Program-made: the position numbers and the translations under genes | Part shown: positions 1-64,000 of the stretch, one piece after another | How positions within the stretch are numbered: position 1 is the first letter of the stretch | Layout: the number at the start of each line of letters is the position of its first letter | DNA from: Carcharhinus amblyrhynchos | Lineage: Eukaryota | Direction of reading: 5' to 3' | Assembly: GCA_965287045.1 (NCBI GenBank) | Contig: OZ336885.1 | Location: 62,124,001 to 62,188,000, forward strand | DNA: 64,000 nucleotides | The notes under the pieces: generated by a model | Databases searched by the model: none | What the model was told of the DNA's origin: nothing | What the model saw: only the letters and a program-made list of their open reading frames with translations

Positions 1-309
1 TGTGTCCTGAATGTTTGTTAAATGGGGCATTTCCCAAGCCGTTGCTGGCAATCCCTGTCTGGTTGTAATGGTTTTTGTTATTGTGTCCAGATAACTGATT
101 CGCAGGACATGGTATTTGAATATGATGCATTTTATGATGCAAAACATGGAAATTATAAAACAGTGCCCAGTTATGAGTCATGTCCAATCTTGTGCATTTC
201 ACATTTTGGCGACTTTTGGATGAAACGTGTTTTCTTTTGTCCACAGTTGTTTTACACTGATAGTTTAAGGTTTAGCAGATTTAACCCAGACATTTGACCA
301 AACTACATC

Positions 310-885
310 TCTCCACGGGTATTGAATTTGTTCCAATCAAGTCGGCGAGTGTGATGCCGAGAAATTGAGGAGACTTAAAGAGGAAAGAAACTTTTAACTT
401 TCAATTGGTAATGAATCAAAGCGTTTCAGGCAACGGACAGGATAATGGAGTTCGGGCATAATGTTATGTTGTGATCATATGGAATGGTGGAGCATGTACG
501 ATGGAATGATTTGCTTACTCCAGCTCCAAATTCATCGAGACATAGAACTCTGTAGGCCCATCGAATCTCCACGGACCACAAGCCTACCCAGGCCTTACCC
601 TCACATCCCGACATATTTTACCCGCTAATCCCTCGAACGTGAACATCCTAGTATCCTAGTAAACTTAGGGACAATTTTAGCATGGCCCATCAACCTAACC
701 CGCACATCTTTGGACTGTGGGATGAAGGTGGAGCACCCAGAGGAAACCCACGCAGACACGAGGAGAATGTGCAAACTCCACACCGACAGTGACCCGAGCT
801 GGGAATCAAACCCAGGGCCCTGGAGCTGTAAAACACAGTGCTAATCATTGTGCTACAGTGCCGCCCATGTTCTTATGCTCCTGAA
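310..885 (+). mobile_element. Degenerate CR1/HER1-like LINE 3' end, interrupted by a SINE at 540-866
   Basis: ...gatcatatggaatggtggagcatg...ttactccagctcc...[SINE]...atgttcttatg resembles the CR1 3'UTR stem-loop and the (ttcttatg)n tail also seen at 59858-59960. Confidence 0.6.
540..866 (-). mobile_element. HE1-like V-SINE (tRNA-derived head, V-domain, CR1-like tail)
   Basis: The reverse complement starts gggcggcactgtagcacaatgattagcact...ggtttgattccc (A/B boxes), followed by V-domain tgtggagtttgcacattctcc...tgcgtgggtttcctctgggtgctcc...cccacagtccaaagatgtgc. Confidence 0.9.
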
Positions 886-889
886 GCAA

Positions 890-1272
890 TGTACTCCATT
901 CGAACAGAAGGAACGAATCTGCTATCTTGGTTTTATGGCCTCAACAGCATCTATTACAATTTTCAATCTTTAGCACGACCTTTAACATCGCATCTGTTTT
1001 GTGCACATTATTTTGTCAAATATCTACTCTGACAAATGTCTCATCGTTGTCACCAATTTCTGAGATTCTTTTCGGCTCCTGTTGTTCACCTTCTTCCGGG
1101 CAGTATCAACCCCAGCACATTCTCCGTGTTTCTTGCTCTTGTAAAGTGCCATACAGGCCAGAAACGCTAACTCTTCGTTTCTCATCGAAGGTGCAGCCGG
1201 ATCTGTTGCATTTGTTCAGATTTTTCATTTTGTTTAACTTTCCTTTCCAGAATCCACGATATTTTGTGTTTG
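890..1272 (+). mobile_element. Penelope-like element 3' fragment (end of ORF plus pseudo-LTR)
   Basis: gaaacgctaactc...gcagccggatctgttgcatttgttcagatttttc...ttccagaatccacgatattttgtg matches the common shark Penelope terminal repeat as recalled. Related copies are at 10440, 26930, 43769 and 49980. Confidence 0.6.
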
Positions 1273-2599
1273 TTTATGCAACGAGTGATACATAGTGCCT
1301 CGGAGCTCCCACACATTGGAAACAATTGAAGGGACGTGTATCACACGATTCGAATTTTATGCATGACACTTTTGTAGAAGGAAGAAAGTGGGAGAAATGA
1401 GATGATGAAGTTGACAAATGCATTTCATGCAACAGAGAAAGAAAAAAATGTAGCTGAGTGAATGCGCATAAATAGGGCGATGATTGTAATCTAGAATCTA
1501 GCATTCCCGGTGTTGTGTGCGATTCAGTTTCAAAGGACACACATCAATGGAAACATGCACACTTAGGCAGACTTGTGTAATATTAATAAATGATATGGGA
1601 AAAGCGAAATAAAAAATGTTCAGCGATACATTTGTGCTGGATACCCTTGGTGTTCACTAAGCATGGTGGATCAAAGACAAGTGTATTTTCTGCATGACTG
1701 CATGACACTGTGAAAATATTATGCTCCAAAATTTGTCATTTTTATAATTAGGACTTTTGTTTGAAAATATCAGACAAGATGCATTTGTTTCTGATGTGAA
1801 TGTTAGTCGTCGATTATTATGAAGTGGTGACATTTGACTAGTTCCTTGTCGCAATCCAGTAAATACTGACAGAGTGGATGTCTTCCTATTGACGTAGGAC
1901 ATCATTCTGAAAAGCTGACAACTGAATTTGCATCCGGTCTTCAGAAATGGAACTAAAGATTATTCACGTTCTGAGTCTAAAGATACTTCCAATCTGATAT
2001 AATTTGCACTAGTAAAAGAGGGACATTTAACTTTGTTGTGATAGCTTGGTAACAACACAGAAAATGTCAACAATTTCGCAGAAAAAAAGGTCACTAAACC
2101 ACAGATGTTGTTTTGACAGCATCTGCAAACCTACAGCTTGCTAATACATGTAGCTGCCCAGGGATATAATAATTGCAGTTAAGGCACACAAAATGAAAGA
2201 AAAATATATGCTGAGGAAATGAGTCATTCTGAGCTTTCCCATATATTGTATAACATAACTGGAGCTGAAAGTTGTTTTTTTTTTCAACCCAAATTTAATT
2301 ATCTTTGAGTCGAAAAAAACAGCACGATCCTGTTCTCTTTCCATTCTTTCAAATAACGTAATGTTTCACGTTTCACCGTCACTGAGATCACAACCATTAA
2401 CATGACAGCATTCATGGAATGAAAGAAATGAAGATGCAATTTACCTGTTCATATTGGGCTCTAATTAATGTCCTCCATCATGAATAATGAGGGATAAACA
2501 CTGATTTGGTATATTCACTGTTTATTTACCCTCCACTTTTTACTCTCCAGCCATATACACTGTTAAAGGGAAATGAACCAGATCGTGACATGCAACGAT

Positions 2600-2805
2600 C
2601 TTTCACTGGGTAAGATAATGACTCACCAACATGATTGAAATGCTTGAAGAGGTGACACAGAAACTTTGTGGCTGTAGTTTGCACGCACTTCAGTAAGGCA
2701 TTTGAAACATTCACCGATAACAGACTGGTACCAAAATGTAATCCCATGTGATTTGTGGTGGGGTGGCTGACTGAAAACTTAACTTCTTTGGTTATGGAAA
2801 AGAAC
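2600..2805 (+). mobile_element. CR1 reverse transcriptase fragment, highly degenerate
   Basis: ctcaccaacatgattgaaatgcttgaagaggtgaca...ttcagtaaggcatttga corresponds to [12 protein letters not shown]...DFSKAFD. Confidence 0.7.
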
Positions 2806-3239
2806 CCCACTACTTTGTTCTTCATCGGTGCATAGTGACGTTCACACGTGCGACACGTTCATTTCAAGTCCTAGCTATGGCCCAGTATATGCAGATCACA
2901 GAAATTCTGTTCACAACGTGTCACAGGTGGAACCTGTTCGAAGATCACCACCACCTCCCTTCCCCAGTAATAGACTCAATGTTCCATGACGTTGATCCTA
3001 TTACGTACACTTTCAACTACGCATTTTGCTTTCTAATCATTGAAATTATTCCAATTATTTCTTGCAGCTTGAAAGTAACATGCAGTTTTTTGTTTACTCT
3101 CTCTCGTATTAATACAGACCCTAGCTGCATATAATCTCTCAGAACAAACTCTTTTACAATTCTGCATGATTCTTCGGTAAATACATGGAATGTGACAACT
3201 GGAAATTTCACATCACACTTTTAATTACTCTGCAGAGCA

Positions 3240-3560
3240 TTTGGAAAGTTGTGAACGCTATCCACATGTTATCAGCACGCCATACGGGACTCCTTATCCT
3301 GCCAACAGAAACATTTTCCTTTCCCTAACTGTTTTATGAATGATTGCAAGTATGTTTTCATTCATTACCTTGACTTGAACGACTCCCTGCACTATAGCAC
3401 TTTCCCGGCTCTCTCGCCGATGTTTCAGGCACTGACGCGTCAGTACATTCCATTCAAGCTCATTTAACATGGTTATAGTAGTTCTCAGTGCTGTTTTCCT
3501 CTCTGAAGCGGATCTTCCTTCCCCCAAAGTTAAATATTCTCCCAAACCTACTTGAAATTT
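3240..3560 (-). mobile_element. CR1 ORF2 fragment (region between EN and RT), highly degenerate
   Basis: Weak similarity to the W-K-NY-IR-EL...VP-R...PW segment of the CR1 ORF at 62509. Confidence 0.4.
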
Positions 3561-4902
3561 CGCTCTCTTCCCTAATTTATTGTTTTACATCTCTCAGTAC
3601 AAAAACAGGGGATTGGGATGTCATAAAATAGCACACTTCCTTGCAAAACATTCCTCAACTCGACTGCTGGCGACGCAGACTGACACTGATTCCATGGATG
3701 AAAAAACATACCTTGATGGGAAACAGTAGATTTTTTTTTGTTAAACAAAGCAGATTCGGTCGTTGATAAATTGTAAAAGATTTGAGAAAACATGTTACAT
3801 CGAGTTGCTGGATTTTGTATTGCTTTAGGCAAATAAAACAAATAACAAATTAAAACAGTAATTAAATTTGCAGTGTGAGAGCCCCGGTGAGTTCCATGGG
3901 AATTTTTATTTCACCTGCGGCTCCAGCTCATTAGATACACCGAACAGGCACCAGCGTGGCCAGGTTAATCTTGTCACTTGAGCCCTTCATAAGGAAGACA
4001 CATGCTATAGTCTGCAGAACAGTGTTTCCTTTCCACTTGAGACACGTAGATATATACCTTTTTGTCCTTTTAGCGACAATTATCATTCCTTTTCAGTTGC
4101 ACTTTCTCTGATATTTCATTTGCAACGTCTACCAACAAACATTTTGGATAATGCTTGCTTTCAGGAAACTCCGTAAGACAGTAACAGGGAAATTTGGAAA
4201 AGACCACCGTTCAGAATATTTGGCATGTATGATGTGAGTGTTACTCCCGGAACTCAGGCCAAATGAAATACATTTATTTGGAAAGTGACATGGAAGGTGA
4301 TGATTGGCAAAACATCCCCCAAATCTGTTCTCGGGAGCCAACTTTCAGTCCAATAAAGAACTTAACCTATTTGACAGCCCCGCATTCAACACCCTTTAAT
4401 GAATGACGCATTTTTATCTGTGATCATGTGTATAGATTACCGTGCTGCAGGATCAGTACGAAAATTTGTCATTCTATGCAATTGCTTACGCAGTACATGG
4501 CAAAAGAAGGCGGGAACCGGAGGATCACTGGCCTGCATGTCTGGAAGTTTTCATGGACCAATTCATATGTAACATCAGTAATACATCAAACTAAAGTGAT
4601 AAGGTGTTATCACTCGAACTGACGCTCCCTCGTGAAAAAAAAATCGAGAAAGACCTCAGGATGTTCAGAGATCCACAAGCAGTTCTATGCTCAGCATTGT
4701 ACGAGACCCTACCATGGAACCAAGATATCAGCCCATACCGCACACGTCTCCCTTTTGTCATGACGTAAGTGTAATTGGTTGTGCAGGCTGTAGCATGCCA
4801 GAACTCGACAGAATTTGTTTCTATAATATGATGATGAATGGACACATCCATGCCAGTCTTGTAGTAAAGACTTTTGCCTCAGAAAATGTTACAATTGTGT
4901 AA

Positions 4903-5191
4903 AAGTGAGGTTTATTTATTAATCACAAATGAAGCTTACATTAACACTGCAATTAAGTTACTGTGAAATTCCATTCCTCTTGTTGTCGCAGTCAGGCGAC
5001 TTCTTGAGTCAATGCACCTGACCAACATGTTTTTTTTCAGAATGTGGGGGGAAACCAGAGAATCCGGAGAAAACACACGCAGGCATTCGGGAACTTGCAT
5101 ACTCCACACATACGGTGACCCAACCAGTAATCGAGTAGAGTCCCTTGCGCTGTGAAGCCGTAGTTCTAACAACTGTGCTATCCTGCAGCTC
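4903..5191 (-). mobile_element. V-SINE with alternative 3' tail
   Basis: V-domain (ggaaaccagagaatccggagaaaacacacgcag on +), tRNA-like head near 5190, and tail tttatttattaatcacaaatgaagcttacattaacactgcaat shared with 17204, 23690 and 51830. Confidence 0.85.
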
Positions 5192-5379
5192 ATTGAAACA
5201 AAGAACCATGGAAGCAAAACATGGGTCCCCTTGATGGAAGCATGCGACCACCTCAATACAGAGCGTTGCAAACAATTCAGTCTCAAAATGAGGAATTTAT
5301 TAAAATCAACTACGCCACAACATCCAAAATGGCGTCAACCTAGATTCAACTCCGGGTCCACAACTGCCTCCTAGACCTG

Positions 5380-6930
5380 AGGATAAACACAGGTGCCACA
5401 ATATTTATCAACGGGAATGCAACCTTTGGTGTCAATGATTGAACATCTTACCCTTTGTCTTGCAAGGGACGAAAGTAGTATTGCTCACATGCAAATGGGA
5501 GCCCTTATAAATGAGTCGAATCACTATAACCCCAGTTCACCCTGGGAAATAACCTGTACTGATGCCCCTAATTGTAGTACTAGGAAGAATGCGAAGTCTC
5601 TTGGGAAGGAGTTGTTCCTGTAATATTCATCTGGATTTGGAGAAGTTCACTTATTTGGACATTTGCAACTTAGAACATATCATTGGAAGACTTACTAAGT
5701 GTTATAAGAAAGTTTCTGGAATATTAATCATACTCGGTCGAAAACTGAAGAGAGCAAAAGGCCAATCAATGCGTTTCAACACAAAACTGGATGACTATGA
5801 CCACGTGTCTATTTGAAATCCTAATTGGAACGTCGAGTTGATTTATGATTATACAATCACGATTTTTATTGGCCTGAAGGATTATGCTAGTCAACACACT
5901 TTATAAACTCGCGTTTTAATCTGTCTCTGTGCACACATTAAGTTGATTTAAACAGTTACCCGTTTAGACAGATATACCAATTCTCAAATCGAAGAATGGT
6001 ATGGAAGTAAGGTTGCGGGTGTAATAAATTCTAGATGAGATATCGGACAGGGCAACCTCCAGTTGTTGTTTCAGAAGCACTTCAGCAAATATGTCGCTAT
6101 AAACGGTCACAAAGGACTGTGTGATTACTTTTGCTTGTCATTACCGTGACTTGTGTCAGATTACAAAAAGCACAGAGTCGGCAAGGAGGGCATGAATCCT
6201 GACGAAGAGACAGTTAAAGTCATAAATGCACCGCTGAAACAACAAAAAAAAACATTTGAAGTCGTTCTTAGGTTTCATCAACTACGACAGGAATTTAATA
6301 ATCAACGTGACGACCCTGCGGGGACCTTTCCACATGCAGCAAAAAAACATCAGAAATGGTATTTTGCAACGGTCCAGCATAAAATCCTTCCAATTACCAA
6401 CTGACAATTCGTTTTGATACATATATTTGCCAATGACTATCCATTGAAACATTCATCATAATCTGCAGTGCATCCACACGACCGCCACCCCACGACACAC
6501 CGCGTCTCCCCCCGCCCACCCCCCAACCCACCGCGCCCCACTTTCGGCCAAGACAATCTAGGTCAAATGAGACGTAATATAATCTGCATTTTGCCAGCTG
6601 AATTCTGCTTTAGTAAACCTCCTGCGACCAACCATCATATTGGAGAAAAAAAAATTGGAAATGCTTACGCCCCATGCACAATCTGAGAATCTTTCTTTTT
6701 TTGTCGCTAGCTCAGATTAAATGATGCTCATTTGTTAAGATGATCTGCTTTGTACTCGCACCACATAGAAAACCGTAATGCAATATCTCAGCTCATCACC
6801 CTCGTATCAGGGCAATAAGTGTTGGCATCATGTACGCTGAATTGCACAACATGCCTAAAAGCTGTGGCAGAGCAAATAGAAATAGTGATGAATAAAAATC
6901 TCGGGGATTACAAGATTGTACTCTCCAACA
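5380..6930 (+). mobile_element. Ty3/Gypsy LTR-retrotransposon pol relic (PR, partial RT, possible IN zinc finger)
   Basis: I-N-T-G-A (IDTGA) at 5383; PLIVVLG..SLLGR..IHLD (protease C-terminus, ORF 5562); HRVGKEGMNPDEETVKVINAP (RT thumb, ORF 6153); HHP-I-like at about 6795. No LTRs seen. Confidence 0.7.
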
Positions 6931-7169
6931 AAAAAAATCTGAACACTTCTGAACTAAATTTGCCAAAATGTTTAAGGGACTTTTTTTTGCGAACAAAATA
7001 ATTACCTTCTCTATATTTTGTGCCTTCTTTTGTGTCTCAATATTCTGAAAATGCACATGCCACATCATGCCTCTAGTCCAGACCAGGATCTTCCTTGAAA
7101 TTCAGTCTCGTGTTCATTACATGTTCACAATATATGAAAGTTAGATGTCATTATCTTCAAGTACCTCAT

Positions 7170-7850
7170 TTCCTTAAAATGCAGCCACGATAAAGGTTTG
7201 GGTCTTCTTCTGCACGAGGCACTGAAAGCTAACATGCAGATTCAGCAGATAATAAGAAAGAGAATGAAATCTTGGCATTTAAAGATAAAGGAATGGAGTA
7301 TAAAGATAAGGACGTGTTATTGCAACGATACAAGGCATTGGTGAGACCGCGCCTCGAGCTTTGTGCATTGTTTTTGAGGGAAAATGTAGTGGCATTAGAA
7401 ACAGTTTAGTGGAGGTTCATTTCATTAAGTCCAGATAGAGAGGTTTGTCGTATGAAGAGTGTTTGGACAGTGCAGACCTACTATCTCTGGACATCAGAAG
7501 AATGAGGGGAGATAAAATTCAGGTATTCAAGGTGATAAAGGACAAGGGAAAATTAGACTCGGAATGAATGCTTCCGCTGGTGGGGCGTTGTAGAATGAGA
7601 GGCCATACTCGTAGGATGCTGGGTAGCAAAATTCAAGCAAAGTTGTGGAGAAACTACTTTTCCCAAAGGGTTGTGAATCTGTGAAATTCGTTACCCCAAA
7701 GTGTGGTGTATGGTGTGAGAGTGAACACCGTTAATGAGCAGTTAGGTAGATTTTAATTCATAAAAGTTCGAAAAGTGATGCGGAGAAGACAGGAAAATGT
7801 CGATGATGAGCATATCATCCATGATTAAAAGGCGAAGCGGACTTGATGCT
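7170..7850 (+). mobile_element. CR1 LINE 3' fragment
   Basis: ggaatggagtataaagataaggacgtgttattgcaacgatacaaggcattggtgagaccg (GMEYK.KDVLLQ.YKALVRP) through the 3'UTR. Confidence 0.85.
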
Positions 7851-10439
7851 TTGATTACAAGCACCGTTGACACTTGTACAGTAATTAATATAACACATTA
7901 CTAGGCTTAGAAAAAGAAAATGGATTATGGAGTAGTTTAGTTTTTATGATTAGATCAATTTATGTTAGACAAAAGTTTAAATGCATCAGACGGCCAATGA
8001 TTGAATAATGTATTGTCACAGGTCAGCAACGAAAGACGTTATGTGGGAAATGTTCCATAACGTGACAGACCTACAGCATATCTTGTATTTTACGCCATTA
8101 GTCATGGTTGACTTAAATTGTTAGTCGTGATGAAAACCGATATTTGGGAGATGCATACTTTCCCACTTGCCTGGCGATGATTTTTCCATGCAAAGTTAAT
8201 ATTCAGGGATTTTCCACGGAAAGGGGAAGGCTGGTAATGCGTGGTTCGAATGACTGAACCATTCACATTGTACCATCTTCAGATCCAATGGTGTCCTGTG
8301 GATCTTTTGTCTATTCGATAGAATATGTGATGTTATACACATTTGTGATTTTAAATACATGTGTACATGCCGTCTCTGGCACATTCATACAATATTATTG
8401 AATTTCATGATTGCTATTCGTTTCAGCATTATTGTAAAAACAATAATAAAATGGCAATTTTAGCTTTATCTAACATTCCCATCTTCGCCTCCGAAATGGA
8501 AATTTCAAAAGCCACCTTTCTGTCAATTGGTATTTGTTTGCCTTTACCTTATTCACTCGCCTCACAGTCACATTGCCTATTTGAAAGCAAGACAATGCCT
8601 CATGCTCACTGTTGTAGGTGAACAAGTCCCGCTGCTTTTGAGAGACAGTTGAAGTTATGTCCACACAGGACAGAGCAGTTTATGTTCTGCTAGACACTGT
8701 GAAATGTCCTTAGATCGCACACGCTGCGGCATGTCACCAGATTTTGCGGCAAAATACATTAAATTTTATGATAGTAGTTGAATGCAAATCATCCAAAAAA
8801 TATGGCCAAGTTAGAAAAGGAGAGGATCCGTTCTCGGCAATATTTGTCTTTTTTTACTCACCGACTCTTTGCAAGAGTGCATTCTGCTCCAAAATTACTG
8901 CAAAAGAAAAGTCCAAAAATGAAATTACAAACATGTTTTTGAATTTGATAATTTTGAATCTGAATATTCACAAAAAAAGTATCTTGATATATTGTCATTT
9001 TTTTCCGAGCATCATTCAACATTGTTCCTTGATTCCGTTTTATAGATCAACTTTAATTGCATCTAATTAATTATTTGTGCTATGTTAATTAAGCTAGTAC
9101 TGTTTAATTTAATATGTAACCATATCATCCGCAGTATGTGTTTCGATCATTCACACATCACTCTTACGACCATGTGCTAAATATTATCTCTTGCCTATGA
9201 ATGTGCCTACATGGGGAGAACAGAGGTTTTAGGCATATTACTGGAAATAGTTCAAACTCGTTGGAGATTAAATTCGCTCGTGTACATTCACTGCTAACCA
9301 TAAAACGTAGTGCACCGTGATTATTATTTCATGGACATTATTTTTCTCTCTCTTTCGGTGATGATTAACTAACTGCAGTGAAAGCGAAGTCCTATTTCTT
9401 ATGTTCTTATGCTCTTATGAAGCCTTTTTTTCATGCATCAATGAGAAACCACATTGGTTATTTCCTCTGGAACACTGAGATATGTTTATCTTCGAATCCC
9501 AATGGGAATGGGATATGTTGTATTTGTCTAAATGTCGTGGCGGCATTGGGAATACATTAATTACATATATAGTTAGTAAAAAAAAAACAACTTATTTTTG
9601 TACATCAATAATTTTAATCGATGATCGAGTTTTGTTTTTCCGGCTACTTAAAAATTGAAAGTAGAAATTTCTGCGAAATGAAATTAAGCAAAATTTTGTG
9701 GGTGACGGGCATCTGAAATGCAAATCGAAATGCTATTGCGTTAGTATCAGGAGCATTACGTGTGTTCCAGATATGAACTCATTTGACTTTCTGTCACAAC
9801 TGCAGTATTTTAATCTCAGACTTTTCATTCTAGTTCAAACCTCGAGGAACTTCATAAAGGAATTCGACCGCTGGTGCTGGGAGAATTATTCCAATTTCTC
9901 AGCCAATGCCTCCCCATTCGATAGCACGTCAGAATTGATATTCAACCGAAACCATCTGCGCCAGCTGTAAAACCAGCAGGGGCAATCGTGACGACAGTGA
10001 AAAGGGAAAACAATTAGACACTGGTTATGCTGCGGTGATCGTTTTGGTGGGTGGAGATGAGTGAGGAGGAAAAAAGAACACCGATCTGAAGCCAATAGGA
10101 ATCTAAAAAAAATGCATTCTCTTTGAATTTAAAAAAAAATGTAGGTTTACAATGAGCACGCAAATCAGTAAAAAAAAACAACACAGGGACACCTTTCAGA
10201 ATTGACTTGAGATTAACTAGGAATATGAGCCACTGCCTGCCAAAAAGTGAGAATAATCTTGCAGAAATTATGACCAATTATTCCCTTTAGACGCACATCA
10301 GAAAGCTAACATGGAACGTAACACGACATGTTTCACACGTTACACCAGAATCAAATATTTGATACTACCAAGCATCGAGGACATAGCTATTGGACGTTGG
10401 ATCAATTTAGCTGAGAAGCAGACTAAAGACAGGTTCCGT

Positions 10440-10510
10440 AATATGAAACAAAACCATAACATGCTGGAAAATCTCAGCAAGTCTGACAACATACGTGGAA
10501 ATAATATACG
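10440..10510 (-). repeat. Penelope pseudo-LTR fragment
   Basis: aacatgctggaaaatctcagcaagtctgacaacatacgtgga is the reverse complement of the motif at 43820-43860. Confidence 0.55.
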
Positions 10511-12368
10511 TCCGAGACCGAGAGCTGCCCTGACTCGAAAATGCTTTTTTTGTCATAGAGGAAAAGCAATTCATCGAAACACAATTGGAATGTTCGTAAG
10601 TGCCAACAATAAATGGTGCATAAATTGAACATATATTAAAGTTTATTTCAGAATCAAAGTACGCACAGTCCACTGAAATTGAGCGTACACTGGATCTTGT
10701 TCCTTGGGTTGAACATGCATGGTGATCTATCAATTCTTCAGTAAGTGTTACACATCTCAAAACACTGAACGAGTGTTTGAACTATCCATTCAACTTTGTT
10801 GCCACGCAATGGAAACACAAGTGCTATGTTCGGTGAATATTATGTTGCACACGAATCAAAAAGGTTAGCGCGATCACATAGTTCATTCACGTGAGAAATT
10901 AATTGCAGTGTTGATGTAACAAAATGTGAACACAGCTTTCTTTGGAGAAAATGTCAAAACCAATTTCCTCATTCAGCTCTGCAGATTAGGCAGTTTACTG
11001 AAAATGCTAAACTAACAAATGCAGGAAAACATCGCCCATGAGGACTGACTTATTTTGGGGCACACTTTATTTCGTTTGAAAAAAACTGTTTCATTGACGC
11101 ATAAAGTGTGCGAAAAAATATGTATGCCGCATGTCACTTCCAGAACGTGAGCGGCTAGCAACTCCTAACAGACAATTATGGGCAATAAATTCATAAAAGC
11201 TGAATTTGGACAAGCATATAGCGAGAGACGGGTGCAATACCCATCGTATAAATGTTCCTCTAATTATGGACAATCGGCATCTGAAAACATCCAACCAGTT
11301 CTCGAGACAGATGTATTAATGTACTTTACAGAAAAACAGCTGTGACAATTTATGCTCCAACATGCCAGTCATGATAAGCTCCTTCTGCAGATTTGTGAAA
11401 ATCAATCTGAACCATCAGGATATCCTAACCTCCATTTATTTATTCATCTTAATGGATCATATGAAAAGACGCTGTCGAAAACTTACATGATTCCTTCTCC
11501 CGGATAATATTCTCTGGAATTGCATGAAGTTTGTTCATGAAACAGCTGCTGAATCAATCCTCATATCTCATTTCTGGGACTTATAATTAAAGTTGTGTTT
11601 AATGTTTGCACGCTTCAAGTGAAAACGTTCACAAATTAGGGTTTTGACATTTTTTATTTGGCTTTTCCGTCACCTCAGAAATATCAGAAACTTTCTAATG
11701 TTTATATCGTCTGAGGTCGATTGCTTCAATGCTTAAATTGCACAGCAAAATCATGTGCAAATTCCAAATCGGTAGTCTTCTGATACTGCACACATTACGT
11801 ATTGATGTGGGAAGAGATATGCTGCCTAAAAGCTTCATCGTCCATTCATCAGACCAGGTCGAAAAGTTATCAACTGGAAAAACATGCATTCATACTGAAC
11901 TAGGATAAAATACTGGCTGTTTGTTTGGTGGTCTTAATTCGCGAGAGTTTTTACCATGGAGAATGCAGCAATGAAGTTTTAATACCCAAGATGTTTTTTT
12001 AGAGCTTATATGGGGAAGTCTTATTTGATGTTTTGTGGTATTAACATGCATTCATTCATTTTTTTTATATCAGTGCATCACTGTCAAGGTTTTAATTTGC
12101 TGCGCCTCCAAACGTGCCTCGGTTTGTTTGGCTCATTACGCCATTTAAGACTGCGGTGAATCGTCAACTTTCTGAGTGCAGACGAGCAGTCGTGTGTCAG
12201 CGAGACAAGGCAAGGGATGCTGTCGGTAGTTGTTATTACAATCTATGGTGAAGATTTCTGAGAATTTTTGTTTAATTTTGGTTTCTAGATTTCCTTACTT
12301 GAATTCGAATTCAGCAACCTGATATTGAGGGGTTTCAATCTAAGGCTAACGATCTGCCTTAACACTGG

Positions 12369-12783
12369 TAAAGGGAAATGGTTAATGAATTTTGTACTTA
12401 AAGTTTGTGCATGGGCATTGCAAATGTCATCTATTTGTCCACGCTTTTTTTGCCAACTAAACTTAGCTAAACAGCTGCAGATGCTGAATGGTCGTAAGGG
12501 CTGTTTGCAAGGAGGGATCATGCTCAGAGGAGGCACTGCGGACCTGCCTGGAGCTGAGAGCTGCAACCGTGATTGGGACCGGGATCTGTGATCGTGACTG
12601 GTGTCGGAAGAACTGCATCGTGACTGTGGCCGGGAACTATACTGTATAAATATCCACACTCAGATGCATTTGGGAAGAAGTCTCGCAGACCGCTTTAGGA
12701 ACCAGATTCTCCCAAAATGTTGTAATAAAGCCATTATACTATGAACCACGAACAGTCGCAGAAGTATTACTTTACCTACAACA
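12369..12783 (+). repeat. ERV 5' LTR
   Basis: Aligns with 19840-20220; TATAAA 12645-12650, AATAAA 12724-12729, ends ...ctacaaCA. The start could alternatively be the TG at 12366. Confidence 0.9.
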
Positions 12784-12786
12784 AAT

Positions 12787-12804
12787 TGGCATCGCAATCA
12801 CGAT
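12787..12804 (+). promoter_or_regulatory. Primer binding site, tRNA-Ser-like
   Basis: TGGCATCGCAATCACGAT lies 3 nt after the LTR and matches 13/18 to TGGCGTCACGAACAGGAT (complement of a vertebrate tRNA-Ser 3' end, as recalled). Confidence 0.55.
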
Positions 12805-12899
12805 TACATTTGCAGACCCGTTGAATGTCAACAACCGGGGCACCGGACTCGAACACTGAGCCTTATGGAGTAGGTAAAACTATAGTGGACAATCATCTG

Positions 12900-14500
12900 C
12901 GATGAGAAAATATGGAATGGAAGGCATCTGAACTGAAGACATGCAGACAAGATCCGTTGTAAAGAGGGGTATCCCCCCAAGCGAAGGTCAAGAACTCGAA
13001 GTGGGTGTAGCAACTGGAGTAAGAGGTGTTTGGCGCGTGATCTTCAGACGTGAATGAGAGAGAAACTGTCTCAGTGATTGGCGGAGCGAAAAGAAAAGCT
13101 ATTTTTTATATATATAGTGTGAGCAGTTATTTGGAAAGATTTGATCACCCTTAACAGTTATCACCGGACTCTGATAAGAGTGACCTAGGAGTGGGAGAGC
13201 GAGAAGGGAAAATACAAGACTCCAGGTGTTTTGTATAAACTTATCGATGTGGATTCACAAGAACAGCGGGGCACCCGGGATCCCTGATAAATCAGTATAT
13301 GACGAAAAGAAACAGACTCATGAAACAGATGACAAAAGTTGTCTGGGACACGTCCCACCCTCTAGATTAACAGCACAAGTGTATGAAAAAAAAATGAAAG
13401 ATAGGACCAAGAAAACCGAAGTTTTGATGGTGCACCAACTAGCCAGACTGATTAAACAGTTCTCTGGCTCGAGTAAAAATATGGGCCGATGATAAGAATC
13501 AAGACATTAGAATCATATGTTCGCGAACTGGGGAAAAAATGCCAAACAATAGGGGACCATTCTTGGGAATACTGCCCCCATACCCAAGCAGCCGATTAAT
13601 AAAGCCCACGGTGCCGGTGAGAGATTTTGACTTGGAGGTTCATGACTTGGCCCCTGTAGTTCGGGGAGTTACTACGTTTGCGCCCACTGCCCGATTTTAG
13701 CCGTACATCCCAGGGGAAAAACACCAGAACTTGTTTTCGCTGGCAAAACTTTAGCTCCGGAGTGCGAATGTCAAATTTTGGTCGGTGTTGGACACAATCT
13801 GGCTTGGCCATCAGTTACACTTACGAGATATACGTCAGTTGGTATGAGACGCCAGCCCACAGGACAAATGGGGACTGAAGGGTGACGGGATGGTCCCAAC
13901 AGGAACCCACCAAACGGACTCGTTTTGATTACGCGGGAGGAAGGTGCACACAAATAGGTGAGATAACAGCAGAAGTGGAGACACAGCAGGAACAATTTAA
14001 TCGGTTTAAGGCAGACGTTCAGCCAACTGGCATAAAAAAAAACAAATGTTAAACAACAGAAGATTGAAGGGCTTTTTAAGATCTACTAGGAATGCTCAGG
14101 GATGCCAGAAGCCGCCCGTACAGATAGAACATTTAAAATGGACTGACATTGGCTCTTCAGAAAATCCTTAAAATGAGAGTTATCAGTTCACGGAATTATG
14201 ATGTAGTCGTGGAATGTGCTTTTGGGATTAAGGACGGACCAGAATAAAAACAATACCAAGAGTAAAGCAGGAACACATAGCCTTAACTAACGGAATCAAG
14301 CCGAAGGGGACTTGTCATAATTGTGGGAAGCCAGGAAATTTCGCCCGGTACTGAAGGGCCCCAAAATGGGGTATGAGGAAAATGCTTACATGCCAATTTT
14401 GCAACAAGAGCGGATATGCAGAAGCCACGTACTGGGGCAAACACGGTAGATTTAACCTGTCTCCCCCACTGCAACGAAGGCAGTCGGCAGCCTCCTTGGA
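12900..14500 (+). pseudogene. gag: ERV gag remnant with two CCHC zinc knuckles
   Basis: CHNCGKPGNFARY*RAP at about 14313-14363 and CQFCNKSGYAEATYW at 14391-14435. The 5' boundary is uncertain. Confidence 0.75.
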
Positions 14501-14519
14501 CACGGGTAATAAGGAAGGT

Positions 14520-14800
14520 AGGATTTACACGCTTGCACTAGTAGGGGCAGACAATGTGAGATGTTGGTGCACATAGAAGCCTCCATATCTATCATGGACC
14601 TGCCCCTAACCCACAATTAATAAAATGATTTACGTGAACTGAATTAGCTGACAGAAAACCCTAGCCTATCTAAGTGAAACCACTTTGATAGAATTACATA
14701 ATTTGTATGTATCCATACGATGTAATGGGTGCAAGAACAATGAAAGAACAATTATGGGGAATGATTTAATGAAGGAATATGAAGTTTTAATATTTTGTGA
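14520..14800 (+). pseudogene. pro: ERV protease remnant
   Basis: MLVHIEASISI (decayed MLVDTGASISI) at 14561 and TIMGNDLM at about 14750. Confidence 0.7.
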
Positions 14801-15009
14801 AAGGGTGAATTGATTTGGCCCCATCCCGATGGGAAAAAAAAAGGAAAAGTTAGGAGCCAAAGCAAATCATATAGGAATCATCAATGCCACATCTGCCGGA
14901 GCACTTGAATGGCGATTAGAGGACAAAGCATTTGGCCAGAGGTATGAGTAAAAAACTAAATTAGATACCGATCTTATTAAAATTGACCCCATAATAGGTC
15001 CAGAGCATA

Positions 15010-18000
15010 AACCTCACTGACAATATCCCATTAAACCCGAAGCCAATAAGCAGGTCCAAGAAATTGTGATGGGATTGGTGGAAAAAGGGATCCTTCAGGA
15101 GACCATCAGTACCACGAACTCCCCGACTTGAACTGTGTCCAAACCGGGTGTGAGTTACCGATTAACCATTGATTATATAGCTTTAAATAAAGCAACTCCT
15201 AAACTACATCCCATTGTGGCCAGCCCCTCCAGCATCATAAATAGATTGCCACCATGCTATGAGATCGATCCCCTTAGACTTTTATTCACAGGATAATTTT
15301 GCCTTCATAATCGTCAATATACGTGGAATAGGCTCCCCCAGGGATTCCATAACAGCCAAGACATATTTCACCGGGTAATGAGTAAGATGTTGGAACACGT
15401 GGAACTCCTGAAAGGGAGCACAATTTTACAGTATGTAGAGGAAATCTTGACAGCCTCCGAAACTAAAGCGCAGCATCACACGGCACTAAACTCGATCTTG
15501 AAGCACTTGGAAGATCGGGAGTTAAAGGCGAACCAAAAAAACATGGCCCGATAGGAATTTCGCAGATATTATATTTGGGACATTTAATATTTGGGACGAA
15601 AGAAATGCCCGTAGACAGGAACACGACGATACAATAAGTGCCAAGGCCAATAACTATGCGAGGTGTAAGGAGGTTTGGGATTATTTAATTACAACCACGA
15701 CTTCATACCAGCATTTGCTAAATTAACTATGCCAAGATAAAGGCTCGTAAAAGGGAAGAAAACTGTTCTCGAAGCTGTAGAGGATGTGGGGGCGGGGGTA
15801 GAGCAGGAGGAACCATACTGTAAATTAAAAGTAAGATTAATGTCGGCGCCAGTACTTGGGTTACAAGGCGCTAGCACGAATTTTCATATCTATTGTAACA
15901 TAGCAGGCGGGTTCTATTCGGCAGTGACCCAAACTCACGGGGACAAACAGTGGCTGATGGAATATTATTCTCCAGCCGAAGGCCCCATAGTAATTGAATT
16001 ACACTGATGTATAGCCGCACTATATTGCGTGGCATGGGCGGAAAAACTCAGCGAGTCCATTGTAATGACGGGAAATATACTCTTCCACACCAAACATAGC
16101 ATGCTGGGCATGTTAAATGCAGGAAAATTACGAACTGCCTCAAACATGAGAAGGGCGAAGTGGGAGGAAGAACTTCTTCCCCCCACACATCCATCGCCAT
16201 TGTACGAGACACGAGAGAGAACCCCACCAAAGAAATGTTATGTGAAGGAAAACCACACATGTGGAAAGATAGATGAGGAAATAGAGAAAAGTAGAATACA
16301 TGACATGAGGCATTGGTGGAGGACCTGTTTGTGGAGGGGTCAGGGGAGTATGTAGACAGGTACTGCAAATGGCATGGTGGTAAACACGGACTTAGAAGTA
16401 GTCTGAGCAGGAAGGATAGAGGGATGTATGCCAGCACAAGTGGCAGAACTCGTGGCCTTGACCCAGGCTTTTACTGGGGCAGCAGGGAGAAAGCTCAATA
16501 TTTACACTGACAGTAGATATGCATTTGGAATTGTGCATGACTATATGACCGTTTGTGGAAGAAGGGGATTTGTTACAATGGGAGGCACTCCAGTTAAGTA
16601 TGGACAGATAATCAAAGCATTATTGGATGCCAGTGAGCTCCCATTAGAAGACACGGTATTGAAGGTAAAGGCGCACCAAAATGAACCAGATAAGCAAAGC
16701 CCTGAAAGGTATATGTTTAAAGGGAAACCAGGCAGCCAACGAAGCTGCAGAATCAGTCTTAGGAACAGGAGAAGTGCAAGCCGTGTCGGCCGCCTCAGTT
16801 AGAGTTGAACCCCCAACAGACATCTCAGAGCTACATTATGATACACCTGAAATAAAGCACACGAGGTTGAAAACTCAATGAGCTACACCTGATGAAAAGG
16901 GTGTATGGAGGTTAGTGGATAATGTTCTAGCGCCAGAATGTATCTAGCACATTCTGATGGAGTTATGTCATGGACTGTCACATGTGAGAAGACATGGCAT
17001 GACAACAGTACACAGAAGGAGTGGTGGTGGAAACGAATGGGATGGAACACACACGTTGTTGTCATTGGTGTGTTATTTGCGCACCGTAATCCCCAGGGAG
17101 GCCTTTAAAAATCAGGATCGGGGAACAACCTTGTTCTAAAGGTCCCTGGGAAAATCTACAAATTGACGTTGCAGGACGTTTTCCTCAGTAATACTTGCTG
17201 GCTAAGACGTGCTGGTTAAGTGCATTAACTTGAACAGATGTTGGAGCGTGATAATTAGGGGATTTTCATGGTAATTTCATTACCGTGTTAATGTAAGCCT
17301 TACTTGTGAGTAATAAATAGTCACACGGGAAAACTTACTACTTGGTGATAATTGACAAATTAACCAGATGGGTAGAGGCATTCCAGACTGAAAACTATTC
17401 AGCCACTACGTTGGCAAGAATATCAGCTGAGGAAGTTATTGCGAGGTCGGGGGTACCGTTACAAATAAACTCCGATCAAGGCACACACTTCACGGGGAAG
17501 ATAGTAAAAAAAAACATATGTTAATTGATGGGGACAAAACAGACATTTCACAAATCCTACCGCCCTCAAAGTTCAGGAATGTTGGAGCGTATGAATAGAA
17601 CTATTAAGACCACCCTGGCAAAGGCTATGCAGGGCTTGGAAAAAAAGGTGGACCGAGCTGTTGCCCACAATATTAATGAAAATCAGAGACACTACGAATC
17701 AAACCACCGGGCTGACGCCATATGAGCTAATGACCAGAACGATTATGCAGCTGCCTGAGTCCATTATTACCTGTGGGAGAGATGTAGGCCAATCACAGGA
17801 TCGGGTTAAACGGTATGTTTTAGAACCAAGGGCCCTACTGAGGAATATGTGAAAAACAGTGAGGCAAAACCAAATAGAGAAGGATTAGCACACTGAGTTG
17901 GAACAGACACCTGAGGTAACGGCGGTAGGTAGCAGGGTTATGGTAAATTCGTTACCTTGAAAGCCTGTGTTCGCCACCCCGCACCCCCCGCCACAATAGA

Positions 18001-18110
18001 ATTGCCTCTATGCGGCCATAACCAGTTGAAATATTTGTGCCTGCGTAGATATGCATGGCAGGGTTGCCTGGAAACATTGGACTCAATTGAAAGAATATGC
18101 CGGCACAAAT
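15010..18110 (+). pseudogene. pol: ERV pol remnant: RT, tether, RNase H, integrase
   Basis: RT: QYPIKPEA, YRLTIDY, YTWNRLPQGFHNS, QYVEEI (YVDD). Tether: LMSAPVLGL. RNase H: AQVAELVAL...NIYTDSRYAFG...KVKAH. IN: GPWENLQID, IIDKLTRWVEAF, INSDQGTHFTG, YRPQSSGMLERMNRTIK, WKHWTQLK. Confidence 0.95.
17204..17319 (+). mobile_element. 5'-truncated V-SINE tail inserted in ERV integrase
   Basis: aagacgtgctggttaagtgcatt...gtgttaatgtaagccttacttgtgagtaataaata is the reverse complement of the tail at 4903-5040. Confidence 0.85.
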
Positions 18111-18255
18111 TGGGGAGAACAATGTACTCAATTCACAGGGAGGATGAGATGACTGATCTCCAAGCAAGCTGAATGGGTGCGTGGAAGTTGTGTTTGGGCA
18201 ATATAACCTTTGCTGCATTGTATAATGGTCCGCCGGGTTATAATTAAGTGATAGA

Positions 18256-19777
18256 ATGCTTCTATTGCTGCTTCTCGCGATCCTCACCCTGCCAGCCAAT
18301 GAGGAAAAGTATAGATGGGATTGCGCAGAGTTGCGGACAGAACATCACAAGCATCCCTCTAACAATCACTCTGTCTACTGTAATCTTCTGACGTATGGAG
18401 TACACCGCTGGGATGAACTCGGGATTTCTTTACCATACCATGTTCGGAACTCTGTTGGAGGGGCGAGTTGATTGGGGTCTCCAAAGCAATGTAACTAGAA
18501 TTTCCGGTGTTTAGCTGAGGAGCTGGGATAGACCGGTGCCCTAGAACAGCAGAGGTTTCGGGGGGATGAATACATGAAGACTAGATTTGGCTCATCCAAG
18601 TGGCCATTGCATCAATCCTTTAATAGCGGATCCAACACGTGAACACTTCCGTATATATGTCTCACATGCGTGCATTACACTCAAATTTGAGCAAGTGTTC
18701 GGTCTGCTCAGACTTACCCATGCACGGAGGAAAAGGGGAGAGTCTTTTATTCCCTATCGCTTTGTCAACTCCGGAAATGGTAGAATGGATTTTGAGTCAG
18801 ATTGGAACCCAGGGCTGTGCAAGGAAAGTGACATTTAAAACCCCATCAGGCACTACTATTTAAGATACTTTCAATTTCAACGATAGCCATGCTGTTTCGG
18901 GGTAGTAAGCGGAGGGCGCACTGCATTAGCCTTTCAGAACCATTGCCAGCCCAGCTATAACAGATCAGGCTCTCCTCCCCGCTTCGTTGTGAAAAGCCAG
19001 CAAAGGGGGTGTGTCTGCTTGGGAAGAAACAGAACCTTACCTGGGGGCTGTAGAGATTGTACTCAGCAGGTTAATGTCATCAATGGTGCCAGTGGGTTTT
19101 GGTGCAACAGATTATAATCCATTGCACCACACCGATGTCCTGATCAACCTCTCCTCTGCTTATGTGAGCAGTATGACCGCACATAATGGTACCTATTTTC
19201 TCTGTAGAAGCAACGCATACCCGTGGCTTCCTTGGAATTGGGCAGGATCGTGTTATTCACCATGTGTGGTGCCCTATATTCACCATTACACTGACTTTCG
19301 GGACGACTCCGCGATACACATGCTCAGGGCTAAGCAAGCCAATTGTGAGACAGCACGGTTCCTCGTGATAGCCTACCCATCTTATGGGACGGCAAAAAAC
19401 AGCTGAGGGAACTGGCTGGCACTCCATTATGTATTAGCCTCCCAGAGAGGAATGTGTGCTACAATTTGTTCTGGAAGCTGAACATATATCCCAGATGATT
19501 TGGCAGATCATTTCAAATGGGTAGCAAAGATAATAAAAGATGATGTGAGCCAATGTCATAATTATAACCGTCTGGGATGGCTCGGAAATGGTTCGGGTTG
19601 TGTGGATCATACCTGATGCATGGGTTGATTGCATTAGTTGTCATTGTTATTGCATTTTGTGTTTGTACGGCATTATCAGAGGCTTGTAAAACAGCAGCAG
19701 CCTGGATTATGGAGTTCAAGTGTACAGGCAGAAGGAGCGGACCTACTGGCGAAGGACATAGGCCCACGTGCTGGTAA
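18256..19777 (+). pseudogene. env: ERV env remnant, gamma-type
   Basis: Signal-like MLLLLLLAILTLP; NLSKCSVCSDLP (CXXC); NGTYFLC..NAYPWLPWNWAGSCY; RAKQ (furin site) 19326-19337; LALHYVLASQRGMC...TYIPD (ISD/CX6CC remnant); TM helix GLIALVVIVIAFCVC. Confidence 0.9.
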
Positions 19778-19827
19778 CATTTGGCTCTGAATTGGTCATG
19801 GGGCAATGCTTGGGCAGGATCCAGACC

Positions 19828-19838
19828 AAAAGTGGGGA
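19828..19838 (+). promoter_or_regulatory. Polypurine tract
   Basis: AAAAGTGGGGA immediately before the TG of the 3' LTR. Confidence 0.8.
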
Positions 19839-19839
19839 C

Positions 19840-20220
19840 TGAAAAAGGGACAGGGTTAATTAATTCGGTACATAGAATTTGTGCAAGAGTATTGCGAACC
19901 TTATCTGTTTGTGCAAGCATGTGTGCTAACAAAACATATTTAAACATCTGCAGATACTGAAGTGTGATAATGGCTGTTTGAAAGAATGAATCATACTGAG
20001 AGAAGGAACTGTGGTCGTGACTGGAGCTTAGAGCTGCAATTGTGACTAGAGCTGGAAGAACTCCGTTGTGACTGTGACCAGAAACTATACTGTATAAATA
20101 TCCATCCTCACTTGTATCTGGGAAGAAGTCTGGCACTTCGCCTTAGGAACGAACTTCACCAAAAGCTTTTGCAATAAAGGCACTGGACTTTGACTCAGAA
20201 GTATTATTTTAGTTACAACA
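19840..20220 (+). repeat. ERV 3' LTR
   Basis: TG...CA termini, TATAAA 20093-20098, AATAAA 20173-20178, collinear with the 5' LTR. Confidence 0.92.
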
Positions 20221-20273
20221 ACTGGATTGCAAAATTATTGTGGAAATGCATGTATTGGAGTGGGGTAAACATA

Positions 20274-20350
20274 GGAAGAAGTTTCGCAACGCCAGGTGAA
20301 AGTCCAACAGTCCCTTTTGGACTTTAACCCGGTGCTGCAAAATTATCGCC
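20274..20350. repeat. Collapsed inverted repeat, probably Penelope-derived
   Basis: Imperfect arms gcaacgccaggtgaaagtccaacag / cttttggactttaacccggtgctgc; resembles a common shark palindromic repeat as recalled. Confidence 0.55.
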
Positions 20351-21479
20351 AGAATTGTTCCACAGTAATCTCCCTCAAAAAGGGCGTGAGATTTGCTGCT
20401 TTTTTTGATAAAAATAAGTGCAATATGTAGATGCAGTATTCGTTTCTTTTTTTTTCAGGAAGAAAGCTCATGAGTAAGCGATGTTGATGCTAGAATGTAG
20501 CCATATTTTTTGTTCTCACTTTGGTCATTTTCCTTCACAGCCTGAAGCAACATTTCTACGCAGTTCACCTTCTTTAAACAAACAACAGCCTGGGGATAAC
20601 CACCTCACGTTCCATTGTACTTCCAGTACAATGAAGGAGCAAGACAAAGTTCTTCAACACCATACTTCTTCCTTCATAAATAGTGAAGTATTGTAGTTTA
20701 AGTGATGGACCTTTCTGTTGATTATGCGCTAAGTGCAAGAATGTTACTTCAGAGCAATGACACAACTGATCTTTATTTGTTTTCACACTGCTGTTTCGAT
20801 AATTATTTAAAATAGATAATGTCTCGGGTCTTTATTGGATAAATGAGAAAATCGCCCAGAATGTGATATTTGCAAGTATTGGAATCAGAGCAAAAAATAA
20901 ACCATATATTCTCAGTCGTCTAATGTGCTTTTGAGAATTGTTGGAGTTCTCTCATAAGCAGGCATGCACTTTTTTTTTAACCTGGGCAGTGCACTGAGTT
21001 AAATCCTATTTTATGTGTTCGAAGGAAACACTGATAAAACAATTATTTCACCTTTTTCATCGTTGCTCTGTTTCACTGTGTTCAGTTCTGTGAATAAATT
21101 ACCGGACTGCAATTAGAGGCTGAACTTTTTTTTCAACTTTCCCGACTTATTTCGATTTTATTTGCCTCTTTCGTTCGTCCAGTTTTCCAAACACCATCAG
21201 TTAATGCCAGCAAAACAAAAAAGATATTGTCAATGATTGTGTACAAGTATGTTTCTCATCATCAACGGCAGTGGATAGAAAATTAGTAACATAAAATATT
21301 TGAAAAACAACATTGATGCAGCACATATGACGTATTGTGGGACACCTTCTATGTTTTGGCACTCCAAATAACCCTTTTAACTTAACAACATCCCTCTGTC
21401 TTCTCCCAATATCCAATTCTGTTGTCCCAATAATCATCTACTGCATTATATATTGCCTCGATTCAACATGCCTGCAGAA

Positions 21480-22900
21480 CATTTGCAGAAAACTTTTTTC
21501 CAGACCCAAGCCATTTGTTGTTTGAAACTATCACAGCACACTTGCGTTTTCTTTTTTGTGAAAATCATTTGCTCTGTGTCATCGCCTTACAAATTCTTAT
21601 ACCATCGGGGGAAAAAAAAGTTTCCCGATTTATTTTATATCCAGCCACTCATTAAGTGGAACGGATTTATCCAATTTCTTACTGACATTCTTTGCTCCAT
21701 TCTTCTCTGAAAGGAGAATAGATGCAACCATGCAAGTCTATCCACATGAAGGAAACATTCATCGAAATATTTTCCATATGAGCTTCAATGTTTTCACATT
21801 CTTCCTGCAGATTTGCTCCGGAAGTGTACACAGAAGCCCAACCGTTGACTAAGTAACCTGTTCCACTAGTTCTATTTGATGCTACTATAAATAAAGCACA
21901 TACTACGATGAAATTTATTAACTGTTATCGATATCTGTCCAACGATATCAGCGGATCTGTGTATACATGAACTCAGGTCCTGCAGCTCATGCATCCTCTA
22001 AGGAATTGTGCCTCCTTTTAATGAATCTCCATGTTCTTCTGACAAAATATTCCCACCTCTGACTAATTCTTCATGTGCCACAACTCTGCCCATTCTTACT
22101 TCTTTTTTTCAAGTACTGTCGACAATGTCCATTTCACTGCTAATAATTTGAAAATTTTAACATTGAGCATTGCACATCAGGACCTAAATTGTTGATCTAC
22201 ATTACTGAATTTGTGATCACTACAAGGAACTCTGGGAACAGATTTACTTTGCACACCCCAGCCCAAAGAAATTTGTGGTTACACACAGATTATGATAAAT
22301 CGGGAAATGTTGCATCCATGGTGCAACTCTCCATCTGATTCCATGACCTGCAACGTTCCTTAGCGACCTTTTGTGTGGCACTGTATTAAATGCTATTTGA
22401 TTTTGTATGTCTTCCAACAATCAGCAATAGTCTCATTGGAGTCTTGCTTTTCCTCCTCAGGAATCCGTAACATTCGCAACATTCGGTTTGATGATATTCT
22501 AACATTTTGTAAACAACAGTGTAGCATTTGCAAAGATCGTTTGGAAAATTCGCTCAGTTTAGGCTCCCTTGGATTCATGTGGCCAGCCACGTGCAATTTC
22601 CAATTTAACTTCCATAAATAAATTTGGTTGTATCTCAAAGGGTCAGAGTGTGTTGTCTAGTTGAAGTTTCAGTCGTCAATTCCACACTCTACTGTTACAG
22701 TTCTGAATGCATCAGAGGGTCATGATTCTGTGTCTGTTATGGTGGCCTGGGTAGCATCTAACTCTTCCGTGAGGGCATTTGCAATTTATTAGTTGAACAC
22801 CTGAAAATGTTCCTAACCTTCCATCGAAAATTTGCATTTTGTGCCGAATCATTTTACGTTCCATTGACTGTATATATGCCTAATCGAAGTCTTTGGATGA
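21480..22900 (-). mobile_element. Old CR1 LINE RT/3' region, highly degenerate
   Basis: ttcacattcttcctgcag...gtgtacacag and ttccatgacctgcaac...tgtggcactgtattaaatgc are collinear with the young minus-strand CR1 at 59858-61241. Confidence 0.55.
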
Positions 22901-23689
22901 TGAGTCATGCAGGTGGCCAGTCGTTTTCTCATAGTCATTAACTAATTCTGTTATTTTTTTTCCAGTTCCATAAAGGGCCGTCTGTGTTCTGTCTTGTTCT
23001 CACTTTGTTTTCATTTGTTTGTTTGTTTTCCAGGTGCATGATCACAGATGTTATTGTTCAACGCAATTCCTATCGCGTTTGCATCCAGAGATCTCCGAAA
23101 TGTTTTGTTCCCACGGCCATAGTTATAGACAGTGTGCCTCGGATCTTTAATTTTAAGCGTTGTCTAAAATTTCACTCGGATTTTACGTCAAACTTTATTT
23201 CCCATCTGACGGGCCAATTTCCAGTTTTGATCTCTGAAGTGGATGCTACAACATTGTATTACATATCTTCGTGATTGTATATTTTTTTTCAATTTAACTC
23301 TTAAATTTATGTTACAATGGAAATGGTTTCCTAAATGTCTCGCTGCGAACATTTGATCTTCTTGTTCTGCGTCATTTTCAAAACAGATCAAAATGCACAC
23401 CCATTCTTAGTTCAATGGGCGTAGGCAGCTGTTGAAAAGAATGCTAACAAAGCGAATGATCTTTTGCCCATCTCCGCAATTTGCACTACATCTGTTCCAG
23501 TTTATATTAAATTACAAACATGAATGCAACTATGCATTGTGGATCGTATCTCTTGGTTACTTCCTCACATATCTGATCTTTTGAAACCTTCTCACTAGTT
23601 GACGGTTCAATTGCTATGCAGTGGAATGCAATTGTGCATATTTAATTATTTAGCCAGATTCTGTTCTGAAAGGTGCCGCTGTCCTGAAA

Positions 23690-23935
23690 GGTGCCGCAAA
23701 ACGCAACGGTCCCAGGTTTCATTCCCAGCTTGGTTCACTGTGAGGACTTTGCACGTTCTCCCCGTGTCATATTCGGTTTCTCCTTGGCGTTCCGATTATC
23801 TCCAACAGTCCAAAAGTTGTGCTAGTTAAGTGTAATGTCTTCACTAAATTGTCCTTCAGCGTCAGAACGTCGCGACGAGGGTTTTTTCACAAAATTCATT
23901 GCAGCATTAATGCAAGCTGACGCGAATAATAAATA
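23690..23935 (+). mobile_element. V-SINE (alternative tail)
   Basis: cccaggtttcattcccagcttgg...tttgcacgttctccccgtgtc...cagtccaaaag...ttcattgcagcattaatgcaagc...aataaa. Confidence 0.8.
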
Positions 23936-24854
23936 TGCTTCATTTTATAAGGCTGTGGAACTTTTTTTTCCCCCCAGCACTGCAAATCTCTCAGTTGTCT
24001 ATAGGTCAAGTCCTACTTTAAAATTTTTTTCCGATGTTTTATCCAATTTCTCCGTGGAATATTTAAAACTGAGTTATGTCATTCCTTGTCACTGATCTGT
24101 TTTCAAATTAGGATCATATTTATTTAATACAGTATGCACCCGTATGCCAGCAATTGTATATGCATGTTGTTGCTATGTTCTGAGATTTGGAGTACACGCA
24201 TGATAATCCGAATTATAGTGTCAGATTTTCATCCGGCCTCCTAATTTTCTTACTATTTTGCTCCTTACTGTACTCGTGATTTTGCTCTTTCTACCACGTT
24301 TTGCATCAGGTTATTACTTCAATTTCGTAACCTTCATTCATAAACCTATTTTGAATTAAATTATATTCCCCCAGACACCACTACCAAAATTTTCATAGAT
24401 CATCACCTCTGCTCTGTTCACGTGAAGACCATGCTTTTCGTTGCATACTCAGTGTGTTGCGCAAACTGCTCAAGGTTGACGTATCACCATCCACCATATG
24501 CGACCTGTGTCTTCCATTTCTTACAAAATAGCCAAATATTTCATTTTCAGATATGTTTTATTATACACACATGTAGGCTGCAATAATGTAGAGATCACGC
24601 GCACAACATTAAAACAAAAACATGCACCTGGTCGTGGAGGCTCGGTCAGAAGAAAATAATTATGTCAATTGGGGAAATGTGTAAATAGGTTCTGAATGAA
24701 AGAGACGCAGGTATATCGCATGGGATATTTGAAAAAAACGTAGTGCGAAGTTTCCAAACGTATACACTCGTTTATGCACAACTCATTCATAACGCAACGT
24801 GGTGATTACAAACTTCAATGTTTGGAATTAAACATGCATTTCCACATTTTATCA

Positions 24855-25150
24855 GGCTGGGATTCACCGCAAATCAGTCGATACCGAGGCGACTGACGAA
24901 TTGACCTTGGCGGAATTCATCCTTCCCGCCCTCCAGAGAAATCGTGGTGGGTTATGCACGGACCATGCAAATGTCTTTTGAACTGGGGTGAGAGTTCCCA
25001 ACCTTAGAGCGAGAGTAGTCGTCTTATCCCGCCAGGCCTGTGTAAGGTTGTAATCAGTATGAATACCTTAAAGGCGAAAGACTATGCACATTACGATTTC
25101 GAGCAAAAGGTTTCAAAACCTGTTAGAAAATAAAGAACATTGAGCGCGCT
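24855..25150. mobile_element. Possible Harbinger-type non-autonomous remnant
   Basis: Begins ggctgggattcaccg like the TIRs at 41223 and 46720; GC-rich with small hairpins. The partner TIR was not found. Confidence 0.3.
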
Positions 25151-26929
25151 CCAAAATACTATGAGCTGTTCAACGTAGTGTTGGAAGCCAAGTTGAAGAT
25201 GCAGTTTTGAATTCCACATTGCTCGTTAATGCAACCAAATCCTGGAATGCAAGGCCCTCGGTGTTGCAGTAATCATGTCAGATGCACATTTGTTGCCAAT
25301 TCGATGACAATGTAGAGGCATATCATATGTCTCATTTCATAATGAAATAAATGAAACAGTGATTGGTAAACTGAGCTACAAGCAGGAGGAAGGAGGAAGA
25401 CACTGTTTACACTATAGATCGAGCATAATATCAATCCCGCTCGAAGTTTTCATTTGTCTATGACTCCAAATATTAACTCACAGTTATGTTGCAGCGATCA
25501 ACAGTGGTTTATTTCTGTACTATTCATGTATGCACTTAAAGAAAATTGTCAGACGGCAGCCCACCATGTTCGAATTCTTACAATGTACCTTTGCACGTCT
25601 GCATTTCAGAACGATTGAAAACGTAAATAGAGCATAGAACGTGTTGTTTATTTTTTTCTCATCAATTTCCAGTGTTACTCTTCATTTTATATGTCGAAAG
25701 TCAATCGAACTATTCCATTTCTAACATCACACTTAGCCATCCGTCAAAAATGCAATTTAGCCAACTGGAAAATTGAGAAGTTAAGGTGACAAAGCGAAAA
25801 ACCTTGATCGCAAATTAACTGGCTCCAACATTTGATTCAACCGATAATAGGAAGCACATACTCGTTGTGAAACATGAAATTCCTCCTCCGAAGTTTGTAT
25901 GTCATTGCCATGTCTAAATCGTTTTTCAGGAGCCTATTTTCTCCTTGTCAGCGAATGCACTAATTTTCCTTGGAACCTAATAGCTGTATAATTGCTACGA
26001 AACTGTGTTATCTCGGACGTGCATATTATGAATGGAAATATAAGGATCAGTTCCAAATACCTACCTGCATCTTTCTGTATGATTGTTCGTTCTGTGAAAG
26101 AAGTACATGCTTCAAACTCATTGTTATCTGAAACGCAGAATGGTGGCCAGTAGATTCAGAAATTTTCAAAGCACTGCTAAATGTTAAGTCGATGAACAGA
26201 TTTGCCTTTGCTGCACCAGCTTCCGAATGAACTAACTATTTTTCCATCACCTTCAAAACTTAAAGAAAGATTTTTTGTTTGGATGTGTTTCTGAAAGCAT
26301 TTTTTTTTTCCTGTTCACTTTTATTGAGTTATGAAAGATTCATTGTTGTCCCCAAGTGTGAGTTAGCGTAGAATGCATCGGTACTGACAATAGCGAACTG
26401 TTCTTCTTCAGAACAAAATAATTTTTGAAATCCACTGCAAAATTCAGGGCCTTTGACAAATGTGCATTGTACCTGTCTTGCACTTGATCTAACTGGAATG
26501 ATATTTGTCTTGTTTCACTATATTTCGTGTTCTGGATCCAAATTATGAAGGGTCACCTGCAAATAACTCGGTACAATGGTGACACTTTCACAGTGTGTGC
26601 GTTGCTGCTGTATTTCACGTCAGAACTTTCTTGGTATTGTCTGGAAATTTACACTTTATTGTCAAATAGCGTTATTGCTGAAAACAATAGTTTTTCACCG
26701 TCACCTTTACGCGCCCAAAGGAATTCTTAGTATTATCCGTTTCGGAATGACAATTATTTATTATTATACAATCGATTTGTTCTTGAATCCCACACTGCCT
26801 AATATATCTAACCTGTTTTTTTTTCTGCCATGGAAGCAAAAACAAAACATGGTATTTCTTCCAAAGAGAAATAAAGGATTGCAGTTTCTGGGAAACCGAA
26901 ATGAATAATAAGATGTTTTATGAAAAAAA

Positions 26930-27045
26930 ATAATAAAAAGACCATTTACTGTGAATGCTGAGATCTGAAGAAGAAGAAAAAAATCGGAATATTTCACCAA
27001 AGCTGACAACACCGCTGGAGAGGAAACAGCGCTAGAATGCTGTAA
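26930..27045 (-). repeat. Penelope pseudo-LTR fragment
   Basis: tactgtgaatgctgagatctgaa...agctgacaacaccgctggagaggaaacagcgcta is the reverse of the motif at 1160-1272. Confidence 0.55.
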
Positions 27046-27159
27046 ATAGGCAATTGGTTTGCCATAGGCTATAAACTGAGTCAAGAAGTTGATACTTTAT
27101 GCCTCAGCTGTTTACCAAAACAAAGTGAACAACTTTTCCCTTGAAAATGGAGTCAGTGG

Positions 27160-27790
27160 TGGGCAGAGAGGTGAAGAAAGCATTCAGCATGCTTGGTTTC
27201 ATTGGTCAGAACACTGGATAGAGGAGTTGGGCCGTTCTGTTGAAGGTGTACAAGGCTTTGGTAAGGCCACACATGGAATACTGCGCCCAGTTCTGGTCAC
27301 CATATTATAGAAAGGATGTTATTAAACAAACAAGATTTACTGGGATGCTACCAGGACATGGTGATTTGAGTTATCAGGAGAGTCTGAACAGACAGAGACA
27401 TTTGTTTTCCTCTAGAGCGTGGTAGGCTGTGGGGTGATCCGATAGATGTTTATAATATCTTGAGGGGCATAGATCAGCTAGATTATCATTATATTTTCCA
27501 AAATATAGGGAAATCTAAAAGTAGATGGCATAGATTTAAGTTGAGATGGGATCGTTATAAAAAGTTTTTTTTCACAAAGAGGGCGGTGAGTGTCTGGAAA
27601 AGGCTGTCAGAGGTAGTAGTAGACGTCGGTACAATTTTATCTTTTAAAACGCATGTGGACAGGTACATGGACAAGATGGGTCTGGAGGGAAATGTGTCAA
27701 GTGTGGGCTGTTTGGATTAGCCTAGGGGTTTCTTTTTTAGGGGGCAACATGGTCAAGTTGGACCAAAAGTCCTTTATCAATGTTGTAAAC
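27160..27790 (+). mobile_element. CR1 LINE 3' fragment
   Basis: ORFs YKALVRPHMEYCAQFWSPYYRKD and FFTKRAVSVWKRL, then the 3'UTR. Confidence 0.92.
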
Positions 27791-30700
27791 CTCGATGTTC
27801 AGGATATTTCACATCAATCACGTTGCAACCTTTCATTTTTCTTTGTTCATGAAACCTGAGTGTTTTTTTTTTGCTGAGTCCGCATTATTGCCCATGTTTG
27901 AAAGCATTTAAGAGACGATCACATTATTCTGGATTTGGGGTTGCATGTTGTAAACACTTTTGACGCAACGGTGTGTTTTTTTTTAATTTAAATTTCACCA
28001 TATTCCGTGGTGTGGCTCGAAAGTGGATCTCCAGAGAATTGCAGTGTTACTCCGGATTAACAGTCCACCGACAATACCAAGATACCACCGCCTCATACTG
28101 GCGAAGCTGCCATATCATTGTTGCCATAATAAGTTTATTTTTTGCGAAAAAAAAACGAACAAACCAAAAAAAAATGTTGCCGACCTCAAGGTTCTATTCA
28201 GAGTATGTTGTCAATCAGCATTTTGTTTTGTTTCTAAAATTACAAACGTGCCTCTGACTGAAACTTTTTTTTTGTCGTGTTGAGCCTCGAAATGTTGTCC
28301 GCAAAATGATTATGTAAATAAAATATGTATGGGCACCTATGCACGTTTGAAACTATTGTTTAACTTTTCACAATGCCTGTATGTAACTTTTGGAATTGTG
28401 GATTTATTTCTCGTGATCTGAAGTACGTCTATGCGATAGCTGTTGTGTCACTGTGTGTTTTCGAATCCCAATCACCAATTGTAGGCTGATATCTCCAAAG
28501 CTCTCATGGAACTGCCTCTCTAAAATTCAAGTTTCATGTTTTACAATGCAGTATGTTTGGGAATCAGTATCCCATTGTGTATAGTTTCTCCTTTATAAAT
28601 TTGGATGTTACATACGGGTGATATTGGAATAGCGTAGGTTAGATGGACTTTGGGTTGGTTTCCCAGGTTGGTGCAACATCGAGGGCTGAAAGATCTGGAC
28701 TGCAATGTTGGATGTTCACTATGTAAATATTTAATCACAACATACACAATTACGAGCACACAATTACAGCCCTGGGAGCATAGAAATAGCTATTTTATTG
28801 TGCATCTTCTTAATTTTCTGATCATGATATTGCAACCTTACTCAGCATGATCTTGTTCCGCATGCCTACATGTCAAACTTCCACCGAGTGCACCAACATG
28901 GCAGATAATATTAACCGTTGACCTAGCGAGAGCTGATGGAATGCAATATCAACATCACTTCCACATTTGATATACTTTTCATGCACATTTAGGTAATTGG
29001 CCAGCTTCATGCCGGCTAAAACTAAAGTGTGCCCGTTTGTACACAACAGGTTATGTACAATTTTATTAAAGGACATTTAATTAAAAACATTGGGACGACA
29101 TTATATCATTGGAATAGACGCAATAAAGACACAGTTTTGGTTTCCGATCAATTTGGTTACATTTATTTTTTTTTCGTGTGTTCCCGATATGAGCGTTGTT
29201 GGCTGCGTCAACATTATCGAAAATAAAGTGGCGTATTTGCAGGACCACATTGTGAGGAAAAGCAAATAAGGCGGATCTGGCAAATGTTGGTGTGTTGTCG
29301 AGTCTCTTATGTCAAATAACACATCACGAATGGCGTATAAGAAATGTAACAAATTTTTTGCACCTATTCTTTGCATTAAATAAATTTTCATAAATCATAT
29401 TAGCCTTTGGTTTTCAAGTTGGCTCATTTTCTAATGTTCTAATATTCTGTCTTATCCTGTCTTCTTCTGCACAATTCATTTGTCTTTAGTAACACTGATT
29501 GATGACTTTATGACCTCATTCGTTCATTGTATTAAAAGTATCGGACTGCTCATTTTGTGTTCTGCTGCAAAGTACAAATGAAGTTAAGGGACCTGACCTG
29601 CAGCTTCCTGTAGTTCAATCAACTTCTGGACAGCTTTGAAAAAATAAAGGAGATGTCAGAAAAAAAACATTCATTGAGACATCGGAACAATAATGAATTG
29701 AACTTTCCAGAAATGATTGAGAAATTTACCATATGTCCGTTTGTGGTTATGTTTTCCTTGTAGCTTAGTTCGAACTTCCGTTAAGATTTAATTCGCAGCT
29801 AATTTATGAATTTCTGAATTCACCCGCAGTGTGCTAAACGTGAATTATGATGCTTAAGCTCTTCGTACACAGTTCCGAAGTGCACAATTACTTTAAGCAC
29901 AGCAAACTAAGTTTTGCTTCAAATTTGTTTTAAATAATGTGACGAATTTGTTCTTAATTATAGAATGCAAAATGGACAGGAGTGTGCGCGCCACACTGTA
30001 TGCGATAAATGGCTGCATTAACTTGAAGCGAAAGCGGGTATGGCTGGAATGAAAATCACGTGACAATTGTGCCTATGTTATGCTTCCCATGGCTGGCGGT
30101 CATAGGCATGCAAACACATGAACCATAAAGCCGTTTTGGTTCATGTTATATTTTCTAATTTCATGATACTAATTTGGGCTGTAAAATCTGAACAGTACGA
30201 ACTGAGTGTCACAGTGAAATATTTGAGAGGTGCATCTGCTCCATCCTCTTTAGCTGAAGACTTTTCAGTGATTCAATCACTTATTAAGCAAAATGCAAAA
30301 CTCAGAAATTTACTTTCAACTTGGAATGATGGATATTAAGAATAAGAGAACAATATTAAGAAACAATACTGTCCTCCAGCAGAAACGGAACTGCCATATT
30401 ACATCTCGAAAATAATAAATTCACCAAAGCCCAGATAGTTTAAACAGAAAAAGCCACACACAAAAAAAAATCACGGTAAGAGGATATGTTAAAACGTTAT
30501 TAAATATGCAGACGGAATACATTGAGTTTAGAATTGCAGTCTAAATACGAATCACTGTGCATTTAGATAATTGGAGTCAATTAGGGATTCGGGAGAAAAA
30601 AAACGAGGTGTTTTGATGTTGTTGTTGTTGCCGTTTGCTTACTAAATTTTCAGACTCTGGTTTTAACCCGCGGCAGAAGTTTAGAATTCAATGGCAATAA

Positions 30701-33700
30701 ATTACTGTTAATCAGTTGATAAGTGGGTTCTGTCCATTTCAATGTACACAAGACAAAAGTAAGTATTATCGTTTTTAAAACGAATAACTTCAACATAATT
30801 ACAATAAATGTAAAGTCAGATTTAAACATGTGACAGGAATGTTCAGTAACGTCTGTTGTTTGTCTCGCAATGTGTGGAAATTCATTGACGCTGTGTGTCG
30901 CCTGAATGGACATACGGTATGAAGTGCCATGGAGTATACAATCTTGAGAGGGGGATTTCACGTTTCGACTGATGGCGAAATACACGACGGTGCGTCAGGA
31001 AGTCTGAGATTCGTGAAAAATACAAGAGACAAATGGTTAAGGTTGACAGTTCTTTTGCTACTATATGGCTGTTCTGGAACACTTTTAGTAAATGGATAAA
31101 AAGTTAGTTAGGTGTTTGGATGTCCATGCAGACATAAACAACATAATGGCCTGTTGCTCTATGGACAAAAAAGCTTAATCCATTTCTACAGTCACTGTGT
31201 GAGCGTTCGAGAACACAAGTTTCTACTGGAGTTATTTTATATTATTTACTGTTCGGCCTTATTTGGCTATTTTCCCTCAATGTTTGGCAACATACCTCAG
31301 AATGTACCTTGAACTCCGAGTGCCATAATTATTGAATGCAAAAGAACACGTAACCCAATACTTCTATTTATGTCGAGTGGATGCAATTATTCTACGTAAT
31401 TGAAACAGGTTTATAACGGGGCGAAAAACAAACCTTCTCATTCCCGAACAGTATATTTGGAACGTACCCCAAATGTGAGCTCTGCAAAACATCTTGGAAG
31501 CATCCACACGCTCGCTACTTGACAATTAAACACTTTGTCTGTCGACCCACGAATAATTGTGTTGTGCTGAGAAGGATCTGGCAAAGTGCGTCGCTTCGTC
31601 AACTTCTAATGTTTCGATCACGTTTACACTTATAGTTGCATGTTAAACAGCAATGCTAACTTCAGAATGAATCCATGAAACTTCCACAGGCAGTCACATT
31701 TGTTTTTATTCTAAACCCCCATCCCCACACCTGGCCGCCTGCAGCCCTCCATAATAATCCCTCACATACCCAAGGCATTCTCCAAACATTTTGAATTTGG
31801 CACTGACCTCTACCACTCCACCTACGAAATGACATTAAATGAGCTAGCCAAACCTGACAAAATAGTGCCCGACTAATCTACCAGCGATGTGGTCCCAAAA
31901 CAACCGGTGCCCTTAACTGATCCACACGCTGCACCAGCATGCTACATGACACCGGCCCACTATTGACCAGCCTCTCTCGTAATACGACCACCCAACACCT
32001 CCTGCCCGAGAACGATGACAACCCAGTGCCAAGTGAGACCCCCAGACTTCAAAAAGCCTCCCAGCCCCCTGCATTGTACCAACAGTGCACCAGCACCCCC
32101 TCCAGCCCGACTGATCACCCCCTCCAACCAGGCCCACGTTATGCCATGAAGAATTCCATGGGAGACTGCAAACACGGTCACGCTTGTGGGTTTGTTTCTA
32201 GGATTGCTGTCTGATTATTGTTGGAAGTGAACCCGCGACTTTGGATTCAGAAAATAAGCTACAGAACGAGAGTTATGGGTGACTCAACGTGCTTGTTGTG
32301 TTAATTAGAAATATACGGTCATGCAGGTCGAAGTTCTTGGAAAAGAAACTTTGGAAACATAATTGCACCATATTTTCATTCAAATGCAGGAATAATGCAA
32401 TTTGAACCACGGAACTACGTCTGCATGAAAATTAAAACGTAGTGTTTTTTTCAGGACGAATGACTCTGTTTTATGTTTACAGTACATAAGCATTGCATTC
32501 AGTGTGAATTTCATTATTAATTCGTCAGTTGAATATGGACATCACTGCTATTTGCGACTTTAATATCCAGTCGATAATTGTCGTCGAAAAGGTGATAATA
32601 AGTCAAATTCTCAAACAAAGCCTTCAGAATCTTCGTCTTCAACAACATTTGTCTCAACCCCATTCTTCCTCAATGAGACCCTCTTTGAATATAGTTCTCT
32701 TTTTCTCTGCCCATTGTTTTTCTTATTCCCCGTTCTGCCTTCTCTTTTTATGGCATTGTTTGCCCCTCGTCTAGATACTTGCAGTCGTTTCCACCCTACC
32801 TGTAATTTTACATTAAAGCCTCACAAAATACTTGTAAATATTCTTCAGAATGACTCTAAAAAGTCCGATTTTGCATATTTCTTCTTAACGTCTTTGTTTT
32901 ACAAATTTCAACGTCCACTCTTTTCATTGGCATCCAGCTGTACCACAAAAGAACAAATAGCAAAGAAAATTACAGCACTGGAGCAGACACTCTGGTGTTC
33001 CATGCCTGAACTGAAATTGCTACCCATGGAAATTAAAAGCCCTTAAATTTCTGGGTGCAATATACCTCTGTTCCTATCGTTTTCATGTATTTATCTAGAT
33101 TCTCTTCAAACTTCTCTATTGTATCTGTATGTGAGCGTGGATGAGCATGTGTGAATCAGGAAGTGTTTGGAGTGAGGATACATTTGTGATTGAAGGTGTG
33201 TTTTTGTTGATTAAAAAATGACTGTGCATGAGTATGTGTTTGTAAGGATGAGTCGACGACTAACTTTTCACCACCCCTTCGAAACATTCAATAACCACTT
33301 TAACCACAACTGCAGGGAGGCGACATGCCATCCTGCAGTTTCGATTTCGATCAGTACCTGGCAACATAGAGTCATCACGCATGCAGCATAATGGCTTGCA
33401 TTCGAGTGGGAAACCCAATTAGAATCTTCATGAATGTTGAGAGAATTAAGTCAACAGGTGTCAAGCAGACACTTAGTACGGACACATTCTGCTGTTAAGC
33501 ACGCACTGTCCTTCCAAAGATGGCAGTTCCTTACACCTCAATTTAGAACACCAGAGCGATATTGCAATGAGGCCGGAAAAGTTTGCAGCATGAACTCCCG
33601 TTCATGACGACAAATGGAGGCAAAGTAACACCAAAATTTAGCTGTTTTGTGGACCTCTACCACGACATCTGTAAGGTTGAACCTGAACAAGTTTGTGCAA

Positions 33701-34210
33701 GTAACTGTAAGCAGGAAAATACATCTTTTAACCTCAATCCGAAACATGTCCTGTTGCAGGCGTATTGGACAATTGGAACATTAGTACTAGTAGCATGTGT
33801 AACAGGTTCGTTGTGTTAACTGTGAACAGGTGACAAGCACTTCTTCTCAATAAAACGCCATGTTTTGTTTTCATTCTTTCAATGCCCTAAGGAATAATAT
33901 TCAAACTGTCCAGCTCGACAGGTGTGGGGACCCAAAAGGCGAGTCGAACCAGTAATATCTTCGCAAACAAATGCAAACTACATTGGTAAACATCACTATC
34001 ATGGACGTGTGACAGGTAGGTACATTCTAGGCCCTTATTCCCTTCGGTACTGCTTCTCCATTCATAATGATCATCAGCCATCATCGAACTCAAAACCTGC
34101 CTCTACAATCTTTCCACAGCCAGTAACCATCTTCCCCCCAAGGGCAAGAATTAATTTGTTTCTGTAATCGTGTTTGTTATCATTGTTGATGATTCTATTG
34201 GTTTACCATT

Positions 34211-36725
34211 CATAGAACATAGAACACTACAGCACCAACAGGCCCTTCGGCCCACAAGTTTCGGCGATCATATCCATACCTACCAGGCCTATCGAAAACT
34301 CTCAATCCCATTAAACCCCATGTACTCTTCCGGAAGTCTTTTAAAATAATCCAGCAAGTTCGCCTCTAACACCACGGACGGCAGCCGATTCCACTCACTC
34401 ACAACCCTCTGAGCTGACATCTCCTCTGTACCTGCTCCCCGGCACCGTAAACCTGTGTCCTCTTGTCGCTTCCATTTCAGCCCTGGGAAATAGCCTCCGA
34501 GATTCCACCCTATCTTTACCCCTCAACATTTTATAAACCTCTATCAGGTCGCCGCTCAATCTTCGTCTCTCCAGGGAGAAGAGACTTAGCTCCCTCAACC
34601 TATCTTCATAAGGCATGCCTCCCAATCCAGGCAACATCCTTGTAAATCTCCTCTGCACCCTCTCAATAGCTTCCAACTCTTTCTTGTAGTGAGCCGACCA
34701 GAACTGTGCACAGTACTCAAACCGGGGTCTGACAAGAGTCGTATAAAGTTGCAGCATTACCTTTCGTCTCCTAAACTCAATCCCTCGGTTAATGAAGGTT
34801 CGCACACCACAGGCCTTCTTGAACTCGTCCTCCACCTGCGAGGTCGATTTAAGAGTCTTATGGACCCGGACCCCAAGGTCCTTCTGCTCCTCAACACTGG
34901 ATATTGTACTCCTTCACACCATTTGTTTGTTTTCATTGCTGATGATTTCATTGATTTACCATTCATAGAACATAGAACAGTACAGCACCAACAGGCCCTT
35001 CGGCCCACAAGTTGCGGCGATCATATCCATACCTACCAGGCCTATCTATAACTCTCAATCCCATTAAATCCCATGTACTCTTCCAGAAGACTTTTAAAAT
35101 AATCCAGCAAGTTTGCATCTAACATCACAGGCGGCAGCGGATTCCACTCACTCAGCCGTCTGAGTGAAAAACTTACCCTGACATCTCCTCTGCACCTGTC
35201 AAAATGGACCACTACACATTTATCCGCGTTGAAGTCCATCTGCCACTTCTCCACCTAGTCTTGCATTCTATCTATGTCTCGCTGCAACTTCTAACATCCC
35301 TCCAGACTATCCACAACAACAGCAACCTTCGTGTCATCGGCAAACTTACTAACCCTCCATTCTACTTCCTCATCCAGGTCATTTATGAAAATGACGAATA
35401 GCAAGGGCCCGAGAACAGATCCCTGGGGCACTCCACCGGTGACCGACCTCCTTGCAGAAAAAGACCCATGCACAACCACTCTCTGTCTTCTGCAGTCAAG
35501 CCACTTCTGGATCCGCAAGGCAACAGCCCCTTGGATCCCATGCCCTTTCACCTTGTCAAGAAGCCTTGCATGGGGGACCTTATCAAACGCCTGGCTGAAG
35601 TCCACGTAAGCCACATCCACCCCTCTCCCTTTGTCAATGTGTTCTGTCACATTTTCAAAGAACTCATTTAGGCTTGGAAGGCAAGACCTGCCCTTGACAA
35701 AGCAGTGCCGACTATTTCTGGTCATACTAAAGTTCTCTAAATATTCATAATTCCTGACCCTTGGTATCCTCTCCATCAATTTACCAACCACTGAGGTTAG
35801 ACGCACTGGTTGGTAATTTCCCGGGCTATCCGTGTTCCCTTTCTTGGAAATAGGAACAACACTCACAATCTTCCAATCCTCCAGAACATCTCCCGTCCTC
35901 ATCAACGACGCAAAGGTCGTCGCCAGCGGCTCTGCAATCTCTTCCCTCACCTCCCATAGTAACCTGGGTACATCTCCTCCGGTCCCGGTGACTTATCTAT
36001 CTTGATAGAATTTAAAAATTCCAACACATCCTCTTTCTTAATGTCCACATACTTAACCTTTTCAGTCCGCAGCAAACCTGCAGTACAACCTCCCAGATCA
36101 TTTTCCACCATGAATACCGAGGCAAAGTACTCATTCAGCGCCTTTGCCATTTCTTCTGGTTCCACACAGACTTTTCCCCCTTCACTTTTTATTGGCCCAA
36201 TCCCTTCACTTCTCATCGTTTTACTCTTCACATATTTGTAGAACGCCTTGGGGTTCTCCTTAATCTCACCCACCAAGGCCTTCTCATGACACCTTCTGGC
36301 TCTCCTAATTTCCTTTATAAGCTCCTTCCTACAACCCGTATAATCCTCTAGATCCTTAACTTCTCCTAGCTCTCTGAATCTTTTGTACGCCTTTCTTTTC
36401 TTCTTGACTAGGTTCATCACCACCTTCAAGCACCACAGTTCCCGCGACCTACGAAAACCTCCCTGTCTCATGGGGACGTTGTCGTGCAGAGCTCCCGACA
36501 AACTTTGCTTGAAAAATCCGCCTACTTCCTTCAGTACGTTTTCCCCCAGAACACGTCCTTCCAGTTTACTCGTCCAATTTTCTGCCTGATGTCTTCATAT
36601 TTTCCCTTACGCCAGGTAAACACCTTCCTAGCCAACCTGATCCTATCTCTTTCTGATGCTTTCATGAAGGGGATAGAATTATGACCGCCATCCCCGAGAT
36701 GCTCTCCCACCGAGAGATCCGACAT
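34211..36725 (-). mobile_element. CR1 LINE, 5'-truncated, with an internal displaced duplication
   Basis: (catagaa)n tails at 34211 and 34964; ORFs with [47 protein letters not shown]. Confidence 0.95.
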
Positions 36726-37019
36726 TTTTTTTGGAAAAACATCATTCATTCCTAACAACAAACACAGTCTATATTCTTACAGAAAAATCGCCTTTTATTG
36801 ACACCGCCACTATTGGCACATCATTTCCGCATCTACCCAACATGATTTTGTAAAAGTGGCGCAGGTTTCCATGAAATCCATCCTCATTCTGCTAATCTGC
36901 AGCGACTAAAATCATAACCGACACACTTTCCATTCATTTGTCAGTGTTCACTTCCAAGTAATCAATTTGTTAAATATTTGGTGCACTCCTCCATGACAAG
37001 AACAACTTTCTTCAGGTAA

Positions 37020-37115
37020 ACAGAGCAGAAATCTACACAATTTCCAGATGTGGTCTCAGCGAGACACTGTACAATTGCAACAGGCCATGACTTCCTCTAC
37101 AGCCAAATCCCTCCC
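37020..37115 (-). mobile_element. Short CR1 fragment
   Basis: LLQLYSVSLRPHLE in ORF 37033-37233. Confidence 0.65.
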
Positions 37116-38281
37116 CCCCACATTTTATGATCCAGACATTTGCCCCCTTTTGACAAGTAACACTGAATCCTTTACAGGGGAATACTTTGAAGTATAATTG
37201 ATTAAAAGTTTGTGGAAGGTGTAAATTCTTCATAAGAAAGGTTGTTGTTAGCTAATAGAAATACCTGTCAGTCACTTTAGATAAACATTTATCTTTCCTT
37301 CAATTTAACAAACAGCGAAGCTTAATTGAAAAAGTAACACACTGAATAAATAAAAATCTCATGGAATGCTGTTCAACTCATGCAGTTCCCGTTCATTAGT
37401 AGTATTAACAATCATGATAAAAACTTTAGTCACTCCCAAAAAGAAGCAACCACGTTCTGTGTCTTTCTGAATCTCTTGGATATTCTTGGATGATGTCTTT
37501 GACTTTAAGTGCTTTATACTTTGGCAACGTTCACTCGTAAGATGATGCGTCCTCACAAGAGATATCAAAAGATGGGAGGGTGGAGAACTGTTCTCTTCGT
37601 TTCGAGGCTTCAGAGATGGCATCTGATATCTCATGATTTATCCCCTTAATAGCTGTGATGACTTATCGATTTTCCGACAACAGGATTGTTCTGAACTTGT
37701 CAACGTGTTGGCATTCACATGTCATATGTCCCTGGGAGCTGAGTGTCTGCTTCTGATGGTTCATTTTATTTTTATGATTTAAGTTTTCTTGTCAGTACTA
37801 TTGCTTGATTGTTTGATGCAAATCTTGAAGCTTGGTTTCAGCTTCAAGTTTGTATGTGCTTTGCATTTTAATCTCAAAGCACTGAAACAAAACAAACATT
37901 TATAAAGGAAAGGCAATGTTTTCCCGTCCAGCATTTCTTTTTTTTTACCTTTTTTTTTCATTTTTGCTGCCATCAGATTCCAGACTTAAACATTCACCTT
38001 CACAAAACCACCCATCTTCTTGCCGCCTGCAGCACCATCATTGTTGCCTTCAGTAAGAGATGTAAGAGGGCTTCCAATTCTAGTTGCACATTCCCATTTC
38101 CTATATGATACGTGTTCAGTGAAAATCTGCCTTCCCGTTTCTGCCGTGAACGTGGCAATGTTCTAATTATCCACTTGTTGCTACATGACCATTGTCACAC
38201 AATATCATGCAGCAAGATAGATGGATTCAGTGAGAGGCGTGCAAGAGTTTGGAAAAGATGTGACCTACCCTCATTTTCTGA

Positions 38282-38361
38282 TGCCAACTTCGTGAAGGCA
38301 CGGAAGAGCCTTCACGAAGTTGGCAGTTACTTCTGTATTTAAACTAAATACAGAAGTAACT
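38282..38361. repeat. Two abutting perfect inverted repeats (18-bp and 17-bp arms)
   Basis: TGCCAACTTCGTGAAGGC-acggaaga-GCCTTCACGAAGTTGGCA and AGTTACTTCTGTATTTA-aac-TAAATACAGAAGTAACT, sharing base 38325. Confidence 0.97.
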
Positions 38362-39984
38362 CGATTTTGAATGCCCTCCGAGTGATCAGGTCAAAAGCCA
38401 CGAATGGACCTTACAGATTAAAAAGTAAACCAGAACAGCTGGCACCACAAGCGTCCCAGTGATTATCACGTCCATACAAAATGCATAACCGAGCTACAAG
38501 GAAGTATTTGTCGCCAGACTGCTGGAGGGATTCATGATTCCAGACGTTCTGTAGTCCTCTATATGATTGTTAAGTGATAATCAAGTGATTTCAAATATTT
38601 GGACAATCAATTAAAATACATATTGCATCAACGCTTGTACCAGTGACTGCTGACATTCGTTCTGAATATTGGCCACCGCCCTGAACAAACATGTTCCCTT
38701 GCAGCTCAAACGCTGACATATATACGAAAATGTGGAAATATGTCAAAGTCTGCCCTCCATCAAAAAAATGCAAGAATATTCTAATAAAGCCATTCATTAT
38801 TCATGATTTTCATCATAAGAAGTTCGAATAAATTTCCTTCATCAAAATAACATTCAGAGGGAAATTGAAAGAGTGACTCAAAGCCTGAGCGGCCTTGCTA
38901 ATGCATGCTATCTAAATTATGTTACTCGTGAAAAAGGGAAGAGGAAGCGGTCGCCCCTTTTCTTTGTTAACAGCAAAAGGAACATTACAAAGCATGTGAA
39001 CATTCCGAAACTCTATGGTAGTTTGCGCGTCACTGTAATATTAATTTGCATTCAAGTTTCAATTTAAGCGTCATTTCTTTCTATGAGTTACTTGATTCAC
39101 TACTCCCAGGAAATTAGATGCAGCTTTTGCATCATTACACCAGGATGAGAACGTCTTTTTCTTGTTCCTGCACTAACAAAACACAAACACATACTGAGAA
39201 CAAACAGTTACTGTTCTGAATTTTATATCCGAAGTTAACATTCAAAACCGGAACATTTCACTGGCGTGATCCAAAGAGAGAAATAAAAAACTATTGCCTT
39301 CATGTTTTTTATATGTTTCTGAACAATATCCACAAGTTTCTCTGAAATAGCCATTATTTTTGCATCTAACTAAATTAAATGTTATCATTTCCTATCTCAC
39401 TTCATGCTTCCGCAAATTGGTCATCAACACTAGATGTTTTCTGAGAAATTCAGGAATCTTCCAGTTGAGACATCAAAAGTATACTGCGTTTGGCTTCACT
39501 GTGAAATCGTGGAGAGCAATCGCATGGAGACAAGATGGTATACTCTTCTGTCGTAAAGATTCTGGAATTACTGAATTGGTTCCACAGATTAAACGAATCA
39601 CAACTTATTGTCAAGAATTACGATTACGATAATGGCATCATAAGCTAACACATTGACAAAACCATATCTAAACTGATTAAAATGATGCAATAATAATAAA
39701 TAAGGGTGGATTGGGAAGCACACGTACTCTGGTGACATCCTTCAAGTAGAATTCCAATGTTTGATTGAAAATTTTCATCTCCTATTGATTGTGTTTCGTC
39801 GTTCTTCATTCTTACGTCATCAAGAGACAACATGGCAGCTGTAAAACAAATGCAAAAAATGAGAAATATCCCAATTAAATCTACACATTAGGAAGTGCTT
39901 AAGTGTCTAACAACACGTGAATGTGATATCTGCCTGATCAGTGATTTTTTTTTCAAAAAACGTCATTTTATGCACACAATAGAA

Positions 39985-40085
39985 ATTGATTCGTGCCATG
40001 ATTAATCTTTTGAAGCACTTCATGACAATGGGTGTCAGAGCCACCGGCCGATAGGCATTAAGGCACGCTGCTTGCTTTATCTTAG
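39985..40085 (-). mobile_element. Rex1/Babar-type LINE RT fragment
   Basis: [29 protein letters not shown] is the typical CLNDYRPVALT..MKCFERLV motif. Confidence 0.85.
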
Positions 40086-41222
40086 CACTAAGATGATGGT
40101 CATCTTCTTGAAGCAGATAGCTAATTTCCGGCTGGGTGAATGAGCCGGACTGAATCATTTGGTGATAGGGAGAACACTTGATGATTTATCCCCCACAGCG
40201 GCAACCCTCTTGCTCCTCCTCCCGACCCAATAATAATATATGAAGCAAGTCAGTAACAAGTATATCTCTAAAAGAAATAATCTTCCAGTAATCGATTTAT
40301 CAGGAAATCAGCTGAGACCAGCAACTTTTCTTTTCCAAAAGGAGTGCTTTAATTTCAGTCTTCTTTTTCCCCCAAATGTTCAGCTAGAACTTAATCCCCA
40401 TACCATTTCTCAACACAGGCTTAGTTTGGACCTTGTCTGCCTTTGTCCAGAGCGGCTCCTTAAATTCAACGCTGAGCAATATGTTCCTGTTTTACATCGT
40501 TGTTTGGTAATAGATAGTGAGCTCACTACCTATTTTGTTATGTACAACTCATTAAAAAAAAACCTGATTACTGTTATGCTGACTAAGTTCCAAATGTAGT
40601 TATTGGTTGCCTATCAAAGCTGCACATTGGCTTCTTGAGCGAGAGAAAATAAAATGTTGACCCAAAGCAAAGTCTTTCCAAAGATTTATATAACAACCAA
40701 AACATAAGATCCCACATCGTCAACGGGTCTTGTTTAGCTGTAAAAAGAGGAAAATATTTATAAACGGCTTGTAGGTATGTTTAGTGCCGACAGATTTTTT
40801 TTTTCGAGTGCTTATAAATTCAGTTTTAAGCGATATTAGCACTGAAGGGTAAGTTGTTATAGTCGGCAGTACAAAGGCAGTTGCAGTTCAAAAAATGAGG
40901 TTAAAAAAAAAACGATGGAGCCGTTAATTGTTTGCTGTGATTCATTGAATCACATTAACGAACTGGGAATGTGGTGTCATTTCGGTGGTTATTTGGCGGA
41001 GAACATTGCGGTAAAGAACAAGATCTGGATACACATACTGGTTCATGGCGGAGAGTGTAGTCCAGGGCAAACATCAGTGATAGCTCCGTGAAGGTAATGG
41101 TCGTTTCTCCTCTTGGAAGTCCTTCCATAATACAAGATTGAACTATATATTTACGAATCTCATGGAACGTATATACAGGAGATGTGTTGAAGCAATCTGC
41201 AATGATTAGATTCCGAGTTCAG

Positions 41223-41545
41223 AGGCTCGATTTCACCATCGTGCTGTGCCCATTTTCGGGTACGAAAGAAATGTAAAGTCGGGCGTTAGAGGAGGTGCCA
41301 AATCTCTGCCAGCCTCCGTGCCAGATTCCCCTTCACCAACGCCCAAAACGGGCATAACGATCGTTTACATGGGCTTACATGCTTTTGCATTTAGTTCACC
41401 CGCACCTGTCCATTTGCCACCGCATTTGTCCATCCAGAATCAGCGCGAAACATACATGTTCCATTCTGGCCCGATTCTAGCGTTCCAATTAGTGAGGAGG
41501 TAAGTGCCGATCGCCTCATGTCTGACTGCTTGAGATATGTGGTGC

Positions 41546-41581
<36 letters not shown>

Positions 41582-42186
41582 GTGTGTGTGTGCGTATGTG
41601 TGTGTGTGGGGGGGGGGGAGTGGTGGTGGAGAGGTCGGCGGCGTGGGGAGGGGGCGTTGTTGACCTGAGTACGACGGTTCTCTGCATGTGTGCTATTCGG
41701 CGGGGGGGGGGGGGGGCGGGGGGGAGGTTGCTTAATTTTTTTTGGGGGGGGGTGGTATGGAAAGCGGAAGTGGTGGGGGTGGGGGGTGGTGGTGACTAGC
41801 TCCGCTAATACCCTGCCTGAGGTCCGTGTTGGGAAGGGCGGAGCGGCTCCTGATGGGAGTGCTTGGGTTGTAAGGGAGCCAGTAATGTTATCCGGATGAG
41901 ACAATGTTTGCGAGTGCCAGGGGGAGACATTATCTGTCCGGGAGTGATGTGGCAGGGGAGTACAATGCTACCATTTGTATGTGCATGTCTAGTTGGAGAC
42001 GCTGATCAGGGTCATTTTGTTTCGTGTGCTTCGTACCTCCCTGCAGCCTTCTGCAGCGCGATTCAGACTCCCCTTGATATATCTACACGCTGAATGCGTA
42101 TGCGGCGCTGTCTAAAATAGGGGTCTGAAACAGTCCCAGATTCAAGCCCGTTCAGCAGTTAGAATCAAAAAAGCAAAACAGAGCCC
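41223..42186. mobile_element. Non-autonomous PIF/Harbinger element (MITE-like)
   Basis: Degenerate TIRs aggctcgatttcacc / gcaaaacagagccc, flanks CAG/TAG (3-bp TSD-like), GC-rich interior. Confidence 0.6.
41547..41608. repeat. (TG)n microsatellite followed by G-runs
   Basis: About 30 TG units with CG interruptions, and G tracts to about 41790. Confidence 0.97.
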
Positions 42187-43768
42187 TAGATGTTAAAAAA
42201 GTGATAATCCAAATTTAGATTTGCATTACAATATTTTATGATTCATAACGCTCAATATCATCTTTATTGGGAGGATGTGAAATCCACGGAATCTGTCCCA
42301 ACCGTATTTGCAACTTAACATGCAGCAGATGTGCTGGAATACAGTTTGTCTATTCATTAACATGCAACTTTTGCTAATTATGAACGTTGGATCAGACTGT
42401 ATTTATTGTAAATTCGTTAACAGTTGAGATTTAGTGACTCAATATTTACCCTCCATTAAAAACACGTTGGAATCAAATCGATTTCCACCAAATACTGTGT
42501 GGAGTGGCAACCACCATAAACGTGCACGTAGACTCCTATCAATAATTCTGGAACTCAACATTACTGTCCTAGACACCTGCATTCAAACAATTCTGAAATG
42601 TTTCAATGCCTGTTCTAGCCGTACTTCTGAAGACTTCATTATTTAGGAATAATTTAACATCCATATTTCGTCACCAGCAGTCCGGCTTCGGCAACTCCAT
42701 ATTTAATGAGAAAATGTTTTTAGACATATCAAATGTTATCACGGCATTAGTGAATGAGAGTGAGACAGCTAAATTAGGAGACCAGGTTAGTAACCTGATG
42801 GCAAGTGGACGTATGGCAGTTTGGCAGGTAATACGTAGCAGAATACCATGTGATAATATACCGGTATACATGTTCATGAAAAAGTAAAGAGGTATAGATG
42901 ACAACATGATTGTGACAACAAGATTTAGGTGGATGAGCAGCAATGTGAGTCCACTGTGATTATTGTAACGGGAATAGGGGAAGGCCAATTCAGACTAATC
43001 TTGCTAGACTGGGAAGGTTAATTGGCTGTTTGGTGGAATTGACATCAGAGTGTCATTTGGATTGGGCGATAATGTGCTATTTTTGTAAGAGGACTGCATT
43101 TTGTCTGGCAGGTGGCGGGTGGAAAAGTGTGTCGCCGGGTATGGTTTAACGTTTCTAGGTGGCAACGTGCTTTTGGCACAAAGTGAAAGTTTGGATGTAT
43201 AGTTGGTTAAACGGTTTGATAGGCTGGAAGTGTGGTTCGGACAACACAGTTGAGTTGAGAGGGCAGGAGGAAGACCGGATATCTTTTGCATGGAAGCGGT
43301 GGTTTTCAATAGCCTGGTACGTATCGGATAGTCTAGGACAACTTCACATAGGCAACTCAGGACCCGGTGATGGGTCTTGGGGATGTTGAGCGTTAAATTT
43401 CTCAGGTAGAGCAAATTATCCGTTTTGTGCAAGAAACCAGTTCTACATTCAGTGTTATTGGAAACTGAGCGCCAGCAAATTGTAAATATTCTAGCAGCTG
43501 CGTGATGTGTACATATTTCTCGGATGCATTACATTGGGAAATGCTTTCATGACATTTCAGAACAGTGCCCAGTTATTCATTTTCATAAAATGGAATGGGC
43601 GAACTGGCAATGTCTTCATGATTCTCCAGATCGTGGGGATCAGTGTTGATCACTCATCCAAAACGTCAAAAAAAACCTTAGCTATGTTGGCCCCTGTGGC
43701 ACTCCGTGAACAAACGCGTTTCCCGTTTCTGTACATTAAAATCGATGACATGTTAGAACTAAATCATC

Positions 43769-43867
43769 AGCTCTGATGAAGCGTTCTGCAAACACGAATG
43801 TTAGCTCTATTTCCTCTTCACAGATGCTATCTGATCTGCCGAGATTTCTCAGCGTCTTCAGTTTCTG
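43769..43867 (+). repeat. Penelope pseudo-LTR with decayed hammerhead-ribozyme core
   Basis: agct-CTGATGA-agcgttctgcaaacac-GAATGTT-agct, followed by ctatttcctcttcacagatgctatctgatctgccgagatttctcagc. Confidence 0.6.
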
Positions 43868-45189
43868 AACGAAGTGAAGAACTGGATGCACTTGAAAAAT
43901 TATGGATAACCTTAGTAGGGTAAAACAAAACACAAAATTCATGGCATGATAACCGTGTTATAAAACCTAACTTCTTTTTTTTTCAGTTGTTGCCCATAGC
44001 ACAATATTCACACATGGTCAGCACGAAGTTATCCCAGATTTTACTGATTGCGTGGGACAGCAGAATATTTTAGCTTGCTGCCGTCAGTGTGAACCATTAT
44101 GGACATAAAATAAAAAAAAATCATGCACATTTTGTTTTCTTTGTGAGCTTTGCAATTTGGAGAAAATGCAAATCATCAGTTTATTTTGCAAATCTTTTGT
44201 AAATTTGAAATTCAGATTTACGTCATGATTATTTTTTTTAAAATTGGTAAAACTTCCAAATCTACCCGTAGACTTTTTGATCGTAATTTTTAAAAAAATC
44301 ATAAGACAGGCCCAATGGCGCACCACCATATTTTACACAAATCGTAGCCGATTGTCCACTTACTTCAGTACCACTGATTCGACTTGATTTGCCTCGAGGT
44401 CTTTCTGAAATGTACAATTTAAATGTCAGAAAGAGGACCGGCTACAGATGTTCCGGAAGCAGTATGTTCACGTCCGAGTAACTTGATTCAACAAAGATTC
44501 ACCACGGAAATGTTTTTAGTGTCGCTGATTCTGTTTTGGTATCACTATCTCAGTCGTTACTGACTTCGGCAGGAACATGAAGGAACCAATCAGGAGCTTC
44601 GTATTAGCAGGAGTCTTAGCATGCCTAATGACAATAGTCAATCGAGCCGGTAAATGAATAATTTACTGTGGCGCTTTAAACTGAAGATTTTGAGAATTGC
44701 CTTATAGACGTACCATTCAGTTATTTAATGCTCTCCAGTTCCAGTTCATAGAAAATCAGTCAGTTATTTAGAAACGAAGACGGAATCATTGACACTTTTT
44801 TTTTATTGTACCTATTATCAATTAATTCAGTATGCTCTTGATATTAGTGACAGGACGGGCTGTTGCTTTTGCACTAAGGATATGCAAACATATGGGAAGA
44901 AATATTTCCTATGTAAAATGAACGCATTCTATTCATTGCCAGAGATTCACTGCTTGAATTGTCTCTCCATGAGCTCTTTGTTGGATAAAGATGGGGCTGA
45001 GCGCCGAGATGGGGGCGGGTGGGGGGGGGGGGGGCGGTGATAGAGTAAAATGTTGAGTCCATCACACTCAACATATACGTATTAATATGTACTCAGTGCT
45101 AGGAGCAATACACAATGGAAACTGAACTGGAACATCAACAACACGAGTGCTTAGTTTTGCTGCTATGGGTCTTGAACATGATGCCTTGA

Positions 45190-45360
45190 GATCGAGGATT
45201 GTAACTAATGAGGTTTGAGCTCTGCCAGAGGACTGCTGGTGAAGTATACAGACTGTTCCGATATGTTCGAGGCAAAAATAAACGGGTATATATATACGGA
45301 TATTCGGTTTTTTTTTAATAAGGCATTGAATATATGGACGAAATGGTCTGGATTATATTA
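45190..45360 (+). mobile_element. Degenerate CR1 3' fragment
   Basis: gaggattgtaac...ctctgccagag...ggtgaag...gttcgaggcaaaaataaac resembles RVV..WN.LP..V.A.S..FK..ID. Confidence 0.45.
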
Positions 45361-47059
45361 GCTATTTTAGGACAACGGAGATGCCACTCCAATAGCTTCT
45401 GCTGGTCAAGTCAACAGCCAAGTCTACGATACAAGTTACACTAGTTTGTGAACTAAAAATAGACAAAAAAGCACAAATCAAGTAGGAAGCAAGAAGTAAA
45501 TAAAACAATCCGATGTCCCGATCACTATGTAACTTATTTGAATGTTTCAACCTAAAAATAACTCAAACGATGTTATGCATATCTTGGATTATATTTTCCA
45601 AGCGGATGCTGATTTGATTCATTTAACAACTACATTATATAATTACAGGAATGGAAACAGCATGATCATATTCATTGGAAGAGCGTTGACTATCAAATCT
45701 TGGATTGCGTTTTCATACCGGATGGTGAATGCATTCATTTAAAAACAGCATTAAATAGTTAGACGAATGTAAACAATATGATCAGATTAATTCTAGCAGC
45801 ATTAAACATCAACTAATATTTCTCCGTGATGCCAAAACATAATTGGACATTGTAAACGCAACTTTGTTATTCCAGGGAATGAGTGACTATTGAGAGACTC
45901 TACTGGTGATCAGAGACGGAAATGATAGTCAAGTTTACTCCTGTACATCATACTCCAAACAAACCGTACCCATTCCATGTGCAGCAGCCAGATTTTCAGG
46001 GTTTTTTTTACATCAACGAAGTGGAATGTAGAGAGAATCACTGCACCATTCAGGTACTGATTAAATACACATGATTTTCCACATTTTAAACAAACAAGTC
46101 GGTTTTTTTTGGCTTGATGAAACTCCTTAGGTGTTCAGGCGCATCTCTGTCTGGAAGAGGATTGAGTAAAATAAACACTGATGGCACGGCATTACAAGTT
46201 ACGCCCAGATATTGCCAAATGTTTCAACAAGTGTATGATCTTCACGTTTAATGGTACATCCAACCAATGAGTCTAACATTCCGAGACAAACAATACCTCT
46301 AAGTGGGCATGTGAGAAGAAATGGTTAAATGGAGATGGAAATAATTAACACATTTCTGTTCACAGACGATTAATTTAAACAGTGTTCATGTTAGTTTCTG
46401 AGCAGCTATTCACCTCGCTCACTTGGACAAAGGAATCCAAATGACTGGCCCCAGAAGGGCGCCCAAATACACATCCCAAACAATTAATTTCTCTCCTAAA
46501 GCCGAACTAGCTCGATGTCGATCTCGATCACACACTTCCAAAGGAGCACGACAAAAACACTTGACTACTCACACCTATTCAGAATGTTCCACCCCCGTCT
46601 GACTACTCTTCCCAAAAATAGTACCATGTCTCCAGTACCAACCTACCCACCAAATTCACATCAGCAGTTGCAAACCCCATTCGCTCAGCAAACTATGCGC
46701 CTGTCCCATAAAGCACTGTGGGCACGATTTTACCATTTCTATTTTAATTGATGGGCGGACTTGAGAGGGGGAGTATTTCAGATCCGACTTCTAGACCAGT
46801 TCTGAGGCAACTCCATACATACCCTGCCTGAAAAATAATCCGCGACTATAAAATCACGCTGCACAAGGCTGTGGTCGGCGGTACCGTGGCCGAAACAGTG
46901 CAGGTCTGATAAGCGACTCCAACTGCACATGCGCATTAAAGTGATAAAACGCCGCTACCCTGACATATCCATTCCGGCAAGGTAAAAACTCCCTCGATAC
47001 CAAAATTGCCTCCCATCCCCCGAACAAGACTGGCCCAAATATCTCCCCATCCCTTCACT

Positions 47060-47650
47060 GGCCAGGACGATTGTGGGCCTTCCACCTTCCGGGCGCCGGT
47101 CTCATGCAGAGTGATCCAAACTCAACATGCCCCAATCACCGATTTGAGGCAGAATGACAGTGCAGCCCTCTTCCCCCTACTGTTCTCAGGCACAATGGCA
47201 ATGGACCACATTCCCCCAATCCCCACATCCTACGATCTCAGGCAAAGTGGTAGCGTACTCCCCTTGCACCGACTGCTCTCAAGCAGAGTGATCAACCCTT
47301 CCCCATTCCCTTCACCGAAATCTGCCATAGTGATTCAATCTCCCACACCCTCCCGCCCCGCCCTTCCCGCCCCACAGATCAAAGGCAGATTGGCAGCGGA
47401 ACCCGGTTATCCCACTGAGTTCAGACTTAGTGATCTGCTCTCCCCCTTCACCCCTCTCGCCGTTCTCAGTTATAGTGGCAGCGGGCACCCGTTACCCCAC
47501 TTACCTCAGGCACGGTGATCTGTCCCCTCCATTCCACCCAATGATTTCAGGCAGACTGGCAGTCGATACCACTTTCCCCCATTGGTATCAGGCAGTGTGA
47601 GCCACTCTTCTCACTCCTCCTACACATCTCAGGCAGAGTGAACCCCCATT
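47060..47650 (+). repeat. Degenerate ~40-bp minisatellite inside the Harbinger
   Basis: About 12-14 recurrences of core CTCAGGCAGAGTG separated by C-rich variable segments. Confidence 0.8.
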
Positions 47651-47959
47651 CCCACCAACCTGGACATTCCTGCACAAGGCTCCATATCGTCCTGACACCG
47701 ATGGTTATATGACGCTTGCTCCTCTTTTCCTTGTCTCCAAGTATTGAGGCACTGATACCAGCCAAACATCCCCCCTCACCCCGGTAACCCCAACCCCCCT
47801 ACTGCTTACTTGTCTCCCCCTCAATGCTAACACGCAAACTGCGTATAAATGGTTAGAATGTTGTACCAAACTGCGTGCAGCTGATATGTCTTAACGAGGG
47901 GCATCTCCATAAAAGAAACGGTTGAACAGGCATGCAGCGCAGGAAACAAAATGAACACG

Positions 47960-48520
47960 TGACCAGCCATCCCATTTATATTAGGGAAACTTCTGGAGGT
48001 TCTGGATGTGGCAAAGGCGAGGCGTGACACATTCAAGTCTCCCCCCGCACCCCCCAACCTCAGGAGGAAACAGGCACAGAGAGACTGAAGGCCATGAAGC
48101 CTTGGCGGTTGTTGCTGCCTCGATAAGTGCCATGACACGGTCCTAAACAGAGAAGCAGTGCCTCAAGAAGGCCAATGACATAATCGGACAGCAAGGGACA
48201 TGTCCCTCCAAATCTCCCGAGTTCATCCCATCCTCGGTGCCCTACATGTTCCAGCCTCCAAAGCTTAGCACCTCTTTCCTATCCACCCCCCGCTCCCTCT
48301 CCCCAAAGCACCGCTGTGATTGTCCATTATGGCCGCATCCTGATGTTCTGCAGGGATCACACTATCATTTCTTCCATGGCTCCTTCAGTCTCTACAGGAG
48401 AATGCCGACCATAAAACCAGTGAGGGCGTGAAGAAAGGGGGAGGCTATACAAACCTTTAGCTCCTCACCCCCTTTGTAATAACGGACGCTGGAGCTGTCA
48501 AGGGGATTGGACTGCGGGCT
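47960..48520 (+). pseudogene. Harbinger Myb/SANT-like DNA-binding protein remnant (two exons)
   Basis: LEVLDVAKARRD..., KQCLKKANDI at about 48152; acceptor tctacAG at 48397, then ENADHK.SE..K.GGG...LLTPF...RTLEL. Confidence 0.7.
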
Positions 48521-49979
48521 GTCAGCGACACAATGGTCGCATGAGAGTCAATAAGTGAGCAGCTGCCAGTCCTCCATTTAATTCCAGGCAACTTCTCAGG
48601 GGAACGAGTATGAACTGCGAGGGGCAAGGTTTAAATGACATGTATGAGGCATATTCATTTTCACAGTGTGTGCCTTTCACTCGCTGCGGGGAAGTCCTCA
48701 GGCAAATATGAGATTGACCTGTAGGGGGTCCCTTTACAGTTACGTGAATGTGATGGGAAAAGAGGCATGTGGTCCCCAGAAGCGTTAAGGTGGGGCTTGA
48801 AATCAGATGGCATCTCAAAGTGATCGTCAAGTTACAGCAGGCGACTGGAGAGTCACAGGGAGTCATGACAGAGACACAGTGGGCCATTGCTGAGCGACAG
48901 GCCAGGCATCACGAGATTTAGCGGACCATGGCAGAGAGCCTCAAGAATTTTAAGCGCATCCAGTGGGGCAGTGCTGAGGCCAAACGGGTTATGGCCTCAG
49001 CACTTGAGAATATGTTATATTCACAGATGGCCATGGTTGAGGTCCTGCAGAGCTTGCAAAAAACCCAAAGGGCAGCATTGAGTCACAGCAGGCCATGGAA
49101 GCAGCCCGTGAGAAAGCACACCAGTCGCAGATGGTTATTGTTATTGGGCTGCAGACTGTTGCAATTGCTGCGACGATTGGCAAGTGGCCCCCACTCAACT
49201 CGCCATCGCAGAGGGCTCCACCACAATAGATAAGACTCAGATGACCCTCCCAGACAGGCAGGGACTAGTGACACCAAAGCTTTGGCAGCTCACTGCAGAA
49301 GCACCACTGTCCCATGGAGTGACCCAGGGAGCAGGAAGGACTCGAATGCATGCCTGCTCCTTCATTCGTGACACTGTGGCTGTAACTACACATTGTAATA
49401 CCCCCGCCCAACACCGGCACATCTCCGGGGCAGCAAGATGAGGAGACTGTCATGGAAATGTCACAGACCCTGCAAGATGGTCAGGGCCCTCAAGTTCCAG
49501 AGCCTTCAGAGGACGCCCGCTATGCACATAACAAGAAACGGAGCAAGTTGGCACCTGGTGCCTACCACCTCTGGTGTGCATTTTTGCGAGACTCCAAGAC
49601 GTCCTGGTAAGCCAAGTTAGGACGTTGTGGTTGCGCAATGTTGCATGAGCGAAGGACACAATATAGCTCTTTATGCAGCTTAACGTTGACTGTTCACAAT
49701 TTTTATATCAGAACTTATTATTTAAACACCTTCATTATCATCATTAAAGGTTTCCCCCACCCATCGGTGGCTATTTTTTTCTTCAAATTTGTCTCAAAGA
49801 GGATGATACTACTCGCCTCACACCCGACTTAAACACGATTTCCCTTGCGAAAACAGGTGTCTCTTAATGGTAGAATCGGGACCGATATGTACCAACTCTC
49901 TCACCTATATATTTCACCCGACAACCCAACTCTACCAATGTATCACTGACCAAACGTACGCAAATACATAAATACGCAA

Positions 49980-50055
49980 ACCACGGATGCTATTGAGATG
50001 GTCCAGCAATGTTCAGTCTTTTTTTCCGGATTCCAACATTGGCAATACTTTGTAT
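49980..50055 (+). repeat. Penelope pseudo-LTR fragment
   Basis: ccacggatgct...tccagcaatgttcagtcttttttccggattccaacattggcaatactttg. Confidence 0.5.
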
Positions 50056-50469
50056 ATCAATCAAACAATTGCATTTGCCAGCACCTTCTGTCTGCAGGAG
50101 CCTTTCTGTTTCTGCATGCCCCAATTTATCTACAGTGGAATGACCAACTCCATGGTTAAGATCGTAGCGCAAGTCCAAATTGATATCATGTGGGAACAGT
50201 TCTAACACAATAAAAAATCTGCATTGTTTACAATTTCTCTAAAATACAGATCATGTATTAATAAATAAAGCGCCCAACGTTAAGTTTTAAATAAACAACT
50301 TTGTATCAGCACTCATTATTTGGATCTCCCAAAGCCATAGCAAATACCATTCTTACATGAGTCAAGAGGCTTTATTCTGTCTGGTGGGAAAAAAAGGCAA
50401 TGAAATGTACAATAAGGACTAAACTTGTAAAGAGGCTCCAAGCGTAGAGGGATATCGGCTTCGATACGC

Positions 50470-50830
50470 ATAGGTAATTGAGTTGCCCAAAAATGTTTAA
50501 AGGAATGTTAATAAAACATAATATATCCTCAGCACTATTAATCACAACATAGAGTACAACAGTGATTATGTTATGCTGAGCTTGTATAGGAAAGTATTCC
50601 GACGTCAGCTGAGTGTTGAATATAGTTCTTTTCGACACACTTCGGAAGCATGTAAACGCACGGCAATGGTTCTAGAACATATTTGCAGACGAGGCGATGT
50701 GATGATTAATTTTAGTTGCAAATATACATTGGATAAATTGGGAATTTTTACAGTGCAGAGGAAAAGACAAACGGTGGATCTTATAGAAGTTTTCAAAATG
50801 AAGAGGGGCCTCGTCGCAGTAGGTAAATGG
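50470..50830 (+). mobile_element. Degenerate CR1 fragment
   Basis: MLSLYRKVFRRQL...LDKLGIFTVQRKRQTVDLIEVFKMKRG in ORF 50573. Confidence 0.8.
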
Positions 50831-51829
50831 AAACAACAAGACTTAAGTTGACTTACAAAATTAGAAAATTAATTATGAAAAGAAAAAAAAGTTCCAAACC
50901 AGTGAAGCCTTCCACTCCCTGAGCTGACGTGTTTTGGACGTAGGTGCAATTGAAGCTTTCATCAGACCGTTGGCTGAAAATTTTGATTTGGAAGGAAATG
51001 TTGCAGTGGAAGAGAGAATGCAATAATTTGTAAGTGATTCACATGTGGGGAGCTTAACCAAAGCAGCAGTACTGAATGTTCTTTTTTTTCTTACATAAAC
51101 AATACTATACTGTTTGAAATGCATCCACAATGTCAGCTCCGAGAATGCATACTGTTACACTGACGTAGATGTGCCTGCGTTTCCAGTACTCTTTGCCAAA
51201 ATATGCTCATTTTAATATAAGTTTATTTTATGACCGTACTATTAGAACTGATTACCGTTGATGAATGGCAAATCAGGACTGATGTTTAATATATTGAACA
51301 TAACGCAAAATTATGGAAGGTTTAATTGGGTCTTGTGCGATAAGATATACTGAGTGAATCAGTCATCTTTCTGCATCGCCAGAATTCATACCTGATTTCA
51401 AGCAACACTGACGTATTTCAATCATATTTAATGCTTCTTCGTAACGTTAATTATATGACATAACTCCATAAGTTAAAAAAAATGTAAAGTTGGTCAAGTT
51501 CACTGCATCATTGAATCAATGCAGGAAACAAATGATACAAATTGTCGAACATGGAATGTGAAAGAAAAGTTACACTTAAAGAGTTACAATTCCAGTGCTA
51601 CAATGATTTTATTTATTTTGCTCACAGTTCGACAAACATTGAAGCTCAAATTCCATGTATCCACCTTTCTAAAGTACAGCGTTGTGATTTTGTAATACTT
51701 TGGGGATTTTTTTTTTCTTGTCGATTCTATTAGAAGTTGAACCAGAAAAAAAATCTCAAAAATGTTTGAAATTTAGAAACGGAATTTGGCATTGGCCTTG
51801 GCCGCGTTTTTTCTTTACTTACTCGTGTT

Positions 51830-52105
51830 AAAGTAAGCCTACATTAACACTGCAATGAATTCACTGTGAATATCCACTCGTCACCCCATCCCGGCTCCTG
51901 TTCGCATACTTTGAAAGACATGTTGGCATGAAAAATGCACCTATTCCTCACGTCTTTTGAACTGTTGGAGGAAATCAGAGGACTTGGAGGAACGCCTCTC
52001 AGACAAGGGGAGAACGTGCAGAATCCCCAAAGAAGTGCGTAAATGGTAGCTGGGCCCCTGCCGCATTGAGCTAGCAGTGCTAAGGACTGTACGACTGTAC
52101 GCCCC
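51830..52105 (-). mobile_element. V-SINE (alternative tail)
   Basis: agcctacattaacactgcaatgaa tail, ggggagaacgtgcaga V-domain and gcagtgctaa...tgtacgccc head. Confidence 0.85.
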
Positions 52106-53097
52106 GAACTTATCTGCCGAAAGCGAATTAATATTATTTGAATTAGGAAGAACAACAATGGAAGTATCCTTTTATTAACGAGTTCGAATTGATCAACACA
52201 TTATTTCGTTGCTGAATAGCTCAGATTCCTTGAATTGATTTTGGAATTTGTCATCAAATGGGAGAAAATAAACGCAGCTTAATGGATAAAACTGCGTAAA
52301 TAAATTGAGTTACTTTGAATAGTTTGCGTGCATAATAACTTTCTGCTCCATTCACTGTGGTATTGTATTTTATTAAATGATTGTATTATATTGTATGCTA
52401 TTAAATAAGGCAGAATGGGTGCACCTTAACCGATCTACAGATGTCCTGAACGTTTCAGTAAAATTTGAATATTTCAGGTGATGGGCTACAAGATTTTGAA
52501 ATTGCTAAACGCAATTTTTTGACTTCAGTATTGCCTGCTGATTTAGTGTTGACAAAGTTGAAGAAAGCAAACGATTTTTCCTGGATACAATGAAACATTT
52601 TTGTGGCAATTCCTAGGCCTACGGGAGAACAAGGCCTTGATAGGTTATGAAAGTTGACGAAGTGGAATAATTCCCCAAGATTTTTCGATTATAGTTCCAT
52701 CGCTTCATTGAAGTATACGTCTGGAGTGAAAGAAGAACATCAGGAGGTGAGGTAGTCCCTGTGACAATACAAAGAGAGGTGGATTTGAATTTCATGCCTG
52801 CTGATGTAATACAGCAAAGCCCAGATTTCTTTCGTATTGAGCTGGGAGAAGTATTGCAATACAGCCGTGGAATGAGCATTGACTTGGGTGTCGATGAAGG
52901 TAGATAACTTGCAGCTCAGCGTTGAATTTGACATTTCGTGCTGTCACAATGCTATGAATCTAAACATTGTCTGAAATGTTTTGATTTTTCAACCATGTAG
53001 AAAATGTAAACAGCATGAAACAACTAACGTAAATAAGCAGTGCAATTTGGGTAACTCTCCCCAGATATTTCAGTGTTCCGATGTGGGCATCCAGGTA

Positions 53098-53400
53098 GAC
53101 GGGTGGCACAGCGTTATCACAGATACAGGGACTTGGATTCAATTCTCACCTCATGTAACATCATCTGTGGAACATGCACGGTTTCTGCTTTCCGCCCAGC
53201 ATCAAAAGGTCTGGAGTTTAAATGGATTCGGCATGTAACCTGTCTATTAAAATCGCAGCGTTCTTAGATTAAAGGGATTTGTGGGATAAATGAGCAGTGA
53301 TATGAGCATAGGATGAAATTTGGTCTTGGGTATAACGTTCTTTCAGGAAGTCGGTGCAACCCGAAATGGAGAATGGGCTCCTCTGAATTGTAGACATTTG
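53098..53400 (+). mobile_element. Degenerate HE1-like SINE
   Basis: ggtggcacagcgttatcac...ggacttggattcaattc head and gtcggtgcaacccgaaatgg...ctcctctgaattgtag CR1-like tail. Confidence 0.7.
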
Positions 53401-53669
53401 ACGTTCTTAGGTCCTAGGTGCAGACGTACAGGAATCAAAGTGGTATTGTCGTGGGCGCAACATCGCATGCTATACAAACGTCAGACGCATGCTTGACTCA
53501 AGTAATATGATTGAATGTTTACCATCCAAATTCCCTTCAAAAATCAAATACAAATGCATTGAACAAAAAGCTTTTAAATATATATTGAGTTTTTTTTTTC
53601 TCAAGTGAGGCTTGATAGCAATATAGAAACTAATGAATAAATTACTTCGAAGCAAGAAAAGGACATTTC

Positions 53670-54980
53670 TTATCCCAGCTTGCTCTGTCGTTCATGATGA
53701 TCATTGCGGATCATCCAATTCATTAGCATAATTCGACTACTCCAGTTCCTTTCGCCCAAAGGGCTACATCTAACTCCATCCTGAAAATATACGATATGTT
53801 GCCATCAGATACTTCCTATGTTAGCGAATTTCATAGGTGCGTCGTTCTCTGAGTGAATAAATACAACCTGGTCACAGTCTAAAATGATTTGCCCAATACC
53901 CTTAGACTCTGTTCCCTCATTATGAACACCTGCCAGTCTCCGTCTATCTTGTATTCTTATGTTGAAATTCGAAACGCTTCTTTAAGATGCGCCTCCTTCC
54001 TTTGGAATCACAGCAAATAAATCCCAGCTGATTCAATATTTCGTCATATTTCAGTCTTGCTATACACGAATCAGTCTGGTGATGTTTGGTGGACTCACGA
54101 GAAAATCTTTACTGAGGTAACGAGACCAGAATGGCACAAGATTCCAGGAGTGGCCTCAGTAAGGCCTTGTATAATAGAAGATGAATATATATGTTCCTAT
54201 ACTCAAACCTGTTCTCAACAGAAAAAAAAAACATATTGTAGCCTTCTTTCCCGCATGCATCCATTCAGGAATGATAAAATGAAAGCAAGGTCCCGTTGCA
54301 TATACCACTCCTAATTTATCATGTTTTGATCATTCATAATTTTGCTACAAATTTGGATAACCTCACATTCATCCACATCATATTCCACGTGCAATGTTTC
54401 TTTTTTCGCATTCAGCTTGTCCAATTTCCCTTCAGTATCCCACCCAATTCTATAGAATGTACAAATATGGAGGTGTTGCATTTGCGTCCTTTATCAGAAT
54501 CATTATTATATCTGGTCGACAACTGTGATCCAATCCAATGTTCTTTAACTTTACACATCTGTTCCTATGGTGTGACAATACCGAAAACCTGCTTTATGTC
54601 CAAGCCAGAAAAATCGACTGGCTCCCTCTCATCAGCTCGATCAGATATCTCCTCCGTCAATGTTAGATTGCATTTCAAGCATGATTTTATTTTGTTTTGT
54701 GAATCAGTGCTGATTCTGTCCAGTTCTTTCGTTTTGTTTTACATGCTCTGCTTTACGTACTTTGAAAACGACCTCTGGAATTTTCTTTTCTACTAATGTT
54801 AGTGTGACTGGTTTATCATTCTCTGTTTTGACATGGTCACAACTTGTTTAAAACCGTTCAGTTAATTTCATTACCCTCTAAGCTGCAGGGACTACTCTAG
54901 GGTTTATAGAACCCTGGAAGATAGATACGAATGTATATTTTATTTCTCGGGCCATTTCTTGAAGTGCACTGAGCTTACTA
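53670..54980 (-). mobile_element. Old CR1 LINE, degenerate
   Basis: ttgctctgtcgttcatgatgatcattgcggatc (3'UTR), ccagaatggcacaagattccaggagtggcctcag and aacctcacattcatccacatcatattcca are collinear with CR1. Confidence 0.7.
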
Positions 54981-57900
54981 CTTCATGAAATTTTACTGAT
55001 CCTCGATGAAGTTAATTTCCAAAACACCCTTTGTGAACTAATAATGATTTCCTTCAGTTCCTCGAAAATTTTACTGACATGCTTTTGAAATGAACATATC
55101 TTCAATCGTGCATTTTTCAAACATGAGATTACCGTTTTTATTTTTGCCATATTGGATGGCGTGCAGAACTTCGTCTGAAGGTCCACCGGGAAGAAAAGGA
55201 TCCATTCAAGTCTGTCATTATCAGAGCTTGGATCAAATAATTATCATTGGGCCTAAATAATTCAGGATAAGTCACGACGAACTGTGGAAATCGATATAAT
55301 TCATTTGTTATGCGTAAGAACTTCAGGTTAACTTAGCTTAGGGAGAATTATAACACCGTCTGCGCATTATATGTTCAGCATCTGCTGAATTTGTCTTTAC
55401 CTACGCTCATTCATGAGCAACATTTGGAAGAGAATTTGCTCCAATACTTGTAATTGAAATACGTGTGATGAAGCAGGTTCAAAATGGAAGATGGAGTGAA
55501 ACCAATATGGCACTCAAAGTATGTTATCGAATGTAATTAGTATAGTAGTCAGACTGATATGACTGAATGAAATGTAACCAATATAGTTGCCCATGTAACC
55601 CACCAAAGTTGGTATAGTAAACACGTATTAATGAATATAGACAGTAGCCTCCTGAGGAACACTGGACATTGTCCTGTTGTCCAGCTTAATACGTGACTAT
55701 AGCAAAAAGGAGAGTGAAATAAACACGTTTTCTTCACTAATTGATCTAAGTTAGCTCAACCACGATTATTGTATAAACATAATAGTTTAGATAAGGGCAG
55801 AGACTGGAACTACCATGGTTTCAAGGGCAAAGGGGTGTATTAATGAGGGGCCAATCTCAAGCAGGGTAGATAAAGGGCTAGCCCAGAAATAATAATGGCT
55901 AAAACAAGGAAATCCAAGGGTAAGATAAGAGTTCTGAGATATGGAGCTGTAATGTGCATAAAAAGACTGTAAGCAGAATGATTCATTGGATGGTTCCGGA
56001 CATCCCGGCTTTATTGTCTCGTAGTAGAGAATAAAGTCTACTGCTTGGAAGATCAAAACTCAGACTCTCTGTTCTAATCGGCTAAAATAATTTGTCGTCC
56101 TGGGGAACCACGACACACTGCCTTCAAAATATTTCTGTGTCTGTTTGGAGTAATATACTCAGGCATCCTAATATATTGCGTTGCTCATGCTTCAATCACG
56201 TATTTCTCCATTGTGCAACTTAAAAAAAAATCAGGATACCCTTGTTTTAGCAGTCATTACTATTGTATTTTCAATTTATTTAGCATACTTTCATTCGACT
56301 CGCACTAAATCACACATAGACTAAGATGGTGTGTCCAAAAGCTTTCAGAAACGTATTTACAACATATTCTTGGATTTTAAATATCTTACAATATTCCTGA
56401 TCAAATGTAATCAAGTTATATTTATCCAGCCGATATATATCTTACGTTTGTAGTCAAATTAATTTCAAAAATCTGGTGTATTCCTGAACGTTCAGTCGGT
56501 TTTGCCGCTCATTACCTCAGTGTTTGTTTCCATTATTTAGGATCCTTTGTCTTTATTCTCTACTCCAACCCTTGCCCTTTCACTTCTATTCGCCTTAGAA
56601 GAAAATGATTTCTGTTACGACCTCGGATACACTTTGCTTAGGTATGTTTCCACGGTGGAGAAGGACACACATCATTTGCAGATGGACCTCTGAATTTGTC
56701 AAAAAATGTAATGCTTAAAATGTACCATAAGTAACTACCAGTTGCTGTTTATAAATTCGTTAGTGTATTAGTACTCATTTGATTGTTCAAATTCACCTTA
56801 AATTTATTCATGAAGATTTTTTTTTGCGATTAATACATGCTTATGGATAAAGTAAATTATTTTGCGTGTTTGTTTCCTGCTTGAGTCACTAGTAGTACGC
56901 AGCACGGCAATTATTGTCTGATATAAATGACTGCTATTTCTGTTTTCTTCCTGCAATATAAAGATATTATTGTTGTATATATTTATATATATATATATAC
57001 GATACTGTCTCTGTTCTTTGTGCGTTACAAACGTCTCAGAGAAACAATTGCAAAGTATTGATGCAGCGACAATTTAAAGGTGATATTGAGGAGTGTGGAT
57101 TCTGGGACTTGTACATGCTCGTATTCGAATATATCTGTGTCCCTTGTCATTTTTTTTTCTGCAGCGCTTTCAGATTGGGAGGGTGAATGCATGCAGGTCA
57201 TTAGAATGCACCACTTCACTCAACAAGTTAACAGGTCATCAACTGATATGTCTGTTGCCTCCATATGCAATCTAATGGTTTTCCGTGTAAAGCAACTGTT
57301 TACATAGAAGAGAAGAAATAAATCAATGCCTGGCATGGGAGAAGGTGATTAGTTATTCCAGGCGATTCAAGGACTTCTATGGATTTCCAGTGATATAAAT
57401 GCATTTGCATGACATGATACCATTTGGACATAATATATAAGTCAGGGACCCAATAGCCTATTCATCAATTCAGCACGCATGTTGCTGGAGGAACAAAGGT
57501 CTGTGCTCCCCTTGATATTCGGACAGAAGTTTGCAGCCGTGCAACGCTTTAAAAGTCAACCGGAAATTCCATGCCCCCCCCCCCCCCCATTACTTTAAAC
57601 AATTGTGCCCCAATTACTCAAGCACATTCTTTTTGTTTTTTCTCTGGCGTATGTGGACTGTGATTTGTCACCTGGAAAACTTCAATGAATCACAGTATGT
57701 CAGCGCAGCTAAATTGAAGTCAGAACTCTAGAATAATTTATATTTTCCACAATAACTGTACTGCAGTCTTAATGTAATACGACCTGTAACACTAATCAAT
57801 AATTTTAAACTTTATAAGTTAGGCCCCGAGAATTACAAGACAATTGCGTCCAGGACCAAACACTGTAATCCATTCAGCAACAAACAAGCAAAGAAAAATT

Positions 57901-58359
57901 CATCCCTCCAACGCTGCTGCGAAGTCATTGCAGCACGAATAATCAGATTAATCTTCTAAAAACGTTTGCATTGCAAGGCGATGGCATCATGCACAGACTA
58001 TTTTGCAGCAGTAATAGAGGCCTTTTTGACAAGATGCTCCAATGAGGTGCACTTTGTGAATTGAAGAAATGCCAACCTAGTAGTATTTGTATTTATGATT
58101 TGTTTCAGAAAGAAAATGTTTTTGTTGTGTCCTTCTTCATAATTACCAGATTGTGCGGTTCAGGAACATCTTTTAACCGATAATATGTGTATTATCAGAG
58201 TTGGGCCCGTTTGCAAAGAAGTAATATGGCAATTACAGATCTGTGAACACTGGTTCGTGTAGCACATTCTTGCGTCTTAGGAGGATAGAAAGTTTCACGA
58301 AGGGGAAAAAAAAAATCCAGTGCTCCTCATTGTTCACATCGAATGGTGCACTATGCTAA

Positions 58360-58970
58360 ACACAGGAGCATAAGAAATAAGACATAGGAGCAGGAGTGGG
58401 CCATCTAGCCCTTCGAGCCTGCCCCGCCATTCAATAAGATCATAGCTGATCTGTCGTGGCTCAGTTCCACATTCCCGCCCTCTCCCCATAACCCTTAGTC
58501 CCCTCGCTTATCAAAAACCCATCAACCCGCGCCTTAAAAATATTTAGCGAGGCAGCCCCCACCACTTCAACGGGCAGAGAATTCCAGAGATTCACCACCC
58601 TTTGAGTGAAGAAGTTCCTCCACAACTCCGTTCTAAACCGCCCCCCCCCCCCCCCGCTTTATCTTGAGGCTGTGCCCCCTAGTCCTACTGTCCTTTCTGA
58701 GCGGGAAGAGCCTCTCCACTTCTATCCTATCCATCCCATTCATCATGTTATCTGTCTCAACGAGATCTCCCCTCATTCTTCTAAACTCTAACGAGTACAA
58801 GCCTAGTTTATTCAGCCTCTCCTCATAGCTCAACCCCCTCAACTCCGATATCAGCCCAGTAAACTTCCTCTGCCCTCCCTCCAAGGCCAAAATATCCTTG
58901 CGTAAGTGCGGCGACCAAAACTGCACACAATACTCCTGCTGCGGCCTCACCAAAACCCTATACAGCTGCA
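58360..58970 (-). mobile_element. Young CR1 LINE 3' fragment
   Basis: ORF LYRVLVRPQQEYCVQFWSPHLRKD; near-identical to 59858-60465. Confidence 0.95.
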
Positions 58971-59126
58971 AGTTTCATGAAAATTCCCTGGTAAAAGACC
59001 ATGAATGCATAACGCACATTCAGCCAGTCATTTGCAACATGTATTTATATTTTTCACAGCTGAACCTCAAAGACTCAGATTTATATAACGCCCATTGGAT
59101 ATTTATTTGGCTACAGTAATTGCCTT

Positions 59127-59167
59127 GGTAAATTATTCTGAGGGTTGAACCCACAGAATAATTTACC
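59127..59167. repeat. Near-perfect palindrome (20-bp arms, one mismatch)
   Basis: GGTAAATTATTCTGaGGGTT-g-AACCCaCAGAATAATTTACC. Confidence 0.95.
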
Positions 59168-59857
59168 GACGCACTTGCGAGCCAGTTCCAAGTCTGCATA
59201 AATAAAAATGAAATTTACCGATTGTCATTCTCTCATCAAAAACTCTTGTGCAAAACCGTTAAATCTCTGTCAATGTGCCGTTGAGGCTTTAACTGATAGG
59301 AACAATTTAACCCTTCATGAGTTATCACGAAATATCATAATATTTCAAAACTTGCAAGTTTGTGTCTCCACCCATCTAAGTTCTTTCCTGCGAGACAAAT
59401 GCCGGTTTGTCCCAGGTGACCTACAATACAGGACATGCTCTATTATATCACTGTTGCAAAATCCACAAAACATCATTTAATTCGTAACGTGGACTGATAA
59501 AATAAGGATGATTGATCCGATCCAGTTTTGTATTGAACAGATCATTAAAATGGTTCACTTTTTTCATCGATTCCTTGCTTAAATATCCTTAATGTTCCAG
59601 GTGTATTACTCGTGACTCTCAAAATTCTTTCAGCTCTCCCATAAAATAAAGTATATTTTTCCCGGGTTGTTTTTTTTTCTGCAAACACCTTTTAGTTGTA
59701 TTACTCTTGCTTTTTGCTATATTTCTTGCACTAAAAAAAAGATGCAATACCTCAAATACATGTGTTATCTGACACCAACCCAATAGCTGTCCATTCCTCA
59801 GAAGTACGTATGTTGACTATTATATCGTTCCAGAGATCTTGCATTTTCTGCGCCTTG

Positions 59858-61241
59858 AACATAAGAACATAAGAACATCAGAAATAGGAGCAGGAGTAGG
59901 CCATCTAGCCCTTCGAGCCTGCCCCGCCATTCAATAAGATCATGGCTGATCTGTCGCGGCTCAGTTCCACTTTCCCGCCCTCTCCCCATAACCCTTAATC
60001 CCCTCTCTTATCAAAAACCCATCAACCCGCGCCTTAAAAATATTTAGCGAGGCAGCCCCCACCACTTCAACGGGCAGAGAATTCCAGAGATTCACCACCC
60101 TTTGAGTGAAGAAGTTCCTCCACAACTCCGTTCTAACCGCTCCCCCTCCCTTTATCTTGAGGCTGTGCCTCCTAGTCCTCCTGTCTTTTTTGAGCGGGAA
60201 GACTCTCTCCACCTCTATCCTATCCATCCCATTCATCATCTCATATGTCTCAATGAGATCTCCCCTCATTCTTCTAAACTCTAACGAGTACAAGCCTAGT
60301 TTATTCAGCCTCTCCTCATAGCTCAACCCCCTCAACTCCGATATCAGCCTAGTAAACCTCCTCTGCACTCCCTCCAAGGCCAAAATATCTTCGCGCAGGT
60401 GCGGCGCCCAAAACTGCACACAGTACTCCAGCTGCGGCCTCACCAATGCCCTATACAGCTGCAGCAAGACCTCCCTACTTTTATATTCAATCCCCCTCGC
60501 TATGAAGGCCGGCATCCCATTCGCCTTCCTGACCACCTGCTGCACGTGCAAGCTGGGTTTTTGCGACTCATGCACAAGGACCCCGAGGTCCCTCTGCACC
60601 GTCGCCTGCTGCAGTTTTTCGCCACGTAAGTAATAGTCCTTCCTACCATTATTCCTACCAAAGTGGACCACCTCACACTTGCCAACATTAAATTCCATTT
60701 GCCATTTCCTGGCCCATTCGCCCAGCCTATCTAGATTCTTCTGCAGACTCTCCACACCCTCCGCACAATTTGCCGTTCCCCCAATCTTGGTGTCATCAGC
60801 AAATTTCGACACCCTACACTCGGTTCCCACCTCCAGATCATCTATATAAATGGTAAAAAGCTGAGGCCCCAGCACCGACCCCTGGGGCACTCCACTAGTC
60901 ACCTCCGCCAATCCGAATAGCACCCGCAGACCCCCACCCTCTGCCTCCTATTTGACAACCAATCCTCTATCCACGCTAACACCCTACCCCCAACTCCATG
61001 TCCCTCGACCTTCTGCAATAACTTCTTGTGAGGTACTTTGTCAAATGCCTTCTGAAAATCCAGAAAGACCACATCCACCGGCTCTCCTCTATCCACCGCC
61101 CGAGACACATCCTCATAGAACTCCAGTAGATTTGTCAGACACGACTTCCCTTTAATGAAATCTTGATGCGTCTGCTCTATCAAGCAATTCCCTTCAAGAT
61201 GCCTCGCAATTTCCTCCTTAATGACGGATTCTAACATTTTA
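59858..61241 (-). mobile_element. Young 5'-truncated CR1 LINE (RT and C-terminal region)
   Basis: ORFs 60899-61237 and 59961-60923 with [24 protein letters not shown]; (cataagaa)n tail. Confidence 0.97.
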
Positions 61242-62486
61242 CCTCGAAATTCAGTTCTGAACTGGAACGCTAACGCCAGTTAAATTTATTTAAATTGATA
61301 CTCTCCCAACATTGAGACATGATAAATAATTGTGTACAAAATCGTTCAAGTTGCAAATCAAGTATTTAGAAAGACATTTTTTTTCATCAGATTCATCCAA
61401 TTAAATTCAGTTTGTCATGAACGCAGTCCCCGACCCCTCCCACTTTTTTTTAGTCGGTTGTTGAAAACATCCTTTGACAACATTTATTGCATGTGATTCT
61501 CAAAAGAGAACTTGGCAGCAGGCACTCGCTTTTAAAAATCAGGTTTTCCATTCTTTATCTCATCATACCTCTCAGAGTGTCCTTCCTTCCTACCAGTCAT
61601 TATTACTTCTAAAATCTATCTGTCAAAAGTTATCAACCGAATTGAAATGTAGAAGGCAGTAATGGTTTCGAATCGGTTACTCTGCATTCCACAGTGAACA
61701 TGACCCGATCTGTGAAACATGGACAGTTTATTGCACCCTTTTACATCTCCCGATTTCAATTTCCTTCAGCAAGTTAGTGATGCGAATAATCCTAACTGGC
61801 AAACGCATCAGTCCTTTCTAAAGTGAGAATTTACCGCAGCAATTAACAGTTTTTTTTCGTAACCCCGCTTACCAATTGCGATATCACTGCGTCAACTGAT
61901 ATCTTGCCAGAATCATCACCTTTTGGGAAATAAAAACGCAAATTGTTTAATCTGCATTGCAGCCGATACAGCCACATGCAGCATCTTAAAATACGGGGTT
62001 GCATTTAGCGTGCCAGGAGAAAAAAAAAACACACAATTTTTTGGTGCTACAAAATGTCCATGCCGATCTTTCTTTTCTTTTCAAGTTTCACTTCTCGACT
62101 CAGCACATACACTTTCGAATCCATCAACATTTTCCCTCTTTTTCATGTACTGTCCCGAACCTGATTTCTTTCATTAAACTTCCCAAGATCACAACGCTAC
62201 TGATCTCTAGCATTGCTTCATTTTCCCCATATGTGTGCTCATTCCGCATATTTCTACTTTGTGTCGACATACAAAAGTCACCAGAAGAGGCTGCACAACC
62301 ATTTATTTGTTAATTATCTAGACAAGTTCCATGCATTTATAGCCAACTCTAGACTATGCCACCCGTCTAGCATCACAATCTCGGGTTTATGGGAGAAGTG
62401 AATAATTGTACACCAAGGATGGAATTTGTGAATATTGTCAGGAATGTCTGAGGAGTTATTGTCTTTGATGTGGAGGGAGCACTGTA

Positions 62487-64000
62487 GCCAACTAGAGGTG
62501 AGGCTATATTGGATTTGGTGCTGGGAAATGAGCCAGACCAGGTGCTAGACTTGGAAGTTGGTGTGCATTTTGGTGATAGTGCCCACAATTCGGTTACGTT
62601 CACCTTAGAGATGGAAAGGGATAGGCACGAACCTCGGGTCAGTGGTTTTAGCTGGGGGAAGGGTAATTATGAGACTATTAGGAGAGAATTAGGAAGCATA
62701 GGTTGGACTAGGAGATTACAGGGACTGGGAACGTCCGAAATGTGGAGTTTTTTCAAGGAGCAGCTACTGCGAGTCCGTGATAGGTATGTCCCTGTCAGGC
62801 AAGGAGGAATTGGTAGGGCTAGGGAACCGTGGTGCACCAAAAAAGTTGATTCGTTGGTTAAAAGGAAAAAGGAGGCTTATGTTCGGATGAGACGTGAGGG
62901 CTCGGGTAGTGCACTAGAAAACTTTAGATTGGCTAGGAGGGAGTTGAAGAGTGAGCTAAGAAGGGCTAAAAGAGGACATGAGAAGACTTTGGCTGATAGG
63001 GTTAAGGAGAATCCTAAGGCGTTCTATAGGTATGTCAAGAACAGACGGTTGATTAGGGCAAGATTAGGGCCAGTTATAGACAGCAGAGGGAAGTTATGTG
63101 TGGAACCGGAGGAGACTGGAGAGGCATTGAACCAATATTTCTCTTCGGTGTTCACGCAGGGGGACATGGATATAGCTGAGGAGGACACTGGGTTGCAGGG
63201 GAGTAGAATTGACAGTGTTACAGTTGATACGGAGGATGTGCTGGATGTTCTGCATGGTCTGAAAATAGATAAGTCCCCTGGTCCGGATGGGGTTTGCCCC
63301 AGGATTCTCTGGGAGGCAAGAGAAGTGATTGCAGAGCCTCTGGCTCTGATGTTCAGGTCGTCGTTGGCCTCTGGTATAGTACCGGAAGATTGGAGGTTAG
63401 CGAATGTTGTCCCATTGTTTAAGAAGGGGAACAGAGACTTACCCGGGAATTATAGACCGGTGAGTCTCACTTCTGTTGTGGGCAAGGTTTTAGAAAAAAA
63501 ATTATTAGGGATAGGATTTATAGTTATTTGGAGAGTAATGAATTAATTGGAGATAGTCAGCATGGTTTTGTGGCGGGTAGGTCGTGCCTTACTAACCTTA
63601 TTGAGTTTTTTGAGAAAGTGACCAAAGAGGTGGATGGGGGTAAGGCAGTGGACGTGGTGTATATGGATTTTAGTAAGGCGTTTGATAAGGTTCACCATGG
63701 TAGGCTTCTGCAGAAAATGCAGATGTATGGGATTGGGGGTGATCTAGGGAATTGGATCAGGAATTGGCTAGCGGATAGGAGACAGAGGGTGGTGGTTGAT
63801 GGTAAATATTCATCATCGAGTTCGGTTACGAGTGGTGTGCCTCAGGGAACTGTTTTGGGGCCACTGCTGTTTGTAATTTTTATAAATGATCTGGATGATG
63901 GTATAGGTGGGTGGATTAGTAAATTTGCTGATGACACCAAAGTCGGAGGTGTGGTAGATAGTGAGGAAGGGTGTCATAGTTTGCAGGAAGACTTAGACAG
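62487..64000 (+). mobile_element. Young CR1 LINE ORF2 (end of endonuclease to RT), runs off window
   Basis: [40 protein letters not shown]. After one frameshift at the A8 run (63494-63501) the frame is open through DFSKAFD, VPQG and FADD. Confidence 0.97.

Follow-up and report, generated by a model that had tools for sequence, protein, structure and literature searches.

Two perfect hairpins joined flush in single-copy DNA of Carcharhinus amblyrhynchos, probably left by linked fold-back copying

The feature described here lies in a window of 64 kb (the window being the whole stretch of DNA that was analysed) and consists of two perfect hairpins standing back to back on the forward strand. Hairpin 1 pairs an 18-nt outer, left arm (38282..38299) with an inner, right arm (38308..38325) across an 8-nt loop (38300..38307), and hairpin 2 pairs a 17-nt inner, left arm (38325..38341) with an outer, right arm (38345..38361) across a 3-nt loop (38342..38344). 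Both pairs of arms match at 100%, which bears out the two abutting mismatch-free stems reported in an earlier note made from the sequence alone. The A at 38325 (38325..38325) is at once the last base of hairpin 1 and the first base of hairpin 2, so that the two overlap by 1 nt where they meet. Read from left to right, the inner 34-35 nt are the reversed complement of first the left and then the right outer arm; the first and the last base of the feature are both T.

No other perfect inverted repeat of the window is as long, the next two measuring 14 bp and 13 bp. The twin hairpin folds with a z of -8.26, none of 200 shuffles being equally stable, and the random expectation for a single arm of at least 17 nt is 7e-5 per 64 kb. 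The same note had added an outer stem (38261/38393) that would give the whole a T shape; this is a 6-bp perfect match at the ends of 38261..38393, which was equalled or beaten by 1212 of 2000 shuffles, appears in folds with RNA parameters and is absent from those with DNA parameters; it is at chance level and not counted in the feature. Reading the hairpins as a circle of about 79 nt is a correct restatement of the geometry but brings no extra evidence, since any two abutting hairpins give one. That hairpin 2 once reached further into the 3' flank and has decayed there, as a sub-threshold Rfam alignment hinted, was rejected because 451 of 2000 shuffles did as well; so was the idea that the arms are themselves nested palindromes (111-1000 of 1000 shuffles equally stable). 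Two further perfect hairpins of the window lie at 59127-59167 (14 bp), flanked by two 93%-identical LINE pieces (58359-58970 and 59858-60463), and at 48970-49004 (13 bp).

The hairpins sit in single-copy non-coding DNA (38156..39900). To their left, ending 127 nt before them, stands a decayed LINE fragment on the reverse strand (38013..38155), which we take from its translated motifs to be of the CR1/L2 type. When the feature was searched with its flanks, the non-self matches were confined to this LINE piece (about 38010-38155; 27 matches at 70-77% identity), and 38380-39900 proved to be single copy. Continuation of the LINE over the hairpins was rejected, a profile of 19 paralogues not reaching them. 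In long matches to paralogues the neighbouring repeats were 70-77% and 64-72% identical, in agreement with the decay of about 25% that had been estimated for them beforehand. An old repeat at 37120-38010 (about 68% identity, 481 candidates) lies between collinear LINE pieces at 36844-37110 and 38020-38155.

No ORF of at least 90 aa was found between 37638 and 39350. No host gene appeared among the 145 ORFs scanned from 1200 unmasked ones (at least 62 aa, 464 kb), which is weak evidence as exons are short; Pfam searches of these 145 returned retroelement-type domains, one SGNH/OSK match and two matches below cut-off. LTR-retroelement or provirus-like sequence lies 130-190 kb to the left of the window (L112-L113 and L118), with a gag zinc knuckle, protease, RT and RNase H in several ORFs and integrase domains in L112. 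Within the window, 12706-13459 holds decayed pieces of the LTR-element family of background locus L029, and further retroviral-like ORF fragments were seen by eye at about 16400-19400.

The twin hairpin is a single-copy feature of the 2.9-Gb genome. BLAST of the region against the animal's own 2.92-Gb assembly gave three matches, all of them self, and the 28-nt junction of the hairpins, with up to three mismatches allowed, likewise matched only itself. With up to two mismatches the hairpin-1 arm had 71 non-self matches, no two of them neighbouring and so none with both arms, and none of the 28 that were inspected was homologous; the excess of 73 matches over 10 for the reversed control was discounted, the control having two CpG against one. 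For the hairpin-2 arm with its loop there were 24 non-self matches against 37 for the control, all 24 lacking the hairpin-2 stem. In the roughly 1.3 Mb of DNA that was fetched, nhmmer found no second copy, and these copy counts carry the caveat that DNA searches of the genome may miss very old or very common sequence. Membership of the L029 LTR-element family, which matches an arm more closely than any other non-self sequence (17 of 18), was tried and rejected: its profile found nothing in 37-41 kb, where the best E was 3.9, and an equal score was reached by 200 of 320 window pieces.

Some or all of the stretch is present in 18 sequencing runs from ten studies: four belong to what is likely the source study, and the remaining fourteen represent six other organisms. 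The alignment to 38050-38750 used four of these runs, leaving out those with a small share (X7, X9-X13 and X15-X18) and those of the same study (X1-X4). The six other organisms are the only ones holding at least one twentieth of the words, a listing threshold at which an 80-nt island in a 1141-nt query just stands, and none of the holders listed is an RNA dataset. In organism A one contig spans the feature and 17 of 701 positions differ, all of them accounted for; the sole difference inside the feature is in the middle of the hairpin-2 loop (38343 A>G), so that the outer arm of hairpin 1 and both arms of hairpin 2 are unchanged. In organism B one contig (depth 2) spans the feature with 24 differences in 701, and within the hairpins neither an indel nor a joint was recorded; ten of the 24 were seen by position, one of them in the hairpin-1 loop (38303 G>C), which does not establish the state of B's stems. 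The note had itself named a fold-back assembly artefact as what would undo its case, and this can be set aside because independent contigs of two related organisms, from two other studies (X5 and X6), span the hairpins, one contig each, with no joint or indel.

Organism D differs at 28 of 660 positions and keeps 38282-38321 unchanged, including the outer arm of hairpin 1 and 38308-38321 of its inner arm, after which 38322..38362 is missing with a single A in its place (run X8, one contig, depth 14.5). The 41-nt gap, whose ends are not of splice type, thus takes the last 4 nt of hairpin 1, the whole of hairpin 2 and one flanking base, and because D keeps hairpin 1 without hairpin 2, the two halves of the "dumbbell" are separable. 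The allele of D is neither an empty site nor the allele before the event, which would have the outer arms but not the inner ones. Hairpin 1 is older than the split of species that differ by 2-5%. The alignment of organism E had no cover across the feature; D shares the C at 38081 with E and is probably the outgroup. Parsimony alone cannot separate a loss of hairpin 2 in D from a gain in the other three, but one deletion in D is the simpler course, since D has neither hairpin-2 arm and gaining the hairpin later would call for a template from outside; we judge a hairpin-associated deletion in D the likelier of the two.

How unusual perfect hairpins are in this genome was gauged on 60 background pieces of 10 kb each, chosen at round coordinates on large contigs, with loops of up to 30 nt and simple-repeat arms dropped. 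These 600 kb hold 19 perfect hairpins of at least 12 bp and six of at least 16 bp, against 0-1 and 0 in five shuffles. The earlier claim that such perfection in decayed surroundings needs explaining is thereby weakened, this genome having about one hairpin of at least 16 bp in every 100 kb. Two cases show the way in which they form. Of 30 copies of one LTR-element family, a single one carries a 24-bp perfect hairpin (L029/L081); copy L105 has only part of the site. The flanks of this hairpin have a median identity of 79% to 29 paralogues, and in the other copies a short non-palindromic stretch replaces one arm. The second case is a LINE copy that is interrupted at L166 and goes on with its last 28 nt in reverse complement, forming a 28-bp hairpin; at that point all ten displayed LINE copies run straight on, and none of 283 matches spans the hairpin. 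Since L029/L081 and L166 show the prior state in paralogues, perfect hairpins in decayed DNA of this genome arise by local fold-back copying.

The first of these hairpins (L029:1448-1501; G000:C9, about 102.802 Mb) has a 5-nt loop and lies in an LTR-element copy about 20% decayed, and at the second (L166:7063-7127) the arm continues for a few more nt with a single CpG-type mismatch. Further long perfect hairpins were seen at the background loci L036:1029-1111 (37 bp), L079:649-825 (58 bp, overlapping one of 23 bp) and L071:1553-1589 (16 bp), and about 24.9 kb left of the window start (G000:C16) an (AAT)n run followed by (ATT)n forms a 33-bp perfect palindrome, likely a microsatellite fold-back. 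No other long-armed flush pair was found in the 464 kb around the window or in the 600 kb of background, in which flush pairs have arms of 9-10 bp only and occur at two loci. Independent origin of the two hairpins predicts about 0.9 (0.1-4.2) flush pairs per genome, a figure to be read with the fact that this locus was pre-selected as conspicuous.

We consider it probable that the twin hairpin is a neutral scar of two linked fold-back copying events, by template switching or snap-back, a reading that builds on the geometry, the single copy, the presence in A and B, the missing hairpin 2 in D and the copy-specific hairpins elsewhere. The relatives, the background hairpins and the L029/L081 and L166 cases all speak for the template-switch product that the note had listed among several origins. 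A growing or broken strand would have folded back and copied its left neighbour, producing the inner arm of hairpin 1 (38308..38325, the likely fold-back copy), and a mirror-image fold-back would have copied the right neighbour into the inner arm of hairpin 2 (38325..38341), the two reversed copies being joined on the shared A. The outer arms, which are the likely pre-existing templates (38282..38299 and 38345..38361), and the loops would then be old sequence and the inner 34-35 nt new. A single four-point switch is insufficient because the templates lie on opposite sides of the insert and are not contiguous, so two steps are needed, and these we take to have been linked. They may have been serial template switches at one stalled fork; the second switch may have begun at the foot of hairpin 1, where a polymerase meets it; or both ends of a double-strand break may have been extended by snap-back and joined on the 1-nt overlap (A). 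The last would be the neatest account of the flush junction, with the enzyme left unnamed. The events would have occurred not long before the split of the species diverged by 2-5%, an age that at the differences counted in A, B and D suffices to explain why the stems are still perfect; organism D would later have lost hairpin 2, and drift since then would have been neutral, with no function. The mechanism is only inferred, as the pre-event allele was not seen among the relatives aligned (A, B and D).

The lengths and loops fall within what is reported for such mutations. Short template switches have a median length of 12 nt (MAD 4.5; PMC7954356), and types 3-2-1-4 and 1-4-3-2 are each described as creating one inverted repeat (PMC5453318). 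The locus has the perfect reverse-complement copy within tens of nt that characterises them (stems 100%, loops of 8 and 3 nt), but one reversed fragment in one event does not produce it and at least two switches are required. Inverted templated insertions are given as 3-30 bp (PMC11292364), and measured against that source the insert size, short loop and minimal junction homology all agree. In snap-back SD-MMEJ either side of a break is reported to snap back (PMC5728401, PMC7165422, PMC11292364); first-round synthesis by polymerase theta is described as rarely exceeding 10 bp (PMC7165422), and the 17-18-bp tracts would argue mildly against that enzyme. A flanking direct repeat, or micro-triplication with inverted middle, was sought under four scoring schemes and two spans and rejected, 269-1837 of 2000 dinucleotide shuffles and 374-1800 of 2000 real background pairs being as good; a wide direct alignment of the 5' against the 3' flank was equalled by 12 of 300, as one among seven tests.

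It is also conceivable, if rather unlikely, that the structure, at least hairpin 1, is now under selection as a DNA cruciform or as the RNA stem of an unannotated transcript or regulatory element. The stems show no change in A (69 nt) or in D (32 nt), a weak hint only (joint P = 0.076 at flank rates), and both changes visible within the feature (in A and B) fall in loops that make up 11 of its 80 nt, yet the loop change of B comes from one contig of depth 2 and all 11 undisplayed rows are B's. The hairpins lie in about 1.7 kb of single-copy DNA, and template-switch hairpins can become miRNAs (0.9% of suitable human-lineage loci; PMC10710096), but stems of 17-18 bp fall short of the 30-55 nt used there for miRNA-like hairpins, no Rfam family reaches its gathering score in the window (four weak matches within 36-41 kb are all below it), and no compensatory pair was seen in the aligned relatives. 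Organism D, moreover, does without hairpin 2 and without 4 bp of stem 1, and template-switch correction is reported to be able to keep stems paired with no need of selection (PMC5453318; PMC8794818). About equally doubtful is the specific proposal that one germline double-strand break had both ends snapped back and joined on a single base, with hairpin 1 retained structurally ever since. A different polarity, with D as the older state and hairpin 2 a later gain in the line leading to this species, A and B, appears improbable. An ectopic short piece, lengthened by snap-back, would have been attached to a break at the foot of hairpin 1, and fold-back would have completed the last 4 bp of that hairpin; the probable outgroup position of D favours this, but an ectopic template and two snap-backs must be weighed against one deletion in D. 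A possible source, L071 (contig C20), shares 23 exact nt with 38327-38349, but by our rough estimate 0.05-0.15 such matches are expected by chance, and this one is unreported at E 0.001 and lies in an AT-rich repeat tail; tiling hairpin 2 from local sequence did no better than shuffles (1687 of 5000). The match itself (L071, about 1500-1525, G000:C20), borderline for chance, stands about 30 nt from a separate 16-bp hairpin.

For mobile and viral origins there is no support. That the hairpins are the core of an ancient low-copy non-autonomous DNA element of Eulor/UCON/Crypton or MITE type, with its other copies decayed past detection, has little probability. A 6-bp inverted match does bracket them (38261/38393) and DNA searches of the genome may overlook very old copies, but the outer stem, the 3' stem extension and a flanking direct repeat are all at chance level, no second copy was found, the nhmmer search included, and holders of at least one twentieth of the words come from only six other organisms; had age removed every relative, 34 perfect pairs would not persist without selection. 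The suggestions of a small self-complementary mobile unit and of a Eulor/UCON/Crypton-type element run against the single copy, the lack of significant terminal or flanking repeats and the missing hairpin 2 of D, and the searches of this genome give no sign of an internal part of a MITE either, many copies, terminal inverted repeats and a target-site duplication all being wanting. Least credible of all is the capture in one piece of a hairpin-capped 79-nt dumbbell, be it a viral end, an excision product or a collapsed DIRS-like element. The left end, the two overlapping internal complements and the right end formally mirror the termini and internal complementary regions (ICRs) of DIRS elements, and the terminal bases are both T; but the overlap is 1 nt where DIRS elements have a 3-nt circular junction, NTT ends and a conserved ITR are lacking, and the complements total 34 nt against 85-130 (PMC3266345). 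The genome has no related family, the junction 20-mer had no exact match in viral_contigs or in metagenome_contigs, a target-site duplication does not rise above chance, and D is not an empty site. The captured hairpin-capped intermediate of the note accordingly loses ground to a single copy with no significant terminal or flanking repeats and to a relative that keeps hairpin 1 alone.

Taken by itself the locus matters little, being likely a neutral mutation scar of linked fold-back copying. Extrapolated from six in 600 kb, the genome would hold about 29,000 perfect hairpins of at least 16 bp, at least some of them copy-specific fold-backs. A double snap-back scar, if that is what this is, would be recognisable and could be counted genome-wide as a mutation class of its own, and the number of flush pairs would be a test: independence predicts about 0.9 (0.1-4), and a clear excess would point to linked two-ended copying in a slowly evolving vertebrate germline. 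A limited literature search returned no published two-ended snap-back with two inverted repeats, which does not imply absence from print.

Among known systems, the parvoviral T-shaped ITR has two hairpins back to back on a long closing stem. The twin hairpin shares the two short hairpins but has no long closing stem, no viral flank was seen, and there is no match in viral contigs. Eulor/UCON repeats are rich in hairpins. Like them and the Crypton-derived Eulor5/6 (PMC5753468), the feature is short, non-coding and self-complementary; it differs in being single copy and in lacking one half in a close relative, and among the holders listed it gives no evidence of deep conservation. With DIRS1-like elements it has in common a pair of neighbouring inner segments, one complementary to each outer end, but in these elements the ICRs are described as overlapping on a 3-bp circular junction complementary to the NTT ends (PMC3266345), whereas the feature has a 1-nt junction, no NTT ends, ITRs or coding region, a length of 80 nt and a single copy. 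Neither an ITR of at least 66 bp nor gag, RT and YR was found, and the match of hairpin 1 to hairpin 2 was equalled in 1362 of 2000 shuffles. Closer is snap-back SD-MMEJ with polymerase theta, for which the cited reports give inverted copies of 3-30 bp of the break flank, priming on 1-3 bp, a short loop and little or no microhomology, as here; the difference is that both ends would have to snap back in one repair and that the cellular first-round tracts reported are rarely above 10 bp, and the enzyme cannot be named from sequence. The four-point template switch, in which the repeats are made in one step, shares perfect short inverted repeats with small loops, non-coding and lineage-specific, with arm lengths in the reported range (PMC5453318, PMC7954356, PMC8794818, PMC10710096), and repeat events at one hairpin locus are reported as loop inversions. 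It differs in that here two mirror-image hairpins stand flush with a 1-nt overlap, which no single event gives; type 3-1-4-2, as derived from its switch order, does yield two inverted repeats, but interleaved. The flush two-sided geometry is thus an uncommon variant of a known mutation class.
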